This document shows positions 1 through 64,000 of a stretch of 64,000 nt of DNA, piece after piece. Where the stretch lies: assembly GCA_963663865.1 (NCBI GenBank), contig OY760686.1, positions 2,112,001 through 2,176,000 of the forward strand, given 5' to 3'. Within the stretch, counting starts at the first letter, position 1. Each line of letters begins with the position of its first letter. The notes beneath the pieces are model-generated. The model was not told the DNA's origin, made no database searches, and saw only the letters and a program-made list of their open reading frames with translations. This DNA is from Spirochaetota bacterium. Lineage in GTDB: Bacteria; Spirochaetota; UBA4802; UBA5550. The translations under genes and the position numbers were made by a program.

Positions 1-37
1 TCAGGTTTTCTTTTTTTATTAAATCTACACTTTCTAT

Positions 38-481
38 TCAACTTACATAATGAACATAATAGCCTGTCTTCCAGAGAGCATTCCCCTCTCCAGTTAAATA
101 TAAGGATGTCAGCTTCTTAAAAACTGCAACGGCCATTTTTATTGGATTAAGAAATTCCTTTGATGACTCACCCCCGGCAGATTCAAACAATATTTCATTT
201 ACACCAACTGTCAGATGGACTCTGTCTGATTTAATCGCTATCCCCTTCCCTGAAAGAATATTGGATATCATTATCACTGAATCAAATATCTCCCTGATTA
301 CCTGTTCATTATCCTTTGGATTTTTTTGTTTGTTTTCAAAATCAATCCTGCTGCTTAATAAGTCTTTTTCGGCCACAATTGAAACAAAATAATTACCGGG
401 TATAATCAGGTCATGACAGTACCTGCTTATAGAATTATGATTAAATTCGTCGTTTTTTACCATAGCTTTCCTCCTGAACAT
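38..481 (-). CDS. hypothetical protein
   Basis: 147-aa ORF in AT-rich DNA downstream of the tRNAs; no motif recognised. Confidence 0.5.
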   Translation of the reverse strand: MFRRKAMVKNDEFNHNSISRYCHDLIIPGNYFVSIVAEKDLLSSRIDFENKQKNPKDNEQVIREIFDSVIMISNILSGKGIAIKSDRVHLTVGVNEILFESAGGESSKEFLNPIKMAVAVFKKLTSLYLTGEGNALWKTGYYVHYVS

Positions 482-564
482 ATAACGGGCCAGGTGGAAA
501 TAGATTAAATATTTTTGGAATAATTCTGATATTTTTGAGGGTTCGGAAGAAAGTTGGGATTATG

Positions 565-638
565 CACGCCAGTCAGGATTCGAACCTGAGACCTACGGCT
601 TAGAAGGCCGTTGCTCTATCCAGCTGAGCTACTGGCGC
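565..638 (-). tRNA. tRNA-Arg (anticodon TCT)
   Basis: Reverse complement GCGCCAG-TAGCTCAGCTGGATAGAGC...ACGGC-CTTCTAA-GCCGT...GGTTCGAATCC...CTGGCGT-G forms a full cloverleaf; CCA not encoded. Confidence 0.96.
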
Positions 639-649
639 GTATAAACTCT

Positions 650-723
650 TCGGGGCGAGAGGATTCGAACCTCCGACAACTCGGTCCCAAACCGAGGACT
701 CTACCGGACTGAGCTACACCCCG
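650..723 (-). tRNA. tRNA-Pro (anticodon TGG)
   Basis: Reverse complement CGGGGTG-TAGCTCAG...CTCGG-TTTGGGA-CCGAG...GGTTCGAATCC...CGCCCCG-A. Confidence 0.96.
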
Positions 724-735
724 TTGATATAAGTC

Positions 736-764
736 AAATTAGTACCCACCATGAAATGTGTCAA
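736..764 (-). promoter_or_regulatory. sigma-70-type promoter for the tRNA-Pro/tRNA-Arg pair
   Basis: TTGACA-N17-TAATTT on the minus strand, 12 nt upstream of tRNA-Pro. Confidence 0.6.
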
Positions 765-873
765 TGTTTTTCTGAATTATACTCTCTAATTTTCATTCTT
801 TATGTTTTTATCTTGCATCAAGAAACAGCATTTCAAATAAAATAATTATTCCAACTTTTTTTTGGTTTAAAAA

Positions 874-900
874 GGACACTTCACGTAGAATCAGGTGTTT
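874..900 (+). promoter_or_regulatory. candidate ECF-type (autoregulatory) promoter
   Basis: GGACAC-N16-TGTTT about 30 nt upstream of the ECF ATG; resembles the ECF GGAAC-N16/17-CGTT architecture. Confidence 0.45.
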
Positions 901-929
901 AAATAATATATTGATAAAGGTGTTCATAT

Positions 930-1433
930 ATGAAAAATGAGATCGATATCGAATCTTATTATCACAAGTACGGGCCTATGGTTTACCGAAGATGCGTTTC
1001 GATTCTTCACGACGATGACAGAGCCTATGACGCCCTGCAGGAGGTTTTTATGAAGCTGATTACAAATTCGGCAAAGCTGGATGGATATTATCCATCAAGC
1101 CTGCTCTTTACGATCGCGACAAATGTATGCCTTAATATGCTCAGGGCAGACAGACACGCTCCGGCATACATAAATAGCGATGATATAGCCGAAAAGCCAA
1201 ATCCTGTGTCAGACAATATTGAAAACCGAGTAGCCGATACTGACTTGCTGGATAGGATATTCAGCCGTCACAAAGAGTCAACACGACTTATTGCATACCT
1301 GCATTACCGTGATGGAATGACGTTGAAAGAAGTCGCTGAGATCGCGGGCCTGTCTATTTCCGGTGTTAGAAAACGGCTAAGGAATCTTAAATTGGACGCC
1401 CTTCAATACATCTCTGTGGAGGAAGTACAATGA
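930..1433 (+). CDS. ECF RNA polymerase sigma factor
   Basis: 167 aa; region 2 (AYDALQEVFMKL, LFTIATNVCLNMLR) and region 4 HTH (DGMTLKEVAEIAGLSISGVRKRL). Confidence 0.93.
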   Translation: MKNEIDIESYYHKYGPMVYRRCVSILHDDDRAYDALQEVFMKLITNSAKLDGYYPSSLLFTIATNVCLNMLRADRHAPAYINSDDIAEKPNPVSDNIENRVADTDLLDRIFSRHKESTRLIAYLHYRDGMTLKEVAEIAGLSISGVRKRLRNLKLDALQYISVEEVQ

Positions 1434-2314
1434 AAATTTCAGATATATCTGATATCAAACTGGAACGTTTTCTTCTTGGTGAATTGCCTGACAAAGAAAT
1501 GCATGAAATTACTGCTGCCATTAAAAACACAGAGCTAAAAAATAGGATTGAAAGGATAAATAAACAAACCAGGAATTTCCAGAACGATTTTCGTACCTTT
1601 AATACCTTAAAACATCTAAAAATGTCAATTAAGGATAATAATCAAACAGTTAATATCTCAAAATATTTATTAACGATTGTTCCCGCAGCAGCAGCAGCGG
1701 TAATTATTCTTGTTATAAATTTCAACAACACACCGCATACAATCAACAACACCTCTGTGTCTTCAATCGCCGCAAATAGTAACAACACCACAGTTGCAAA
1801 TATTAAGAACAATTCTGTTATATCCGCATACAATCCAACAGATCATTCCAATGATACAACACGTATCAAGGGCGAACCCTCAATCTATCTATACTTAAAA
1901 GAACGTGGGAAGGTCAAACTACTGGAACCCGGATCGGAAGCCCATCAGGGCGATCTAATTCAAATAGCCTACTCTGTCCCATCTGACTGCTGGGGAACAA
2001 TTCTTTCATTAGACGGAAGGGGTGCTATTTCAACCCATTTGCCTCTGGACACATCAGGAAAAACAGCAATCAAGGCTGGCGGCAAACAACTTGTAAGTCA
2101 CTCATACGAGCTTGATGATGCGCCTCATTTTGAATACTTCCTATTTATTACATCACCAAAAGAATTTGAAATTAATCAAATATTAGAAGCCCTAAAGCTT
2201 GAGACAGATAAAATCATAAGTAATATAAACAATTCTGAAACTCCCGTTTTTAACCCTGGCAAGGAATATAAAATTTCCTCAATAATTATCAAGAAGGCAA
2301 GTTATGAAAAATAG
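1430..2314 (+). CDS. membrane-anchored anti-sigma-like protein with extracytoplasmic Ig-like (DUF4384/ActD-like) domain
   Basis: ATGA overlap with sigma gene; N-terminal helical domain (LERFLLGELP), one TM (LLTIVPAAAAAVIILVI), Asn/Thr-rich linker, TRIKG, then GDLIQIAY...ILSLDGRG...SYELDDAP. Confidence 0.75.
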   Translation: MKISDISDIKLERFLLGELPDKEMHEITAAIKNTELKNRIERINKQTRNFQNDFRTFNTLKHLKMSIKDNNQTVNISKYLLTIVPAAAAAVIILVINFNNTPHTINNTSVSSIAANSNNTTVANIKNNSVISAYNPTDHSNDTTRIKGEPSIYLYLKERGKVKLLEPGSEAHQGDLIQIAYSVPSDCWGTILSLDGRGAISTHLPLDTSGKTAIKAGGKQLVSHSYELDDAPHFEYFLFITSPKEFEINQILEALKLETDKIISNINNSETPVFNPGKEYKISSIIIKKASYEK

Positions 2315-4655
2315 TGCAAATATATACAGGATTCTAATTATTCTTTCATCTCTATTACTCTTTGTAGGCCTTGCAAATGCCGAGAGTAAAAATCATATAA
2401 GAAGGTTTTGCTTCGTTGCAGGAGCTAATGATGGTGGTATCGAAAGAGTAAAACTCAAGTACGCGGTAAAAGACTCTTATTCATTTTCCGGACTACTACA
2501 TTCAATAGGAGGAATATCGAAAGACGACTCACGTTTGCTTGTTAATCCACGAAGGGATGCTTTTTTAAAAGAGTTAACAGATTTTGCATCTTCAGTAAGC
2601 TCCATATCAAACAAAGATGAACGAACAGAGTTTTTATTTTATTATTCGGGACACTCAGATGAAAAATCAATTCTGCTTGGCAACGAGAATGTCAGTTATA
2701 CCGAAATCAGAGACATTATCAACCGAATTGATGCAGACGTAAAAATTGCCATACTTGACTCATGTTCATCAGGCGCTTTTACCCGGCTTAAGGGCGGCAA
2801 ACTACGCTCCCCCTTTTTAGTCGATGCAGCACACAACATGAAGGGTTTTGCTTTCATGACTTCAAGCTCCGTAGACGAAGCTTCACAGGAGTCCGACCGA
2901 ATCCGTGGTTCGTTTTTCACTCATTATCTTTTAACCGGACTTAGAGGTGCAGCTGACCTCAATCGCGACGGGAAAATTACTTTAAATGAGGCTTACCAGT
3001 TTGCTTACTTCGAAACCCTTGCCGGTACACAGCAGACTCTTGCCGGTCCGCAGCATCCGAACTATGCAATTCAAATGACTGGAACAGGCGACGTTATCAT
3101 GACTGACATTCGTCGAAGTTCATCTATTCTTGTAATTCCAGCAAGTATACACGGCAGACTCTATGTCAAAAACAGCAATGACATCCTCGTCTGTGAGCTC
3201 AGAAAAATGCCGGGCCAGGATATTGAACTTGGACTTGAAGAAGGAGATTATACAGTACTTCTTTCCCAGGAAGCCACTCTTCTCGAAGGGGAACTGGTCC
3301 TGCAGGAAGGTGAGAAAACTGAACTTAAATTAGATCTGCTCACCAGAGCTGATACCGAGTATACTCTTCAAAGAGGCACTAATCCAATGCCTGATATTCA
3401 AAAAAGTCAACATCAATATAATTTTGAGGAACAGGTGTGGTACTTCTCGCCAATATACCGCAAAAGCGGAAGAGAAAATATTCAAAATCGATTTGTTTTT
3501 AATCTCTTTGGGAGTTATTCTGCTGCAATCGACGGATTTAGTTTTGGTTTTGGCCCTACAGTAACAGAATATGACATGACAGGTTTTCATTGTTCAATAA
3601 TAGGGAACTATGCGGGCGGCAACGCAGAAGGCCTGTTATTCAGCAATATTTTCAATGTTGTTTGTCAAGATTTTGCCGGTGTTGAACACAGTGGTCTTTT
3701 TAACATTAATTATGGTGATACAAAAGGATTACAGTTAGCCTCACTGTTCAATATGTCCGACGGCGAAACCAAATGGGTCCAGATTTCAGGCCTTTTTAAT
3801 ACATCCGGGAAAGATTTTTATGGTTTCCGTATTTCTGGCCTTTTCAACTATGGTGGTAATAATTCCCACGGCTTTTCAGCCACTGGATTATTTAATCAAA
3901 CAGTCAATGACTTTTCGGGTGTAAACATTGCCGGCCTATACAACATATCTGGTGGTAAGGCTTCCGGTTTCCAGGCAGCCGGACTTTTTAACTATTCAGA
4001 GAAATCATCTTCAGGATTCAATGCCGCTGGACTGTACAATATAACACAAGATTCCTTCAAGGGTGTTAATATTGCCGGACTGTTCAACAAAGCTGACAAT
4101 ATTACCGGCGCTCAGATTGCACCAGTAAATATTTCTAAAAACGTTAAAGGTCTTCAACTCGGAGTAATCAACATAGCCGAAGAATCCGGAGGTCTTCCGA
4201 TTGGTATTATAAATGTATCAGGTGACGGCGGAATTGAGCTGGTCTGCTGGAGCAGCACAACCATGCTTTTAAATACAGGCTTTCTGTTCCGATCAGGATA
4301 TTTTTACTCAATCATTGCGGGTTCAACATTCAATTCAGAGTTCAGTGGCAAGGGTGATTCTTTCGGATACAGCTATTATGCCGGTGTACAGATACCTGTT
4401 TCAATATTATTTTTCAGCGTTGACGTGGGCCAACTGACAGTGGACAACAAAAAGATTTTTGACTACTCTTCATCGAACGACTTCCAGGTACTTCAGGGAA
4501 GATTGTCTGCTGGGATAAAAATATTGAATCGAATCTCATTTTTTGGCGGAACATCAATAAACTATAAATATACCTATGACCGATTTAAAGACGGAAAGCT
4601 TGAGGCTGAATACTTTGGAGGAGTTAGACTGTCTGTCTTCGGTAAAAATTTATAA
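2304..4655 (+). CDS. exported caspase-family (peptidase C14) protease with LA_2272-type repeats and probable C-terminal beta-barrel
   Basis: Signal peptide (…GLANA); catalytic dyad motifs YYSGHSD and ILDSCSSG; GSFFTHYLLTGLRGAADLNRDGKITLNEAY; 16-aa G-x-x-x-A/S-G-L-F-N repeats; amphipathic beta C-terminus. Confidence 0.88.
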   Translation: MKNSANIYRILIILSSLLLFVGLANAESKNHIRRFCFVAGANDGGIERVKLKYAVKDSYSFSGLLHSIGGISKDDSRLLVNPRRDAFLKELTDFASSVSSISNKDERTEFLFYYSGHSDEKSILLGNENVSYTEIRDIINRIDADVKIAILDSCSSGAFTRLKGGKLRSPFLVDAAHNMKGFAFMTSSSVDEASQESDRIRGSFFTHYLLTGLRGAADLNRDGKITLNEAYQFAYFETLAGTQQTLAGPQHPNYAIQMTGTGDVIMTDIRRSSSILVIPASIHGRLYVKNSNDILVCELRKMPGQDIELGLEEGDYTVLLSQEATLLEGELVLQEGEKTELKLDLLTRADTEYTLQRGTNPMPDIQKSQHQYNFEEQVWYFSPIYRKSGRENIQNRFVFNLFGSYSAAIDGFSFGFGPTVTEYDMTGFHCSIIGNYAGGNAEGLLFSNIFNVVCQDFAGVEHSGLFNINYGDTKGLQLASLFNMSDGETKWVQISGLFNTSGKDFYGFRISGLFNYGGNNSHGFSATGLFNQTVNDFSGVNIAGLYNISGGKASGFQAAGLFNYSEKSSSGFNAAGLYNITQDSFKGVNIAGLFNKADNITGAQIAPVNISKNVKGLQLGVINIAEESGGLPIGIINVSGDGGIELVCWSSTTMLLNTGFLFRSGYFYSIIAGSTFNSEFSGKGDSFGYSYYAGVQIPVSILFFSVDVGQLTVDNKKIFDYSSSNDFQVLQGRLSAGIKILNRISFFGGTSINYKYTYDRFKDGKLEAEYFGGVRLSVFGKNL
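3495..4225 (+). repeat. intragenic ~48-nt (16-aa) degenerate tandem repeats, LA_2272-family surface repeat
   Basis: GFRISGLFNYGGNNSH / GFSATGLFNQTVNDFS / GVNIAGLYNISGGKAS / GFQAAGLFNYSEKSSS / GFNAAGLYNITQDSFK; boundaries approximate. Confidence 0.8.
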
Positions 4656-4666
4656 AACATAAATAC

Positions 4667-4697
4667 AAAAAACCGCGGTAAAAAACCGCGGTTTTTT
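4667..4697. terminator. bidirectional intrinsic terminator
   Basis: AAAAAACCGCGG-TAAAAAA-CCGCGGTTTTTT between the convergent caspase gene and tRNA-Arg. Confidence 0.8.
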
Positions 4698-4701
4698 CAT
4701 G

Positions 4702-4775
<74 letters not shown>

Positions 4776-4839
4776 ATATCCAATTACAATGTTATCTTGA
4801 GCTCTGTCTCTGTCAATTAAAATGCGAACCGAGTGTCAA

Positions 4840-4879
4840 TAATTGAGTATATCTGTCTCTAAACAGATATACTCAATTA
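4840..4879 (-). terminator. 17-bp perfect hairpin downstream of the PPDK-like gene
   Basis: TAATTGAGTATATCTGT-ctctaa-ACAGATATACTCAATTA. Confidence 0.6.
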
Positions 4880-4884
4880 GATCA

Positions 4885-7494
4885 CTAAACGTCTACATTT
4901 TCCATCTCGATTATATTGTTCTGTGCGATCGCAAGCTTTGCAAGTGGGATTGAATAAGGCGAACATGAAACATAATTCATCCCTGTATTCATACAAAATC
5001 GGATATTATCCGGATTTGCACCATGTTCACCACACAGCCCCATCTTGATATCCGGCCTGGTCAGTCTGCCCCGTAGAGCAGCCAGCTCTATCAGCTCCTT
5101 GACTTCATCGCCAAGTAGATTAAATGGATTGTGTTTCATTAAGTCATAAAGAGAATAATCCGGGAAGAAAGTCGTAGAATCATCTCTTGAGAGCCCATAA
5201 GTTGTCTGAGTCAGGTCATTGGTGCCGAAGCTGAAAAATTCCGCATATTGTGCTATATTTCCAGCACCCAGAGCGGCGGCAGGAAGTTCAATCATTGTTC
5301 CAATTTTACAGTCAAGATGGTCAATACCGTATTCTTCTAGAACCTCTTTTTTTACATCAAGGATTCCCTTAACCATTTGACCTTCAATTTTTTTGCCATT
5401 TTTAATAAACTTAACTTCCTGTTCACTCATAACGATAGGTATCATTATTTCTGGTAAAACTTTTACGCCTTCTTTTTTGAGCATACATGCTGCCTCAAAA
5501 ATTGCTCTAACCTGCATTTCGTAAATCTCTGGATATGTTACAGCTACACGGCATCCTCTATGCCCGAGCATCGGGTTCATTTCAGCAAGATCAGAACATC
5601 TTGCCTTTAGATCTGCCGGCTTAAGGTTTTTCTGCCTCGTTTTCATGTATGTGATGAATTCATTCATACTATCATCTGTTCTCGGCAGAAATTCATGTAG
5701 CGGGGCATCAAGAAGACGGATAGTTACAGGCTTATCCGACATGATTTTCAACAGTTCATAAAAATCTGCTCTCTGCATCGGTTTTAGTGCATCAAGGGCC
5801 TTAAGTCTATCTTTATCATCTGTAGCAATTATCATTTCACGGAATTTCATTATGCGTTTTTCATTAAAGAACATGTGTTCAGTTCTGCAAAGTCCGATTC
5901 CAACAGCCTTAAAATCACGGGCAACTAAAGCATCTCGCCCCTGATCGGCGTTTGCGCGAACATTAAAATCTGTGACATATCCATCAACTATTTCCAGGAA
6001 ATCATTAAGCCCATTTGTTTTAAAATCAGGCTGGATCAAACCGACTTTTCCAAGATAGATCGTCGGATCTTCGTAGTAAGGGACATTAATTGAAATATAG
6101 TCGCCTTCTTTTACTGTTTTCCCGCCAATAGTCAGTGAATTTTTCGTCAGCTTCATGTCAGGTTGAACCATGGCGACCTTTCCAAGGCTTCTTGCAACAA
6201 CAGGAGCATGAGATGAGAATCCTCCCTCAGTCGTGATAACACCCTGAGCAACCTCAATAGCCTTAACATCTTCTGCAAAAGAAGACGGAAGTACCAAAAT
6301 GAGATTTTTATCCTCGCCGTGCATTATTGCTTTTTTGTATTCATCGAGAAGCCTTGGCGTAGAGAAGAAAACACGGCCTATAGCAGCTCCAGTTGATCCT
6401 GCGATTCCTCCCTTTATTGATTTAACTGTTTTAATTGTTCGAGGATCAATAACTGGATGGAGAAGTTCGTTTAATTGATTGGGCTTAATTGTTTTAATCA
6501 GCTCTTTTTTCTCTATTATACCACGGCTGCATAAATCAAGGAGAGTTTTTATCTGTGCCTGTGTTGACTTTTCATCACACTCTCTCTGTTCGACAAGCCA
6601 GAAATCATTCTCTTCAATAGTAAACTTTACATCTCTAATCTCATGAAAGTTGTCTTCAATACTCTGGGCCATCTGTGAAAGCTTTTTTAAGTACCCTTTG
6701 TCTATCGAAGACAATGCTCGTGCCTTGCCTTTCGTCAGATCAAATTCATTTTGCAAATATTGTCCTTGAATTTCTTTTTCTCCGGTGATTATATTACGAG
6801 TGTAAAAATTACCCGCATACGAATTGTCACCAAAATTACCATAAACCATAACTTGAACAATTATAGACATTGAATCATCAACGTCTATTTCAGAATCGCA
6901 GTATTTTGAAGCTGCCTGTTTCAATATCAGACTAAGTTGATCATAAGGGTCTAGCATGAATTCTTCGCCAAATTCCTTTAAATACGCACTAATCATTTCA
7001 TCTGATTTTTCCTTTGTACCTTTTTTTGCCGCAAACGGCGCTTCAAACTTCTTAATCTCATCTGCGGTCATATCGAAAAGATACTGCCCGACCCTCCTTA
7101 GTAAAAACAAAAATTCACCGTTTGCGAAATCCCTGTCAGTAAATTTTGCAAACCCTTTTACGGTTTCAAAGTTTAGCCCGATATTGTGAATTGAAGGAAA
7201 AAATGGTATATTGAGGTCAGAACTCAACACTACCTTCAGAAGAAGAGGTTTGTTTGAATCACCATACTTCTTCTTTGTTTCTTTTTCAAGATTTGTGATG
7301 TGTGACTTTAGCATTTCCTTTAGATTTACATTTGGAAGCTTTTTCGTTAAAACCGAATCTATAATAAAGCCTGGAGCTATTGGCAATCCCATCAATGCAA
7401 GATCAACTGCTCTTCTGCCCCTGATACCAATTTTCTCTTTTTGCTTTGCAGGTATTTCTTTTAAATCTTTATTGAAATAAATAATATTTTCCAT
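4885..7494 (-). CDS. ppdK: pyruvate phosphate dikinase-like PEP-utilising protein with degenerate nucleotide-binding domain
   Basis: His domain TTEGGFSSHAPVVARS; PEP/pyruvate barrel GIGLCRTEHMFF, TIRLLDAPLHEFLP, GTMIELP, FSFGTNDLTQ, GLCGEHG; N-terminal ATP-grasp motifs altered. Confidence 0.88.
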   Translation of the reverse strand: MENIIYFNKDLKEIPAKQKEKIGIRGRRAVDLALMGLPIAPGFIIDSVLTKKLPNVNLKEMLKSHITNLEKETKKKYGDSNKPLLLKVVLSSDLNIPFFPSIHNIGLNFETVKGFAKFTDRDFANGEFLFLLRRVGQYLFDMTADEIKKFEAPFAAKKGTKEKSDEMISAYLKEFGEEFMLDPYDQLSLILKQAASKYCDSEIDVDDSMSIIVQVMVYGNFGDNSYAGNFYTRNIITGEKEIQGQYLQNEFDLTKGKARALSSIDKGYLKKLSQMAQSIEDNFHEIRDVKFTIEENDFWLVEQRECDEKSTQAQIKTLLDLCSRGIIEKKELIKTIKPNQLNELLHPVIDPRTIKTVKSIKGGIAGSTGAAIGRVFFSTPRLLDEYKKAIMHGEDKNLILVLPSSFAEDVKAIEVAQGVITTEGGFSSHAPVVARSLGKVAMVQPDMKLTKNSLTIGGKTVKEGDYISINVPYYEDPTIYLGKVGLIQPDFKTNGLNDFLEIVDGYVTDFNVRANADQGRDALVARDFKAVGIGLCRTEHMFFNEKRIMKFREMIIATDDKDRLKALDALKPMQRADFYELLKIMSDKPVTIRLLDAPLHEFLPRTDDSMNEFITYMKTRQKNLKPADLKARCSDLAEMNPMLGHRGCRVAVTYPEIYEMQVRAIFEAACMLKKEGVKVLPEIMIPIVMSEQEVKFIKNGKKIEGQMVKGILDVKKEVLEEYGIDHLDCKIGTMIELPAAALGAGNIAQYAEFFSFGTNDLTQTTYGLSRDDSTTFFPDYSLYDLMKHNPFNLLGDEVKELIELAALRGRLTRPDIKMGLCGEHGANPDNIRFCMNTGMNYVSCSPYSIPLAKLAIAQNNIIEMENVDV

Positions 7495-7530
7495 TTTTTT
7501 CTCCAGTATTTCTTCTTTAGATTAATAATC

Positions 7531-8433
7531 CTAGAAAAGATTAAGCACTTTACCCACTCCGATTTTCAAGAACTGCTCAAATCTGTGGCTGGCGCCTTCA
7601 TAAAGATATTTCTGCAGCTTTGAAATGCCGCGAATATCCTCTCCTGCCACCTGGAAGAAAATTGAATCACCATGTTTAACCTTCCCCCATTTAAAAAGCG
7701 CATTTATGTCATTTATGAGTTCATTCTGGTGGTATATATATACCTTCAAGTCAGGATATTTCGTTGTGAAGCTTTCAATTATCTTCTTCCATGCTTCTAC
7801 ATTTCCATTGTGAAATAATTCGTTTGAAACCTGCACCGCATATTTGGGCGTTACATTCTTTTTAGATGGTGCGGCCTGAGTAACCGGTTTTTTTACCGGC
7901 AATTTCGGAGCAATAGTTTGATCAATAAAATCTGGACTTATAAAAACATCTTTTCCAGACATCATCTCCTCAATAGCATTAATGGCGTCCTGCTCAACTT
8001 TTTTATCATTTTGTTTTATAAACCTTGCGTAAATAACCGCAAGCTGATCCTGCACTATTTCACGAACCCTTTCCCAGTGTTCCGGATTCTTTGGATTAAT
8101 CAGCAATACCTTCCCGCCTGACGTAAAGTAAACGATAACGATATCAACAGCGGTCCACTTCATCGTTTCAGTATATATACTTTCAAATTCATTGAGATTT
8201 GAAAGGAGATTTATTGATCTTGCTGAATAACCGTAACGGTCTCGCAACAATGCCCCTACAACTGGCAATATCTGATCTTGACTAACTTCCTCTTCATCAA
8301 GAAAAGTATTCATAACATCCGCCAGGTTTCGTTTCGCTTCCATATCAGCAACTACATCGTTAACAGAATAAAAATGCCTCAATGCCTTGTTGAAATTACT
8401 CTTTGTAGCCAGCGAATAATATGTGGTGTCCAT
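7531..8433 (-). CDS. conserved spirochete protein between cfpA and ppdK with C-terminal HPr-like domain
   Basis: 300 aa, AGGAG RBS; C-terminal part VQVSNELFHNG…KVKHGDSIFFQVAGED resembles HPr (ITNETGLHARP…GVKKGDEITISAEGED). Confidence 0.75.
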   Translation of the reverse strand: MDTTYYSLATKSNFNKALRHFYSVNDVVADMEAKRNLADVMNTFLDEEEVSQDQILPVVGALLRDRYGYSARSINLLSNLNEFESIYTETMKWTAVDIVIVYFTSGGKVLLINPKNPEHWERVREIVQDQLAVIYARFIKQNDKKVEQDAINAIEEMMSGKDVFISPDFIDQTIAPKLPVKKPVTQAAPSKKNVTPKYAVQVSNELFHNGNVEAWKKIIESFTTKYPDLKVYIYHQNELINDINALFKWGKVKHGDSIFFQVAGEDIRGISKLQKYLYEGASHRFEQFLKIGVGKVLNLF

Positions 8434-8469
8434 ACCAAATCTCCTTTTTGCAATTTTACGTGATAGAAT

Positions 8470-8498
8470 ATACTATGATATTGCACTATAATATGCAA
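8470..8498 (-). promoter_or_regulatory. candidate sigma-70 promoter for the HPr-like/ppdK pair
   Basis: TTGCAT-N17-TAGTAT on the minus strand. Confidence 0.45.
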
Positions 8499-8519
8499 GT
8501 ATTTTGAAATATTTCCTGT

Positions 8520-8549
8520 AAAAAAAGGGGAAGCCTAACCGGCTTCCCC
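8520..8549 (-). terminator. intrinsic terminator of cfpA
   Basis: GGGGAAGCC-loop-GGCTTCCCC followed by a T7 tract on the minus strand. Confidence 0.85.
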
Positions 8550-8576
8550 CTGTATTTATGCTGATTCATTGCTTGG

Positions 8577-10526
8577 TTATATCTCAGTAAGGCCTGATCT
8601 CTTTTTTCTTCCCTTTGATGCGGATGGAAGCTCAACAGATCCTGAAGCTTCGCTATCGGACTGTGCGCTATACGCTGCAGCAAAAAGATCATCACCAGTC
8701 GCTCCTTCATCGGCGAAAGACTGCGTAATATCTTCCCGCATTGTTGAACGTCTTCTGCTGTAAGTAGCGAATGCTGCATCTGCAAATCCTTTTGAAACAC
8801 TGTAAAGAAACTCATTAAGTACGTTTGACATACCCTTAAGCATATACTGCTTACGTTTAATTGTTGTTATGTCAATATCAAGGATAAGTCCCGGCTGAAT
8901 ATGATGAGGATTTACCAGATATGTAAACTGGTTGAATCTCTTCTCAAGGAAGTTTATTCTTTCATCAAGGATAACACGCTCAACGGGATTCTGATATCCA
9001 TGCATTCCTTTAAGCAGGTCTTTCAGGTAAACAAGCTTGCCTTTAAGATTTTTAATTCTCTGCTCATAAGTTCTGTTATTCTTTTCAACAAATGTATCTT
9101 CATTGTATAGCTCTCCGACCTCATTCCATATTATTGACTCAGGATCAGCCTCTCTCATTTTCTTCTCACGCTTCCAATCCTTATTCATGAGTCTGCCGGC
9201 GAGATCATCAAAATCCTTCAGAGATCTAAATCTCTTTCTGGATTCATAATAAGCATGGACTACTTCCCAAACTGCCATTATCTCAGTTGTGAATGCCGAC
9301 ATTTGCTTGTCGTACTCTTTTTTCTCCTCTCTAAGCTGATTCTGATCGAGAAATGCGAGCCTCATTCCATATCTTTCATCAGGCAGAAGAGTGTGATCTA
9401 CCTCTTCATATTCTCGAATATTACATACCCTTGCGTTTTTCATGTTATCGCAAACCTGATATCCGAGTTTACTTGTATCGAGAATTGAAGTTATCGAGTT
9501 AATACATGTGTTGTATCCCCTGTTTCGAATATTCTCTTCATCAATTATATGCTTGATATTCTCACGGATATTCAGCGGGTCAAACTCATCAAGATCTATC
9601 TCGGCTCTAAGGCCCTCAATTTTATCAAGGAATTTTTTAGCGAGGATAGTATATCGTTTCGATTTCTCATCCTCTTTCTCGTCGTCAGTGAATCCCTCTA
9701 TTCTCTTAACTTTTTCAAACATTTTCTCGGCAGCTGTAAGTTCATTCTTTCCCTGATCGACGAGCTCATCATTAAATTGCTGAACCTGTCTGTCGATAAG
9801 ATCCTGGATATGCTTCTGGATCGCATCTTTCATCAGAGCTTCTACAGTTGTCTGATAATGGTACATTGGACTAACAAGCTCACTGTCGAGAATGTTAATT
9901 GAAAGTTTAACATCATAAACATATTTAGGACGGAGTTCATTGTCTTTAAAAACGCATTTTAGAATCGCGTAGGCGTTCTCGCCTCTGACGAAAGCTCCAA
10001 CATCTGTCTTCTGTCTTAAAATTGCGTTTGTTTCTGTTTCCAGATCATTTACACCTCTCTGAATATGTCCCTGAAGGTGGCCATACATGTTTACAATGGA
10101 CTTTTCTATCTCACCGGTATGAAACTTGTCAGCGCCGCCAATTTTGTCCAGCATCTCGACAATCTCTTTCGGTGTATACCTGGCAAGACCCTTTGATTCT
10201 TCTTTATCAACAAAGTCCCTGACCTTTTTGATAAACTCATCTTCCATTGTAACCGTGTAGCGGTTAAACATATTAACATATGTCTGGTTGATGTAGTTAT
10301 AAAGCTTCTCCTTCAAACCGCCCATTACATCAAGCTTTTCAAGGACTTCGTCCGGGAGCTTGGTAAGAACCTGATTTAAAATCTTGTCAGCTGTTTCATC
10401 AACGATCAGCTTTCCTTCTTCTACCTTATTTCGGCCTTCCTGTGCCAGTGATTCCCTTGAACCAACCGCATTGGGAATGGTAGGGTGGACTTTATTCGGG
10501 CTTTTTGGAAATTGAGTTAAAGACAT
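8577..10526 (-). CDS. cfpA: cytoplasmic filament protein A
   Basis: N-terminus FPKSPNKVHPTIPNAVGSRESLAQ matches spirochete CfpA; ETNAILRQKTDVGAFVRGENAY, ENIRNRGYN; coiled-coil rich; AAGGAGG RBS. Confidence 0.93.
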   Translation of the reverse strand: MSLTQFPKSPNKVHPTIPNAVGSRESLAQEGRNKVEEGKLIVDETADKILNQVLTKLPDEVLEKLDVMGGLKEKLYNYINQTYVNMFNRYTVTMEDEFIKKVRDFVDKEESKGLARYTPKEIVEMLDKIGGADKFHTGEIEKSIVNMYGHLQGHIQRGVNDLETETNAILRQKTDVGAFVRGENAYAILKCVFKDNELRPKYVYDVKLSINILDSELVSPMYHYQTTVEALMKDAIQKHIQDLIDRQVQQFNDELVDQGKNELTAAEKMFEKVKRIEGFTDDEKEDEKSKRYTILAKKFLDKIEGLRAEIDLDEFDPLNIRENIKHIIDEENIRNRGYNTCINSITSILDTSKLGYQVCDNMKNARVCNIREYEEVDHTLLPDERYGMRLAFLDQNQLREEKKEYDKQMSAFTTEIMAVWEVVHAYYESRKRFRSLKDFDDLAGRLMNKDWKREKKMREADPESIIWNEVGELYNEDTFVEKNNRTYEQRIKNLKGKLVYLKDLLKGMHGYQNPVERVILDERINFLEKRFNQFTYLVNPHHIQPGLILDIDITTIKRKQYMLKGMSNVLNEFLYSVSKGFADAAFATYSRRRSTMREDITQSFADEGATGDDLFAAAYSAQSDSEASGSVELPSASKGRKKRSGLTEI

Positions 10527-10705
10527 TTATGAATCCTCCTTTTCAAACAATTAAACGAGTGTAAAGCGTTAAAAGAGATAAAACTGTTTCAATACATTTA
10601 TTTTGTATATTTACACTATCAGGATAATTAATGTCAAGATTTATTTGCAATTAATCACGAGATAGAATTATTAATTTACACGGGCTTCATAATCCCTTAT
10701 CGGCC

Positions 10706-11806
10706 TTATGAAGCAAAATATTTAAAAGTATAGTTTTTAACCTTAAAAACATCGCCGTCTTCAATAAAGCCCTTATCCTCAGAATTTTTAAACTCCACCT
10801 TAATTCCTTCAGGAACGAGCAATGACAGAGAGATTCCCCCTTTTGCTCCACGGACAGCCTTAAGAGCGAATGAAGCTCTTGCGGCGAACTCTCTGATATT
10901 TAGATGACAACCGGCTCCTTTTCCAATTACTATGACCCTGGAGTTAAACCTGTTAATGTCAAAGTGCTCAACAACTGGATTTAATATTTCATTATTCCAG
11001 TATTCAATCCTGCCATGCGCCTTGAGCTGCGAAAATCTTCTGATAAGCACTATCAATATTATAAGAATTATTATAATAGCTGCTATTATTCCGGCCCCTG
11101 CAATTTCCGAAGAAGACACGCTTCTCGAATCTACGGCTGCTTCAACCTTCTCAAGGCCCTTTAGCGGCTCGTCGCTTGCATCAATGACTCTGACATTACC
11201 CTTTACCGAAGCAGCATCGCCATCACCAGCAGCCCCCTGACTGCCCGCCTTTTCTTGATCGCTTTTCCCTTTTTTTAAACCGGCATAATCCACAATATAT
11301 ACCCACCAATCCTTTCCTTCATAATGGTCGGCTATGTTCTTGATATTTGCCCTTCTTGCGGAACCGGGTGAAGGATCGTCGATACCGTCAGTCATAACTA
11401 CAATAACAACCTGTGAATCGGGATTGTCCATTTCAAGCTCGGCCGCCCTTCTGCGAACTTCTTCAATCATCATCGCGGTATTTGTCCATTTCCCGCGGGT
11501 GGTTGTCATTTTTATAAACTTTTTCAGGATATCCTTGTCGTTTTTGTCCTCGATTTTGACCGTTGGGTATACCTTTACCCTCTCATCAAATGTAACAAAA
11601 GTAACATTATCTGAGTTTGAGAGGCCATCAATGTATGACGATATACTCTCCTTTACCTGATTAATTATGTCCTTGCCTCCCGAGCCGGCCATGCTGTAGG
11701 ATGAGTCCAGGACAAGTATGACGTTTCTGTCCTTTGCCAAAAGCTCAACACCCAAAATCGGGATAACAAGCACAGCAAGGAAAAGGATACTCAATACTTT
11801 CTTCAT
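10706..11806 (-). CDS. VWA-domain membrane protein with cytoplasmic FHA-like C-terminal beta domain
   Basis: Signal peptide; MIDAS DSSYSM, T, VMTDG; TM helix; C-terminal VIVIGKG…IEDGDVFKVKNYTFKY. Confidence 0.8.
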   Translation of the reverse strand: MKKVLSILFLAVLVIPILGVELLAKDRNVILVLDSSYSMAGSGGKDIINQVKESISSYIDGLSNSDNVTFVTFDERVKVYPTVKIEDKNDKDILKKFIKMTTTRGKWTNTAMMIEEVRRRAAELEMDNPDSQVVIVVMTDGIDDPSPGSARRANIKNIADHYEGKDWWVYIVDYAGLKKGKSDQEKAGSQGAAGDGDAASVKGNVRVIDASDEPLKGLEKVEAAVDSRSVSSSEIAGAGIIAAIIIILIILIVLIRRFSQLKAHGRIEYWNNEILNPVVEHFDINRFNSRVIVIGKGAGCHLNIREFAARASFALKAVRGAKGGISLSLLVPEGIKVEFKNSEDKGFIEDGDVFKVKNYTFKYFAS

Positions 11807-11888
11807 TTTACCTCTCCTTAAAATGGGTTTGTAGAACCTGAACCAGCACTCACATAACCAGGTGCAGGCAGCTCAGGATACGAAATAA

Positions 11889-12644
11889 TCAATATTCCCT
11901 GTAAGTCTTTTCTGTTCTCACGTATTTTCTAAAATCAATCTCAACTTCAGACTTTACATCAAGATACTCATTCATCAAAATAAAAAACCACATCATTGTG
12001 TCTTCCTGAGTTTCGAGAGCTATAAAGGATCTGGGCTCCCTCCAATTTTTTACTATTATACCTTTATCCGCAATCATCATAATATCAAATTCGTGTTCAC
12101 TATCAATATTGTTATTCGTATAATAATTCAGGATATCATTCTTTATTTCCATCATTCCGCTTGAGGTCCCGCCGGCGATTACAAATGATGGAACACGAAC
12201 GTTTCTGCCGCTCTCTTCATCAGAATACATTGACAGTTTTTTAACCCCGCTGACCCGATTGACAACTTCCTGAAGATTCTTTTTATCTAGATTATCCACG
12301 GCAAAAACTGCCCCGCGAACAATCGAAAAAGGGACACATCCATCCATAATCTTTACTATGTCTCTGCAATATGGATGAAATATCAGCAAATCGGCACCGT
12401 CTGGAGCGAACCCTCCGGCATCAACCGGCCGAGCTGAATCAATAGCAAGATTTGCAGGGATAATACCGCTCAAACTCTCTTTAAGTGATTTCATGTCGAT
12501 CTTGACGGACGTCTTCTTTGACTCGGTCCGTGGCTTTGCCTTTACACCCTTCTTTACAGCGGAGGATGTCTTTTTCGAGGCCGATGCCCTATCTGATTTT
12601 TTTACAGCTTTTTTTAAGAAATTGGCAAAATACTTTTTAAACAT
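11889..12644 (-). CDS. DUF6602-like (PD-(D/E)xK fold) protein with Lys-rich N-terminus
   Basis: ADLLIF…VPFSIVRGAVFAVDNLDKKNL…VSGVKKL pattern; first ~50 aa Lys/Ser/Ala rich. Confidence 0.55.
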   Translation of the reverse strand: MFKKYFANFLKKAVKKSDRASASKKTSSAVKKGVKAKPRTESKKTSVKIDMKSLKESLSGIIPANLAIDSARPVDAGGFAPDGADLLIFHPYCRDIVKIMDGCVPFSIVRGAVFAVDNLDKKNLQEVVNRVSGVKKLSMYSDEESGRNVRVPSFVIAGGTSSGMMEIKNDILNYYTNNNIDSEHEFDIMMIADKGIIVKNWREPRSFIALETQEDTMMWFFILMNEYLDVKSEVEIDFRKYVRTEKTYREY

Positions 12645-12789
12645 ATATCAATCCTCATTTTGACCAGTCAAACTCATTTAGGACTTTCCCGTTTCAACTG
12701 TTAAACAAAGTAGTTTATAAAAAGTCGAGAAACTGTCAATGAATAAAAAAAAAGTTGCCATATCTGGTGGTATTTTTTTGAATGTTTAT

Positions 12790-12963
12790 GCCTGCATTGC
12801 AGGTGATAGATCAGTCGTATTTTTGAGCCAATACTATACGACTCGGGATCCTTATATCCGGATCACATGGTCAAGCTTCCTTGAGGAGAAGGCCGGACTT
12901 TCCGTGCGGGAACCCACCTGGTTTACCAGGTTCAAAAATCCTCATCTACACGGCAATGCGGGT
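12790..12963 (+). ncRNA. ssrS: 6S RNA (probable)
   Basis: ~174 nt; closing stem GCCTGCATTGC/GCAATGCGGGT; internal TTTTTGAGCC pairing with GGTTCAAAAA; GAACCCACC motif; followed by a terminator. Confidence 0.75.
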
Positions 12964-12983
12964 TTTAATAATCGCAAACCAAT

Positions 12984-13015
12984 AAAAAAAGCGGCCCATT
13001 CAGGCCGCTTTTTTT
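12984..13015. terminator. bidirectional intrinsic terminator (6S RNA / nifJ)
   Basis: A7-GCGGCC-cattca-GGCCGC-T7. Confidence 0.9.
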
Positions 13016-13016
13016 G

Positions 13017-16000
13017 TTATTTCCCAGCAAGTTTCTTATACGTCTCATATCTCCACCTGGCGTTCTCTTCAGCAGCCTTGAAAAGCTCCTGAGCCTGCTC
13101 AGGGAATTGTTTTTTAAGAGTTGTATATCTAACTTCTCCGGAAAGAAATTCCTGGAATTTAGACCAATCCGGCTCCTTTGAATCAAGACTGAAAGGATTT
13201 TTCCCTTCAGCTTCAAGCATCGGATTGTACTTCCACAGATGCCAGTATCCGCATTCAACCGCAAGCTTTGACTCCATCTGCGTCTTGCCCATTCCATTTC
13301 TGAGTCCATGGTTAATACACGGAGAGTAAGCAATTACGAGTGACGGCCCCGGATATGCTTCTGCTTCTTTCAGGACTTTGAGATACTGCGCCTGATTGGC
13401 CCCCATAGCAACCTGTGCTACATAGACATATCCGTAAGAAACTGCCATCATACCCAGATCTTTCTTTCTGATCTTCTTACCGGATGCGGCAAATTTTGCA
13501 ACAGCGCCTGTCGGGGTTGACTTTGAAGACTGTCCGCCTGTATTTGAGTAAACCTCAGTATCGAGTACAAGAACATTAATGTCGTCGCCTGAAGCAAGCA
13601 CGTGGTCAAGACCGCCGTAACCGATATCGTAAGCCCATCCGTCACCGCCGATGACCCATACCGATCTTTTCGCAAGATGCTCCTTCATTTCAAGTATAGC
13701 CTTCGCCCTGGGACTTCCATCCTTTCCAAGAAGCTCTATCAGCTTTACCGAAGCCTTTTTAGACTCCTCTCCTTTGTCGGCCACTGCTATAAATTCATCG
13801 ACAGCTGTTTTCAGCTCACCGGAAGCGTCTGCTGAGAAATCCTGAACGAGTTTCAGAACTCTGTTCCTCATATGTTCAGCTGCGATCTGCATTCCGTAAC
13901 CGTACTCGGCATTGTCTTCAAAAAGTGAACTCGCCCAGGCAGGTCCCTCTCCACATGAATTCTTGCAGTAAGGTGTTGAAGGCGCTGATCCTCCATAAAT
14001 TGATGAACAGCCTGTAGCATTTGCTATCATCATTCGATCGCCGAAAAGCTGAGTGATGAGCTTTATGTACGGAGTCTCTCCGCACCCGCCGCATGCTCCT
14101 GAAAATTCAAAAAGCGGCTGAGCGAACTGGCTGCCTTTGACAGTCGCTGTAGAAACATAGTTTGTTTTATATGTGACATTTTTTGTAAAGTAGTCCCATC
14201 TTTCTTTCTCAGGAAGCTGCGACTCAAGGGACTTCATAACCAGCGCTTTTTCTTTCGCCGGGCAAACATCGGCACAGTTGCCGCATCCCGTACAGTCAAG
14301 CGGACTGATCTGAATCTTGAACTTGAGGTTCTCCAGTCCTTTACCGACAGCCTTCAGAGTCTTTGTATCAGCAGGAAGCCCGGCTTCCTCCTTCTCATCA
14401 ATCAGGAAAGGCCTGATTACTGCATGAGGACAGACATAGGCGCACTGATTACACTGAATACAGTTATCAGCAATCCACTCAGGAACATGAACAGCTATTC
14501 CCCTCTTCTCATACTCTGTTGTACCGGCAGGGAATGTCCCGTCAGGATATTGAGCAAAAGCGCTTACAGGAAGATTATCTCCATCCTGTCTGTTAACCGG
14601 ATCACAGATATTCTTGATAAAATCAGGTACGTCAGTTCTTACCGGAAGACCTGAGGCTTTAAGCGATTTCCATTCAGCCGGAACATCAACTTTGACTAAC
14701 CCGTCTGCTCCTCTGTCAACAGCACTGTTGTTCATATTTACAATCTGGTCGCCCTTCTTACCGTATGACTTCTTTATGGCGTCTTTCATATAAGATACTG
14801 CAGCATCATAAGGGATAACATTAGCCAGTTTAAAGAATGCTGACTGCATAATCGTATTGGTCCTGTTGCCTAATCCTATCTCCTCAGCAATCGCAGTAGC
14901 GTTGATAATGTAGAAATTTATCTCATTATCAGCAAGATACTTCTTCACTGAATCAGGAAGCTTTTTCTTTGTCTCTTCGGCATCCCATATACTGTTAAGC
15001 AGGAATGTTCCGCCTTTACGCAGCCCCTTGAGCATGTCGTACTGTTCAACATAAGCAGTAACCGAACATGCCACATAGTGAGGAGATGTGATCAGATAAG
15101 TTGACCTGATAGGCTTCTTTCCAAAGCGTAGGTGCGAAATTGTTATACCGCCGGATTTTTTTGAGTCGTATGCAAAGTAGGCCTGAGCGTACATATCAGT
15201 ATTATCGCCAATAATCTTGATTGAGTTCTTGTTCGCCCCTACAGTTCCATCTGACCCGAGTCCATAGAACTTCGCTTCAAAGATTCCTTCAGCTCCGGCT
15301 TCAACGTTTTCTCCTACCGGCAATGATGTAAAAGTTACATCATCAACGATTCCCAGAGTGAACTGATTCTTGGGCTCAGAAAGCTTGAGGTTCTCATATA
15401 CCGAAATAATTTGAGCCGGAGTCGTATCCTTTGAGCTCAATCCGAATCTTCCGCCTACAATCAGAGGAGCATTTTCTCTTCCGTAGAACACATCACGAAC
15501 ATCAAGGTACAGCGGCTCGCCATTAGCGCCCGGCTCCTTCGTTCTGTCGAGTACTGCGATTCTTTTGACTGATTTGGGAAGCACATTCAGCAGGTATTTA
15601 GCTGAGAAAGGCCTGTACAGATGCACAGATATAAGACCTGTTTTCTCACCCTTTGCGGCAAGGTAATCAATCGTTTCCTTGATTGTTTCGGTTACTGAAC
15701 CCATTGCAATAATAATGTTTTCCGCATCCGGAGCCCCGTAATAAGTAAACGGATGATATTCACGTCCGGTAATCTTACTGATCTCCTTCATGTAGTCTTC
15801 GACCATATCAGGGACAGCATTGTAGAAAGGATTCGCTGCTTCTCTTGCCTGGAAGTAAATATCAGAGTTCTGGGCAGTTCCTCTTGTAACAGGATTCATC
15901 GGGCTGAGGGCCCTCTGCCTGAATTCATCCAGAGCTTTCCTGTCAACGAGCTTTTCGAGATCGCTGTAATCCAAAACTTCGATTTTCTGAATCTCGTGCG

Positions 16001-16535
16001 ATGTTCTGAAACCGTCGAAGAAATGCATGAAAGGCACGCGGGATTTTATAGAAGCCAGGTGAGCGACGCTCGACAGATCCATAACCTCCTGGACGCTTCC
16101 GCTTGCCAGCATAGCGAAACCGGTTTGGCGGGCAGCATAAACATCTGCATGATCACCAAAGATTGACAGCGCATGAGCAGAAAGCGACCTTGCGGTTACA
16201 TGAAAAACACCGGGAAGAAGTTCTCCGGATATCTTGTACATGTTTGGTATCATCAGAAGCAGACCTTGTGACGCTGTGAACGTTGTAGTAAGCGCTCCTG
16301 TCTGCAGCGAGCCGTGAACAGTTCCCGAAGCTCCAGCCTCAGACTGAAGCTCAATAACCTTTACTTCTTCGCCGAAAATATTTTTTTTGCCATATGCGGC
16401 CCACTCATCAACGTGTTCAGCCATAGGTGAAGACGGAGTGATTGGGTAGATAGCAGCAATCTCGGTGAAGGCGTAGGCGACATGGGCAGCTGCCATGTTA
16501 CCGTCCATTGACTTCATTACTTTTTTGTCCGACAT
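13017..16535 (-). CDS. nifJ: pyruvate:ferredoxin (flavodoxin) oxidoreductase
   Basis: AAIYPITPSS, QSEAGA, GLGSDGTVGANK, two ferredoxin motifs CIQCNQCAYVCP and CTGCGNCADVCP, TPP motif GGDGWAYDIG; start reassigned to MSDKK after AAGGAG. Confidence 0.97.
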   Translation of the reverse strand: MSDKKVMKSMDGNMAAAHVAYAFTEIAAIYPITPSSPMAEHVDEWAAYGKKNIFGEEVKVIELQSEAGASGTVHGSLQTGALTTTFTASQGLLLMIPNMYKISGELLPGVFHVTARSLSAHALSIFGDHADVYAARQTGFAMLASGSVQEVMDLSSVAHLASIKSRVPFMHFFDGFRTSHEIQKIEVLDYSDLEKLVDRKALDEFRQRALSPMNPVTRGTAQNSDIYFQAREAANPFYNAVPDMVEDYMKEISKITGREYHPFTYYGAPDAENIIIAMGSVTETIKETIDYLAAKGEKTGLISVHLYRPFSAKYLLNVLPKSVKRIAVLDRTKEPGANGEPLYLDVRDVFYGRENAPLIVGGRFGLSSKDTTPAQIISVYENLKLSEPKNQFTLGIVDDVTFTSLPVGENVEAGAEGIFEAKFYGLGSDGTVGANKNSIKIIGDNTDMYAQAYFAYDSKKSGGITISHLRFGKKPIRSTYLITSPHYVACSVTAYVEQYDMLKGLRKGGTFLLNSIWDAEETKKKLPDSVKKYLADNEINFYIINATAIAEEIGLGNRTNTIMQSAFFKLANVIPYDAAVSYMKDAIKKSYGKKGDQIVNMNNSAVDRGADGLVKVDVPAEWKSLKASGLPVRTDVPDFIKNICDPVNRQDGDNLPVSAFAQYPDGTFPAGTTEYEKRGIAVHVPEWIADNCIQCNQCAYVCPHAVIRPFLIDEKEEAGLPADTKTLKAVGKGLENLKFKIQISPLDCTGCGNCADVCPAKEKALVMKSLESQLPEKERWDYFTKNVTYKTNYVSTATVKGSQFAQPLFEFSGACGGCGETPYIKLITQLFGDRMMIANATGCSSIYGGSAPSTPYCKNSCGEGPAWASSLFEDNAEYGYGMQIAAEHMRNRVLKLVQDFSADASGELKTAVDEFIAVADKGEESKKASVKLIELLGKDGSPRAKAILEMKEHLAKRSVWVIGGDGWAYDIGYGGLDHVLASGDDINVLVLDTEVYSNTGGQSSKSTPTGAVAKFAASGKKIRKKDLGMMAVSYGYVYVAQVAMGANQAQYLKVLKEAEAYPGPSLVIAYSPCINHGLRNGMGKTQMESKLAVECGYWHLWKYNPMLEAEGKNPFSLDSKEPDWSKFQEFLSGEVRYTTLKKQFPEQAQELFKAAEENARWRYETYKKLAGK

Positions 16536-16792
16536 TGACATCTCCTTGATTATTTTTGTATATTTTAAAAATTTCAATCAGTCAACCCCCGGACGATCCG
16601 GCCCATCATGGCTAAACCGCAGCTCGAGCCTCAAGCCCGAAAGTCAGCAGATATTTGAAAATAATACCAGAGTTAAGCCAGCCCGCATAGAAATGACTGA
16701 CCGGCCTTACCGGTTTCTTTAAATATATGTCCATTGTCTGTAAAAGACAGTTAAAAAGTCAATGATTTTGCCCCTGATTATGTTATTTCGGC

Positions 16793-16834
16793 AAACGTAA
16801 AGGGACAGCCCAGACAGCTGCCCCCTTTACGTTT
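16793..16834 (-). terminator. hairpin/terminator after aroB'
   Basis: AAACGTAAAGGG…CCCTTTACGTTT inverted repeat. Confidence 0.65.
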
Positions 16835-16858
16835 AATGAATCTTTTTATATACTAATT

Positions 16859-17863
16859 TTACTGCTCAGTTATGGTTTCATCGACTGCCATTCCAAAATG
16901 CCTTCCGCCCGATTCAACATAGCCAAGAACCATGTCGCCAGGCTTAAGGTTTACAACGCTTACCGGACTTCCATCGGGATCAGTCAACCTTATAGTCTCG
17001 GCATTCTGTAGAACGACTGAATGCTCTCTCCCGTCGGGGTCAGAGGCATAAACAACGAGCATTGGCCGTTTCTCAACCTTCGACCTGCCCACATAGACTG
17101 TTACGGTTTCACCGCTTTTATCGACTGCAAGAACCGGATCTCCAGTCCTGAGTTCTCCGAGATAACGGGTCCTGTCATCAGGGACTTTGACGTAGGCATG
17201 CACAGCTCCGGCATTTACTCTGAAAGGCCTTGGAGCAACATACGGGTTTTCAATGTTCTCGGCATGAACGAGAAACAAACCCTGACTCGTGTTGCCGACA
17301 AGGATCCCTTGTCCCATTTCCAGATTTGTACAGGTATCCACACAAACTCTGTCACAGATTCCTATGGTTTTTACAGAGACAACTTTCATGTTGACAAGCT
17401 CAAACCTGTCTGCGGCTATTTTCTTTATATAGCGGACAACCCGACCTATCTCTGACGGATCCTCCGTCTCAAGTATTACTCCCGCAACGCCCTTTTCCAT
17501 AATCCCCGCAGCCAACACCGCATCATCGTAATTTCTAACAAACGTAAAGAGTCTTTCCCCGCCTGACGGTATAAGGTTTTCAATGGGTATGATATCCCAA
17601 TCAGTTGTTCTTACAGCAGTTATTCTTGTTTTCAATGAGGCGGAAGCCCTGTTTTCATCGTCCTTATTGTTAATCTGAATAACATCGACGTCCTGCGGAA
17701 TCGTGAGGTCTCCACCCTTGGGAGATGCAACTGCAATACGGCCGAGCTCCTTAACCTTGGGTACGAGTTCTGTTGTTGTCAGAATTACATCAACCCCAGC
17801 CTCTATTGATTCCGTCACAAGTTCCTTGTTCCATTCAGGCAAATGAAGCCAGCACTGTTTCAT
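16859..17863 (-). CDS. 3-dehydroquinate synthase II (archaeal-type AroB')
   Basis: [55 protein letters not shown]. Confidence 0.93.
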
Positions 17864-18624
17864 TTATTCTCTCCATGTACTATCGCTGAAATTGACTCCA
17901 TGATTTCAGTCGGACACCTGTGCTGAAATATGTTTCTTCCTATTGAAACTCCTGCGCCTCCGGCCTGAACAGCACCCTTCACCATCTCGAGAATCTCTTC
18001 ATCGGTTTCCATCTTTTCGCCGCCGGCAATGACCACCGGGACTGGACAGCCCCTTACAACCTCGGCGAAAGATTCCGGTGTTCCGGTATAATTCACTTTG
18101 ACTATATCAGCGCCAAGTTCGGCGCCTACTCTTGCCGCGTGTTTTACAACGCTCACGTCGTACTGATTTTCAATTTTAGGACCTCTTGTATACATCATAG
18201 CTAGAAGTGGCATTCCCCAGTCACGGCAGGCTCTTGAAACAAGTCCCATGCTGCTCAACATGTCTGATTCGGTGTTTGCTCCAATGTTAATGTGGATTGA
18301 CACGGCATCGGCCCCGAGTCTGACGGCTTCCTCAACGGAACACACAAGCGTCTTGGCGTTGCAGTCAACGGCAAGACTCGTGCTTGCTGAAAGATGGACT
18401 ATCAGACCTATATCCTTACCTGAATTCCTGTGCCCGCTTTCTACCAGCCCTTTATGGAGCAGTATAGCGTTGGCTCCGCTGTTGGATACACAGTCAACCG
18501 TTTCAGATATGTTCTCTATGCCGTCAATCGGCCCGACAGTAACCCCGTGGTCCATAGGAACAATAATGGTACGCCCTGTGTTACGGTTGATTATCCTCTC
18601 TAATCTTATCTTTTTCCCTATCAT
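17860..18624 (-). CDS. 2-amino-3,7-dideoxy-D-threo-hept-6-ulosonate synthase (AroA', DhnA-type class I aldolase)
   Basis: [22 protein letters not shown] (Schiff-base Lys), GRNIFQH; overlaps DHQS II gene. Confidence 0.9.
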
Positions 18625-18891
18625 GGATTTTCTCCGATCTTTATTTATGATGACAATTTTATGCGCAAAAAACGTATGTCAAGTCAGTATTTATATTCAT
18701 AAAAAAATGGAAACCATTTTGTTTCTATTAATAAAAACAAAATAGTTAAAAAGCTGATATAAAAACAATGACAGCATTCCATCCGGGTGATAAATGAAGT
18801 CAATCTTTAGCTTGACTTCATAGGGATATTTGCTTAATAATTGTGAAGGTTGATATCCGGCAGATAATTTGAATTTGTTTCATAACCGGTT

Positions 18892-19710
18892 TTGTTAATG
18901 AACGAAGAGCTGAAAAAATATAACGAAACAGACTACACTCTGTTCTGGCAGGACAACCTTCAGCGGCTGGATGAAATATCAGTTTCTACAGGCGCTCTCC
19001 TGGAAGTGCTCGAAAAAGAATACTCGGTTTTTGGAGCAATTTACAGCGATATTGACAGGCAGGTTAAACTACTAAACTCAATCTGCGCCTCATTCAACAA
19101 CATCAGCGGAAGAGAAGAACTTCTTAGACTCTCTGCGGTCATTGAAAGATACCGAAGAAGGTACACGAAAAGCGGTATCGACTTCGAATTAATATACCGT
19201 CTCCTTGACAGAGCTATTGAACTGCGCAACCGGGGATTTACCGATTTTCCATCGACCGTGCATATAAGAGAAACAATTCAAGAGAGACCCGAACGCCGAA
19301 CCGAGAGCAAAAAATACAACTACACCACCTTTAAAAGGAACGGGTCGTGGTTCATAATACCGAAAAGCGTCTCCGGCATTGTCCTGGCCGAAGGATTTCA
19401 GTTTTCGTTCAGCAAAGGCAGCGACACGTCCGGAATTTCCGCGTCCTCCGAATCAGCTTCATATTCGGTAGCGGATTTTTTTTACAATCGCCGCACAGGC
19501 TACACGCCGCCGCGATTCCTTATTTTTTTTGACAATATATTTACCGCGTTTGCTTCGGATGTTGCAGGAAAACGAATATACTCTGACACAGACATTATAC
19601 CATCCCTGCTCAGACCGTACAAAAAATCCGGCGGTTTTAGCTCAACATCAGGAAGGATAAGGCTCTTTGGAAAGCAGCACATCCTGCTCGATAGATTTCT
19701 TCTACGTTAA
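18892..19710 (+). CDS. hypothetical protein; helical N-terminus and degenerate CheW-like C-terminal domain
   Basis: YTTFKRNGSWFIIP…FLIFFDNIFTAFASD…SGRIRLFGKQHILLD follows the CheW strand pattern; start may be the ATG at 18898. Confidence 0.5.
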   Translation: MLMNEELKKYNETDYTLFWQDNLQRLDEISVSTGALLEVLEKEYSVFGAIYSDIDRQVKLLNSICASFNNISGREELLRLSAVIERYRRRYTKSGIDFELIYRLLDRAIELRNRGFTDFPSTVHIRETIQERPERRTESKKYNYTTFKRNGSWFIIPKSVSGIVLAEGFQFSFSKGSDTSGISASSESASYSVADFFYNRRTGYTPPRFLIFFDNIFTAFASDVAGKRIYSDTDIIPSLLRPYKKSGGFSSTSGRIRLFGKQHILLDRFLLR

Positions 19711-19720
19711 CCGAATTATT

Positions 19721-19960
19721 CTACTTGTCCTTTTTAAAGAGGTCTGACAGATTACGCAGACTGGCAGGATCAAATTCAGACTTCACGGCCTCGATATTCT
19801 GCCCCTGAATCTCGGCGTAAATCTCCTTTCTGTGAACCGTAACCTTTTTTGGAGCTTTAATTCCCAGCTTGACCTGATCGCCTTTAATATCAATGACAAC
19901 AACCTCGATGTCGTCGCCGATCATTATGCTTTCATTTAATCTTCTTGCAAGTACAAGCAT
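19721..19960 (-). CDS. csrA: carbon storage regulator CsrA
   Basis: [18 protein letters not shown]…[19 protein letters not shown]. Confidence 0.97.
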
Positions 19961-19963
19961 CGG

Positions 19964-20425
19964 CTACTCCCCAGCCGAAGCTGATTTTTTCATTTCGTCG
20001 AGTATCCTGTGACGAACGTGATAATCTTCGTTAAGAGATATTGCCTGTCTTCCCAGCCTCTTTGCGGCGTTTATTATTACGGGCCCCTGTAGATTGGCTG
20101 TCATCTCTGAAGGATCAGGAGGTATAGTAACAATGGCAAATACAAGCAGTTCTTTCCTGTCTTCCGCGCCAACAGCTTCAAAATCGTTTTGAGACACCTT
20201 CAGACTGAAATCCTTCATGAAGTCCTCAGGCCTGATGACGACAAAAGCGAGCGAGGGCTCACTTACAGCCTGAAGCCACTTAAACGGCGATTTATCATCG
20301 CCCGCGTCAAGTAGAGCGAATCTCTTCACGTAGTCAAAACCGAGGAGCCCTTCCGGAAAATCAATAATCTGCCGTTCATCGATCTCAATCTCTCCGAAGG
20401 GTCTTGAATTAATAGTCTGCTTCAA
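19964..20425 (-). CDS. fliW: flagellar assembly factor FliW
   Basis: FGEIEI, FPEGLLGF, PFKWLQ, MTANLQGPVIIN; adjacent to csrA; TTG start. Confidence 0.95.
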   Translation of the reverse strand: MKQTINSRPFGEIEIDERQIIDFPEGLLGFDYVKRFALLDAGDDKSPFKWLQAVSEPSLAFVVIRPEDFMKDFSLKVSQNDFEAVGAEDRKELLVFAIVTIPPDPSEMTANLQGPVIINAAKRLGRQAISLNEDYHVRHRILDEMKKSASAGE

Positions 20426-20444
20426 ATCTCGCTCCTTATCCTTT

Positions 20445-21707
20445 CTATCTCAGAAAATCCATTAATGTTGGTCTTATTGTTTTTGCTCCAACTGAAAGCG
20501 CATACTGATGCACAGTCTGAAGCCACTGAAAATTCATTATTGACTCCGCGTAATCAATTCCCTCTGTCTTTGAGACCATGTCGAGAACGTATCCTTTCTC
20601 ATATTCACTTCTTCTTGAGAGCTCGTCCGCTCTTGACTGTTTTGCACCGACCGCGGCCGTATGCCTCAGTATGTTATCGAGTGCAAGGTCTATTAGACCA
20701 AGATCCCTACCGCCTACGAGCTCCTGATCTCCTCTGACCAGGTCATCCCTCAGTGTAATCACGGCTTCAAAAATTGACATGCCTCCCACGCTTGCGGTTG
20801 CGTCAAAATTGTTGGGAGGGTTGGGAAACTCTGTGCTTATAATTCCAAGACTCTGAAGCACGGTACCCGCTCCAACATCCTCCAACCATAGCTGATGAGG
20901 AGAAGTAGATTCCATTATCAGATTGTTCAACCCGCCTCTGGAGGCCCTGACGCTTGCACCGGAATTGTTGATCTTATCTATTATAATATCCAGATTGTCG
21001 CCTGCCGTAACAGAAATCTCCTTCCCGTCTATCCGTATTGTCTGATTGGACGGAGCTGAATACGCAGATGAATCTCTATTCGCGCTGATTGTCTGATTTG
21101 TAGCCCAGAATATCTCGTTTCCTGGAATATTAACATCCAGATATTCTCCCTTGGCAACCTCACGCATCTGCCTTCCGGTGTTCCCTCTGTACTCAACACC
21201 GATCATCGCATCTCCCTGATTTCCTGCCGTTAAAGTCTGATATATCGGCACAAAAGGATCGGGAATCTCCTCTGTACCGCGTTGAAAGCCTCCGAATATC
21301 GGCCTGCCTGTGGCACCCTTCGTGTTCGCTATAGCCACAAGTTCCTTCAGGAGCTGATTTATCTCGGTTGCGGCGGCCTCTTTCGTCTCAAAGTTGGAGT
21401 ATATCCCGTTTGCGCCTTGAACCGCGAGGGTCCTTATCCTCTGGAATAGCCTTAATGTTGACTGCACAGCTGTATCAGTTTCGTTTAGCCTGGATTTTGC
21501 CTCATCAATATTGCTTATGTACTGTCCAATCTCCGTGAGCCTGCTGTTATAGATCATCTGATTCGTGGCGGCTATCGGATTATCCCTCGGCATTGTCACA
21601 CTTTTGCCGGTCGCGAGCGAGTTCTGCAGCCTGTCCATCTCGCCCTGCTGTCTGGTCAAATTGTACATCATTGTATTGTTAAGCATCTGATTCGTTACGC
21701 GGTTCAT
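20445..21707 (-). CDS. flgL: flagellar hook-associated protein 3
   Basis: MNRVTNQM…LATGK…PRDNP, VQGANGIYS; flagellin-like termini. Confidence 0.94.
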   Translation of the reverse strand: MNRVTNQMLNNTMMYNLTRQQGEMDRLQNSLATGKSVTMPRDNPIAATNQMIYNSRLTEIGQYISNIDEAKSRLNETDTAVQSTLRLFQRIRTLAVQGANGIYSNFETKEAAATEINQLLKELVAIANTKGATGRPIFGGFQRGTEEIPDPFVPIYQTLTAGNQGDAMIGVEYRGNTGRQMREVAKGEYLDVNIPGNEIFWATNQTISANRDSSAYSAPSNQTIRIDGKEISVTAGDNLDIIIDKINNSGASVRASRGGLNNLIMESTSPHQLWLEDVGAGTVLQSLGIISTEFPNPPNNFDATASVGGMSIFEAVITLRDDLVRGDQELVGGRDLGLIDLALDNILRHTAAVGAKQSRADELSRRSEYEKGYVLDMVSKTEGIDYAESIMNFQWLQTVHQYALSVGAKTIRPTLMDFLR

Positions 21708-21708
21708 A

Positions 21709-23613
21709 TCAGACTCCCATTCTAATTATTGTCTCAAGCATCTTATCCATTGTATCAATCACCCTTGCGGCAGCATTGTATCCGTGCTGAAACGCCACCA
21801 TGTTGGCCATCTCCTCGTCGAGATTTACGCCGGAAACGGATTCCCGCATATTTGTCAGATTTTTAAGGAGGGTATTCTGGTTTTCAACCCTGTCCTTTGC
21901 CTCTTCGCCCTGTGTACCAAGCTTTGCCACAAGTGATACGTAGAAATCATTAAATGTTGTTTTCCTGTCGACCATGCCGTTTTTATGCCTGATAGCGGCG
22001 ATTTCCAGAGCGTTGTTTCCGTCTCCGATTCCGTTAGTCGTATTATAATCGCCCGTTCCGCCAATATCGTTTCCTTTCGCTGCAGCTATCATATCTACAT
22101 CGTACATAACGCTGTCAGAAACAGCCATATTCGCCGCCGGATTCCCTTTCGGAGTAATTGTTATATGCTCTCCCGGGGCAAGAAACTTTGAAATATCATT
22201 GAGCCTTCTATAGTCAAATGCACCCTCAGCGCCGGACTGCTTCAGGACGCCTGTAAGTCCAACAAGAAACTGTCCCGAATCCTCTAAACGTCTCATGATG
22301 AAGTTTTTTCTGTCATCGTCTTCAGCAGTAGTTGCCTTCAGCGCGATATGGCTATTGTGGTCCAGATAGGCTACAACACCGGCGCCGGAATCATTTATCT
22401 TTCGTATAACAGAGTTAACGGTGTCGTTCTGATTGTAATCCACAAACACTGGAGTCTCAACTTCATTGTTTCTTGAAAATGTCAGAGTTCCTGTGACTCC
22501 TATTGCGGCTGAAGCATCTATTCGATTGCTGCCGGACACCTTAAATACCGCTGTAATCTCTTCAACTCCGTCATTATTGAGGTCATAGTTCCCTACCGGA
22601 CTGTCGCTTGCAGTCAGATGCCTAAAAAAGTCAACATTCGTATCACCACGCCTTCCAAATCCGTCCCTGTGAACTTCGTTTGTCATGTCGGTTATATTTA
22701 CAGCAAATGAGTCAATATCATTCATGTTCTGTCGGAGAATCACATCGCGCACCTCTATAAGGCCTGCAAGGCTTCCCCCGCTTACTTCTACATTTGTACC
22801 GGTGCCTGCCCATTTAACCCCGAAGAACCCTCTGTTGGACGTGTCCTTAACAGCCTCAAGCGGCCTTAAAACCGGCCCCTGTATCATGGTCTCTCCGCCG
22901 ACATAGACCATCAGCTCATCCTTATCGCTTCTACCGACGCTGATGTTTATTTTTTCCGACAGTTTTTCTACAAGTGCGTCACGCCTGTCTTTCAGGTCGT
23001 TGGGATTATCTCCAAGCGCTTCAGCCTTCATTATTCGTTCATTCAAATCACGAATATCACGCGCGAACATGTTGATCTGCTCAACCTCGTGGAACACCTG
23101 TCTGTTCGCGTTTTCTCTTATATCTGAAAGCTGCCTGAAAACTGCGTTAACCTCATTTGAAAGGTTCACTGCTTTCTGCTTAACGACTTCACGGCCTGAG
23201 CGCTCTTCCGGATTTTTAGATAGCTCCTGCCAGGCCGCCCACAGCTGATCGAGCCTGCTTCGTATTGACTGATCTGACGGCTCGTTATATACCGCCTCAA
23301 TCTGATAAATAAAGCTGTCCTTTGTGTTCCAGTAACCAAGCGAGTTCTTTTCAACCATTATACGGTCATCTATGAACGCGTCTCTGATTCTCTCAACTGA
23401 TGATACGACTGAACCCTGCCCTATGTTTCCCGGACTATTCGCCCGGTTCAGCGAAGGTACGTAGAGCGGATCAGCTGAACTTATAACAACGCGCTGCCGC
23501 GAGTAGTCCTTATTTTCCGCATTAGATATATTATGGCCGGTTGTATGAAGCGCCTGCTGATGACTCATCAGTCCTCGCTTTCCGATTTCCATGCCCATGA
23601 ATGTTGAATTCAT
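21709..23613 (-). CDS. flgK: flagellar hook-associated protein 1
   Basis: STFMGMEIGKRGL…GHNISNA…YSRQRV; ESVSGVNLDEEM…FQHGYNAAAR. Confidence 0.96.
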   Translation of the reverse strand: MNSTFMGMEIGKRGLMSHQQALHTTGHNISNAENKDYSRQRVVISSADPLYVPSLNRANSPGNIGQGSVVSSVERIRDAFIDDRIMVEKNSLGYWNTKDSFIYQIEAVYNEPSDQSIRSRLDQLWAAWQELSKNPEERSGREVVKQKAVNLSNEVNAVFRQLSDIRENANRQVFHEVEQINMFARDIRDLNERIMKAEALGDNPNDLKDRRDALVEKLSEKINISVGRSDKDELMVYVGGETMIQGPVLRPLEAVKDTSNRGFFGVKWAGTGTNVEVSGGSLAGLIEVRDVILRQNMNDIDSFAVNITDMTNEVHRDGFGRRGDTNVDFFRHLTASDSPVGNYDLNNDGVEEITAVFKVSGSNRIDASAAIGVTGTLTFSRNNEVETPVFVDYNQNDTVNSVIRKINDSGAGVVAYLDHNSHIALKATTAEDDDRKNFIMRRLEDSGQFLVGLTGVLKQSGAEGAFDYRRLNDISKFLAPGEHITITPKGNPAANMAVSDSVMYDVDMIAAAKGNDIGGTGDYNTTNGIGDGNNALEIAAIRHKNGMVDRKTTFNDFYVSLVAKLGTQGEEAKDRVENQNTLLKNLTNMRESVSGVNLDEEMANMVAFQHGYNAAARVIDTMDKMLETIIRMGV

Positions 23614-23622
23614 TGAAATCTC

Positions 23623-24126
23623 CTATGCCGTCTGGTTAAATAGTATTGATCCGGATACCGCGCTATTTTCCTTTCCCTTGCTGTCATACCCCGATTGTAT
23701 TGATGTACTGTTTTTCAGTCCATCAATCATAATGTTGAAATACTCAAGGTTGTCAGAGATCAGTTTTGAGTTAGCATTCTTGAGCCTCTCTAGTTTTACC
23801 AGCAGCTGTTTCAGACGCCTTCCTGTCTCATGAAGGGTTTCAGCATCTTCTCCAGTAGTTCTGGCCAGTATGTCAGAAAAAACAACATCTTCGCCGCAGG
23901 GGAACATGGTAAAATGTTTTTCAACAAGTTCGCTTCTCTCTATTTCAAGCCGGCTTATCATTTCAAGAATTCTCTCCTGCTCAATGGACAGACGTTCGAG
24001 CTCTCTCCCGTCGCGCGACGTTACAGCTTCAGTCTTTTCCTGCTCAAGGCAGTAAAGGCTTGAATAGAGTTTTATATCCTCGGAAAAAATCCTGTTAAGC
24101 TCTCTGGCTGGAGTTAATGTCCGCAT
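23623..24126 (-). CDS. flgN: flagellar export chaperone FlgN
   Basis: Helical 167-aa protein directly upstream of flgK; NANSKLI…GYDSKG…ILFNQTA terminus. Confidence 0.85.
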   Translation of the reverse strand: MRTLTPARELNRIFSEDIKLYSSLYCLEQEKTEAVTSRDGRELERLSIEQERILEMISRLEIERSELVEKHFTMFPCGEDVVFSDILARTTGEDAETLHETGRRLKQLLVKLERLKNANSKLISDNLEYFNIMIDGLKNSTSIQSGYDSKGKENSAVSGSILFNQTA

Positions 24127-24163
24127 ATTATGCCTCCTGTAAAGATTGGGCTACACCCTTCAC

Positions 24164-24190
24164 GTATCGGCATTTCACGGCATGCGATTA
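24164..24190 (-). promoter_or_regulatory. sigma-28 (FliA) promoter for flgN-flgK-flgL-fliW-csrA
   Basis: TAAT-N15-GCCGATAC versus consensus TAAA-N15-GCCGATAA, 37 nt upstream of flgN. Confidence 0.8.
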
Positions 24191-24289
24191 GTACTTTTCT
24201 TTGATTATGTCTTATTTAATTTCGGGAATGGATGGACTTTTGCTGGAAAACACAGCGAGCGTTGATAATAAAAGAAAGCGGAATCCGGC

Positions 24290-24985
24290 CTAACTGCCGG
24301 ATTCGCTGATCTGACCGTCAATAATACTGACTGTTTTGCCGGTCATTGACGCAAGCTCCATATCATGGGTGACAATTACAACAGTAAGCCCGTATTCCCT
24401 GCCCATCTCGAGCAAAATACCGGCAAGGTTTTTGGAATTGCTGCTGTCGAGGTTGCCTGTAGGCTCATCCGCCATTATAATATCCGGCCTGCCGATTATC
24501 GCCCTTACCACAGCGGCGCGCTGGCACTCACCGCCTGACATTTCCGAAGGTTTATGATCAGCTCTGGAGGAAAGCCCAAAGCGATCCAGCATCTCTGAAG
24601 CAGCCTTCTTTGCTCTGGACCACTTTTCTCTTCTTATCAAAAGAGGAAGCATGCAGTTCTCAAGAGCGGTAAACTCGGGCAAAAGATTATGGGTCTGAAA
24701 CACGAAGCCGACATGCCTGTTTCGGAAGCCTGAAAGATCCTCAACAGAAAGGCTGCTTACATCCTTCCCCATTACCTCAAGACGGCCGCTTTCGAATGAA
24801 TCAATACATCCAAAAAGATTAAGAAGGGTCGACTTGCCCGCTCCCGACGGACCGACAATCGAAACCGATTCGCCCCTCATTATCTCCATTGATATTCCGC
24901 GGAGAACCCTTATAGTATTATTTCCGTATCCGTAATACTTCTCTATGTTTTCAGCTGAAATTACCGCTTCGCTGTTCTGACTCAT
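24290..24985 (-). CDS. lolD: lipoprotein-releasing ABC transporter ATP-binding protein
   Basis: GPSGAGKST, MSGGECQR, MADEPTGNLD, VTHD; downstream of LolC/E permease. Confidence 0.88.
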   Translation of the reverse strand: MSQNSEAVISAENIEKYYGYGNNTIRVLRGISMEIMRGESVSIVGPSGAGKSTLLNLFGCIDSFESGRLEVMGKDVSSLSVEDLSGFRNRHVGFVFQTHNLLPEFTALENCMLPLLIRREKWSRAKKAASEMLDRFGLSSRADHKPSEMSGGECQRAAVVRAIIGRPDIIMADEPTGNLDSSNSKNLAGILLEMGREYGLTVVIVTHDMELASMTGKTVSIIDGQISESGS

Positions 24986-24994
24986 TAAACCCTC

Positions 24995-26299
24995 TCACTC
25001 ATACCTTATTGTCTCCACCGGATTCTGCCTTGATGCCTGCCATGCCGGAAAAATTGCCGCGACGGTGGAAAGAAATACGGCAAATATCGCGATAAACACC
25101 ACAAATTCAGGGCTAACCTCTGTCGGAATTGAATCAATATAATATACGTGAGTAGGAACAATACTGATCTTGTAAAATATTCCCATATCAAAGAATTCGT
25201 ATATTCTCGCCCCCAATATATTGACCCACTTCTCTACACATATTATTATTGCCTCAAGATTTAAGGAAGCAGCCAATCCAGCCACCACACCGGAAATCGC
25301 GCCGAACAGGCCGATTAGAAATCCTTCAAGTACAAATATCACCATAATCGACGAAGGCCTGGCTCCCATTGACTTGAGTATTCCAACCGCTTTTTTCTTT
25401 TCCATAACTACCATCACCAGGGTTCCCATTATGGTGAAACCTGCTGAAACTATAACAAGAAACAGTATAATTGTCATTATCAGCTTTTCGAGTTTAAGTG
25501 CGTAAAAAAGGTTCTGGTTCTTTTCTTCCGCGGTCATCGTTACGTAGTCATAGCCCGCGGCCTTGCTCACAGCCTCATTTGTCCGCTCAAGCCCGGAATA
25601 GACGTCCTTTACCTTAACTGCTATTCCCCATGCCACATCACCCACCTGGAACAGCTTCTGAGCATGCGGAAAGGACATGAGTATCAGCTTTGTGTCAAAG
25701 TCATAATACCCTGTCTTAAAGAAACCGAGCACCCTGTATTTGCCAAGTCCCGGAGTTACCCCCTCCGTAGCGGTCAGCCTTCCGCGTGGAACAATTACTT
25801 CAATGTATTCATTTTGCTTTATACCGTTAGTTATCGCCATCTCGGCGCCTATGTAGACCCCGCGTTCCTTTGTATACTTATCCTTTCCCTCTGTTATAAA
25901 TTTGCTTACATCCTCGGGAATGAAATCAGGCGTTCCGGCTCCACGTATCATCACATAGTTAATATTGGTTCTGTGCCTCAAAAGGCCCTGCCCCTGAATA
26001 AATGGATAGGCCGAGCTGACGCCGTCAACGCCGGAGATCTTCTGAGAAAGCTTTCTGTAATCCCTGATAGCACCACCCTGAGTACCATAAAGTGCATTAA
26101 CGGTGATATGTGAATCAATGTCGAGAATCTTGTTCTTGATCTGTGATTGAAAACCGTTCATCACGGAAATGACCACAATAAGAATAAAAACACCCAGTGA
26201 TACGACAAGTATTGACAGCAGGGTGTTAAAGGAGATGAACCCCTGCATTTTTTTTGATTTTAGATATCTGAATCCTATAAAAAGCTCAAAAAGTTTCAT
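24995..26299 (-). CDS. lolE: lipoprotein-releasing ABC transporter permease LolC/E
   Basis: RYLKSKK…VISVMNGF, MVVMEKKKAVGILKSMGA, PAWQASRQNPVETIRYE; start reassigned to MKLFEL. Confidence 0.88.
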   Translation of the reverse strand: MKLFELFIGFRYLKSKKMQGFISFNTLLSILVVSLGVFILIVVISVMNGFQSQIKNKILDIDSHITVNALYGTQGGAIRDYRKLSQKISGVDGVSSAYPFIQGQGLLRHRTNINYVMIRGAGTPDFIPEDVSKFITEGKDKYTKERGVYIGAEMAITNGIKQNEYIEVIVPRGRLTATEGVTPGLGKYRVLGFFKTGYYDFDTKLILMSFPHAQKLFQVGDVAWGIAVKVKDVYSGLERTNEAVSKAAGYDYVTMTAEEKNQNLFYALKLEKLIMTIILFLVIVSAGFTIMGTLVMVVMEKKKAVGILKSMGARPSSIMVIFVLEGFLIGLFGAISGVVAGLAASLNLEAIIICVEKWVNILGARIYEFFDMGIFYKISIVPTHVYYIDSIPTEVSPEFVVFIAIFAVFLSTVAAIFPAWQASRQNPVETIRYE

Positions 26300-26313
26300 T
26301 ATTTCCGCCCGGA

Positions 26314-26754
26314 TTAAATATTGACCTCGGTTAAAGTCCTGTTGAACATAAGCCACCCCTCTGAAGAGCGCTTCTCGGAATACTTTATCATTGAAACCGA
26401 GCCGTTCATTTTTCTGACCCGCTTTCCAGTTTTACGTGACACAACATAGCACTCAAAGCTGACTTCTCTGCTCCGGAAAAGATTTCCTTCGTGATCCTTT
26501 TGCTGCTCTCCGCTGTCTTTCCGCTCTGATTCAATGACAGTTAAATCATCGTAGTAAAAATCCCGGTAAATCTCAGCAAATACAGCAGCCTGCTTAGGAA
26601 AAGCCTCGCATGAGCGGTAAAGCGAATGGTTGAGCTGCTTTATCGCCAGGGCCCATTTTGCAAGAACCCTTGAAGGCTCTTCAAATTCGGGAGGTTCCTT
26701 GCACGAGAGCAATAAAGGCATGACCATTAAAGCCAGTATAATGATTTTTTTCAT
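26314..26754 (-). CDS. hypothetical lipoprotein
   Basis: MKKIIILALMVMPLLLS-C lipobox; start reassigned. Confidence 0.7.
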   Translation of the reverse strand: MKKIIILALMVMPLLLSCKEPPEFEEPSRVLAKWALAIKQLNHSLYRSCEAFPKQAAVFAEIYRDFYYDDLTVIESERKDSGEQQKDHEGNLFRSREVSFECYVVSRKTGKRVRKMNGSVSMIKYSEKRSSEGWLMFNRTLTEVNI

Positions 26755-26809
26755 TCGCTTCCTGCCAATTCTCTTGTGATAATATATAAACAAAACAATT
26801 CTGAACAGC

Positions 26810-27364
26810 TCAAGCCTTATCCCCGAAGACGATCGCGGTAAACTTTTTAATTGACGTCCCTTCACTCTTCCAGGCATCCCCCGGCAGTCCGGCCTTCAGA
26901 CAAGTGTGGTACAGAAACTGCTCCCTGTTCCAGCCGTACTCAACGGCAACCTGCGGCAGAAGAAGACCCTGTGAAAACTCCCTTGAAATAATGAGACCGT
27001 CCCTTCCCACTACAACATCCTCAATGCTTGAGACATCTTCCAGAGGAGTCAGCACCGAAATCTCAATGTCAATGCCCGGATATTCATCTTTACGCAGAGG
27101 CTGAAACCTTGGGTCCCTGAAGGCTGCCGCAATTGCCATTTCCTCTACGGTTTCCGCAAGACCTCTGACTCCTGTAATATATCCGATACAGCCTCTCAGA
27201 TTTTCGTCCAGATGAATCGTGACAAATGCTCCGCACTTCTTCTGAAAAACATCGTCACTCAGGTCAGGCTTCAAAGATGGCCCTTCAACGCCAAGCCTCT
27301 GAGCTATGACCGCCCTCGCGAGCACGCAGAGCGATTCCTTCTGCTGCAATGTAAGTTCCAGCAT
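26810..27364 (-). CDS. amrA: AmmeMemoRadiSam system protein A (AMMECR1 family)
   Basis: GAFVTI…LRGCIG, AAFRDPRF, EISVLTP, GLLLPQVA, CLKAGL; start after GGGGGAG. Confidence 0.9.
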   Translation of the reverse strand: MLELTLQQKESLCVLARAVIAQRLGVEGPSLKPDLSDDVFQKKCGAFVTIHLDENLRGCIGYITGVRGLAETVEEMAIAAAFRDPRFQPLRKDEYPGIDIEISVLTPLEDVSSIEDVVVGRDGLIISREFSQGLLLPQVAVEYGWNREQFLYHTCLKAGLPGDAWKSEGTSIKKFTAIVFGDKA

Positions 27365-27531
27365 TTCTCCCCCCAATTCAAACGCAGCGGCCGGGGTAAG
27401 GCGCACCAGTCAACGCGTTTTGTGGCGAACAGAATTCAATCCAGATAAACCTCTCACTCAGTCCGCTGTTGTCAACCGAAAAGACGTCAGCAATTCAAAA
27501 ATGGAAAGCATCTTTCTATTGTGGGGGGATA

Positions 27532-27561
27532 TCGGCCTCTACCACTCAGGTCAGAGGCCGA
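27532..27561 (-). terminator. GC-rich hairpin downstream of porin gene
   Basis: TCGGCCTCT-N12-AGAGGCCGA; no U-tract. Confidence 0.45.
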
Positions 27562-27575
27562 GTAATGCGGAACTC

Positions 27576-28805
27576 TCAGTAGAAAGAGATGGTAGCAAGC
27601 GCACCTGCGTACAGGTCGGAGCCCTCCTTGCTGCCGCTGAAATCCTTCATATAATCGCGGTAAGCTATTGAAGGAGTAAGGGCTATCAGGCCTCCAATGT
27701 TGAACTTGGCGTTTATATAGTACTCGATGGCATAGTCCCTATCGGTTCCCTCCATGGGATAATCAGTCATAGAAAATCCGCAGCCGGCAAACAGTGTAGT
27801 CTTCTCAAGCAGAGGCAGAACATATCCGACTTCCGCGTAGGATTGGACATTCCAGGTATCCTTTATCTCGTATTCACCGGTAGCGTCGTTTCTAATCGCA
27901 GCCGCAGCACCTCCGCGGTAGTTGCTGTTGCCCTGTGTCTGAACCTTTAGTCCATAGTTCGCGGGATTAACCGAAAAGCCGCCGCTGAAGTTAAATAGAA
28001 AATCCTCTGCCTGCAGCTCAGCGTAAGCGTAAGTGATATAGGATATTATCCAGTCTTTATCGTACCTTACATCTCCGGTGTTTGTAATCTTGTATGCGTT
28101 GAAAGCCGCGCCTATACCCAGAACATTCTCCTTCGCCTTGAACTCATAGCCCAGAGCTGTTTTCGGCAGGAGCGATTTTATCTTTGACTCCTCCTGTCCA
28201 GTCGTTATTTCCCTCTTGACCTCAATGAGATTGTACTCATCGTAAGCCGGGTCACCTGACGAAGTAGGATTTGACGCAATAGTGTCGTCGTAGGTAGTCA
28301 TTGTGGAAACATTGGGCTGAATAATGTCTATATAAAGACCAATATCTGACGAGAGTTTCAATTGAGTCGCAAGGCTGTCATACATAGCGCCAAAGCCCTC
28401 GGATCTGTGATAGTTCGCCGCTTCATGCGACCACCTTGTATAAGGCGTCCAGTCCTGTCCGATCATAAGTTCGCCGCCGCCGAATTTATAGACACCGAAT
28501 GCCTTTCTGACAATCACCCTGCTCTCATCCTCTGAGTCGCTTACTCCAAGTTCAAATACTCCGTGATACTTCGAGTAGTTAAAGTTGAACCCGATATTGC
28601 TGTTTTCATTAATCCGGTAAATCGTGTCCTTCCCGGTCTCCTTTGTCCCGGCGGCATCGAATTCCTCAGACTGTTGATATCCGAAAAAAACAAAAAGATT
28701 GCCGTAGGGTTTAATTGAGTTTCCCGACTGCGCTGACGCACTGCCCGCCGCGGCAAAAGCTGCTGCAGCGGCAATAAAAACCTTTAACTTGCTCTTGAAT
28801 TTCAT
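27576..28805 (-). CDS. outer-membrane beta-barrel (porin-like) protein
   Basis: Signal peptide (ASA-Q); NSNIGFNF…GVFELG…RKAFGVYKFGGGELMIGQDWTP porin-type N-terminus; terminal aromatic residue (ATISFY). Confidence 0.78.
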   Translation of the reverse strand: MKFKSKLKVFIAAAAAFAAAGSASAQSGNSIKPYGNLFVFFGYQQSEEFDAAGTKETGKDTIYRINENSNIGFNFNYSKYHGVFELGVSDSEDESRVIVRKAFGVYKFGGGELMIGQDWTPYTRWSHEAANYHRSEGFGAMYDSLATQLKLSSDIGLYIDIIQPNVSTMTTYDDTIASNPTSSGDPAYDEYNLIEVKREITTGQEESKIKSLLPKTALGYEFKAKENVLGIGAAFNAYKITNTGDVRYDKDWIISYITYAYAELQAEDFLFNFSGGFSVNPANYGLKVQTQGNSNYRGGAAAAIRNDATGEYEIKDTWNVQSYAEVGYVLPLLEKTTLFAGCGFSMTDYPMEGTDRDYAIEYYINAKFNIGGLIALTPSIAYRDYMKDFSGSKEGSDLYAGALATISFY

Positions 28806-28836
28806 GGAGTGTCTCCTGTTAGTTCATTAATATGCT

Positions 28837-30678
28837 TTATTCTTCAGGCAAACGGCCTTTCTTTTTTGTGTACAGCGCCCTTGATAAAATCTTTCTGTGT
28901 TCTCCGGAACTCTCTTCCTTGAGAAGCCGCTCAATGGCTTCCCTGACTCCCGGATATTCTCTGTTCCTGAGCAGATACCTGTACATTGTACCGCGTACAA
29001 TGTCATTGTCTTCATTTTCAGCGGAGCTGATTACAGCCTGCACCACCCGATCATCAGGCACATTCTCAATAAGTGAAGTAACTATAGTATTTCTAACATT
29101 CACATTGTTTTCTGTCTCCAGGGCATCGGCAAGCATGCCGTTTGCCCGCGGTGTTTTTATGGCGCCAACCGCCGATGCCGCGGCGCTTCTGACTCTGAAA
29201 TCCGGGTCCTTCACATATCTCGCTACGTCGTCGAGCATCTTGCTGTCGCCGGTATTCCCCGCTGAGTGAATCAGAGCCGTCTTGATGTTGACATCAGCCG
29301 AGCTGTGAAGCTCGCTCCGAATTCTGCCCTTGATTCTGTCGGATATTTTCGATTTATCACTTTGTGCTGCACTCGCGGCCGAAGCTGCCGTTCCGAGGGA
29401 CAGAACGGCCGACGTTCCTACGGACACATCGCCTTCTGCGGCCTCAAGAGCCCGTGCAGAATCGAAGGCTTCCCATAACGAGTCGATAGAACCCTCGCTG
29501 TGTTCAGACACAAAGCCGAAGGAAACAGCAGCCTGAACCCGGCCCGGCCCGGAGATTTCCCTGTCATGCATGATATTCGAGAGCGCCCGCTGTGATTTTT
29601 CACTTCCATTCCTTCCCAGAGCGTGGACAAGCATTGCCTGATGCACCGGTATGAGTTTGACAGTCTTGATGTATTCATGTATCTCCGATGCTGACTCGGG
29701 CCTGAGTTCAAGGTATTTCATTATCATTGCTATTGCCGCCGCGCTGAATCCCGGATTTTCCCTGAACAGGCCGTCTATTATCATTTTCAAAGGCTTATCC
29801 CCGAAGAGTTCCCTGAATCGGCTTTCCCTGATATAATCGTCAGATGAATCTCGGTTCTTCTCATGATAACCCGGGCCTGCTGTTACTATTAAATCAGTGT
29901 CTAATGCAGACGAAGATAATGAAGCAGGCGGCTTAATATATGTAACATTTAAAGACACAGAAGTTGAAACCTTAAAGTAAGGCTCATCCCCCTGATAAAA
30001 AACGAGAAGCTCTTCACCTTCCGCTCCCGCCACCCACGGAGACCTGTCCTTAAAATCAAAGGACATCCTGGACTTTTTAACTTCAATCCTGTTTTCGTTT
30101 TCGGTTATATATTCTATTTTTTCCTTTGAAACACGGCTGCCTTCAATGCGGTAAGAAGCGCTGTAATACCCGTTGGTGTCCGCCTCCTGAGTCTCCCACC
30201 TTCCAAATATAGGGTTGCCGTTTACAAACTGCAAAGTCCTCATAATTCCGGAAAGAAGTTCACGGTCGCGGTCACTCATCCCTTTCATAAATCCAAAGGA
30301 TACAAACCTTCCGCTTCGGTCAATATCCGCGGTAAAAGGGGACATGTAAATTCGCTTAAGCTCATTGCTGTTTACGCCTCCGAGCCTCATTTCAAGCTCT
30401 GAAAACTGAAAACGCGTCCTTACAACATCACGTGAGGTATCAACAATGATGAAATTCAGAAAACCGTGCATCTCGAGATTTTCGCGCATATCGGAAATTC
30501 CCGGTTTATCCGCAAGCATGGCGACTCTAAGCTTTAAAGAGTAAACAGCTCCTGAATTTACCGTAAAGTCGAGCCTGACGCCATCTCCCTTGAAGGCAAA
30601 GAAGAGTAAGGCAATTGCGGCAGCGCCTGCTGCCGCAAGGAGATAGATTGCCCTTTTTTTTAAAGTACCTGACACCAT
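28837..30678 (-). CDS. membrane-anchored/exported protein with vitellogenin/MTP-like N-terminal beta domain and HEAT-like superhelical domain
   Basis: N-terminal hydrophobic helix; PFTADIDRSG…LLSGIMRTLQ…QEADTNGYYSASY; LVHALGRNGS, AVLSLG, LIHSAGNTG…RVRSAAASA; start reassigned to ATG after GGAG. Confidence 0.75.
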   Translation of the reverse strand: MVSGTLKKRAIYLLAAAGAAAIALLFFAFKGDGVRLDFTVNSGAVYSLKLRVAMLADKPGISDMRENLEMHGFLNFIIVDTSRDVVRTRFQFSELEMRLGGVNSNELKRIYMSPFTADIDRSGRFVSFGFMKGMSDRDRELLSGIMRTLQFVNGNPIFGRWETQEADTNGYYSASYRIEGSRVSKEKIEYITENENRIEVKKSRMSFDFKDRSPWVAGAEGEELLVFYQGDEPYFKVSTSVSLNVTYIKPPASLSSSALDTDLIVTAGPGYHEKNRDSSDDYIRESRFRELFGDKPLKMIIDGLFRENPGFSAAAIAMIMKYLELRPESASEIHEYIKTVKLIPVHQAMLVHALGRNGSEKSQRALSNIMHDREISGPGRVQAAVSFGFVSEHSEGSIDSLWEAFDSARALEAAEGDVSVGTSAVLSLGTAASAASAAQSDKSKISDRIKGRIRSELHSSADVNIKTALIHSAGNTGDSKMLDDVARYVKDPDFRVRSAAASAVGAIKTPRANGMLADALETENNVNVRNTIVTSLIENVPDDRVVQAVISSAENEDNDIVRGTMYRYLLRNREYPGVREAIERLLKEESSGEHRKILSRALYTKKKGRLPEE

Positions 30679-30679
30679 T

Positions 30680-32890
30680 CTACTCCGAATCAGAGGTATC
30701 GAGAGGCTGCAGGTTCTTGTCCTGAAGGTCAATCCAGTTGGTAGAAGTCAGATTCTCATAGTCATCTGAAGCAAACGTCAGAAAATCCATCTCAAACAGA
30801 GGGATTGAGAATGATGAATAGCTGTAAATCTCTTTTGACCACCTTTTTGTAAAGAGTACAAAGTTGATCTCAAAGTAGATGTCAATGTATCCGGCCGGAC
30901 CGGTAAGATAGAGTCCGACCTCCCTGTTAAGAGTTCCCTTTATTTTCCCCTCGTTTTCTCCTGTGCCCAACTCCGTAGTGGTATAGCACTTCTGTGAAAA
31001 GTCAAGTGTCACCACGTCCATGTAGGTGTATAGACCGACTGAGGCAAGGCCTGCAATGCTTGCGCTGGCGTCAGCCTGAGCGCTTCCCAGAAGCTGCATT
31101 GTCTTGTCGACAAGAAGGCTGCCGTCCTCGTTCACGTTCAATGTTAGACCCGGAGTAAAAGTCGCCTCTACACCGGCCTTCAGGGTAAACTTGAAGCAGT
31201 AGTACCACTGGACCTTCTCGAATTCCTTCGTGAACAGCACTATAGGATAAGACCAGTTGTTTTCTGAAAAGCCGCCAGCCGATTCCGATAGAACGACCTT
31301 GCTCGCGGCCTGCACATTCATCTCAAACCCGGAATTCTTAATGTCATAGGGATGGGACTGGGCATTCAGGTAGGTGTTTATCAGGCTCACTCTGTTGTTG
31401 AAAACATAAGCATCTGCATGGACTCCGAGGCTGTAGAGACTGTAGTTGTAGAAGAACATTCCTTCATGCGCCTCAGCCCCGGCTCCGAAGCTTTCATCTC
31501 CCACAGCGAACTCAAAGCCGTCCCAGAAGATAACGATGCTTCTGTAATCAGGGTCCTTCGGGTCCATTTTGCAATACGGGTATGTCTTGATTCCGTCATT
31601 CGGAGAAACCTCTACCTTTTCCAGAGTAAAAACAAGGTCCTCGGATTTGGAATTGTTTGAAGATGATATCTCCCTGCCGGCGTCTCCATCCTGATAGTAA
31701 TCGTCTTCCGAGTACTCGGAGTTATCCTGATTCGGAGAAATAAAGCGTGATTCCTGAACAGAGCCCTCAGGGTTAACAACGGCCTCAATTGTAAACTCAT
31801 GAGAACCGTAATCAGCGGCGCCCATTGAGTGGCGCAGATAACTCAACGGATAATCCTCTTCGAATGAAGAAGGAGGCTCTTCGGGCCATGCCTCGTAGTC
31901 GCTGAAGTAGTTGTAAGCTCCTCTGTCATCAGGAATGCGCAGACCCACAGTAATGCGCTCAGTCGTATTTGCCTTCAGTATTGGTATATAATAGGTCTCA
32001 ACCCAGCCGCCCATCGTTTTATCATAGATTTCAAGATTGACCCTGATAGTTTCATCGCTGTTCTTGATATAAAACTCTATCGGCACATTCAGCGCGTCTG
32101 CCGAAGAGGACTTAACCAGAACAGTCCCCGTAAAGTTTCTGTCCTTTTCGCTCGGTTTGACCTTAATTATCATCTTCTCTTCGTCAAGGCCGCTGTTGGA
32201 AATTCCCGGCAGGCCTGTAAGATCAACATTGTACCACACTACCACATCCGAAGGTTCGTCCTCACTGCCTGTAAAATGCATCTCTTCAACGGAAAGGTCT
32301 GGCTTTTTTATATAATCGCTTGCCACAAAAATAACATTCTCATTGTCAAGCCTGTCTTTAAATTTTCGATAGACAGTGTATGCGTCAATTTCAGCGTCCT
32401 CATTTTTGTTGACCTCAGCAAGAACGTAGAAGTAGCCGGTCTTGTAGTCATTTGTAAGAGGATCGCGCGAATCCTCAACTGGAACATTTATCACAATGCC
32501 GTACGTGTCAGTCCCGGAATTAAGCCTGGTTACTGTGGTACTGTCTGTCCTGTCACAGTAATATATGCGCATATCACTGGCGAAACCGATACCGTTCTCA
32601 TATTCCTCAACATCGTCAACATTTAGCAGATAGACCTGCAGTGGAACATTTTCCTCTTCATAATCAGCTGTAATTGTAACATTCACGGGCAGGTCATGGC
32701 CAATATATACCTTCTTAACGCTGTCTCCTCCAGTCATGACCCTGTCAACCGGAGGTTCAATCGTTGTGATTTCATAGGTGTTGTATGCCACTGGACTGTC
32801 ATCAACGCATCCCGCCGCGGGAAAAAACACGAGGACTGTTAACAGCGCTGCTGATGACGCTGCCGTCTTAATCATTCTCATTCTCATCAC
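30680..32890 (-). CDS. large acidic lipoprotein with CARDB/Ig-like domains and C-terminal extended beta-sheet
   Basis: Lipobox PAAG-C; KPDLSV, AVVNPEGSVQES…NNS CARDB-like motifs; C-terminal ~290 aa of alternating hydrophobic beta strands. Confidence 0.75.
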   Translation of the reverse strand: MMRMRMIKTAASSAALLTVLVFFPAAGCVDDSPVAYNTYEITTIEPPVDRVMTGGDSVKKVYIGHDLPVNVTITADYEEENVPLQVYLLNVDDVEEYENGIGFASDMRIYYCDRTDSTTVTRLNSGTDTYGIVINVPVEDSRDPLTNDYKTGYFYVLAEVNKNEDAEIDAYTVYRKFKDRLDNENVIFVASDYIKKPDLSVEEMHFTGSEDEPSDVVVWYNVDLTGLPGISNSGLDEEKMIIKVKPSEKDRNFTGTVLVKSSSADALNVPIEFYIKNSDETIRVNLEIYDKTMGGWVETYYIPILKANTTERITVGLRIPDDRGAYNYFSDYEAWPEEPPSSFEEDYPLSYLRHSMGAADYGSHEFTIEAVVNPEGSVQESRFISPNQDNSEYSEDDYYQDGDAGREISSSNNSKSEDLVFTLEKVEVSPNDGIKTYPYCKMDPKDPDYRSIVIFWDGFEFAVGDESFGAGAEAHEGMFFYNYSLYSLGVHADAYVFNNRVSLINTYLNAQSHPYDIKNSGFEMNVQAASKVVLSESAGGFSENNWSYPIVLFTKEFEKVQWYYCFKFTLKAGVEATFTPGLTLNVNEDGSLLVDKTMQLLGSAQADASASIAGLASVGLYTYMDVVTLDFSQKCYTTTELGTGENEGKIKGTLNREVGLYLTGPAGYIDIYFEINFVLFTKRWSKEIYSYSSFSIPLFEMDFLTFASDDYENLTSTNWIDLQDKNLQPLDTSDSE

Positions 32891-34905
32891 ATGGCCTCCG
32901 CGAACATGGATATATAGTATTCAGCCGCGTCCTTGTGCCAGCCGAAGGGGTTATTCACGAAGTACTCCTTTACACCCTCAACGTATTCTCCGTAGGTGTC
33001 GTAATCCGCGTCTGCGGCTGAAACGCTGTCTTTTTTAATGGATATCCACAGGGGGTCCGGTGTGAAGTCCTCGGTGTCCGGCCCGTAGGTCATATAATAG
33101 CTCTTCCTGAAGACAGACTTTAAATACGCCGTCAGGTTTTCATTTTCAAACGCCGGCGACGCCACCTGTACTGCTCTGACTCTGACGGTCTGAATATCGG
33201 CCGGCTGAATCTCGGCGCGGTATGGATAATAGCTCCCTTCTAACGCCCCTCCGGCGAGCAGCCCGAGTCTGTAAGGGGAAGGCATATCGCCTTCAAACAG
33301 CGCCGGAACGATCTCACATCCGGCAAGGCTGGAAAGCGCCCAGGTATCGTGCGAATAAAACCTGTCATAGGGTGTCCCGCTGACAACGAATGCCGCATCG
33401 TATTCACCTGAAGCTACCTTGAGGGCCGCGTCCGCGGCGGAGTCGAACGAGTAGCTCATGTTTTCATTTACTGTTGTGTATGAGCGGATTATTTTCATAG
33501 CCGTCATGAAGGAACCAGAAGTCTTTGGGCCGACGTTTATTCTCGATCCGGCAGCCAGAAGGTCTGGAAGCAAAACACCTCCTGCCGAAAGGAGATGCAC
33601 GTACTCATAGTGAAGAGGGACAAGCTTTTTCATAGATGCTATCATTATGCTGTCAAACATATCAGAGGAACTCTTCAGGTAATTAAAAACATCGTCCTGA
33701 ACAAGCGCCATTCTTCCCTCGCCTCTCATTAAACGGTAGGCGTTTTCCCAGGTTCCGGTTGTGTTTACCTCTTTAAGCCCCACCCCGGTGTTCAGGGTCA
33801 TCAAATAATCAAGCTCTGTGTACATGTCGTGATATGAGCTTATCTCATAGTCAGTGAAAAAGTTGTCATCAACATTGACAGGTTCAAGCTCGGGATAGCC
33901 CGTCATTCTGCAAAGAGCTCTAAAATTCATCTTCTCAGGATTTCTTATAATGTAATCAACCGTCAAAGATGCCGTCAACTCATCCCATTTGCTGTTAATG
34001 GAACCGAACTCCTCAGCGTGTTCAAACAGGTAGTCAATAAAAATGTCAACGTTTGTGTCGTCAAAAGCGGGGCCTGCAACCAGCAGGGTTCTTACTGAGA
34101 TATTGCCGCTGATATCGTTTTCCTGGAACGGATAATCTCCGGCGAAGATTGTTCCTGTTTCACTGTAGCTCTTATTCCCGTCCGGCATACTGACCTTAAT
34201 CAGCTTTACGTCCGCCCCCGAGGGTATTGACTTAAAAACCTCCGAACCGGCCTCTGTCACAAAGAAGGCCGCGTCGCAGGCGCCGTCAAGAACGGCCTGC
34301 ACTCCGTCAGCCGGTTCCCTGTTCTGTTCCACACATGCCGCACCATAAGCATTGAGAATATTCCTGGAGGTAACGTACGTACCCGAGTCTTCCGGCCCGA
34401 TATTGACCCGGTGGGTTCCTGTAATATCCTCGAGTGAACCGATGCCAGATGAACCGCTGACCAGAAGATGAACCGTCTCCGTATAAAGGGACATTATTAC
34501 TTCTGTGGATGAGACTGCCCTGAGATAGTCTGTTTTTACACTGTCAGGATCGGCTTCATAATCTTCCTGACATTCCCTCTGAAGATAGTCGTAAACATCC
34601 TCCTGTACAAGGGCCATATAAGCGTCACCATGATATGTGTCGCCGCTTACAAGCCTTAGCGCGTTATCAAGAGAGCCGGCTGTAGCTCTGTTTTGCATAA
34701 AAATGCCCAGTGTCTCTGACGCGGAATTGACCAGACCTTGAGCGTAAGCATAAGAGCTGCTGCCTTCCGGCCCGCCCGCGAATATGTACTCGCCGATCGG
34801 ACGGCCCTGTTCGTCCTCAAGCGCTCTATCATCAATCAACTCGCATGAAAGAATGGAGCACATCAGACCTATTATCAGAAACGTCCTGGTATTTACGCAC
34901 CTCAT
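32887..34905 (-). CDS. lipoprotein with two tandem TAXI-family TRAP solute-binding domains
   Basis: Lipobox ILS-C; repeat 1 GGPEGSSSY, TAGSLDNA, ALVQED, LYTETVHL, VNIGPEDSGT; repeat 2 TTGTWENA, ALVQDD, LHYEYVHL, INVGPKTSGS. Confidence 0.85.
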   Translation of the reverse strand: MRCVNTRTFLIIGLMCSILSCELIDDRALEDEQGRPIGEYIFAGGPEGSSSYAYAQGLVNSASETLGIFMQNRATAGSLDNALRLVSGDTYHGDAYMALVQEDVYDYLQRECQEDYEADPDSVKTDYLRAVSSTEVIMSLYTETVHLLVSGSSGIGSLEDITGTHRVNIGPEDSGTYVTSRNILNAYGAACVEQNREPADGVQAVLDGACDAAFFVTEAGSEVFKSIPSGADVKLIKVSMPDGNKSYSETGTIFAGDYPFQENDISGNISVRTLLVAGPAFDDTNVDIFIDYLFEHAEEFGSINSKWDELTASLTVDYIIRNPEKMNFRALCRMTGYPELEPVNVDDNFFTDYEISSYHDMYTELDYLMTLNTGVGLKEVNTTGTWENAYRLMRGEGRMALVQDDVFNYLKSSSDMFDSIMIASMKKLVPLHYEYVHLLSAGGVLLPDLLAAGSRINVGPKTSGSFMTAMKIIRSYTTVNENMSYSFDSAADAALKVASGEYDAAFVVSGTPYDRFYSHDTWALSSLAGCEIVPALFEGDMPSPYRLGLLAGGALEGSYYPYRAEIQPADIQTVRVRAVQVASPAFENENLTAYLKSVFRKSYYMTYGPDTEDFTPDPLWISIKKDSVSAADADYDTYGEYVEGVKEYFVNNPFGWHKDAAEYYISMFAEAM

Positions 34906-35082
34906 TTCCTACCTCTCAATGACCGGTATTATTAACAGGCCGCATTGTTCCAGTTTTGGAACAATGCGCCTTATACTAAGGGAAATCTCCGGTTCTGACA
35001 GGAGCAATATTCCTTTAAAGAGCACAAGTCAAGCTATAAATGTTTATCTACATGAAGGATATGCTAATTTGCAGACACTGAG

Positions 35083-36267
35083 TTAATACTTATACACATC
35101 TCGCCGGTATTTAATCAGTTCAACTATATTCTCAAGCATGTTTTTATCGTGTTCGAAGCTGAAAATGATGTATCCACGCATGCCCGCGCTGTAGGCCGCG
35201 CTAATCTGCCTGATTGCGGTCTTCAGTTCCGTTGTTTCCTTGACCCTGACGCCCATAATTATCCTGCGGGAGCGTCCCGTAGACCTGGCTGCCTCAATAA
35301 ATTCCTCGTACTCAGCCATGTTGCCTGTATAACTCATAACACAGGCCATGTCTATAATGCCTTCATCGAGCCATGCGGGCCAGTCCTGAAAGTACACCTT
35401 GCGGCCGGCGCTGTAGCGGGGCATTACCGCGGCTGAGAGTACAAGTTCCGGATCAACAGATTTCACTGCCGAGCGTATCCGTCTGACCATATCGGTAACA
35501 TTCTCCCTTCGAAATTCGTCAAAGCTTTCCTTTTCCGACTTATCGCCGCCTCGTCTCCGCGACGTCGGATCATAACCATACCTGTTTATGAAAAGCTTAA
35601 CCGCACCGGGATTGTATCCGAAATCGCTCAAATCCTTTTTATAGTATGCGTTGTAACCGGAATAGGGATACCTGATAAAGTCCAGGTGAACACCGTCCAC
35701 TCTGTATCTGGTAACAATATCCCTTACTACTGAGGCGGTGTACTCCCGGACCTCCGGCAGCCCGGGATCAAGAAAGATGCCCTCGACAAGATTATCCTGC
35801 ATCTCCTTTCTCGTGTATTCCGTAATCGGCCTGCCCGCATGATCGTATGTTATCCATTTCGGATATCGGGCAACAACATGCCCCTCAGTGGGCGGATAGT
35901 CCTCAATGTCGAGGACATAGCTGACATTGACCCACGCGTGAACCCTGACGTTTAGGGATGATGTTTTTTCAATAAGACAAGCAAGAGGATCAAATCCCTT
36001 TTTAACTCCCTTTCCAGAGGGCTCTATATCCGAGCTGTAATAGGCATCTCCCCGGCCCCGCACCTGCACAAAGACCTGTGTAATCTCTGAATCTTCGATG
36101 ATATCAACCAGGTCCCTTACCTTTGAAGGAGTGGCTATACTGTCTCTTACAACCCACAGAGCTCCGTAAAAACCTCTGTTGACCTCAAGAGGCTTGATGT
36201 CCCGCGCACAGGCGGATAAAATCAGAAGAAAGGCGGCCGTGAAAGCCGCCAATAATTTACCAGTCAT
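35083..36267 (-). CDS. glycoside hydrolase-like family 10 (DUF187/YddW-DigH-like) lipoprotein
   Basis: Lipobox LSA-C; VFVQVRGRGDAYY, FDPL…VHAWVN, LDPGLPEVR, VDGVHLDFIRYP, QDWPAW. Confidence 0.87.
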   Translation of the reverse strand: MTGKLLAAFTAAFLLILSACARDIKPLEVNRGFYGALWVVRDSIATPSKVRDLVDIIEDSEITQVFVQVRGRGDAYYSSDIEPSGKGVKKGFDPLACLIEKTSSLNVRVHAWVNVSYVLDIEDYPPTEGHVVARYPKWITYDHAGRPITEYTRKEMQDNLVEGIFLDPGLPEVREYTASVVRDIVTRYRVDGVHLDFIRYPYSGYNAYYKKDLSDFGYNPGAVKLFINRYGYDPTSRRRGGDKSEKESFDEFRRENVTDMVRRIRSAVKSVDPELVLSAAVMPRYSAGRKVYFQDWPAWLDEGIIDMACVMSYTGNMAEYEEFIEAARSTGRSRRIIMGVRVKETTELKTAIRQISAAYSAGMRGYIIFSFEHDKNMLENIVELIKYRRDVYKY

Positions 36268-36338
36268 AAAACTCCCTGTTTCGTAAACTTTTTGTATTGT
36301 ATTTTCGGTCTGTTATCCTGAACACTGAAAGCCGCGCG

Positions 36339-38267
36339 TCACCTGAACATTATCTCCGTTCTTCGGTTTTTACCTCTGTTCTCAGGGCTCGTATTGGGCA
36401 CAAGGGGCTTTTCCTCCCCGTATCCGGCAGACTTGATTCTTTCAGGGCTTATCCCGTTCTTTACAAGAAATTCAGCAACCGAATCAGCCCTTCTTTCAGA
36501 GAGCCTCTGATTATAGTCCGAATCGCCTATATCGTCGGTGTGACCGCTGACCTCAATTTTCAGGCCTTGATCCCTCTTCATAATATCGGCAAGCCTCGAA
36601 AGTACCGGAAGCGATTCCTTCTTTAAATAAGATTTGCCGAACTCAAATAGAATATCCGGAACAACATAGCTTTTATCCCTCTGAATTCTGCGGAGCGTAA
36701 TCTCAGCGCCCTGCTGGCCGGCTGAGATCGAAGCCGTTCCCGGAAGATAACCGTCAGCTTCGGCCGTTATCGTTACACCTTCGCCTGCGGGAACTTTTAT
36801 CCTGCCATTGACCACAGGCCCTCTCGAACGGTAGAGCTCGCGCCCTCCGGAATCCAGCTTTACGACCTCAGCCCCGCCGCTTATCGCGCGGCCGGATTCA
36901 TCTTTAAGCTTAAGGCTAAACTCCCGCAAGGGCTGACCGTCCCCCTGCGGATCAGCGCCGCTGCCGTCTGCGGCTCCATCCCCCCCCTGATTACCAGGCT
37001 TAGCCACAGTATCAGTGAGCTTCTCCGGGTCCTTGCCCCTTACAGAGCTGCCGCCCTCTACAATTCGCGGATATGACTTCGCGCCGATCGCGTAGATATA
37101 GTTGCCGGCCGGAAGAAACAGAATTCCACCTGAAGCCGCCGGCTGGGAGACCGCGCCGGGAAACGGAGTCTGAAAGCTCCACAGCTCTCCGCCGGTCGAG
37201 AAATTTACCGAGCGGACATTACCATACGGAAGTTTCTCGCCTTTATAGCTGTTATAGGCAATGTAGAGCTGGTCCCTGACCGTCACGAAATGAGGAGAGG
37301 ACTTTTCAGCCGCCTCGATCTCCTTCAAAACAGAGCCGTCGGCCGGATCAATTACGAGTATTAGCCTGTTGTCAACGGCCGCGATTACAGCCCTGTCAGT
37401 GTAGCCCGGCACCGAGCTTATTATGCCGCCGTAATTCTTCGACCAGACCGTTTCTCCAGTCTTAATATCAAGGCTGTAAAGGGATTCTCCGACCGGCATA
37501 AATACGGATCTTTTATAGACCACCGGCGGATAGATAACGAGAGGTTTAGGCAGCCTTCTCTTCCACAAAGCGCTCCCGGTAGACGCGTCAAGAAGAACCG
37601 CCTCATAAATGCCGGTTCTGTAATCCATTGACTGTGTGATAACAAAGCTGTCATAGTATGTCGGAAAGGCCGAATAGCTGCTCACAGACTGGTTCATCCA
37701 GTTTTCGGCCCCGTTAGCGGTCTTCCTCGAGACAAGGGCGTTTCGCGTGCCGTACACAATCTCGTCCGACACGATTATCGGATCGGAGTAAATCCCGTTG
37801 CTCGGCATTCCCCTGACCGCGGGGGCGCCCGCCAGGCCAGTTCTTGCCCAGAGAACCCTGCCTGTGTGCTTGTTTATACAGTATACGGCAATGGGATCGG
37901 TAATGTAGAGGTAGTTTCCCTTCACCAGCGGATACTTTACCTTGCCGGCTCCATGGTGGATGTGCCTGAACGGAGCTGACGTCTCTTTCATGGATATCTT
38001 CCATTTGAACCGGCCCGTCTCCTCGCTCAGGCAGTAGACATGCCCGGTGTGATCAACAAAGAAGACGAGGCCGTCTGAAACCACCGGATTGTAGACCCTC
38101 GCGTCAGCCTGATAAAGCCATTTCAGGTTCGAATTGGGAACCACAATCTCGTCATTGTTGCCAGTGAAATAGATATTGCCTTTGTAGATGGGCCAGTCGG
38201 TTGAAGCATAAACGTGCATATTTACTAACAATACTGCAAAGGCCGCTGCGCGCAGGAATTGTTTCAT
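36339..38267 (-). CDS. PQQ-type (BamB-like) beta-propeller protein with C-terminal OmpA peptidoglycan-binding domain
   Basis: Signal peptide; Trp-docking repeats (ETGRFKW, HTGRVLW, STGSALW, KTGETVW); ILFEFGKS…GHTDDIG…NQRLSERRA…GYGEEKP…NRRTE. Confidence 0.9.
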   Translation of the reverse strand: MKQFLRAAAFAVLLVNMHVYASTDWPIYKGNIYFTGNNDEIVVPNSNLKWLYQADARVYNPVVSDGLVFFVDHTGHVYCLSEETGRFKWKISMKETSAPFRHIHHGAGKVKYPLVKGNYLYITDPIAVYCINKHTGRVLWARTGLAGAPAVRGMPSNGIYSDPIIVSDEIVYGTRNALVSRKTANGAENWMNQSVSSYSAFPTYYDSFVITQSMDYRTGIYEAVLLDASTGSALWKRRLPKPLVIYPPVVYKRSVFMPVGESLYSLDIKTGETVWSKNYGGIISSVPGYTDRAVIAAVDNRLILVIDPADGSVLKEIEAAEKSSPHFVTVRDQLYIAYNSYKGEKLPYGNVRSVNFSTGGELWSFQTPFPGAVSQPAASGGILFLPAGNYIYAIGAKSYPRIVEGGSSVRGKDPEKLTDTVAKPGNQGGDGAADGSGADPQGDGQPLREFSLKLKDESGRAISGGAEVVKLDSGGRELYRSRGPVVNGRIKVPAGEGVTITAEADGYLPGTASISAGQQGAEITLRRIQRDKSYVVPDILFEFGKSYLKKESLPVLSRLADIMKRDQGLKIEVSGHTDDIGDSDYNQRLSERRADSVAEFLVKNGISPERIKSAGYGEEKPLVPNTSPENRGKNRRTEIMFR

Positions 38268-38311
38268 GACAGTCTCCAAAATCGGGATTCCGCAAGACTA
38301 CATTATTCATT

Positions 38312-39874
38312 TCACCAGTCAATCGGGAAATAATCCTTCAAGAACTTGCCGCACCAGTGTTTCCCTGTATTAATTCCGTCAAAAATCGGATCACACACAC
38401 GGGCAGCCCCGTCAACGATATCAAGGGGAGGCTGAAAATCATGAACCTCCTGCTTAAACTTTGCCAGTTGAACCGGATCCTCGTCTGTGACCCACCCCGT
38501 ATCCACGGCGTTCATGTAAATGCCGTATTCAGCAAGATCAGCAGCCGCGGTATGAGTGAGCATATTGAGTGCCGCCTTTGCCATGTTCGTATGAGGATGA
38601 CGTGCAGCCTTTTTAAACCGGTGAAATTTCCCTTCCATAGCAGAAACATTGACGATGTGCTTCTTTCCCGTGTTGTCTCTCTTCATCATCGGCAGCAGCC
38701 TGTTGCACAAAACAAATGGCGCAATCGAATTTATGAGCTGTAATTCGATCATTTCCGCGGTTTGTATTTCACCGAGTTTGAGCCTCCAGCTGTTCACTGT
38801 TCTCAGATCGACCTGCTGCAAGTCCTGATCGAGTTTTCCCTCAGGAAATATTCCGGCAGGCATAAGGTTGTCCGACATGTAAGGGATCTGTGAAAGGCGG
38901 GCTGAATGGCTTAGTCCGGCCATGTATCTGTTTTCTGATTCAGATATTTTATCAGGCAAAGTTGAAACGCCCTCATTGAATGCAAGAGATGAATCCGACA
39001 GCCCTTTGAGGCAGGCCTGATGTTTATCAAGAAGCGCTCTGATATCCTGATTAAGATCGCTGAAAGGCCTGGTCTCATTCTGCATAAGGTGAGCGTAGAA
39101 TGCCGGGGGCCTCCTTACGGTTTGAGCGGCGTTGTTTATCAGGATGTCAAGCCTGTCAAAGCTTCTCTCCACATGATTGCAGAAAAGCTCAACGCTAGGA
39201 GTGTAACGCAGATCGAGTCCGTAAATATGAAGCCTGTCCTTCCATACAGCAAAATCCTTTTCTTTTGAATATCTCAGAGCGGAATCAACCGGAAAGCGCG
39301 TTGTAGCAAGAACCGTGGCACCTGCCCTTAACATCATCAGCGAGGCCTGATATCCGATTTTCAGCCTTGATCCGGTTATCAGTGCCACCTGCCCTGTCAG
39401 GTCCGCCGTCTGAAAGCGTTTACTGTAGTTCAGCCCTGCACAGGCCGGACACATACTGTCATAGAAATGATGCAGCTCCACAAACTCCGCCTTGCAGACA
39501 TAACAGTTTCGGGGAGATTTCAGCTTCATCACTTCTGAAGGCAATGCGCCCTGACTGCCGGACTCAGACGGTCCGGCAATTCTCTCAGGAGCTGAAAAAA
39601 CATCCGCCTGCCTCGCCAGACGTATGCCTGTTTTAGCCCTTGCCTTTCGCTCCATTTGCATTACTTGACTCTTTTTCTCTCTTAGAGCGGCCTTTTTCCT
39701 ATGTTTCAGCTGATGGCAGTCCGGTTTAGAAAGCCTGCCCGCTGCCTTCATTAGCTCTATCTGTGTTTCCCTGGGCAGCTCAGTAAATATTTCAGCATTT
39801 TCTGAAAGCTCGTGAAGCATGTTGATACAGGCGTCTACCTGTTCAACCGTTATCTTTTTCTGTCCTGATTTCAT
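38312..39874 (-). CDS. SDR-family oxidoreductase with N-terminal CxxC…CxxC module
   Basis: CYVCK…CPAC; [44 protein letters not shown]. Confidence 0.85.
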
Positions 39875-40048
39875 ATAATTCCGTAAAATTTCAATTGTGC
39901 TCTCTTTTTAAACGAATAAATATAGCCACTTAAAAGCTTTTTTACGGGGTGTTTAATTGCAAGATAATTTCAATCGCAATCGGCGAACTTTTACCTGATT
40001 GCAAATTTTTTTTATTGACATTTTTTACCTCTCAAAGCTTAATGTAAT

Positions 40049-40166
<118 letters not shown>

Positions 40167-40294
40167 TTTTTAAAACCTTTCCTTGTTCTTATACATAAAC
40201 CCTTTAAAAAATACCTTCTAAATATTGACATTGAATCAGACAGCAATATATTTATGATTGTGCCCACTCTCAGTTTATGATAAGTGAGGATGCC

Positions 40295-41101
40295 ATGGCA
40301 ATTTTCAGCCCCCTTCCTGTTTCAATAGCAATTACACTTTCTCTCATATGGCAGAGCGGACCCGTCTTCAAAACACCAGAATCAGTTTTTTACTCAAAGT
40401 CACAGAACGTTTTATATGTCTCGAATATTAACGGCAGTCCAGCCGCCAGAGACGGAAACGGTTTCATATCCTGCATGTCTCTTCGCGGCAAAGCCATCAA
40501 AATGGACTGGGCTGTGGGCATGGACGCGCCCAAAGGGATGGGTTCTTTCGGAGACGACCTTTATGTAACCGATATCGAACGTCTTCACAGAGTGTCCTTA
40601 AAAACAGGTATCATTTTAAAGACCTGGAAGGTCGACGGTGCCAAGTCACTGAATGACATCGCGGTTGACCCTTCCGGTAAAATCTTTATAAGCGACAGGG
40701 AGACCTCAACTGTTTTTATGATGAAAAACGGCAAAATCTCGCTATGGCTTGACCTGAAAAATTACGGAAATGCAAATGGCCTTGCCGTCGAAAAGAGACG
40801 TCTTCTCATAGGAACTAATCAGGGCATTATCAGCGCAGACACAATCACGGGGAAACACCTGCTCCTCATCAAGCACAGCGGCGGCATTGACGGATTGAAG
40901 CCCCTGGGAGAGGGCAAGTACATTGTCACTGACTGGAAGGGCAAGACTGAGATTATCAGTGAAGACTCTGAATCACTCGTTCTTCTTGATACAACATCAT
41001 CTGGAATTAACGCCGCTGATATTGAGTACATTCCGGACATGAAAATGCTTTTCATTCCAGGCTTCATGGCAAACACCGTTTCCTGTTACAAAATCAATTG
41101 A
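40295..41101 (+). CDS. SMP-30/gluconolactonase-like beta-propeller protein
   Basis: TPESV…LYVSNING…DGNGFIS, APKGM, LNDIAVD, NGL, IDGL, AADI. Confidence 0.8.
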   Translation: MAIFSPLPVSIAITLSLIWQSGPVFKTPESVFYSKSQNVLYVSNINGSPAARDGNGFISCMSLRGKAIKMDWAVGMDAPKGMGSFGDDLYVTDIERLHRVSLKTGIILKTWKVDGAKSLNDIAVDPSGKIFISDRETSTVFMMKNGKISLWLDLKNYGNANGLAVEKRRLLIGTNQGIISADTITGKHLLLIKHSGGIDGLKPLGEGKYIVTDWKGKTEIISEDSESLVLLDTTSSGINAADIEYIPDMKMLFIPGFMANTVSCYKIN

Positions 41102-41274
41102 ACAGCTTCCTGCCCTCTTTGTGGACGATGTGTGCCGCCACTGAATAGCACTTATTGCGAGCAATAAGCCCTTACGGGCGGGCTGTACATTTTCCACTAA
41201 TTGCTCACTTTTTTCTTGCCCCCGAAGCATCTTTTAAGTATATTCCCGCGATTTAAACAGACGGGAGGAAGACG

Positions 41275-42324
41275 ATGAAACCTGAGATGTACACAATAAT
41301 AAAAAATTCATTAACCGCGCTATCGATTGCGGCCATGCTGACAGTCATTATAACAGCATGCGGCGGCGGCGCCTACACAGCCCCGGATAACGGCAACACA
41401 GCTGCTGACAGCAGCAGCCAGAGCGATTCAGTACTTGCCGGCAGCATTCCGGAGTACCATTACCCTGACAGTACTGGACCTCAGAGCGAGGAGTTACAGG
41501 GAGACATGACAGACGACGCAGTAACATCAGAGAACCAGGGCATTAATGATGACGAAGAAGAGCAGGACACCGCCGGAACTGATGAAGAAACCCTGCCAGA
41601 AGAAAGCGTCCCCGATGAACCCGGCGAGACAGTTCCCGAAGAGACAGCCGCAGAAATCTTCAGAGATGACTTTGACGGTCCGGTGCTTGACACCTCCGTG
41701 TGGCAGGCAGCAACGTGGATTGAGCATGGCGGTCAGACAGGGTCAGAGCGCTGTTACGTTGAAGATGGATATCTGCACATGATATTCAGGAACGACTCTG
41801 AATCGGGCTACCTCAACGCCTCTGTACAGACGCGGGATGAGTTCCTCTACGGCACGTGGAAGGCCCGGCTGAAGCCGTCTTCCACGGCAGGCGTTCTCAA
41901 CTCGATGTTCACCATTGACTGGGACGATATGGACAACAGCTCCTCAACAAGCGACGGAACGAAACAGGAGATTGACATTGAGTTTCTTACCGCGAGCTTT
42001 TCAGAAAACGCCGGAGAAGTCCACTATGCCGTACACGCGGAGGGCAAAAACAGCCATAACACAAACCCTGACATCCCGGTCAACTTCAACCCATCAGATG
42101 ATTTTCACATCTGGGGCTTTACCATCACCCCGGAGAAGATCGAGTGGTTCGTCGATGAAACAGTCCTTCACAGCTATGTCTACAGTGAAAACGATATTGC
42201 TGTTACAGGCTCGTACCAGCTCAAGTTCAACGTATGGACATGCGTTGACTGGGTCAACGGCCCGCCAGAGGCAGACGTGGACTGCGTGTATCTCATCGAC
42301 TGGGTCAGCTTCACGCCTCTTTAA
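41275..42324 (+). CDS. glycoside hydrolase family 16 lipoprotein with acidic linker
   Basis: Lipobox ITA-C; FRDDFDG, YGTWKARLK, catalytic EIDIE, FHIWGF, IDWV. Confidence 0.9.
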   Translation: MKPEMYTIIKNSLTALSIAAMLTVIITACGGGAYTAPDNGNTAADSSSQSDSVLAGSIPEYHYPDSTGPQSEELQGDMTDDAVTSENQGINDDEEEQDTAGTDEETLPEESVPDEPGETVPEETAAEIFRDDFDGPVLDTSVWQAATWIEHGGQTGSERCYVEDGYLHMIFRNDSESGYLNASVQTRDEFLYGTWKARLKPSSTAGVLNSMFTIDWDDMDNSSSTSDGTKQEIDIEFLTASFSENAGEVHYAVHAEGKNSHNTNPDIPVNFNPSDDFHIWGFTITPEKIEWFVDETVLHSYVYSENDIAVTGSYQLKFNVWTCVDWVNGPPEADVDCVYLIDWVSFTPL

Positions 42325-42355
42325 TATTAATCCAGACAGCCCCCTTCTCACTATT

Positions 42356-42384
42356 GGGCCCTCACATTGAGGGCTCTTTTTTTT
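42356..42384 (+). terminator. intrinsic terminator between the GH16 paralogs
   Basis: GGGCCCTCA-cat-TGAGGGCTC-T8. Confidence 0.85.
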
Positions 42385-42498
42385 GGGCGGGGGGATATCG
42401 GCTTAAGCTGTTCAGCGCTTCAGGCCGGCACATATTCTTTTACTTGATTCCGCGCTGAATCTTTTTTACACTTGCAGAGAGCTTTCAGGAGGCTGCCA

Positions 42499-43305
42499 AT
42501 GCTTAAAAGAAAAACACTGACCTTTCTAACCGCGATGAGCACAATCTTTCTGTCAGGCTGCGCTCTTTGCAGATGCGCCGGAAATGATAAAGCCGATATC
42601 GAGCCTAACCCGAGTAATGAGGTTTTCAGAACATCAGTATTCCGTGAGGATTTTGACGGCACTGAAGTCGACGCTGACGTATGGCAGACAGCCACGTGGA
42701 CCGAGCACGGAGCTCAGGCTTCGCCTGAGCGCTGCTACGTCAGCGGAGGGTACCTGCACATGATCTTCAGAAACGACAGCGAATCGGGCTACCTAAATGC
42801 TGCCATTCAGACGCGGGAGGAATTCCTTTACGGAACATGGAAGGCCCGGCTGAAACCGTCATCGGTGACAGGCGTGCTCAACTCATTTTACACCATCGAC
42901 TGGGACGATACATCCGGCGGAGACTCAGGAGACGGAACAAAACAGGAGATTGACATTGAATTTCTTACCGCAAGCTTCGCTGGTGATTCCGGCGAGGTCC
43001 ACTACGCAGTACACGCTGACGGGAAAAGCAGCCATCACACAAACCCTGACATTGATGTAAACTTCAACCCCTCTTCCGATTTTCACGTCTGGGGCTTCAC
43101 TATAACGCCTGAAAAGATCGAATGGTCCGTTGACGGAAAAACGCTTCACAGCTACATCTACAGCCAAAACGATATAAGCATAACATCACCATATCAGCTG
43201 AAGCTTAACGTGTGGACCTCGACTGACTGGGTTCAGGGCCCGCCTCCAGCCGACACTGACTGTATTTACCTCATCGACTGGATTGAGTTTACGCCGCTTG
43301 AGTGA
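42499..43305 (+). CDS. glycoside hydrolase family 16 lipoprotein (paralog)
   Basis: Lipobox LSG-C; EIDIE; long identical stretches shared with upstream gene; start reassigned to ATG after AGGAGG. Confidence 0.9.
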   Translation: MLKRKTLTFLTAMSTIFLSGCALCRCAGNDKADIEPNPSNEVFRTSVFREDFDGTEVDADVWQTATWTEHGAQASPERCYVSGGYLHMIFRNDSESGYLNAAIQTREEFLYGTWKARLKPSSVTGVLNSFYTIDWDDTSGGDSGDGTKQEIDIEFLTASFAGDSGEVHYAVHADGKSSHHTNPDIDVNFNPSSDFHVWGFTITPEKIEWSVDGKTLHSYIYSQNDISITSPYQLKLNVWTSTDWVQGPPPADTDCIYLIDWIEFTPLE

Positions 43306-43420
43306 TCTTCTCTTTTATAATGCATAGTGGCGCTTTACGTTCACCTTTTCAACCCGAATACTGCTTGCAACATATGGAACGGTGATTATAATGAATTGAA
43401 TACTGTTCGGCGGTGAAAAT

Positions 43421-44563
43421 ATGACATTCAAAGCGCTTGTTAAACGTCTTTTAGAAAGCGGGCTTGAGATTTCAGCGGCTCTGAAAGAAAGCGCCGGGCT
43501 TATCGAAGTGTACATCGATGAGGACGGCGAGTTTAAAGAGGCTGTTATGGTTAAAAACGATGAAACGCTCGTTCCTGTTGCGCCCGAATCGATGTGGCAG
43601 CAGTTTTCTTCAGACTCTCCCGTGACTTTCACTGCTGAGAACCCTTCCGGAGACAAGATTTTCATAAGGAGTATCCCCTGCTCTTCAGCGAAAGGACCGG
43701 CGGCAAGGCTCATCGTGCAGATGAAATCGGCCCCATCACCCGCAGTTGAAGAGCTCATTTCAATTACCGCGGTTTCGCTTTCACTTCTCCTTGAGGTCTC
43801 ATCATCGGCCAAACACGATGCGCTTGAGGGAGAACGGCATCGGAAGCACATAAACTCTCTCAGAAGCGCCCAGGCGAGTCTTTTCCCGACATTCAACGAC
43901 ATTGAGGGCTTCGATATAGCCTCGGCCTACCTTCCAGCCGCGGTATCTGGAGGCAGCTTTATCGACGCCTATTATCCGGCAAAGAACCGCTACCAGATAG
44001 TCATTTGCGACATTATTGGAAGCGAGGGGTCATCAGCGCTTATCGGTTCAGCCATCAGAACGCTGACAAGATCCGAGTCAGCGGGATTCATGACGCCATC
44101 CACCTTGACGGCCCAGATATTGACCAGACTGAAACAGATTATACCCGTCATTGACAGCATAATATCAGTTACGATTTGCCACATAACGGTTACCACCGGG
44201 CAGATTACCATTTCGTCCAACGGCACCCCCAGGGCCTTCTTCTTCAAGAAAGCCAGGAAAAACGCCATCCACCTGAAGGACACACCCATCGGCCAGCTCC
44301 AAACCCGGGCAAGGACGAGCCGGGACATCGTAATCCAGATGCATCCTGGCGATATTCTTCTGATTTACTCATCCTCTATAACGAGGACTGTGTCAGAGGA
44401 CGGAAAGAGACATTATCCGGAAAGCTCCATCCTCCAACCGATTATCAGCGAGTCAGACTCAACAGCCACCGACATTACCCATTCGGTCATTGAGTCTCTT
44501 TACGACTTCACCAACTTCGGCGAGATTCCCGAGGACATTCTTCTCCTGACCGTCAAGAAGTAA
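43421..44563 (+). CDS. SpoIIE/RsbU-type PP2C-fold protein, probably catalytically inactive
   Basis: AQASLFP…FDIASAYLPA…GGSFID…ICDIIG…PGDILLIYSSSI…EDILLL. Confidence 0.75.
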   Translation: MTFKALVKRLLESGLEISAALKESAGLIEVYIDEDGEFKEAVMVKNDETLVPVAPESMWQQFSSDSPVTFTAENPSGDKIFIRSIPCSSAKGPAARLIVQMKSAPSPAVEELISITAVSLSLLLEVSSSAKHDALEGERHRKHINSLRSAQASLFPTFNDIEGFDIASAYLPAAVSGGSFIDAYYPAKNRYQIVICDIIGSEGSSALIGSAIRTLTRSESAGFMTPSTLTAQILTRLKQIIPVIDSIISVTICHITVTTGQITISSNGTPRAFFFKKARKNAIHLKDTPIGQLQTRARTSRDIVIQMHPGDILLIYSSSITRTVSEDGKRHYPESSILQPIISESDSTATDITHSVIESLYDFTNFGEIPEDILLLTVKK

Positions 44564-44697
44564 AACTCCAGAACTGTTTGACATTCATTATAGAGACAGC
44601 GAATATGTCTTCCGAACGCGTCCGGGGCGTATTTTTTTATCACTGCTGTCCGGCATAACCACCCGTTACGTTACGCGTCCTGCCACTGGAGGATTAT

Positions 44698-45753
44698 ATG
44701 AGCCTTGTATATATTGCCGGCGAATCGGCCTACGAGAAGATTAAGGATTCCGGACTTAAGCCTGACGATGTCAGCACCATTCCGGGCGCCGCCGGCGGGC
44801 CCAAATTCCTGGTCCTCAGCTCCATCGACAGGGCCCTCTTCGGAACATTCTTTAAAGGCCGCAAAAAGCCTCTATACGCAGTTGGCTCATCAATAGGTTC
44901 GTGGCGCATCGCTGCCTACGCGCAAAAGAATCCCGTTGAGGCAGTATCTCTTTTCGAAAGGCTCTATATCGAGCAGATTCACGAGAAGGGGGCTTCAGCC
45001 GCTTCCATATCGAAGACCTCTGACAGGCTGCTCCGTGACTATGTAAAACCCGAAAGTATCGAATACATTCTGAATCACCCGTACATTAGAACAAATATTA
45101 TCTCTGACCGGGGAGCTAATCTCATATCTTATGATGCAAAGCCTGTTCTGGCCGCGGGAATCGGGCTGGCCATAGCCGCCAATACCGTCAGCTCAAAAGG
45201 CGTTCACCTGTTTTTCAAACGTACCGTTTTCACCGACAGCCGGTCACGGGCGCCGTTTCTTGACGCCAATTATCCTCACATCGAGGTTGAGCTTACGGCA
45301 GACAACTTCTACCAGGCAGTTCTCGCCTCTGGCTCAATTCCACTCTGGATGTCAGGCGTCAGGAACATTCCAGGGGCCCCGCGTGGGACTTACAGAGACG
45401 GAGGAATGACTGACTATCACATGGACATACCGTACGGAGATTCGGGCATTGTCCTCTATCCTCATTTTTCTACTACGGTCAAGCCCGGCTGGTTTGACAG
45501 GTGGCTTTCGTGGAGGAAGCCTGACAGGAAAAACATGTCCAATGTAGTCCTCGTTGCCCCTTCTGACAGCTTTATTAATTCTCTTCCCGGGGGAAGCATT
45601 CCGAACCGGAAAGACTTTGTCGAATTCGCCGGAAACGACGCTGAACGAATCAAAAAGTGGAGCCGGGCCCTGTCTCTCTGTGATAAGCTGGGGAATGTGC
45701 TCCTGGAAGACATCGCATCGGGGGCCATCTCACGAAAGCTTCAAAAAATGTGA
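44698..45753 (+). CDS. patatin-like phospholipase
   Basis: GAAGGPK, GSSIG nucleophile motif, ASGSIP, DGG. Confidence 0.88.
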   Translation: MSLVYIAGESAYEKIKDSGLKPDDVSTIPGAAGGPKFLVLSSIDRALFGTFFKGRKKPLYAVGSSIGSWRIAAYAQKNPVEAVSLFERLYIEQIHEKGASAASISKTSDRLLRDYVKPESIEYILNHPYIRTNIISDRGANLISYDAKPVLAAGIGLAIAANTVSSKGVHLFFKRTVFTDSRSRAPFLDANYPHIEVELTADNFYQAVLASGSIPLWMSGVRNIPGAPRGTYRDGGMTDYHMDIPYGDSGIVLYPHFSTTVKPGWFDRWLSWRKPDRKNMSNVVLVAPSDSFINSLPGGSIPNRKDFVEFAGNDAERIKKWSRALSLCDKLGNVLLEDIASGAISRKLQKM

Positions 45754-45851
45754 CATCGATTCGCATGGAGCTTAAAACGAATTTTTCTTGAATTTATATG
45801 GCGTAATGTTAGTTCTGAATCAGACTGATTATATTTTTCCGGGATAGTGAT

Positions 45852-46796
45852 TTGAGCAACCCAAAGTTTTGGATAGCCCTTGACCAGGCGGAAGGTATCG
45901 GACCGGTAAATCTCCGCCTGATTCACGAGACGCTGCAGTCGTCCGGCCTTTCGGTCACGGACATCTTCGGCCTCACAGAGAACGAGCTTAGAACTGAATT
46001 CAACTTCCCCGACAGGGCCGTAAAGGGCATTTTGAACGCCGCTGATATACTCCCTTCTGTCGAAGAGGACTACCTTTCAATTCTCGACGCGGGAATACGG
46101 GTGATTCCCTTCTTTTCTGAAGATTATCCCCGGCTGCTCACGCAGCGCCTTCCGTCGTCTTTCCCTCCCATACTCTACGGCATAGGAGACGCTTCCATTT
46201 TGAACAGGCCCTCCGCGGCTGTGCTTGGAGACAGCGACATCAGCCAGCGTGGAGAATTGATAGCTTACGGAGCGGCAAAGCAGCTGGCTGCAAGAGGCAT
46301 TGTCACCATCAGCGGATTCGCGAAAGGAGCCGGCCTGGTTGCTCACAGATCGGCAATCGAGAACGGCGGCCTGACTGCAGCTGTTCTGCCATGCGGAATT
46401 TTGAGGTTCAAAGTCCCGCAGTTTCTGCAGGATGTCATGAACCCGGATTCCATCTTTATCATGTCCCCATTTTATCCGACGCAGCAGGCCGACAAGTACC
46501 ACGCATTCGCGAGGAACAGGGCAATCTGCGCGATGTCAGGGGCAGCGTACATCGTTGAAGCACCCGGCGAGGGAGGCATCTTTGAAGCAGCCCGTTCAGC
46601 GGTGAACATCAAGACACCTCTTTTTACAACGCTCTACAAAGAGTATCCTCCGAGCGCGGCAGGCAATAAAACTATTCTCGAAGAAATGGGTGGGATTGCC
46701 GTACAGAGAAAGCAGGGAAGCGAATCACCCGAACCCAACATGGACCGAGTCATAGCCGCGGTCAGATTCCCGGACAAAAACACAGAACAGGGCTGA
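45852..46796 (+). CDS. dprA: DNA-processing protein DprA family
   Basis: GIGP, YPRLL…PPILYGIG, ISGFAKG, RNRAI, IVEA; TTG start. Confidence 0.82.
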   Translation: MSNPKFWIALDQAEGIGPVNLRLIHETLQSSGLSVTDIFGLTENELRTEFNFPDRAVKGILNAADILPSVEEDYLSILDAGIRVIPFFSEDYPRLLTQRLPSSFPPILYGIGDASILNRPSAAVLGDSDISQRGELIAYGAAKQLAARGIVTISGFAKGAGLVAHRSAIENGGLTAAVLPCGILRFKVPQFLQDVMNPDSIFIMSPFYPTQQADKYHAFARNRAICAMSGAAYIVEAPGEGGIFEAARSAVNIKTPLFTTLYKEYPPSAAGNKTILEEMGGIAVQRKQGSESPEPNMDRVIAAVRFPDKNTEQG

Positions 46797-46804
46797 AGTC
46801 AAAA

Positions 46805-47812
46805 ATGAAGATACATATAGAACGAAAGAAACCGCGAAAGCTCCGTATAGCGGCTGTACTGTTTACCGCGGCAGCCCTGCTTGCAACAGGCACAGCGCTT
46901 TATTTAAATTCGCCGCCGGCATTTATGCAGAGTGAGCGCTTCACCATAGAGAAAGGAGAGTCACTCGGATCAGTGGCAGACAAACTCAGGCGGCAAAATC
47001 TGATAAGGAGCAGCCTCTTTTTCAAGTCTGCTGCTTTATTGTTCAGTGACAGGAAAATCAGGCCCGGGACTTACATGATAAAGAAGGGTACATCAACCCT
47101 GCCCATATTCTACAGGCTTGCCGCGGGCGATGTTATAATGAAAAAGGTCACAATTCCTGAGGGATTTAATATCTACCAGATATCGGAGAGGCTTGAAAGC
47201 GAAGGCATTACAACCTCGGGAGATTTTCTGATTCACGCGCTCGATCGTGAGGGACTTGGAAGACTTGGAATAGATGCTCCCTCGGCTGAAGGATACCTTT
47301 TCCCTGACACGTATAACTTTGCCGAGTCATCCGACGCCGGAGACATCATCTCGTCTATGAACAGAAAGATGAACAGTGTTCTGGCACAGGAGCTCGCTGA
47401 TGCAGGAATAAGGGATACCACTTACAACCGGCACAGAACCCTCACACTGGCATCGCTGATTGAGAAAGAGGCAGCCGTCAGCGGAGAAAGAAGAATTATC
47501 TCATCTGTCTTTCACAACAGGCTCAAAAACAACTGGCGGCTCGACTGCGACCCGACTGTGAGATATGCCGTCAAGAACTTCGATTCGCCGATAAAACGGT
47601 CTGAACTTGAGGCCCCCTCTCCCTACAACACATACCGGAACAAAGGGCTTCCTCCCGGCCCCATCGCAAACCCGGGACGTGAGAGCATTAAAGCTGCAAT
47701 CAGCCCGGCTGAAACAGATTACTTCTTCTTCGTCTCCAAAAACGACGGCTCCCATCACTTCTCGTCGTCGTTGAGCGAACATAACAGAGCCGTCCGCGTT
47801 CATCAGAGGTAG
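46805..47812 (+). CDS. mltG: endolytic murein transglycosylase MltG
   Basis: TM anchor; VTIPEG, EGYLFPDTY, LASLIEKE, SPYNTY…GLPPGPIANPG. Confidence 0.95.
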   Translation: MKIHIERKKPRKLRIAAVLFTAAALLATGTALYLNSPPAFMQSERFTIEKGESLGSVADKLRRQNLIRSSLFFKSAALLFSDRKIRPGTYMIKKGTSTLPIFYRLAAGDVIMKKVTIPEGFNIYQISERLESEGITTSGDFLIHALDREGLGRLGIDAPSAEGYLFPDTYNFAESSDAGDIISSMNRKMNSVLAQELADAGIRDTTYNRHRTLTLASLIEKEAAVSGERRIISSVFHNRLKNNWRLDCDPTVRYAVKNFDSPIKRSELEAPSPYNTYRNKGLPPGPIANPGRESIKAAISPAETDYFFFVSKNDGSHHFSSSLSEHNRAVRVHQR

Positions 47813-47859
47813 CGCCAGATTTTCGCAACTCGCTTCAGTTTGACGGGGGGTGCGGGCCT

Positions 47860-48117
47860 TTAGCGGGAGGGCTTTGGCCTTGCCTGATTGACCTTGATGG
47901 TTCGGCCCATAACCTCGGTTCCGTTAAGCGCCGCCACAGCGCTGTTTCCGGCCTCATCTCCGTCCATTTCAACGAAGCCGAATCCCTTTGACCTTCCGCT
48001 GTTATGGTCGATGATAATCTTAACGCTCTGGACCTGGCCGTAGGTTTCAAAAAGATTTTTCAGGGAATCCTCAGTCATATCATAGGAAAGATTGCCTGCA
48101 TAAATATTCATAGACAT
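47860..48117 (-). CDS. RRM-domain RNA-binding protein
   Basis: RNP2 IYAGNL, RNP1 KGFGFVEM. Confidence 0.93.
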   Translation of the reverse strand: MSMNIYAGNLSYDMTEDSLKNLFETYGQVQSVKIIIDHNSGRSKGFGFVEMDGDEAGNSAVAALNGTEVMGRTIKVNQARPKPSR

Positions 48118-48288
48118 AAACTTACCTCTTAACAGGATATTCGGTTAAGCAATTCTGTTCCCTATCTCCGTGCCTGAGCAGCCCCCGCCCAGCCCGCTGA
48201 CCCGAAGAGCAGAAACATCTGACAGAAAATAAATCATACATTTTACGGGGAATGTCAAATAAAAAAGGATGGTATACTGTACGGAAAA

Positions 48289-49146
48289 TTATATGAAACT
48301 GAGACTGACACCCATTGGCAGACATCTATCGAGGGGACCGTGGCCCAGTTCGTCTGTTTCAAACACCGGAAAGCCGTTCTTTTCCGCGTATGGTCGTGCA
48401 ATCTCCCACGGGGCCTGAGGCTGCCTTGACCGCTGAAGCTGTGTAAAGTTTCCAAGCAGCAGTCCGCTTATTCGGCTGAAGACATCAAGCTGGTTTATCT
48501 GGTGGAAAAGAGAAGCGATTCTCTCAAGCCCGCCGCTGTATGACTCAAGGAACAGTATTTTTCCGGTTAAATCCGGAAAGTACCCGGTCCCCGCCAGCTT
48601 TAAGAAGCATCGAATATTGCCGCCGAAGACAGGGCCTGACATAGCGCTTCCCCTGCGGGGCTTTATATTGAAGGTGATTCCGTTCAGGTCATGCTCAACA
48701 ATGTTTTCCCGGAAATAATTATACTGCATTCCAGAGGCATCCTCTCCGAGCTGGCGCGCGCAGTAATAGTATACCGGAACGTCAGCCTTAACCAGCAGCG
48801 CGTTGAGAACCGTTGAAAGATCGCTGTATCCGAAAAACGGTATTGAAGCCGACCTGAAAGCGCTGTAATCAAGACTTTCCAGGACCAGGTTTGAAAGATC
48901 ACCGCCGGAAACGTCAAAGACTGCGGCTACATCCCCCCCCGAAATAAACTGATTAAATTCGGAGGCCTTCTCTGCTGCCATTAATAAGCTGTCGTCGCCA
49001 GTGTGGTATATATAGCGTGACAATACGGGATTGAGGCCAGCGGCTTGCATTCGTTTCACAGTAAGTTCAATGACCTGACGCTGAGCGGGCCCGAAGCTGT
49101 TTGAGAGAGCTGTCAGTGCCACCTTTGAATTCAGCTTAATATTCAT
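48289..49146 (-). CDS. LD-carboxypeptidase / peptidase S66 family
   Basis: GYSD, GGN, ILFLES, GH catalytic motifs. Confidence 0.87.
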   Translation of the reverse strand: MNIKLNSKVALTALSNSFGPAQRQVIELTVKRMQAAGLNPVLSRYIYHTGDDSLLMAAEKASEFNQFISGGDVAAVFDVSGGDLSNLVLESLDYSAFRSASIPFFGYSDLSTVLNALLVKADVPVYYYCARQLGEDASGMQYNYFRENIVEHDLNGITFNIKPRRGSAMSGPVFGGNIRCFLKLAGTGYFPDLTGKILFLESYSGGLERIASLFHQINQLDVFSRISGLLLGNFTQLQRSRQPQAPWEIARPYAEKNGFPVFETDELGHGPLDRCLPMGVSLSFI

Positions 49147-49157
49147 ATTACCGTTTT

Positions 49158-50174
49158 TTAGCTTAACAGCTTTTCTTCAGTGAATGCCCTGAGCATGGGC
49201 CCCAGGTACCACGACTCACAGCTGCGGTTCATGATGTAGCCGCAGTGCCCGCCTCTTTTTTGAAGGATGAACCGCACGCTCGGACTCATGGGCGATGACA
49301 TTAAATCTGAAACAGGAATTATCGGATCGTCTTCGGACATCAGCAGGGTGAAGGGAATTTTTATGCTGTCGAAGTAACCCTCTTTGAGCGTATAGTTGCC
49401 AAAATAGTCCTCAAGTGAACTGAACGATGTGTACTGGTCGAGCAGCTTCTCCGTCATGGGTATGCACGCGTAGAGCGACAGAATGCCGCTGAAATCATAT
49501 ATCTCCGGAAAAAGGTCCTGTTTAGCCGCAAGCGACCTCTTCCACTTTCCAAGAAAGTACTTTTTAATGAATGCAGTCCTGTCAACCCTGCGTGTTGAAT
49601 CAAGCGGGTCTATCGGAGGATTGACAGCGAAGACGTGCCTTAAACCCGTATACCCCTCTTCAGAGGCCATCCTGGCTATCCGGACACAGAAGTTTGCCCC
49701 CATTGAAAAGCCCGCCAGTCCGGCGCTTCGGCCTCTTCCGAACTGTCTGACTGCCTCTTTTACGGCGGAATAAGCCTCTTCAATCATCGTGCCCAGGAAA
49801 AAACCGGTATTGAGATGATGGCTTTCGCCGTGATCACGCATATTGAGCCTGAAAACGCTGAAACCCAGGTCATAGAAGAACCTGCCTGTGCTTACCATAT
49901 ACGCCGAGTTGGCACTGCCTTCCCATCCATGAAGCAGAATAATAAGCCCCCGCGGCGGCGTTCCTTCCGGCTCGGAGAGGAAGCCCTGAAGCCTGACACC
50001 GTTTCCAGCGTCAATGATCTTCTCCCGGCTGTTCAGCTCAAGCCCGCCGCTTCCCCTGTTTCTGAACCTCGCGCTGTTCAGGAGCGTCTGCACCATTGCC
50101 CCTCTCAGGTACCAGGGCGGATTGAATCTCATTTCGGCATCGTTGTTAATTAGAGCATCATCCTCAATACGCAT
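49158..50174 (-). CDS. YheT-like alpha/beta hydrolase
   Basis: HGWEGS, GFSMG, DDPII, GGHCGY. Confidence 0.88.
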   Translation of the reverse strand: MRIEDDALINNDAEMRFNPPWYLRGAMVQTLLNSARFRNRGSGGLELNSREKIIDAGNGVRLQGFLSEPEGTPPRGLIILLHGWEGSANSAYMVSTGRFFYDLGFSVFRLNMRDHGESHHLNTGFFLGTMIEEAYSAVKEAVRQFGRGRSAGLAGFSMGANFCVRIARMASEEGYTGLRHVFAVNPPIDPLDSTRRVDRTAFIKKYFLGKWKRSLAAKQDLFPEIYDFSGILSLYACIPMTEKLLDQYTSFSSLEDYFGNYTLKEGYFDSIKIPFTLLMSEDDPIIPVSDLMSSPMSPSVRFILQKRGGHCGYIMNRSCESWYLGPMLRAFTEEKLLS

Positions 50175-50186
50175 TTAAACCTCTGT

Positions 50187-51032
50187 CTATCTGTCAGCCG
50201 CGTGATATGAACTTCTGACAAGCGGCCCCGACATAACCCTCTGAAATCCTATCGAACGGGCGTATTCCGCTATAACGTCAAACTCATCCGGGCTGTAGTA
50301 ACGCTCGACCGGGCAGCTGTTCCTGTCCGGAGTAAGGTACTGTCCGACCGTGAGCGACACGCAGCCCGCATCTCTGAGGTCCCTCAGGGTTGAATATATT
50401 TCTTCAAGGGTTTCTCCGAAGCCGACCATGAGCCCGGATTTCGCCTCAAATCCTCTTGATGCTGCTGCCGCTATTAGCGACAGCGATAAATCGTAGTCGC
50501 CAAGAGGCCGGAGTTTTCCGAAACGGCTTCTCACAACCTCAATGTTGTGATTTATCACATCAGGCCCCGTTTCTGATATTTCGTCAAGCGATGATTCCAT
50601 TCTTCCCTTAAAATCGGGAACGAGAAGCTCAATTCCTGTTCCGGGGCAGCTCTCTTTAATTTGAAGAACTGTACGCGCGAACTGCCCCGCGCCCCTGTCC
50701 GCAAGATCATCCCGGGTCACGGATGTTATAACTGAGTACTTGAGCCCCATGAGCTTTACGGCTTCCGCGACTTTCCGCGGCTCATCAACATCGGGGGGCT
50801 GAGGACTTCCCTTTGCTATTCCGCAATAGGCGCAATTTCTGGTGCAGACATCGCCGAGTATGAGAAATGTGGCCGTACCCATACCGAAGCATTCGCCCAT
50901 ATTGGGGCATCCAGCCTCGACGCAGACTGTGTGCAGGCCCCTTTCCCTTATGAGGCGGTTTACCCTGACGAACTCGCTGCCGCCCGGAATTGTAAACTTG
51001 AGCCATTCGGGCTTTCTTTTCAGGGTTCCCAT
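50187..51032 (-). CDS. lipA: lipoyl synthase
   Basis: KPEWL, CVEAGCPNMGEC, CTRNCAYC, RSSY. Confidence 0.96.
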   Translation of the reverse strand: MGTLKRKPEWLKFTIPGGSEFVRVNRLIRERGLHTVCVEAGCPNMGECFGMGTATFLILGDVCTRNCAYCGIAKGSPQPPDVDEPRKVAEAVKLMGLKYSVITSVTRDDLADRGAGQFARTVLQIKESCPGTGIELLVPDFKGRMESSLDEISETGPDVINHNIEVVRSRFGKLRPLGDYDLSLSLIAAAASRGFEAKSGLMVGFGETLEEIYSTLRDLRDAGCVSLTVGQYLTPDRNSCPVERYYSPDEFDVIAEYARSIGFQRVMSGPLVRSSYHAADR

Positions 51033-52441
51033 TTAAGCACCGGTTTTCTCGCGGCAGTGACGGCATCGACCCGCCTGAATTTCAACGAGCAGGGAGCGCT
51101 TTTTACAAGCTCCGGTTCCGTCTCTGCCTCATCAAGTATGGCAAACATGGCCTCAACAAATCCGTCCAATGACGAAAGGCTCTCGGTCTCAGTCGGCTCT
51201 ATCATCATGGCCCCTTCAATAATCAGAGGGAAATAGACCGTCGGCGCGTGGAATCCGTAGTCAAGGAGCCGCTTCGCAATATCGTTTGTTGTGACTCCGT
51301 TTGGAACATTGCGGTCGTTCAGCACAAACTCGTGCATGCATGTCCTGTCAATCGGGAGATTGTATCTTGTACGAAGCTTTTCTTTGAGATAGTTCGCGTT
51401 CAAAACGGCCTTTTCGGAAACATCGCGTATCCCGTCAGGGCCGAGCACGGTTATATATGTCCAGGCTTTTAGTGCAACCTGAAAGTTCCCGTAAAAGGAG
51501 TGTACGCATCCGATTGACTTAGGCCTGTCAGAAACGAGCCTGTACTCGTTGCCCTCTTTTTCAACCGTCGGAACAGGCAGATATTTTGAGAGCCTTTCCG
51601 TGACACCGACAGGACCTGAACCAGGGCCGCCGCCGCCGTGGGGTGTAGAAAAGGTTTTATGCAGATTTATGTGCATGAGATCGAAACCCATATCGGCAAC
51701 CCTGGCTTTCCCCATTACGGCATTGAGATTGGCTCCGTCGCAGTAAAACAGCGATTCGTTTTTGTGAAGAAGCGAGGCTATTTCCAATATGCGCCTGTCG
51801 AAAAGGCCCAGTGTACTCGGGCTTGTGAGCATCATTGCCGCGACATCGGGTGTAATGAGCCCGCGCAGAGCGTCAATGTCGACATCTCCGTCAGGAGATG
51901 AAGGGACACTTTTTATTTCAAATCCGCATATAGCCACAGATGCGGGGTTTGTCCCGTGTGCCGAATCGGGGATCAGTATTGTGCCCCTCTTCTCGCCGGT
52001 ATCCTCAAAATACTTTTTGATCATCATTACCGCTGTCAGCTCACCATGAGCCCCCGCGGCAGGCTGCAGTGTGAAGGCATCCATTCCTGTTATAGCGCAA
52101 AGATACCCTGAAAGTTCGTGCATAACCCTGAGAGCGCCCTGTGACAGTCCTTCGTCAGCGGCAGGGTGCAGTCCGGCAAAACCGGGCATTGCGGCGATCC
52201 GCTCGTTAAGCTTTGGATTGTGCTTCATCGTGCAGCTGCCCAGCGGATACATCCCCGTGTCGACACCGAAGTTGAGATGTGAAAGCCCCGTATAGTGCCT
52301 CACTACCTCTGTCTCGTTAACGTCAGGAAGATTGAGCCGGCCGCGCAGGTATGCCTGAGGAATATCATCTACTTTAACGTCTTTCGCATCTGAATAGTAC
52401 TTATTTTTGCCCTTTTCGCTCAGATCAAATATTGTGCTCAT
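51020..52441 (-). CDS. gcvPB: glycine dehydrogenase subunit 2
   Basis: YPLGSCTMK, QPAAGAHGE, SAHGTNPAS, NLHKTFSTPHGGGGPG, IEPTETE. Confidence 0.96.
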   Translation of the reverse strand: MSTIFDLSEKGKNKYYSDAKDVKVDDIPQAYLRGRLNLPDVNETEVVRHYTGLSHLNFGVDTGMYPLGSCTMKHNPKLNERIAAMPGFAGLHPAADEGLSQGALRVMHELSGYLCAITGMDAFTLQPAAGAHGELTAVMMIKKYFEDTGEKRGTILIPDSAHGTNPASVAICGFEIKSVPSSPDGDVDIDALRGLITPDVAAMMLTSPSTLGLFDRRILEIASLLHKNESLFYCDGANLNAVMGKARVADMGFDLMHINLHKTFSTPHGGGGPGSGPVGVTERLSKYLPVPTVEKEGNEYRLVSDRPKSIGCVHSFYGNFQVALKAWTYITVLGPDGIRDVSEKAVLNANYLKEKLRTRYNLPIDRTCMHEFVLNDRNVPNGVTTNDIAKRLLDYGFHAPTVYFPLIIEGAMMIEPTETESLSSLDGFVEAMFAILDEAETEPELVKSAPCSLKFRRVDAVTAARKPVLKWEP

Positions 52442-53772
52442 TTCACTCTCCCCGTCACACGCCCGGCCTCATGGACAAAGCGGTCAATGTCTTCTTTTGT
52501 AAGCTTTTCCGTCGCACAGAAGAGCACGCAATTTTCGAGGCCTTCAAAATCCCTTAGCTCAATTCCGGGCACATAGCCTTTTTCCGATAGCCTCCTGATG
52601 AACGATGAAGAATCTTCGGTTCTAAGGACAAATTCGTTGAAGAAGGGGGCCTTGAACTCCTCGACAAGCCCGGCCTTAATCAGCGATTCCTTTAGATAGA
52701 GAGCGAGATTGTGATTTAACGCTGCGATTTCAGCAAGACCCGGCCCTGCTATTGAAAGATACATAACAGCTCTCAGGGCGAGATGTCCTTCGTTTGAACA
52801 TATATTTGATGTGGCACGCTCTCTTCTGATGTGCTGCTCCCTCGTCTGAAGCGTAAGCACGTATGACTCCCTGCCGTCCGCGTCAGAGGTGCGTCCTACA
52901 AGACGGCCCGGCATTTTTCTCGTAAACTCCTTCGTTGCGGCGACAAATCCGAGCAACGGCCCGCCGAACGCCGGATAGTTCCCAAAGCTCTGGGCCTCAC
53001 CGCAGACTATATCAGCGCCGCATTCCCCCGGCCCCTTCAGAATTCCAAGGGATACAGCTTCCGCTACAACGGTTATCATCAATACGCCCTGATTTTTAGC
53101 CGAAGCTGAAAGAGCGCTCAGGTCTTCGATTGAACCGAAGAAATTCGGATTTTGAACGATGATTGCCGCGGTATTGCTGTCTATAATCTCTTCTATGTCA
53201 GCCGGCGAGGTAATTCCATCTTCGCAACGAGTGAACACAAGCTCAAGTCCTGCCGCACTCGCGTAGGTTTCGAGCACAAGCCTGTAATTATTGTTAAGAG
53301 CCCCCGAAACGGCAAAACGGCTCTTCCCGGTATGCGCCCTCGCCATCAGGGCCGACTCTGCCAGGGCCGTAGCGCCGTCGTACATGCTGGCATTGGATAC
53401 ATCCATCGACGTGAGCGAACACATCACAGTCTGGAACTCAAATATAGCTGTAAGCGTCCCCTGGCTTACCTCCGGCTGATACGGCGTATACGCGGTCAAG
53501 AACTCCGACCTGGAGGAGAGGTAGTCCACTGCTGCGGGAACATAGTGGTCATAAACGCCGCCGCCAGCGAACACCTGGCCGGAAGCGTTCAGTGAAGCAA
53601 GCTGATTGGCCCTTCTCTCAGTCTGAAGCTGTGATAGCGGCTCCGGGAGCGGAAGCCTTTCCGAAAGCCTGATTTGCCCTGGAATATCTGAGAAAAGCTC
53701 ATCCACGGTGGATTTACCAACCGCAGCGAGCATCTTGCGGGTGTCTTCATCGTTCAATGGAATGTATGACAT
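52438..53772 (-). CDS. gcvPA: glycine dehydrogenase subunit 1
   Basis: TAYTPYQPEVSQG, NASMYDGATA, LQTREQHIRRERATSNICSN. Confidence 0.96.
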   Translation of the reverse strand: MSYIPLNDEDTRKMLAAVGKSTVDELFSDIPGQIRLSERLPLPEPLSQLQTERRANQLASLNASGQVFAGGGVYDHYVPAAVDYLSSRSEFLTAYTPYQPEVSQGTLTAIFEFQTVMCSLTSMDVSNASMYDGATALAESALMARAHTGKSRFAVSGALNNNYRLVLETYASAAGLELVFTRCEDGITSPADIEEIIDSNTAAIIVQNPNFFGSIEDLSALSASAKNQGVLMITVVAEAVSLGILKGPGECGADIVCGEAQSFGNYPAFGGPLLGFVAATKEFTRKMPGRLVGRTSDADGRESYVLTLQTREQHIRRERATSNICSNEGHLALRAVMYLSIAGPGLAEIAALNHNLALYLKESLIKAGLVEEFKAPFFNEFVLRTEDSSSFIRRLSEKGYVPGIELRDFEGLENCVLFCATEKLTKEDIDRFVHEAGRVTGRVK

Positions 53773-53773
53773 C

Positions 53774-54166
53774 TTATTCTCCGGATTCAACAAAGTCTTT
53801 ATAGGCAGCTGCGTCCATAAGCCCTGAGAGCTCCTCCGGATTTGACATTTTCAGCTTAAAAATCCATCCGTTGCCATAAGGATCCTCGTTAATATTCTCG
53901 GGAGCGTCCTCAAGCGAAAGGTTCGCTTCGATTACTTCCCCTGAAACCGGGCTGTAAATGTCCGACACAGCCTTAACCGACTCTACAACGGCTGCCCGGT
54001 CACCCTTACTGAGGACCTTTCCGTTCTCCGGCAGCTCTGCAAAAACTATGTCGGTAAGCATGTGCTGAGCATGATCCGTTATGCCGCACGTTGCTGTTCC
54101 GTCACCGTTATCCTTAACCCATTCATGTTCCTGTGTGTACTTTAATCCGTCGATTATCTGGCTCAT
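53774..54166 (-). CDS. gcvH: glycine cleavage system H protein
   Basis: HEWV, GITDHAQ, lipoyl site VESVKAVSD, DPYGNGW. Confidence 0.96.
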   Translation of the reverse strand: MSQIIDGLKYTQEHEWVKDNGDGTATCGITDHAQHMLTDIVFAELPENGKVLSKGDRAAVVESVKAVSDIYSPVSGEVIEANLSLEDAPENINEDPYGNGWIFKLKMSNPEELSGLMDAAAYKDFVESGE

Positions 54167-54256
54167 TTTTTTCTCCATATTGATTATTTTACAGCTCAAT
54201 TATATCAAAACGGCCAAACCCCGCTTACATCTCTCCGGGGCATAAGGCTTTAATTT

Positions 54257-55345
54257 TCAATCCCTGTAAGGGTAAAAGGGCCTGCCGACTGTAAGCGCTG
54301 ACACCGGCCTTTCTCTGATAAGAACCTCAAGCCCCGTACCGGGCTGATAGTCTCCCTTTTCAAGAAGCGCCATGGCTATGCCCTTCTGCATAAGCGGGGA
54401 GTAGAGACCGCTGGTGACACATCCAACATCGCGCCCGTCTTTGAGCACCCGGTATCCCTCACGGGGAATGCCCCTCCCTGTAATCTCAAGGCAGACAGTC
54501 GTCCTTGTCGGAGACTTTTTGAGTTCAAGAAGTGCGTCCCTGCCGCAATATGCTTCATCGGAACTGACGAGCCAGCCGAGGCCGGCTTCCACCGGGCTGA
54601 TTTCATCTGAAAGCTCATGTCCGTACAGCGAATAAGAGGCCTCAATCCTGAGGCTGTCGCGCGCGCCCAATCCGCATGGCATGAGCCCCAGAGGCCTGCC
54701 AATCCTGAGAATCTCGTCCCACAGCTCACATACATCTTCTTCGTCGACGTAAAGCTCATATCCTTTTTCGCCGGTGTATCCTGTCTTTGAGACCAGAATG
54801 TTTTGTCCGTTCCACCCGGTCTCCGCAAATTCAAAACGGCCCAGTTTAACCGCCGGGTCATTATCCCCCAGAAGAGCGGCAAGAATTTCTCCGGAACGAG
54901 GCCCCTGCAGGTCGAGCTTGGCCGTGTCGTCAGAAATATTGGTTATCTCGACGCCGGGCGCTATGTTCACTGCAAGAGCTGTGTAATCCTTAATAATGTT
55001 TGCCGCGTTTACTACGATCATGTACTTCTCTTCGGAAAACATGTAGATAAATATGTCATCAACCGTTCCGCCATTTTCATTGCAGATGCAGCTGTACATG
55101 GCCCTGCCGGGAACAAGCCTGTCAAGGCGTGTGGGGATAACGCGTTTTAGAAGCACTTTGCTTTTCGCCCCCTCAACGATGAACTCCCCCATGTGGGAAA
55201 TATCAAAAAGGCCTGCGGCGTTCCTGACTGCCATGTGCTCTTCAATTATAGATGTGTACATTACCGGCAGTTCCCAGCCGGCAAAATCAACCATGCTCCC
55301 GCCGGCGTGAATATGCCGGTCGTACAGAGGCGTTCTGAGACTCAT
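54257..55345 (-). CDS. gcvT: aminomethyltransferase (glycine cleavage T protein)
   Basis: RTPLY, FAGWELP, GLFDISHMG, TGYTGE, GLGARDSLRIEA. Confidence 0.96.
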   Translation of the reverse strand: MSLRTPLYDRHIHAGGSMVDFAGWELPVMYTSIIEEHMAVRNAAGLFDISHMGEFIVEGAKSKVLLKRVIPTRLDRLVPGRAMYSCICNENGGTVDDIFIYMFSEEKYMIVVNAANIIKDYTALAVNIAPGVEITNISDDTAKLDLQGPRSGEILAALLGDNDPAVKLGRFEFAETGWNGQNILVSKTGYTGEKGYELYVDEEDVCELWDEILRIGRPLGLMPCGLGARDSLRIEASYSLYGHELSDEISPVEAGLGWLVSSDEAYCGRDALLELKKSPTRTTVCLEITGRGIPREGYRVLKDGRDVGCVTSGLYSPLMQKGIAMALLEKGDYQPGTGLEVLIRERPVSALTVGRPFYPYRD

Positions 55346-56676
55346 TTCATTCTCCTTAGACAAAAATCGGCCGCCTTCATGAGGGCGTCATCGACCTCAC
55401 TGAGTGCCGGGCAATACGCCATTTCCACTCTTCGCAATTCACTTACTGTCAGGCCGAACTCAATTGCCGCGCTGACAATATTTATCCTCGACGCCGCGCC
55501 CTCTCTTCCGACCGCCTGCGCTCCAAGAACGCGTCCGGTTGAGGTGTCAGCGATTAATTTCACTGTTATCTCCGATGATCCTTTCATATAGTGAGGCAGA
55601 GTGTGCGTCTTTATTTTCCCTGCCGCGGCCGAGTATCCCGCAGCTTTTGCAGCGGCAAGGGTGAAACCTGTTCCCGCGGCCTCAAGCCCGCCTATCTCTG
55701 TTACAAATGTTCCCGCGGTCCCTCTGTACTCCTCATTTCCGCCGGCGGCATTGGCGCCGGCGGACAGGCCCTGTTTGTATGCCGAGGTCGCAAGCTTCGC
55801 CGGAGAAGGAGTCCCGTCGATTACCGACCAGCCTGATACGCAGTCTCCGGCAGCGTATACGTCCTTGAGGTTTGTTTCGAGCCTTGAATTCACCCTGATT
55901 CCGGCTTTGTCAGTCTCAATGCCCGACACGGCCGCGAATGAAACATCGGGTCTGAAACCGGCAGCCATCACCGCGAAATCGGCTTCGAAAATTGTGCCAC
56001 CGGCCCTTATTCCTGTAAAGCTTTCATCTCCTAAAACCTCCTCTACGGCGGTTCCGCCCTGGAATTCAATCCCTGATTCTTTTATACGCTCCAGAACAGC
56101 CTCGGACATGTCCGGGTCGAGCACTCCGGGAAGCGGACTTTCCTTCATTTCGAATACCGTAACCCTTTCGAGTCTGGCCTTAAGCGCGACAGCGGTCTCA
56201 AGCCCGATGGCGCCGGCACCGATCACAAAGGCTGAGCTGGCTCCCTCTGCCGACGCCAAAACAGCTTCAAGATCAGGCCGCGAAGCAAGTGTGTGCAATC
56301 CTCTGCCTCTGAGACGGGTTGAGCCCGGCACAGGCGGTATCACCGGGGATGCGCCGGTACATATAATAAGCGAGTCATAGTGATACTCTGCCTTTGTGCC
56401 GTCAAAGAGCTTAACCTCAACCATTTTACTGTCATGACATACAACCGACAGATGCCCTCTGACTCTCGTTACGCCGGATCTTTCAAGCTGGATGTCCTGA
56501 CATAGTCCCGCTCTGTCGGCCTTACCTTCTATGGCATACGGGAGACCGCACGGATGCAGCAGGTCATGCTCCTTGGGATCTATAACGGTAATAACGGCAT
56601 CCCTGGAGACCTTTCTTATTCCGGCCATGGCCGCGAATCCAGCCGAGCCGAGCCCCGCTATGATGATGTTTTTCAT
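55342..56676 (-). CDS. FAD-dependent pyridine nucleotide-disulfide oxidoreductase (NADH oxidase / CoA-disulfide reductase family)
   Basis: GLGSAG, single redox Cys in HPCGLPY, GAGAIGLE, YAAGDC, AYCPALS; ATGA overlap with gcvT. Confidence 0.88.
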   Translation of the reverse strand: MKNIIIAGLGSAGFAAMAGIRKVSRDAVITVIDPKEHDLLHPCGLPYAIEGKADRAGLCQDIQLERSGVTRVRGHLSVVCHDSKMVEVKLFDGTKAEYHYDSLIICTGASPVIPPVPGSTRLRGRGLHTLASRPDLEAVLASAEGASSAFVIGAGAIGLETAVALKARLERVTVFEMKESPLPGVLDPDMSEAVLERIKESGIEFQGGTAVEEVLGDESFTGIRAGGTIFEADFAVMAAGFRPDVSFAAVSGIETDKAGIRVNSRLETNLKDVYAAGDCVSGWSVIDGTPSPAKLATSAYKQGLSAGANAAGGNEEYRGTAGTFVTEIGGLEAAGTGFTLAAAKAAGYSAAAGKIKTHTLPHYMKGSSEITVKLIADTSTGRVLGAQAVGREGAASRINIVSAAIEFGLTVSELRRVEMAYCPALSEVDDALMKAADFCLRRMK

Positions 56677-56752
56677 TCTGCTGATTATCCTTTATAATAT
56701 CTTATGATGTATTTCATCTAACTTTTACGCCATTGCTGAACAAGCGCCGGCA

Positions 56753-57196
56753 TTAGAGCACATACGGCACCATCAGATTATAGGACTTGTAGACCACAAA
56801 GGTTTCAACGGACTGAACGAGCTTTATCCTGGAGACCTCCTGAGTGTAGAACTCAAGCAGGCCGAAACCGGCCTTAAGAAGCACTGTAGCTATGAGGTCG
56901 TACTGCCCCGTGACGACACAGACATTTACAACGCCGCGGAGCCTGCTGAACTCCTCACCCTTGCTGACAAGATCCATGGTACCGAGTTTAATGCCTATTA
57001 TTACCGTCTGGCAGCCATCAATCTTACCGGGATCAATGAGCGCTGATATATCGACAGCTCCATTTTCGGTCATTCGGTTCAGGCGGCTTCTGACTGTGTT
57101 TTCAGCTACAGAAAGGCTGTCCGCTATCTCCTTCAGAGATTTGCGGCCATTTTTAAGGGATTTTAGGATGGAAAGGTTTAATTCGTCAAGTTCCAT
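56753..57196 (-). CDS. Lrp/AsnC family transcriptional regulator
   Basis: LDELNLSILKSL…EIADSLSVAENTVRSRL, VTGQYDL. Confidence 0.92.
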   Translation of the reverse strand: MELDELNLSILKSLKNGRKSLKEIADSLSVAENTVRSRLNRMTENGAVDISALIDPGKIDGCQTVIIGIKLGTMDLVSKGEEFSRLRGVVNVCVVTGQYDLIATVLLKAGFGLLEFYTQEVSRIKLVQSVETFVVYKSYNLMVPYVL

Positions 57197-57291
57197 AACA
57201 GCTCCTTCTGCCGGCATCGGTTACCACATCGCAGCAGTGAGGATACTGTCAATATTATTTTAATATTTTCAGCATATCAATAGAATATCGA

Positions 57292-58583
57292 TTAAATATT
57301 GATCTTATCCTCGGGAAACGTTACTTTTATCGTAGTCCCGCCTTCCGGGGCAGGCAGGGCTTCAATACTCCCGCCATGGTTACCGTTTATCAGAAAATAG
57401 CTGATATACAGGCCCATGCCGGTATTAAGCCCGACCTCTCCGGTAGTATAAAACGGTCAAATATTCGCGCCCTGATAGACTCGGGAATGCCCGGCCCGTT
57501 GTCGCTAATCGCAAAATAAACCCTGCCGCTGGATACGCCGCTTTCCACTATAATATGAGGCTCGGGCCTTTGCTCCCGGTTTTCATGAACCGCCCGTACG
57601 GCATTCTTGATAATGTTTATTATCACCTGTTCAATCTCAATCCTTACACAGTCAACATAAAGCGGACCCGCCGCAAGCCTTGTTTCTACATAAATCGATG
57701 AGATGTTATATCTCTTCTTCATCTCATAATCCCTTTCCGCCAATTCGACTGACTCTCTTAAAACCAGATTTAAATCCTCTTTTGAGCGACAACGGCTGTC
57801 CGGGCGGGAGAATGATAGCATAGACGATACGATTTTGCCCGACCTTGAGACAGCGTCTTTTATGCTGTCAAGATACCTGATTATCTTCTGCTCATCAAGA
57901 AAGCTGACAATTGATTGAATGTCAGTCCCGTGCTTCAAAGCAGCTTCCCGATTCCTCTCCATCTCAGGAGACAGGTGAACCTTGATGTATTCCAGGGCAA
58001 GGGTGATTATATTCAGCGGGTTGTTTATCTCATGCGCCATGCCTGCCGCAAGGCCGCCGACAGTTTTCATCTTTTCGGAGGTAATCATTGCCTCTATCGT
58101 ATTATGACGCTCAGTAATATCAGCGCAGAGGACCGCCACGTTCTTGATTTTTCCCTCCTCGTCCTTAAGCGGAAAGGTTCTCACATGCATCCATCTCGTT
58201 TCGCCCGAGGGCGTCAGTATGCGAAAAGGCTTGAAATCGTGAGGGATTTCGGGCCTCCCCTGTATGGCTGCTAGGTACTGCCTTGCCGTAACAAGGTCGT
58301 CCGCATGTATTATCTGAATAAGGCTGGCTAATGACTCCATGAAAGATCCGGGCTCATAACCGGTAATTCTCGTGAAGGCTGAATTGACGAACTGAATCCC
58401 TTTAACCTCCGGATCCGTCAGAAAAAATATCTCCGGAAGATTATCCGCCAGAAGCGAGAGCATTCTCTCGGCGTAGGGATATCCCCCAATATCTTTAGAG
58501 CATCTTCCGCGCACGCGAAGAGTGAAAAGCATCAGCCCAAGGACAGCAGCCCCCAGACCGGCTATGATTACATAATATATCAC
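57292..58583 (-). pseudogene. PAS-domain sensor histidine kinase with a 1-nt frameshift near 57455 (pseudogene or sequencing error)
   Basis: H-box GMAHEINNPL, N-box QVIINIIKNA, G1 DNGPGI; frame breaks after RIFD; alternate frame continues FYTTGEVGLNTGMGLYISYFLI…HGGSI…GTTIKVTFP to TAA at 57292. Confidence 0.85.
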
Positions 58584-58928
58584 CTTTCAACTCCTTTCAG
58601 ACATGCCGCACCACCGACAGGCTGAGGATAGATCATGGCGGACAATTAGTCAATAAGTATTAAACATAATACCAAATCAGAAAAAGCATATATTATAACA
58701 TATTCAAATATATTCAATAGGCATTAGCCTAATTCACCTGAAGAAAGTATCTATTATTCCAATATTTTCTTAATAAACGCAAGATTGGCGGCAATTAACC
58801 TGCATTTCATTCTAAATTTCATTTTCCGAAATAATAGTGCTTTAAAAAAACGACTGGAAGTAACAGATTGCTATGGCAACTGTGTTAAACATATGGTGAT
58901 TCCGTTTATGAATAAACAAGAGGTGAAA

Positions 58929-61346
58929 ATGAGCATTAGCAGATATCCGATTTATATGCTGCTGATATTTATCATATCAGCAAACGGACTAAACCTTACG
59001 GCCCAGGAAAATATTCACAGGCTTGAAGGCACAATAAAAAACGCTGAAACCATGCAGCCGGTACCCTTCGCGCTGGTAATAGTTAAAGAGGCTGGGATTG
59101 TTTCCACAGTCAGACAGGGGGGGGCATACAGCCTCACCGTACCAAAGCCCGGCCGCTACTCCGTTACCGTCAGGGCCGGCGGTCTTCAGGAGGTCACAAC
59201 CTCTGTGACTATTTCCGGAACCGTAAGGCTGGACTTTACGCTCAGCGCACCGGGATTATCAACGCCCTCCAAACGCACGATGAAGGCTGTAACAGTAAGG
59301 GGCGCAAGGGAGATTCAGTCTATATCAAGGCAGACGATGACGGTTAAAGAGATCAAGGAGGTTCCAGCCTCATTCGGCGACTCAATTTCCGCCCTGACAG
59401 CCCTGCCCGGCATAAACCGTTCAGGAGGCTTTTTCGGTCCTCTCATAATCAGAGGCGCGGATTCCGCCTCTAACGGCTACCAGATAGACGGCATCCCGAT
59501 GTTCAAGGTCATGCACTTTGGCGGCATTCACTCCGTCATAGCCAATGACCTTATGTCAAGCATTGACCTGTACTCTTCGGCCTTCCCGGCACAGTTTACC
59601 GACGCCCAGGCCGCGGTTATAAACATCAACACGGTTGACGATGTTGACCGGGCCGGCGGAATAGCTGACGTGGGCCTCATATCGGCAAATGCCCTTGTAA
59701 AGTTCCCAATCATTGAACAAAAAAACTACAATGGCAGACAGGTCGATGAGAAGAAGGGCTATGTCATCGCATCAGGACGGGTGGGATACTTCAGCCTCCT
59801 CATTCCAGCATTTTACAAGTACGTTCTCGATAAAGACCTCGACTATCTCCCGAACTACTGGGACTATCAATTCAAGGCGAGGTACAGCTTTAACAGTGAG
59901 CATTCGCTTACCTTTCTTGCCTTCGGAAGCAAGGACACTATTGACCTCATTCTTAAAGAAAGCTGGCTTGAAGAGGGCAGCGACCCGGCTCTGACCGACT
60001 TCAATATCTACAGTAATGATCAGGCACACAGCGCCGGCCTTACCTACAAGTATGAATACAGCAACAGGCTATCCAACAGCCTTCTCAGCTTTATTTCATA
60101 CAACAAAAGCAGGCAGTGGTACGATCTCCCTAATGCGACATCAAGCGAACTCAGCGATCTTGGAATTGATTCAATTCCGACGATTATGGGTCTGAAAGAC
60201 AGCCTGACGGCTGAATGGATTAAGGACCACTCCACACTGAGAGCTGGAGCAGAGGCAAGATATTACATCTTTAAAACTGATGGAAAATCAATAGGTGGAA
60301 CAAAAGACACCGTCGACTTAAACGACCCTGATGCCTTCGAAATTATAGAACTCGGCGATACATATAAAAATGTTTCCTTTACCGGGTATGTCGAAAACAG
60401 GTTCAAATTCGGGGGGCTTCTATTCGTACCAGGTGTGGCCGCTCAGTACCTCTCCAGAGGAAGCAGCTACTTCATCGACCCGAGAGGACTTATCAGCTAC
60501 ACATTTGACACCGGAACGACTATAGGTGCCGCAGGCGGATGGTACAGCATGTTCCACCAGACAATGCCGGAATACTTCTACCAGCTTCCATACATCGCGG
60601 GATCGGAATTCGGTCCGGCGAGGTCAATTCACCGATCAGTAAGCCTGGAGCAGAAAGCCGGCCCTTACACCTTCAAGGTTGAAGGCTTCTATAACAACTT
60701 CTGGAACCAGGGAAACTTTGACAGCTACATAGACGAAAACGGGGAACTCGCCTCAATGCTGATAAATAAGGGAAAGCTCAAGACAAGGGGTTTTGAGATT
60801 ACCGCGAAAGTTAATGATGAGACGGATCAGGGCCTTTTCGGGTGGGTCAGCTATACCTACAATAATGCTGAATACATCACCAATCAAAGCGAGCTTTACA
60901 CGGAATACGGCAAGGAGTGGCTGACATCGCCGTATGACATGACTCACGTACTGAAGCTTGTAGCCGGGTACACTGCCGGGAAAAATACCTTCAGTGCAAA
61001 GTTCCAGTTCAACACAGCGGCTCCGTATACGGCAATAACATCGTCATACTCTGATGACGCGTTTACCGCTGTCACAGGAAAAACACGTATTGTCCCCGTC
61101 TACGGAAAGCCCTACACCGAAAGGCTTGACCCTGAGTACAGGCTCGACGTGAGGTACACAAGGAAAACAAGCCACAGGTGGGGTTATGTGAGCTGGTACG
61201 CGGAGGTTATAGGAATTGTATCTTCACAGACGCAATATGTTGACTGGGATTATCGTTACAACTATGAGGAAGGAGTAAACCCGAAGGTGAAAACAGAAAA
61301 TGGGCTCACATTTCTGCCTAACTTCGGAATCGAAATTAAATTTTAA
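58929..61346 (+). CDS. TonB-dependent outer-membrane receptor with carboxypeptidase-regulatory-like N-domain
   Basis: Signal peptide; plug EIKEVPASFGD…LPGI…IIRG…IDGIP…HFGGIHS; terminal PNFGIEIKF; start after GAGGTG. Confidence 0.92.
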   Translation: MSISRYPIYMLLIFIISANGLNLTAQENIHRLEGTIKNAETMQPVPFALVIVKEAGIVSTVRQGGAYSLTVPKPGRYSVTVRAGGLQEVTTSVTISGTVRLDFTLSAPGLSTPSKRTMKAVTVRGAREIQSISRQTMTVKEIKEVPASFGDSISALTALPGINRSGGFFGPLIIRGADSASNGYQIDGIPMFKVMHFGGIHSVIANDLMSSIDLYSSAFPAQFTDAQAAVININTVDDVDRAGGIADVGLISANALVKFPIIEQKNYNGRQVDEKKGYVIASGRVGYFSLLIPAFYKYVLDKDLDYLPNYWDYQFKARYSFNSEHSLTFLAFGSKDTIDLILKESWLEEGSDPALTDFNIYSNDQAHSAGLTYKYEYSNRLSNSLLSFISYNKSRQWYDLPNATSSELSDLGIDSIPTIMGLKDSLTAEWIKDHSTLRAGAEARYYIFKTDGKSIGGTKDTVDLNDPDAFEIIELGDTYKNVSFTGYVENRFKFGGLLFVPGVAAQYLSRGSSYFIDPRGLISYTFDTGTTIGAAGGWYSMFHQTMPEYFYQLPYIAGSEFGPARSIHRSVSLEQKAGPYTFKVEGFYNNFWNQGNFDSYIDENGELASMLINKGKLKTRGFEITAKVNDETDQGLFGWVSYTYNNAEYITNQSELYTEYGKEWLTSPYDMTHVLKLVAGYTAGKNTFSAKFQFNTAAPYTAITSSYSDDAFTAVTGKTRIVPVYGKPYTERLDPEYRLDVRYTRKTSHRWGYVSWYAEVIGIVSSQTQYVDWDYRYNYEEGVNPKVKTENGLTFLPNFGIEIKF

Positions 61347-61374
61347 AATGTTTCACAACTCAGAAGAGGACATT

Positions 61375-61755
61375 ATGTACAAGAGAATGACAACCGGATT
61401 AGCCGCGGCATTTGTAGCACTGACGGCTCTATCCTGCTCAACAACTAAAATAAGCAGTCAGCCCGCGCTGGCCCCCCTTCAGGGCAGGCAGATCAAGTCG
61501 AACCTTGGGAAGGTGAAGGCCTCCAACTCGGCGGTTTCCATATTCGGCATCTACATGGCAGGTTCGCCTGACATCAATATGGCGGTGGATAAAGCTGTGA
61601 ACATGAAAAAAGCTGACACCCTCATCAACGTCAACTGCTATGAGACCTGGAAGTACTTCCTTCTGTTCTCAATCAGCAGCTGCGTCATTGAAGCTGAGGC
61701 GGTCACACTTGAAGAGAGCCTGACTGCTCCCGCACCGGAAAGGAGGAAGAAATGA
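61375..61755 (+). CDS. small lipoprotein (TRL/DUF6567-like)
   Basis: Lipobox ALS-C; LGKVKAS…SIFGI…AVDKAV…ADTLINV…EAEAV. Confidence 0.7.
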   Translation: MYKRMTTGLAAAFVALTALSCSTTKISSQPALAPLQGRQIKSNLGKVKASNSAVSIFGIYMAGSPDINMAVDKAVNMKKADTLINVNCYETWKYFLLFSISSCVIEAEAVTLEESLTAPAPERRKK

Positions 61756-62105
61756 AAAAGCTGATAATACTGAGTCTGTTTCCAATTTTCGCGGCCGGCT
61801 GTCTGTCATTTACAAAAGCCCCGGGCGGGACTATGCAGCAAGCAGGCACTCTGGAAAGCCCTGAATTTGAGATTCTCGGGCAGGCTGAAGGCTACAGTTC
61901 CGAGTTTAGACCGCTCTGGTTTCTGCCTTCATTTCAGGGGCTTTCTCAGGAAGATGCAATAAAGGAAGCAGTCAGATCCAGAGGCGGAGACGGACTAATC
62001 GACGTTAGAATAATGAAAGAGCGGGAAGTTTACATTATTGGTACAGTTAACATTTTGAGAGTAACCGGAAAGGTTATCAGATATACAGATAAAACGGAGA
62101 AATAA
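61752..62105 (+). CDS. small lipoprotein (TRL/DUF6567-like)
   Basis: Lipobox AAG-C; EILGQAEG…AIKEAV…GDGLIDV…VTGKVI. Confidence 0.7.
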   Translation: MKKLIILSLFPIFAAGCLSFTKAPGGTMQQAGTLESPEFEILGQAEGYSSEFRPLWFLPSFQGLSQEDAIKEAVRSRGGDGLIDVRIMKEREVYIIGTVNILRVTGKVIRYTDKTEK

Positions 62106-62109
62106 AATT

Positions 62110-62727
62110 ATGATGCAGCTATTGACAATCGGCGAATACTCAATATTTTCAATTATGGGCTTTGCGAGCATACTGGCGCTGGCGGTTGCGATTGAAAAGT
62201 CTCTGCTTTACTCGCAGACGGCCGGAAAAAACGGCGGGATACTCAATTCGATAATAATCGACTTCATTTCCGGAAAGATATCTGCAGCGGGGAAATACGC
62301 GGAAAAGAGCAGCAAAAACGTCTACGCCAGATTTGCTTCATTTATCAAAGAGAACTATAACTCAGGCCCCGGTGCAATGGAGCACCTTATGGAAGCAAAG
62401 ATGATTGAAGAGAGAATATTCCTTGAAAAAAGGCTTATTGTTCTCGGCTCGCTGGGAAACAACGCTCCATTTATAGGCCTTTTGGGCACAGTACTCGGAA
62501 TCATCAAGGCCTTCTACAACCTGGGAGCGCTGGGAAACGCCGGAGCCGAGCTGGTTATGAAGAGCATATCGACAGCGCTCGTTGCCACAGCGGGAGGCCT
62601 TCTCATAGCGATACCTGTTGTCATAGCCAACAACTACTTCAACCGAAAGGTAAAGGTCATCATGCAGAATATGGAACAGATCGCAAAATCCGCTCTGGCA
62701 AGTTATTCAGTCAAGGAGGAAAGATAA
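62110..62727 (+). CDS. exbB: MotA/TolQ/ExbB proton channel protein
   Basis: APFIGLLGTVLGIIKAF, ISTALVATAGGL. Confidence 0.92.
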   Translation: MMQLLTIGEYSIFSIMGFASILALAVAIEKSLLYSQTAGKNGGILNSIIIDFISGKISAAGKYAEKSSKNVYARFASFIKENYNSGPGAMEHLMEAKMIEERIFLEKRLIVLGSLGNNAPFIGLLGTVLGIIKAFYNLGALGNAGAELVMKSISTALVATAGGLLIAIPVVIANNYFNRKVKVIMQNMEQIAKSALASYSVKEER

Positions 62728-63137
62728 TGGGAGCCGGATCACCGAAAGACGACAATGGTACAATCACCGACATCAACATTACACCGATGGTCGATATCAT
62801 GCTTGTCCTTCTTATCATATTCATGGTAACAGCAAATTTTATCAAGAAGGACTCGCTGAATATCAACCTACCCAAAGTGGCCGCCTCTGACCCGAACGTA
62901 AGAGAGTCAACTCAGGTCGCCATGACAAACAAGGGTGAGTTCTATCTGGATGGAAGGGCTGTCACAGAGAGCTTTCTTATTGAAGCGCTGACAAAGGAAG
63001 CGAAATACAGGCCGAATTTAAGGGTGACCCTTTCAGCTGATGAGTCCATATCGTACGGCTCTGTTTCAAGGCTGATGGGGCTCATGCGCAGAGGCGGAGT
63101 CACGAAAATAGCGCTCTCGGTTAACAAAGGAGTCTGA
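62727..63137 (+). CDS. exbD: biopolymer transport protein ExbD
   Basis: INITPMVDIMLVLLIIFMVT. Confidence 0.93.
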   Translation: MGAGSPKDDNGTITDINITPMVDIMLVLLIIFMVTANFIKKDSLNINLPKVAASDPNVRESTQVAMTNKGEFYLDGRAVTESFLIEALTKEAKYRPNLRVTLSADESISYGSVSRLMGLMRRGGVTKIALSVNKGV

Positions 63138-63138
63138 C

Positions 63139-63792
63139 TTGAAAAGTGAATCTATAAAGCTTAATCTCTTCGGCAGGGAAATTGAAGCGGGGCGGCTTTT
63201 CAGGTTTGCTGCGTGCATATCCGCGTCTGTTCACCTGGTGATACTTGGCGTTCTGCTTGTAAACAGACTTCTGCCAGGCGGCAATGCCGAATTCATCAAC
63301 AGCGCTTTAGACATTCGACCTCAGGAGATTGAGTTCGATATACCGCCCGAACTCATCGGAGGGACATCAACCCCCGCTCCGGTAGAGAAGCAGGAATGGG
63401 TCGAAGGAACTTCAAAAACAGGCTCCGATCCCAAACTGGAGGAAGTAAACACCAACAAAATATCCGGTGACGGAACCGATCCTGACGGGTACCTCTTCTC
63501 TTTCAATGGAGACAAGGCCCCGACACCTATCATCGACTTTGACCTGAGGCAGTACTATCCCAAAGAGGCAAAGGAAGCCAATGTCATGGAATATACCGTA
63601 ACGCTCCTCGTTCAGGTGGATGAAAAGGGCAAGCTGGTAAGCGCAAAAATCGCATCCGGAAAAGCTCAGTTCGGCTTCAACAGCGCGGCTATGAAGGTCG
63701 TACGCAGGGCCCGCTTTTCGCCGGGGTACAAATCCGGGAAGCCGGTCGCGATGGCGCATTATCTGCCGATAAGGTTCGTACTGGAGAATTAA
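63139..63792 (+). CDS. tonB: energy transducer TonB
   Basis: TM with SASVH motif; YPKEAK…VDEKG…FSPG…GKPV…IRF. Confidence 0.88.
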   Translation: MKSESIKLNLFGREIEAGRLFRFAACISASVHLVILGVLLVNRLLPGGNAEFINSALDIRPQEIEFDIPPELIGGTSTPAPVEKQEWVEGTSKTGSDPKLEEVNTNKISGDGTDPDGYLFSFNGDKAPTPIIDFDLRQYYPKEAKEANVMEYTVTLLVQVDEKGKLVSAKIASGKAQFGFNSAAMKVVRRARFSPGYKSGKPVAMAHYLPIRFVLEN

Positions 63793-63798
63793 CCCTCT

Positions 63799-63843
63799 GG
63801 CCGGCACGAACCTGTCCCTTCACGCGACAGGTTCGTGCCGGCC
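63799..63843. terminator. 18-bp perfect GC-rich hairpin between convergent genes
   Basis: GGCCGGCACGAACCTGTC-N9-GACAGGTTCGTGCCGGCC. Confidence 0.7.
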
Positions 63844-63851
63844 GGGCAGCT

Positions 63852-64000
63852 TCACATCGTCTGGCCTTCGAATGGATCCTCTGCTGAAAAATCCGGCCTG
63901 AACAAGGCGCTGCTGCCATGTTCCTGCACCCAGCCTTTTGAAAAACCGAGCGAGTAAAACTCAGAAACAACTTGATCGTATTCCTGACGGCTGATACATC
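63852..64000 (-). CDS. 3' end of a PflX-like radical SAM protein (partial; absent from the ORF track)
   Basis: Own translation: …CISRQEYDQVVSEFYSLGFSKGWVQEHGSSALFRPDFSAEDPFEGQTM*; EY…LG…GWVQE…PDF is typical of PflX C-termini. Confidence 0.65.
   Translation of the reverse strand, partial: CISRQEYDQVVSEFYSLGFSKGWVQEHGSSALFRPDFSAEDPFEGQTM

Follow-up and report, generated by a model that had tools for sequence, protein, structure and literature searches.

A pyruvate, phosphate dikinase paralogue and an HPr-like protein encoded beside cfpA in Spirochaetota: a possible PEP-dependent phosphorelay

The window analysed here is a stretch of 64,000 nucleotides from a Spirochaetota bacterium (assembly GCA_963663865.1, contig OY760686.1). 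Between positions 4885 and 10526 it carries, on the reverse strand, cfpA, a gene for a 300-aa protein of the TP_0747 type (P0002) and a gene for an 869-aa paralogue of pyruvate, phosphate dikinase (PPDK), P0001 (Table 1). The locus elements named in a preliminary description of this DNA were all confirmed in place, and the observation is real. The product of the first gene is CfpA (903.8 bits to NCBIfam NF040882, with a cut-off of 500), and the start codon of the P0001 gene is located 36 nt past the stop codon of the P0002 gene. The terminator reported between cfpA and the pair is present as a stem-loop reading from 8551 to 8525; within the window it parts cfpA from the two other genes, an observation that counts against a tie to cfpA. 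The promoter proposed to follow cfpA fared less well: a TTGCAT-17-TAGTAT sequence (8/12) can be found by eye, but it is weak and is absent from the output of the promoter scan.

Table 1. Genes, protein domains and other features of the cfpA locus (window coordinates)
Feature	Position	Strand	Basis
cfpA, cytoplasmic filament protein CfpA, 649 aa	8577..10526	-	ORF; NCBIfam NF040882
Terminator-like stem-loop with T-run, 26 nt past the cfpA stop	8525..8551	-	11 pairs, 7 G-C, loop 5, then TTTTTT
P0002 gene (300-aa TP_0747-type protein), RBS AAGGAG upstream	7531..8433	-	ORF
P0002 N-terminal half, residues 1-170: three helices and first HPr-like domain (about 68-160)	7924..8433	-	AF2 model
P0002 C-terminal HPr-like domain, residues 195-300	7534..7851	-	AF2; VIA-align
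His208 codon, candidate phospho-acceptor, inside invariant motif NELFHNGNVEAWK	7810..7812	-	orthologue alignment
P0001 gene (869-aa PPDK paralogue), RBS GGAG upstream	4885..7494	-	ORF; Pfam; NCBIfam; 1dik alignment
P0001 N-terminal ATP-grasp-derived domain, remodelled nucleotide site, residues 1-340	6475..7494	-	residue table over 75 orthologues
P0001 central swivelling phospho-histidine domain, residues about 345-505	5980..6462	-	Pfam PEP-utilizers at residues 396-469
P0001 PEP/pyruvate-binding TIM-barrel domain, residues 510-869	4888..5967	-	Pfam PEP-utilizers_C, 1.1e-68
Terminator-like stem-loop downstream of the PPDK-like gene	4667..4697	-	13 pairs, 6 G-C, loop 5

The arrangement recurs in other Spirochaetota. 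The three genes were found on one strand and in the same order in 30 of 30 loci; of 80 MAG loci, 79 have the PPDK-like gene after that of P0002, and 70 have cfpA ahead of it. Homologues of P0002 are present in 111 of the 122 genomes of the order and in 110 of the 301 genomes of the phylum, and cfpA is present in 111 of the 301. Of the 110 genomes that bear P0002, 109 gave a match to the N-terminal domain of the paralogue (E<=1e-35), and none of the 191 others did. All three genes occur in 108 of the 301 genomes and none of them in 189, a pattern that includes lineages with the genes on different contigs; in several lineages cfpA is unlinked from the pair. The order that the preliminary description named for Treponema is likewise found in published tables: in T. 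denticola, TDE0842 is cfpA, TDE0843 a hypothetical gene and TDE0844 PPDK (PMC3914990 Table 5), and in T. pallidum TP0746 (PPDK, 901 aa) and TP0748 (CfpA, 678 aa) are both listed on the reverse strand, at a distance of about 4.6 kb (PMC3373638).

P0001 is collinear with the PPDK structure 1dik across 845 residues (E 1.2e-154) and matches the PPDK model TIGR01828 end to end (model positions 9-865) with 695.5 bits, which is under the cut-off of 843.45. Its catalytic histidine, His429 (codon 6208-6210, reverse strand), is part of a GGFSSHAP motif and aligns with His455 of 1dik, and the CRTEH, RLLDAPLHEF, GTMIE, FGTNDLTQ and LCGEHG motifs are all retained in this alignment. All 75 of the orthologues compared have the catalytic histidine. 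In a set of 55, His429, R537, R593, D596, E736, N759, D760 and C821 show no variation, which upholds the claim that the protein keeps the phospho-histidine and the PEP/pyruvate barrel motifs. Identity between classes is the same for the paralogues and the canonical PPDKs both in the histidine domain (0.55 and 0.55) and in the PEP domain (0.63 and 0.63).

The situation is different for the ATP-grasp-derived domain, where the PPDK_N Pfam match is confined to residues 258-314. K22 is replaced by arginine (R25 of P0001) in all 75 orthologues, R92 by valine in 72 (V89 of P0001) and by alanine in 3, and E323 by lysine in 42 (K290 of P0001) and by arginine in 31; the PGMMDT and QGEDVVAG motifs are lost. 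The residues and motifs that the paralogues have lost are retained in 12 of 12 canonical spirochaete PPDKs. This is also the sole domain that evolves faster in the paralogues (identity between classes 0.36, versus 0.61 in canonical PPDKs). The nucleotide motifs had been described as decayed. Replacement of the ligands and loss of the motifs in the orthologues bear this out, but since the new residues are conserved in their turn (R25 in 75 of 75, lysine or arginine at 290 in 73 of 75), the site is, to judge from the sequences, remodelled under relaxed constraint rather than freely drifting. G23, R25, K87, S91, H103 and Q303 are invariant in the domain. K87 lies two residues ahead of the lost arginine, on the same strand, and could partially substitute for it. 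Because the domain is still constrained and K87 is located near the lost arginine, some ligand-binding or catalytic role may survive there.

Searches with P0002 in Pfam, NCBIfam and PDB sequences returned no matches, and comparison with HPr by hhalign gave probabilities of 0.1% and 0.8%; no sequence method detects HPr. The AlphaFold2 model (pLDDT 92.8), on the other hand, contains two HPr-like domains. The first of them (residues 68-160) has no conserved histidine and superimposes on NPr 5t17 with Z 7.2 and rmsd 2.2 (80/85 residues aligned). The C-terminal one (about 195-285) matches HPr in its beta-alpha-beta-beta-alpha-beta-alpha order and folds alone with pLDDT 91.8. A Foldseek-independent search with the whole-protein model placed the HPr family on top (E. 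coli HPr 9s8b_C, Z 7.6, rmsd 2.3, 81/85 aligned). With the C-terminal domain alone, the top 29 VIA-align matches were all HPr or Crh (Z 8.0-6.0, next fold 5.8); the best was 1opd (rmsd 2.0, 78/85 aligned), whose Z of 8.0 still falls within the range that the tool's own scale calls middling. Of the 40 Foldseek matches listed, 27 are HPr or Crh, including the first 7; no Foldseek E-value was lower than 0.015. As modelled, the relationship of P0002 to HPr is structural only.

In the model, His208 immediately precedes helix 209-225, at the helix-1 N-cap, which is the place of His15 in HPr. All 55 of the linked orthologues have it, and across 70 diverse homologues its conservation is 90% or more. 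An HPr-like C-terminal domain with His208 at the His15 position had been suggested by eye, and the predicted fold and its top structural matches agree with this; the fold and the conservation of the histidine were among the points on which the preliminary description had been ready to give up the idea, and on neither did the result go against it. The position of the invariant Arg17 of HPr is taken by Gly210. The most conserved stretches of P0002, 202-218 and 242-255, span helices 1 and 2, and the helix 1/helix 2 face is the one with which HPr contacts its partners.

Structure prediction of the P0001-P0002 complex gave a score of 0.56, while the best of three controls scored 0.00. The verdict is weak support. 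Of 80 solved complexes 58 attain this mark, as do 2 of 110 mismatched pairs; scores of 0.60 or less were obtained for only 7 of the 80 solved complexes, plus both mismatched pairs that pass. The prediction runs share at least 73% of contacts, with partner pLDDT of at least 80. Since complexes of enzyme I (EI) with HPr are solved, the pass of the PPDK-like protein with its 300-aa partner may reflect likeness rather than binding.

We tentatively read the locus as encoding an enzyme-I-like PEP:protein phosphorelay that derives from PPDK and is linked to the CfpA filament, a reading to which we give slightly less than an even chance. P0001 would use its TIM-barrel and swivelling domains to transfer a phosphoryl group from PEP to His429, as PPDK and EI do, and free pyruvate, as the invariant catalytic residues suggest. 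To judge from its sequence, it can no longer run the ATP/AMP-PPi partial reaction in the normal way: substitutions of the ATP-grasp ligands are found in every orthologue, and relaxed constraint is seen in this domain only. The phosphoryl group would then pass to His208 in the C-terminal domain of P0002, to which the HPr fold, the invariant histidine at the active-site position, operon linkage and the weak complex pass point. Finally, the N-terminal half of P0002, the enzyme or both would rest on the CfpA ribbon, and the PEP/pyruvate state of the cell would be translated into phosphorylation at the filament. If true, this would be a new PEP-driven signalling pair on the internal filament of spirochaetes.

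The enzyme-I-like reading of the preliminary description stands in part: the PEP half-site, the remodelled ATP site, the HPr fold with its invariant histidine, the linkage, the phyletic pattern in common with cfpA and the weak complex pass agree with it, and the lack of a helical HPr-binding subdomain and of a sequence link to HPr does not. As in EI and HPr of the PTS, including the regulatory variants EI-Ntr/NPr, which serve no sugar transport, P0001 has a PEP-binding TIM barrel and a swivelling phospho-histidine domain (PF02896, PF00391), P0002 has the fold of HPr with a histidine at the helix-1 N-cap, and the predicted logic runs from PEP to enzyme histidine to carrier histidine. Unlike EI, P0001 is paralogous to PPDK, with an N-terminal domain of ATP-grasp origin (107.4 to TIGR01417, cut-off 341.7), and has no Pfam match to the N-terminal helical HPr-binding domain. 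Unlike HPr, P0002 is 300 aa long, contains two HPr-like domains, lacks an HPr sequence signature and has glycine for Arg17. The pair is also associated with a cytoskeletal gene rather than with transporters. In DhaM, the phosphoryl donor of PEP-dependent dihydroxyacetone kinase, EI/HPr-type phospho-histidine modules are re-used to bring PEP-derived phosphate to a dedicated target. The proposed pair might, by analogy, re-use PTS-type modules for a non-transport task, but its architecture and target differ, and the DhaM model matches the true EI proteins of the genome, not the pair.

The paralogues form a single clade in the tree (75 of 75, support 0.999, branch 1.26). Since the host genome encodes elsewhere a canonical PPDK (1392.7 bits), two EI-family proteins, HPr and HPrK, the cfpA-adjacent pair is an extra system. 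P0001 could instead be a working metabolic enzyme, either a PPDK isozyme with an unusual nucleotide/phosphate site or a PEP-to-pyruvate converter, with P0002 as a filament or membrane adaptor or an allosteric regulator rather than a phospho-acceptor. P0001 has the three domains, catalytic histidine and complete PEP/pyruvate site of the Clostridium symbiosum (1dik/1kbl) and Flaveria (5jvl) PPDKs, and N-domain invariants such as R25, K87 and Q303 remain. One 1.1 Mb genome (G200, 99% complete) lacks pyruvate kinase and encodes no PPDK homologue other than the paralogue, so a metabolic PEP-to-pyruvate role is possible. The database label is 'Pyruvate,phosphate dikinase', as in the T. pallidum and T. 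denticola papers, and TDE0844 is reported as abundant in T. denticola (PMC3931704). However, P0001 differs from PPDK in that it scores below the equivalog cut-off, belongs to a separate long-branch clade and is always paired with a TP_0747-type gene. R92 and E323, described as directly ATP-binding, have given way to other residues, the former in 75 of 75 orthologues and the latter in 73, QGEDVVAG and PGMMDT are gone, and constraint is relaxed in the N-terminal domain only. Most carriers also retain a canonical PPDK, which is over the cut-off in 202 of the 301 genomes, and pyruvate kinase is present in 4 of 5 tested 'paralogue-only' genomes. A plain adaptor would, moreover, leave the invariant histidine at the HPr active-site position unexplained. 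We consider a metabolic role unlikely.

It is less likely still that P0001 autophosphorylates from PEP and serves another acceptor, either a small molecule in the remodelled N-terminal domain or a protein such as CfpA or a genuine HPr, with His208 structural or ligand-binding. The intact catalytic histidine and PEP site would allow this, the new invariants H103, K87 and E127 could make a new site, the support from the complex prediction is weak, and P0002 has neither an HPr sequence signature nor an equivalent of Arg17. Against this stand the location of the P0002 gene directly upstream of the enzyme gene (79 of 80 loci), co-occurrence in 109 of 110 genomes, an invariant histidine at the active-site position of an HPr fold, and complex-test controls that all scored 0.00.

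We infer the step from the pair to the CfpA filament from gene linkage, co-inheritance of the genes, one fusion and published co-fractionation. The filament is implicated in division and chromosome structure. The fusion is a single metagenome protein (P0133), in which CfpA (626.8 bits) precedes the N-terminal half of P0002. A second long 'homologue', P0107, is evidently chimeric. In an envelope fraction of T. denticola, TDE0844 was identified as band 1 and CfpA as band 3 (PMC3931704 Table 2). In the literature searched, TP0747 is unmentioned, TDE0843 occurs only in one table, and no published placing of TP0747/TDE0843 or TP0746/TDE0844 on the filament was found. That both proteins are chiefly structural, for instance as inter-filament bridges or membrane anchors of the CfpA ribbon, with the enzyme fold a scaffold and no physiologically relevant phosphotransfer, is very improbable: this would fit the co-fractionation, the strict co-occurrence with cfpA, the CfpA-P0002 fusion and the title of a 2004 tomography paper by Izard et al., which reportedly speaks of 'novel bridging and anchoring components', but a pure scaffold needs no class-wide invariant PEP-site residues and catalytic histidine, the histidine and PEP domains are constrained as in true PPDKs, and His208 and its surrounding motif are invariant. 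The proposed phosphorelay shares with the CfpA ribbon of Treponema its gene neighbourhood and phyletic distribution, and, as published for T. denticola, TDE0842-0844 are jointly repressed in co-culture (PMC3914990 Table 5).

ORF calling places cfpA, the gene of P0002 (a 300-aa protein of the TP_0747 type) and the gene of P0001 (an 869-aa PPDK paralogue) in the window as three successive ORFs on the minus strand. In an NCBIfam search, CfpA passed the equivalog cut-off of NF040882. A terminator and a candidate promoter had been proposed between cfpA and the downstream pair. The former was recovered as a strong hairpin with a T-run, while the latter, with an 8/12 match only, is absent from the promoter scan list. 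A VWA-domain protein is encoded directly upstream of cfpA, and an ORF of 251 aa that belongs to no family is also located upstream. Their homologues are found 5′ of cfpA in 23 and 19, respectively, of 80 related loci, all of the window's own group; the conserved cluster may therefore exceed three genes. On the plus strand, an ECF-type sigma factor, a 294-aa ORF and a caspase-domain protein form a tight set (930-4655), no member of which was detected among the 80 related loci.

Features of the cfpA locus and its surroundings (window positions)
Feature	Position	Strand	Remarks
ECF-type sigma factor	930-1433	+	
294-aa ORF	1430-2314	+	overlaps the sigma-factor gene
783-aa protein	2304-4655	+	caspase (Peptidase_C14) domain
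Second hairpin	4697-4667	-	3′ of the P0001 gene
P0001 gene, 869 aa	4885-7494	-	PPDK homologue; start 36 nt past the P0002 stop
P0002 gene, 300 aa	7531-8433	-	good ribosome-binding site
Terminator-like hairpin, strong	8551-8525	-	11 pairs and a T-run; 3′ of cfpA
cfpA, 649 aa	8577-10526	-	NCBIfam NF040882, 903.8 bits (cut-off 500)
VWA-domain protein	10706-11806	-	Pfam VWA, 5e-13
251-aa ORF	11889-12644	-	no family

P0001 has the three-domain architecture of PPDK and is collinear with it over the full length: residues 13-861 align to positions 9-865 of the NCBIfam model TIGR01828, and residues 15-859 align to the C. symbiosum enzyme (1dik_A, E 1.2e-154). The TIGR01828 score, 695.5 bits, is below the equivalog cut-off of 843.45 bits. 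Pfam recognizes the PEP-binding barrel (PF02896, 1.1e-68), the mobile His domain (PF00391, 1.9e-10) and, of the nucleotide-binding domain, a piece of just 57 residues. The preliminary description regarded the phospho-His and the PEP/pyruvate barrel motifs as kept, and this is indeed the case. Compared with 1dik, the barrel motifs and the catalytic His429 within GGFSSHAP are intact; all 75 orthologues have this His, and in a 55-sequence alignment it is invariant together with R537, R593, D596, E736, N759, D760 and C821, which we take, following the PPDK literature, to be residues of the PEP/pyruvate site. The PEP barrel and the mobile phospho-His domain are common to P0001 and PTS enzyme I (EI). 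The N-terminal helical HPr-binding domain of EI is absent among the three Pfam matches of P0001 at E ≤ 0.01, and the score with the EI model TIGR01417 is 107.4 versus a cut-off of 341.7.

Key columns of the nucleotide-binding half were tabulated for 75 orthologues of the paralogue and 12 canonical PPDKs extracted from spirochaete genomes. In the paralogues, K22 is replaced by Arg (75/75), R92 by Val in 72 sequences (V89 in P0001) and by Ala in 3, and E323 by Lys (42 sequences) or Arg (31 sequences; together 73/75), while the PGMMDT G-loop and the QGEDVVAG motif are lost; all of these elements are retained in 12/12 canonical PPDKs. They are the nucleotide, Mg and phosphate ligands of the ATP-grasp site (C. 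symbiosum numbering). In plant PPDK, Arg95 and Glu324, the equivalents of the Arg and the Glu, bind ATP directly, as stated in a passage of PMC5507339. When sequences of the window's order were compared with those of other classes, identity in the N-domain was 0.36 for the paralogue vs. 0.61 for canonical PPDK; the values were equal in the His domain (0.55 and 0.55) and in the PEP domain (0.63 and 0.63), so relaxed constraint is confined to the N-domain. The 55-sequence alignment reveals new invariant residues in this domain (R25, K87, S91, H103 and Q303), and the change is therefore not free drift. Thus, the nucleotide-binding motifs, described earlier as decayed, have had their ligands replaced or lost, but the domain around them has not been drifting freely. 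K87 might be a partial stand-in for the lost Arg. In a tree with canonical PPDKs, all 75 paralogues group in one clade (support 0.999), and the branch between them and the canonical enzymes measures 1.26 substitutions per site.

Six genomes (G137, G150, G160, G168, G196 and G202) have a cfpA-linked PPDK paralogue of 965-972 aa. The N-domain match is split into two pieces, about 1-146 and 167-339, so the helical sub-domain contains an insertion of roughly 100 residues.

A search of 1.84 billion representatives retrieved 194 homologues of P0002, including 89 at E ≤ 1e-30, and conservation of His208 and the residues around it is 90% or higher across 70 diverse sequences. In 55 P0002 orthologues whose loci also supplied the enzyme sequences, V202, N204, E205, F207, H208, N209, G210 and N211 are invariant (55/55), as are V212, E213, A214, W215 and K216. 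The AlphaFold2 model of P0002 (pLDDT 92.8) starts with three helices and a domain with the HPr order of elements (68-160); after a disordered linker, another domain of this kind follows at about 195-285. Both domains are beta-alpha-beta-beta-alpha-beta-alpha, the DSSP order of the C-domain is that of HPr, and His208 is modeled immediately before helix 209-225, the first of the C-domain. A Foldseek-independent structure search with P0002 returned the HPr family in the first five places, with E. coli HPr (9s8b_C) matching residues 195-283 (Z 7.6, rmsd 2.3, 81/85 aligned) and NPr (5t17) matching residues 68-160 (Z 7.2). When the C-domain was folded alone (pLDDT 91.8), the top 29 rows of VIA-align were all HPr/Crh, with Z of 8.0-6.0 vs. 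5.8 for the next fold, a Z near 8 being “middling” in the calibration of the tool; the aligned ranges, which start from model residue 5 or 6 and chain residue 1, put His208 at most one residue from His15. In Foldseek, HPr/Crh occupied the first seven rows for the lone C-domain (probability 0.94-0.99, TM up to 0.67), with E-values for P0002 matches of at least 0.015; E ≤ 0.001 was never reached with either the whole model or the lone C-domain. Judging by the models, P0002 is of the HPr-type fold, with a histidine predicted at the position of the HPr active site.

No corresponding signal was seen at the sequence level. P0002 had nothing meaningful in Pfam, NCBIfam or PDB sequences (phmmer), and a 70-homologue profile matched PDB sequences in chance-level rows only (E ≥ 0.22). 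Neither the hhalign comparison of profile A1 with the genome's own HPr (probability 0.1%) nor that of the C-domain profile A4 with 31 spirochaete HPrs (probability 0.8%, E 0.066) was significant. The HPr signature G-x-H-A-R-P with Arg17 is not found in P0002: the position +2 from His208 is the invariant Gly210, while R17 is invariant in the 31 spirochaete HPrs. K45 and S46 are also invariant in these HPrs; the sole, non-significant profile alignment has a gap at this place, and P0002 has Ala245 before LFKWG. Having the fold and the position of the histidine, yet no HPr sequence signal, P0002 therefore cannot be filed as a member of the HPr family. Of the HPr-like C-terminal domain that had been aligned by eye, the fold and the placement of His208 stand, but sequence profiles do not support it and the residue matching Arg17 is a glycine. 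Sources name the P0002 family “hypothetical protein”, and an Atlas lead points to a cluster (score 0.80) in which 98% of members have PF27497 (TP_0747_N, Pfam 38.1).

The order cfpA, P0002 and PPDK-like gene on one strand was present in 30/30 loci of the window's order. In a set of 80 loci of named MAGs (Spirochaetota, Spirochaetales, Oceanispirochaeta and one Treponema MAG), P0002 is followed by the PPDK-like gene at 79, the other one being cut by a contig end, and preceded by cfpA at 70. Eight of the 10 loci without cfpA have less than 320 nt of upstream DNA; in L057 and L064 upstream DNA is present, yet there is no cfpA.

Gene content was compared in a phylum sample of 301 genomes, each at least 90% complete. 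cfpA is present in 111 of them and P0002 profile matches in 110; the paralogue N-domain, at E ≤ 1e-35 (canonical PPDK N-domains score 1e-7 to 8e-33 in this search), was detected in 109 of the 110 P0002-bearing genomes and in 0 of the 191 others. A comparison of the lists gives 108 genomes with all three genes and 189 with none, and since the genomes are related and thus not independent, the counts serve as a description rather than as a statistical test. The exceptions are G162 (the pair without cfpA), G037 (cfpA only), G349 (partial cfpA only) and G355, which has no paralogue-level PPDK N-domain match. Genomes in which the three genes are not physically linked still have them together.

Constant adjacency of cfpA to the pair was considered and rejected: cfpA is on another contig in genera g45 (7 genomes) and g36 (2 genomes), the five small f38-family genomes have all three genes on separate contigs, and cfpA is distant in G131 and G355. 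In the latter genome, the CfpA match (G355:C1:2249885-2251645) lies inside a 2159-aa open frame with one internal TAA, and the TP_0747-type gene is 160 kb away from it.

The window's genome also contains a canonical PPDK (1392.7 bits with TIGR01828), two EI-family proteins (604.9 and 438.6 bits vs. a cut-off of 341.7), an HPr kinase and an ordinary 88-aa HPr. This genuine HPr, with His15 and Ser46, is encoded at locus L006 (G000:C1:1333624-1336863), directly after an HPr kinase/phosphorylase gene.

Complex prediction was performed with whole P0001 and the P0002 C-domain, both supplied as alignments; its output does not include the interface. The score of 0.56 (runs 0.56, 0.48 and 0.60), against 0.00 for the best of three controls, is graded “weak support”. 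Of 80 solved complexes, 58 reach this mark, as do 2 of 110 mismatched pairs; scores of 0.60 or less were seen for just 7 of the 80 solved complexes and for both passing mismatches. The runs share at least 73% of contacts, with partner pLDDT of at least 80. Solved EI-HPr complexes exist, so the pass may stem from likeness to them.

The metagenome protein P0133 (841 aa) combines a full CfpA (626.8 bits) with the N-terminal half of a P0002 homologue; this one case may be a natural fusion or result from a lost stop or an assembly or gene-calling artefact. A search for longer homologues gave no fused forms, which is weak evidence by the tool's own note. Another candidate, P0107 (488 aa), was rejected, being a chimera of a P0002-type N-terminal half with a LigA (DNA ligase) fragment.

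In the envelope fraction of T. denticola, the P0001 orthologue TDE0844 is the top band and CfpA the third (Table 2 of PMC3931704), and TDE0842-0844 are repressed together in co-culture (Table 5 of PMC3914990). For T. pallidum, a table of PMC3373638 lists TP0746 (annotated PPDK) and TP0748 (annotated CfpA) on one strand, and none of the three genes is named in the main text of the interactome paper (PMC2386257). The literature searched assigns no function to TP0747/TDE0843 and does not propose an EI/HPr-like role for the pair; TP0747 is mentioned in none of these papers and TDE0843 in one.

The most economical and most likely reading is that P0001 and P0002 constitute a PEP-driven relay. P0001 would phosphorylate itself from PEP, as PPDK and EI do, with its nucleotide site probably no longer used normally, and the phosphoryl group would then go to His208 of the HPr-fold C-domain of P0002. 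The other half of P0002, and perhaps P0001 as well, would sit on the CfpA ribbon, and the relay may affect the filaments. Shown by the analysis are the residue pattern and the fold, together with conservation, linkage and co-occurrence of the genes. Several findings speak against it, and they leave room for alternatives. P0001 may still work in metabolism as a divergent enzyme, with an adaptor tethering it: its N-domain is still constrained, with K87 possibly replacing the lost Arg in part, and G200 (1.1 Mb, 99% complete) has this paralogue only and no pyruvate kinase, but pyruvate kinase is present in four other paralogue-only genomes and the ATP ligands have been replaced throughout. Alternatively, P0001 may hand its phosphoryl group to another acceptor, given that P0002 has no sequence homology to HPr and the complex score is weak; the invariance of His208 and the joint inheritance of the pair favor P0002. 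Another point against the relay is that P0001 has no EI-type HPr-binding domain. That both proteins are purely structural filament accessories agrees with their co-occurrence with cfpA but fits poorly with an invariant catalytic site in P0001.

PEP-dependent His relays are already known; the relay proposed here differs in its PPDK scaffold, its tandem-HPr-fold carrier and its coupling to a cytoskeletal gene, and would be a new version of this known kind. It would mean that a central metabolic enzyme has turned into an EI-like protein kinase and that the HPr fold has been re-used outside the PTS. We consider it less likely than not that CfpA-bearing spirochaetes, including the treponemes of syphilis and periodontitis, have a third, hitherto unrecognized kind of PEP-dependent phospho-His relay, in which a PPDK-derived EI analogue with a lost ATP site and a tandem-HPr-fold carrier are both physically part of the ribbon, as its bridges or anchors. 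In that case, the only T. pallidum gene with a “PPDK” annotation would encode an enzyme of signalling rather than a dikinase that forms ATP.

The filaments of CfpA were recognized decades ago, and cells that lose them have division and chromosome defects. The analysis names two strictly co-inherited candidate partners of CfpA and pinpoints two histidines, His429 and His208. It also calls into question the “pyruvate phosphate dikinase” annotation of the cfpA-linked gene in treponemes, whose product is missing ATP-binding residues, and this bears on reconstructions of energy metabolism in organisms without another PPDK.

In about 30 cfpA-less genomes of family f19/genus g62, two PPDK-family matches each were found, with the best E near 1e-262, whereas canonical PPDKs typically give stronger matches (E = 0); in G253, P0001 is matched only in part. 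The f19/g62 matches may represent another divergent PPDK lineage.
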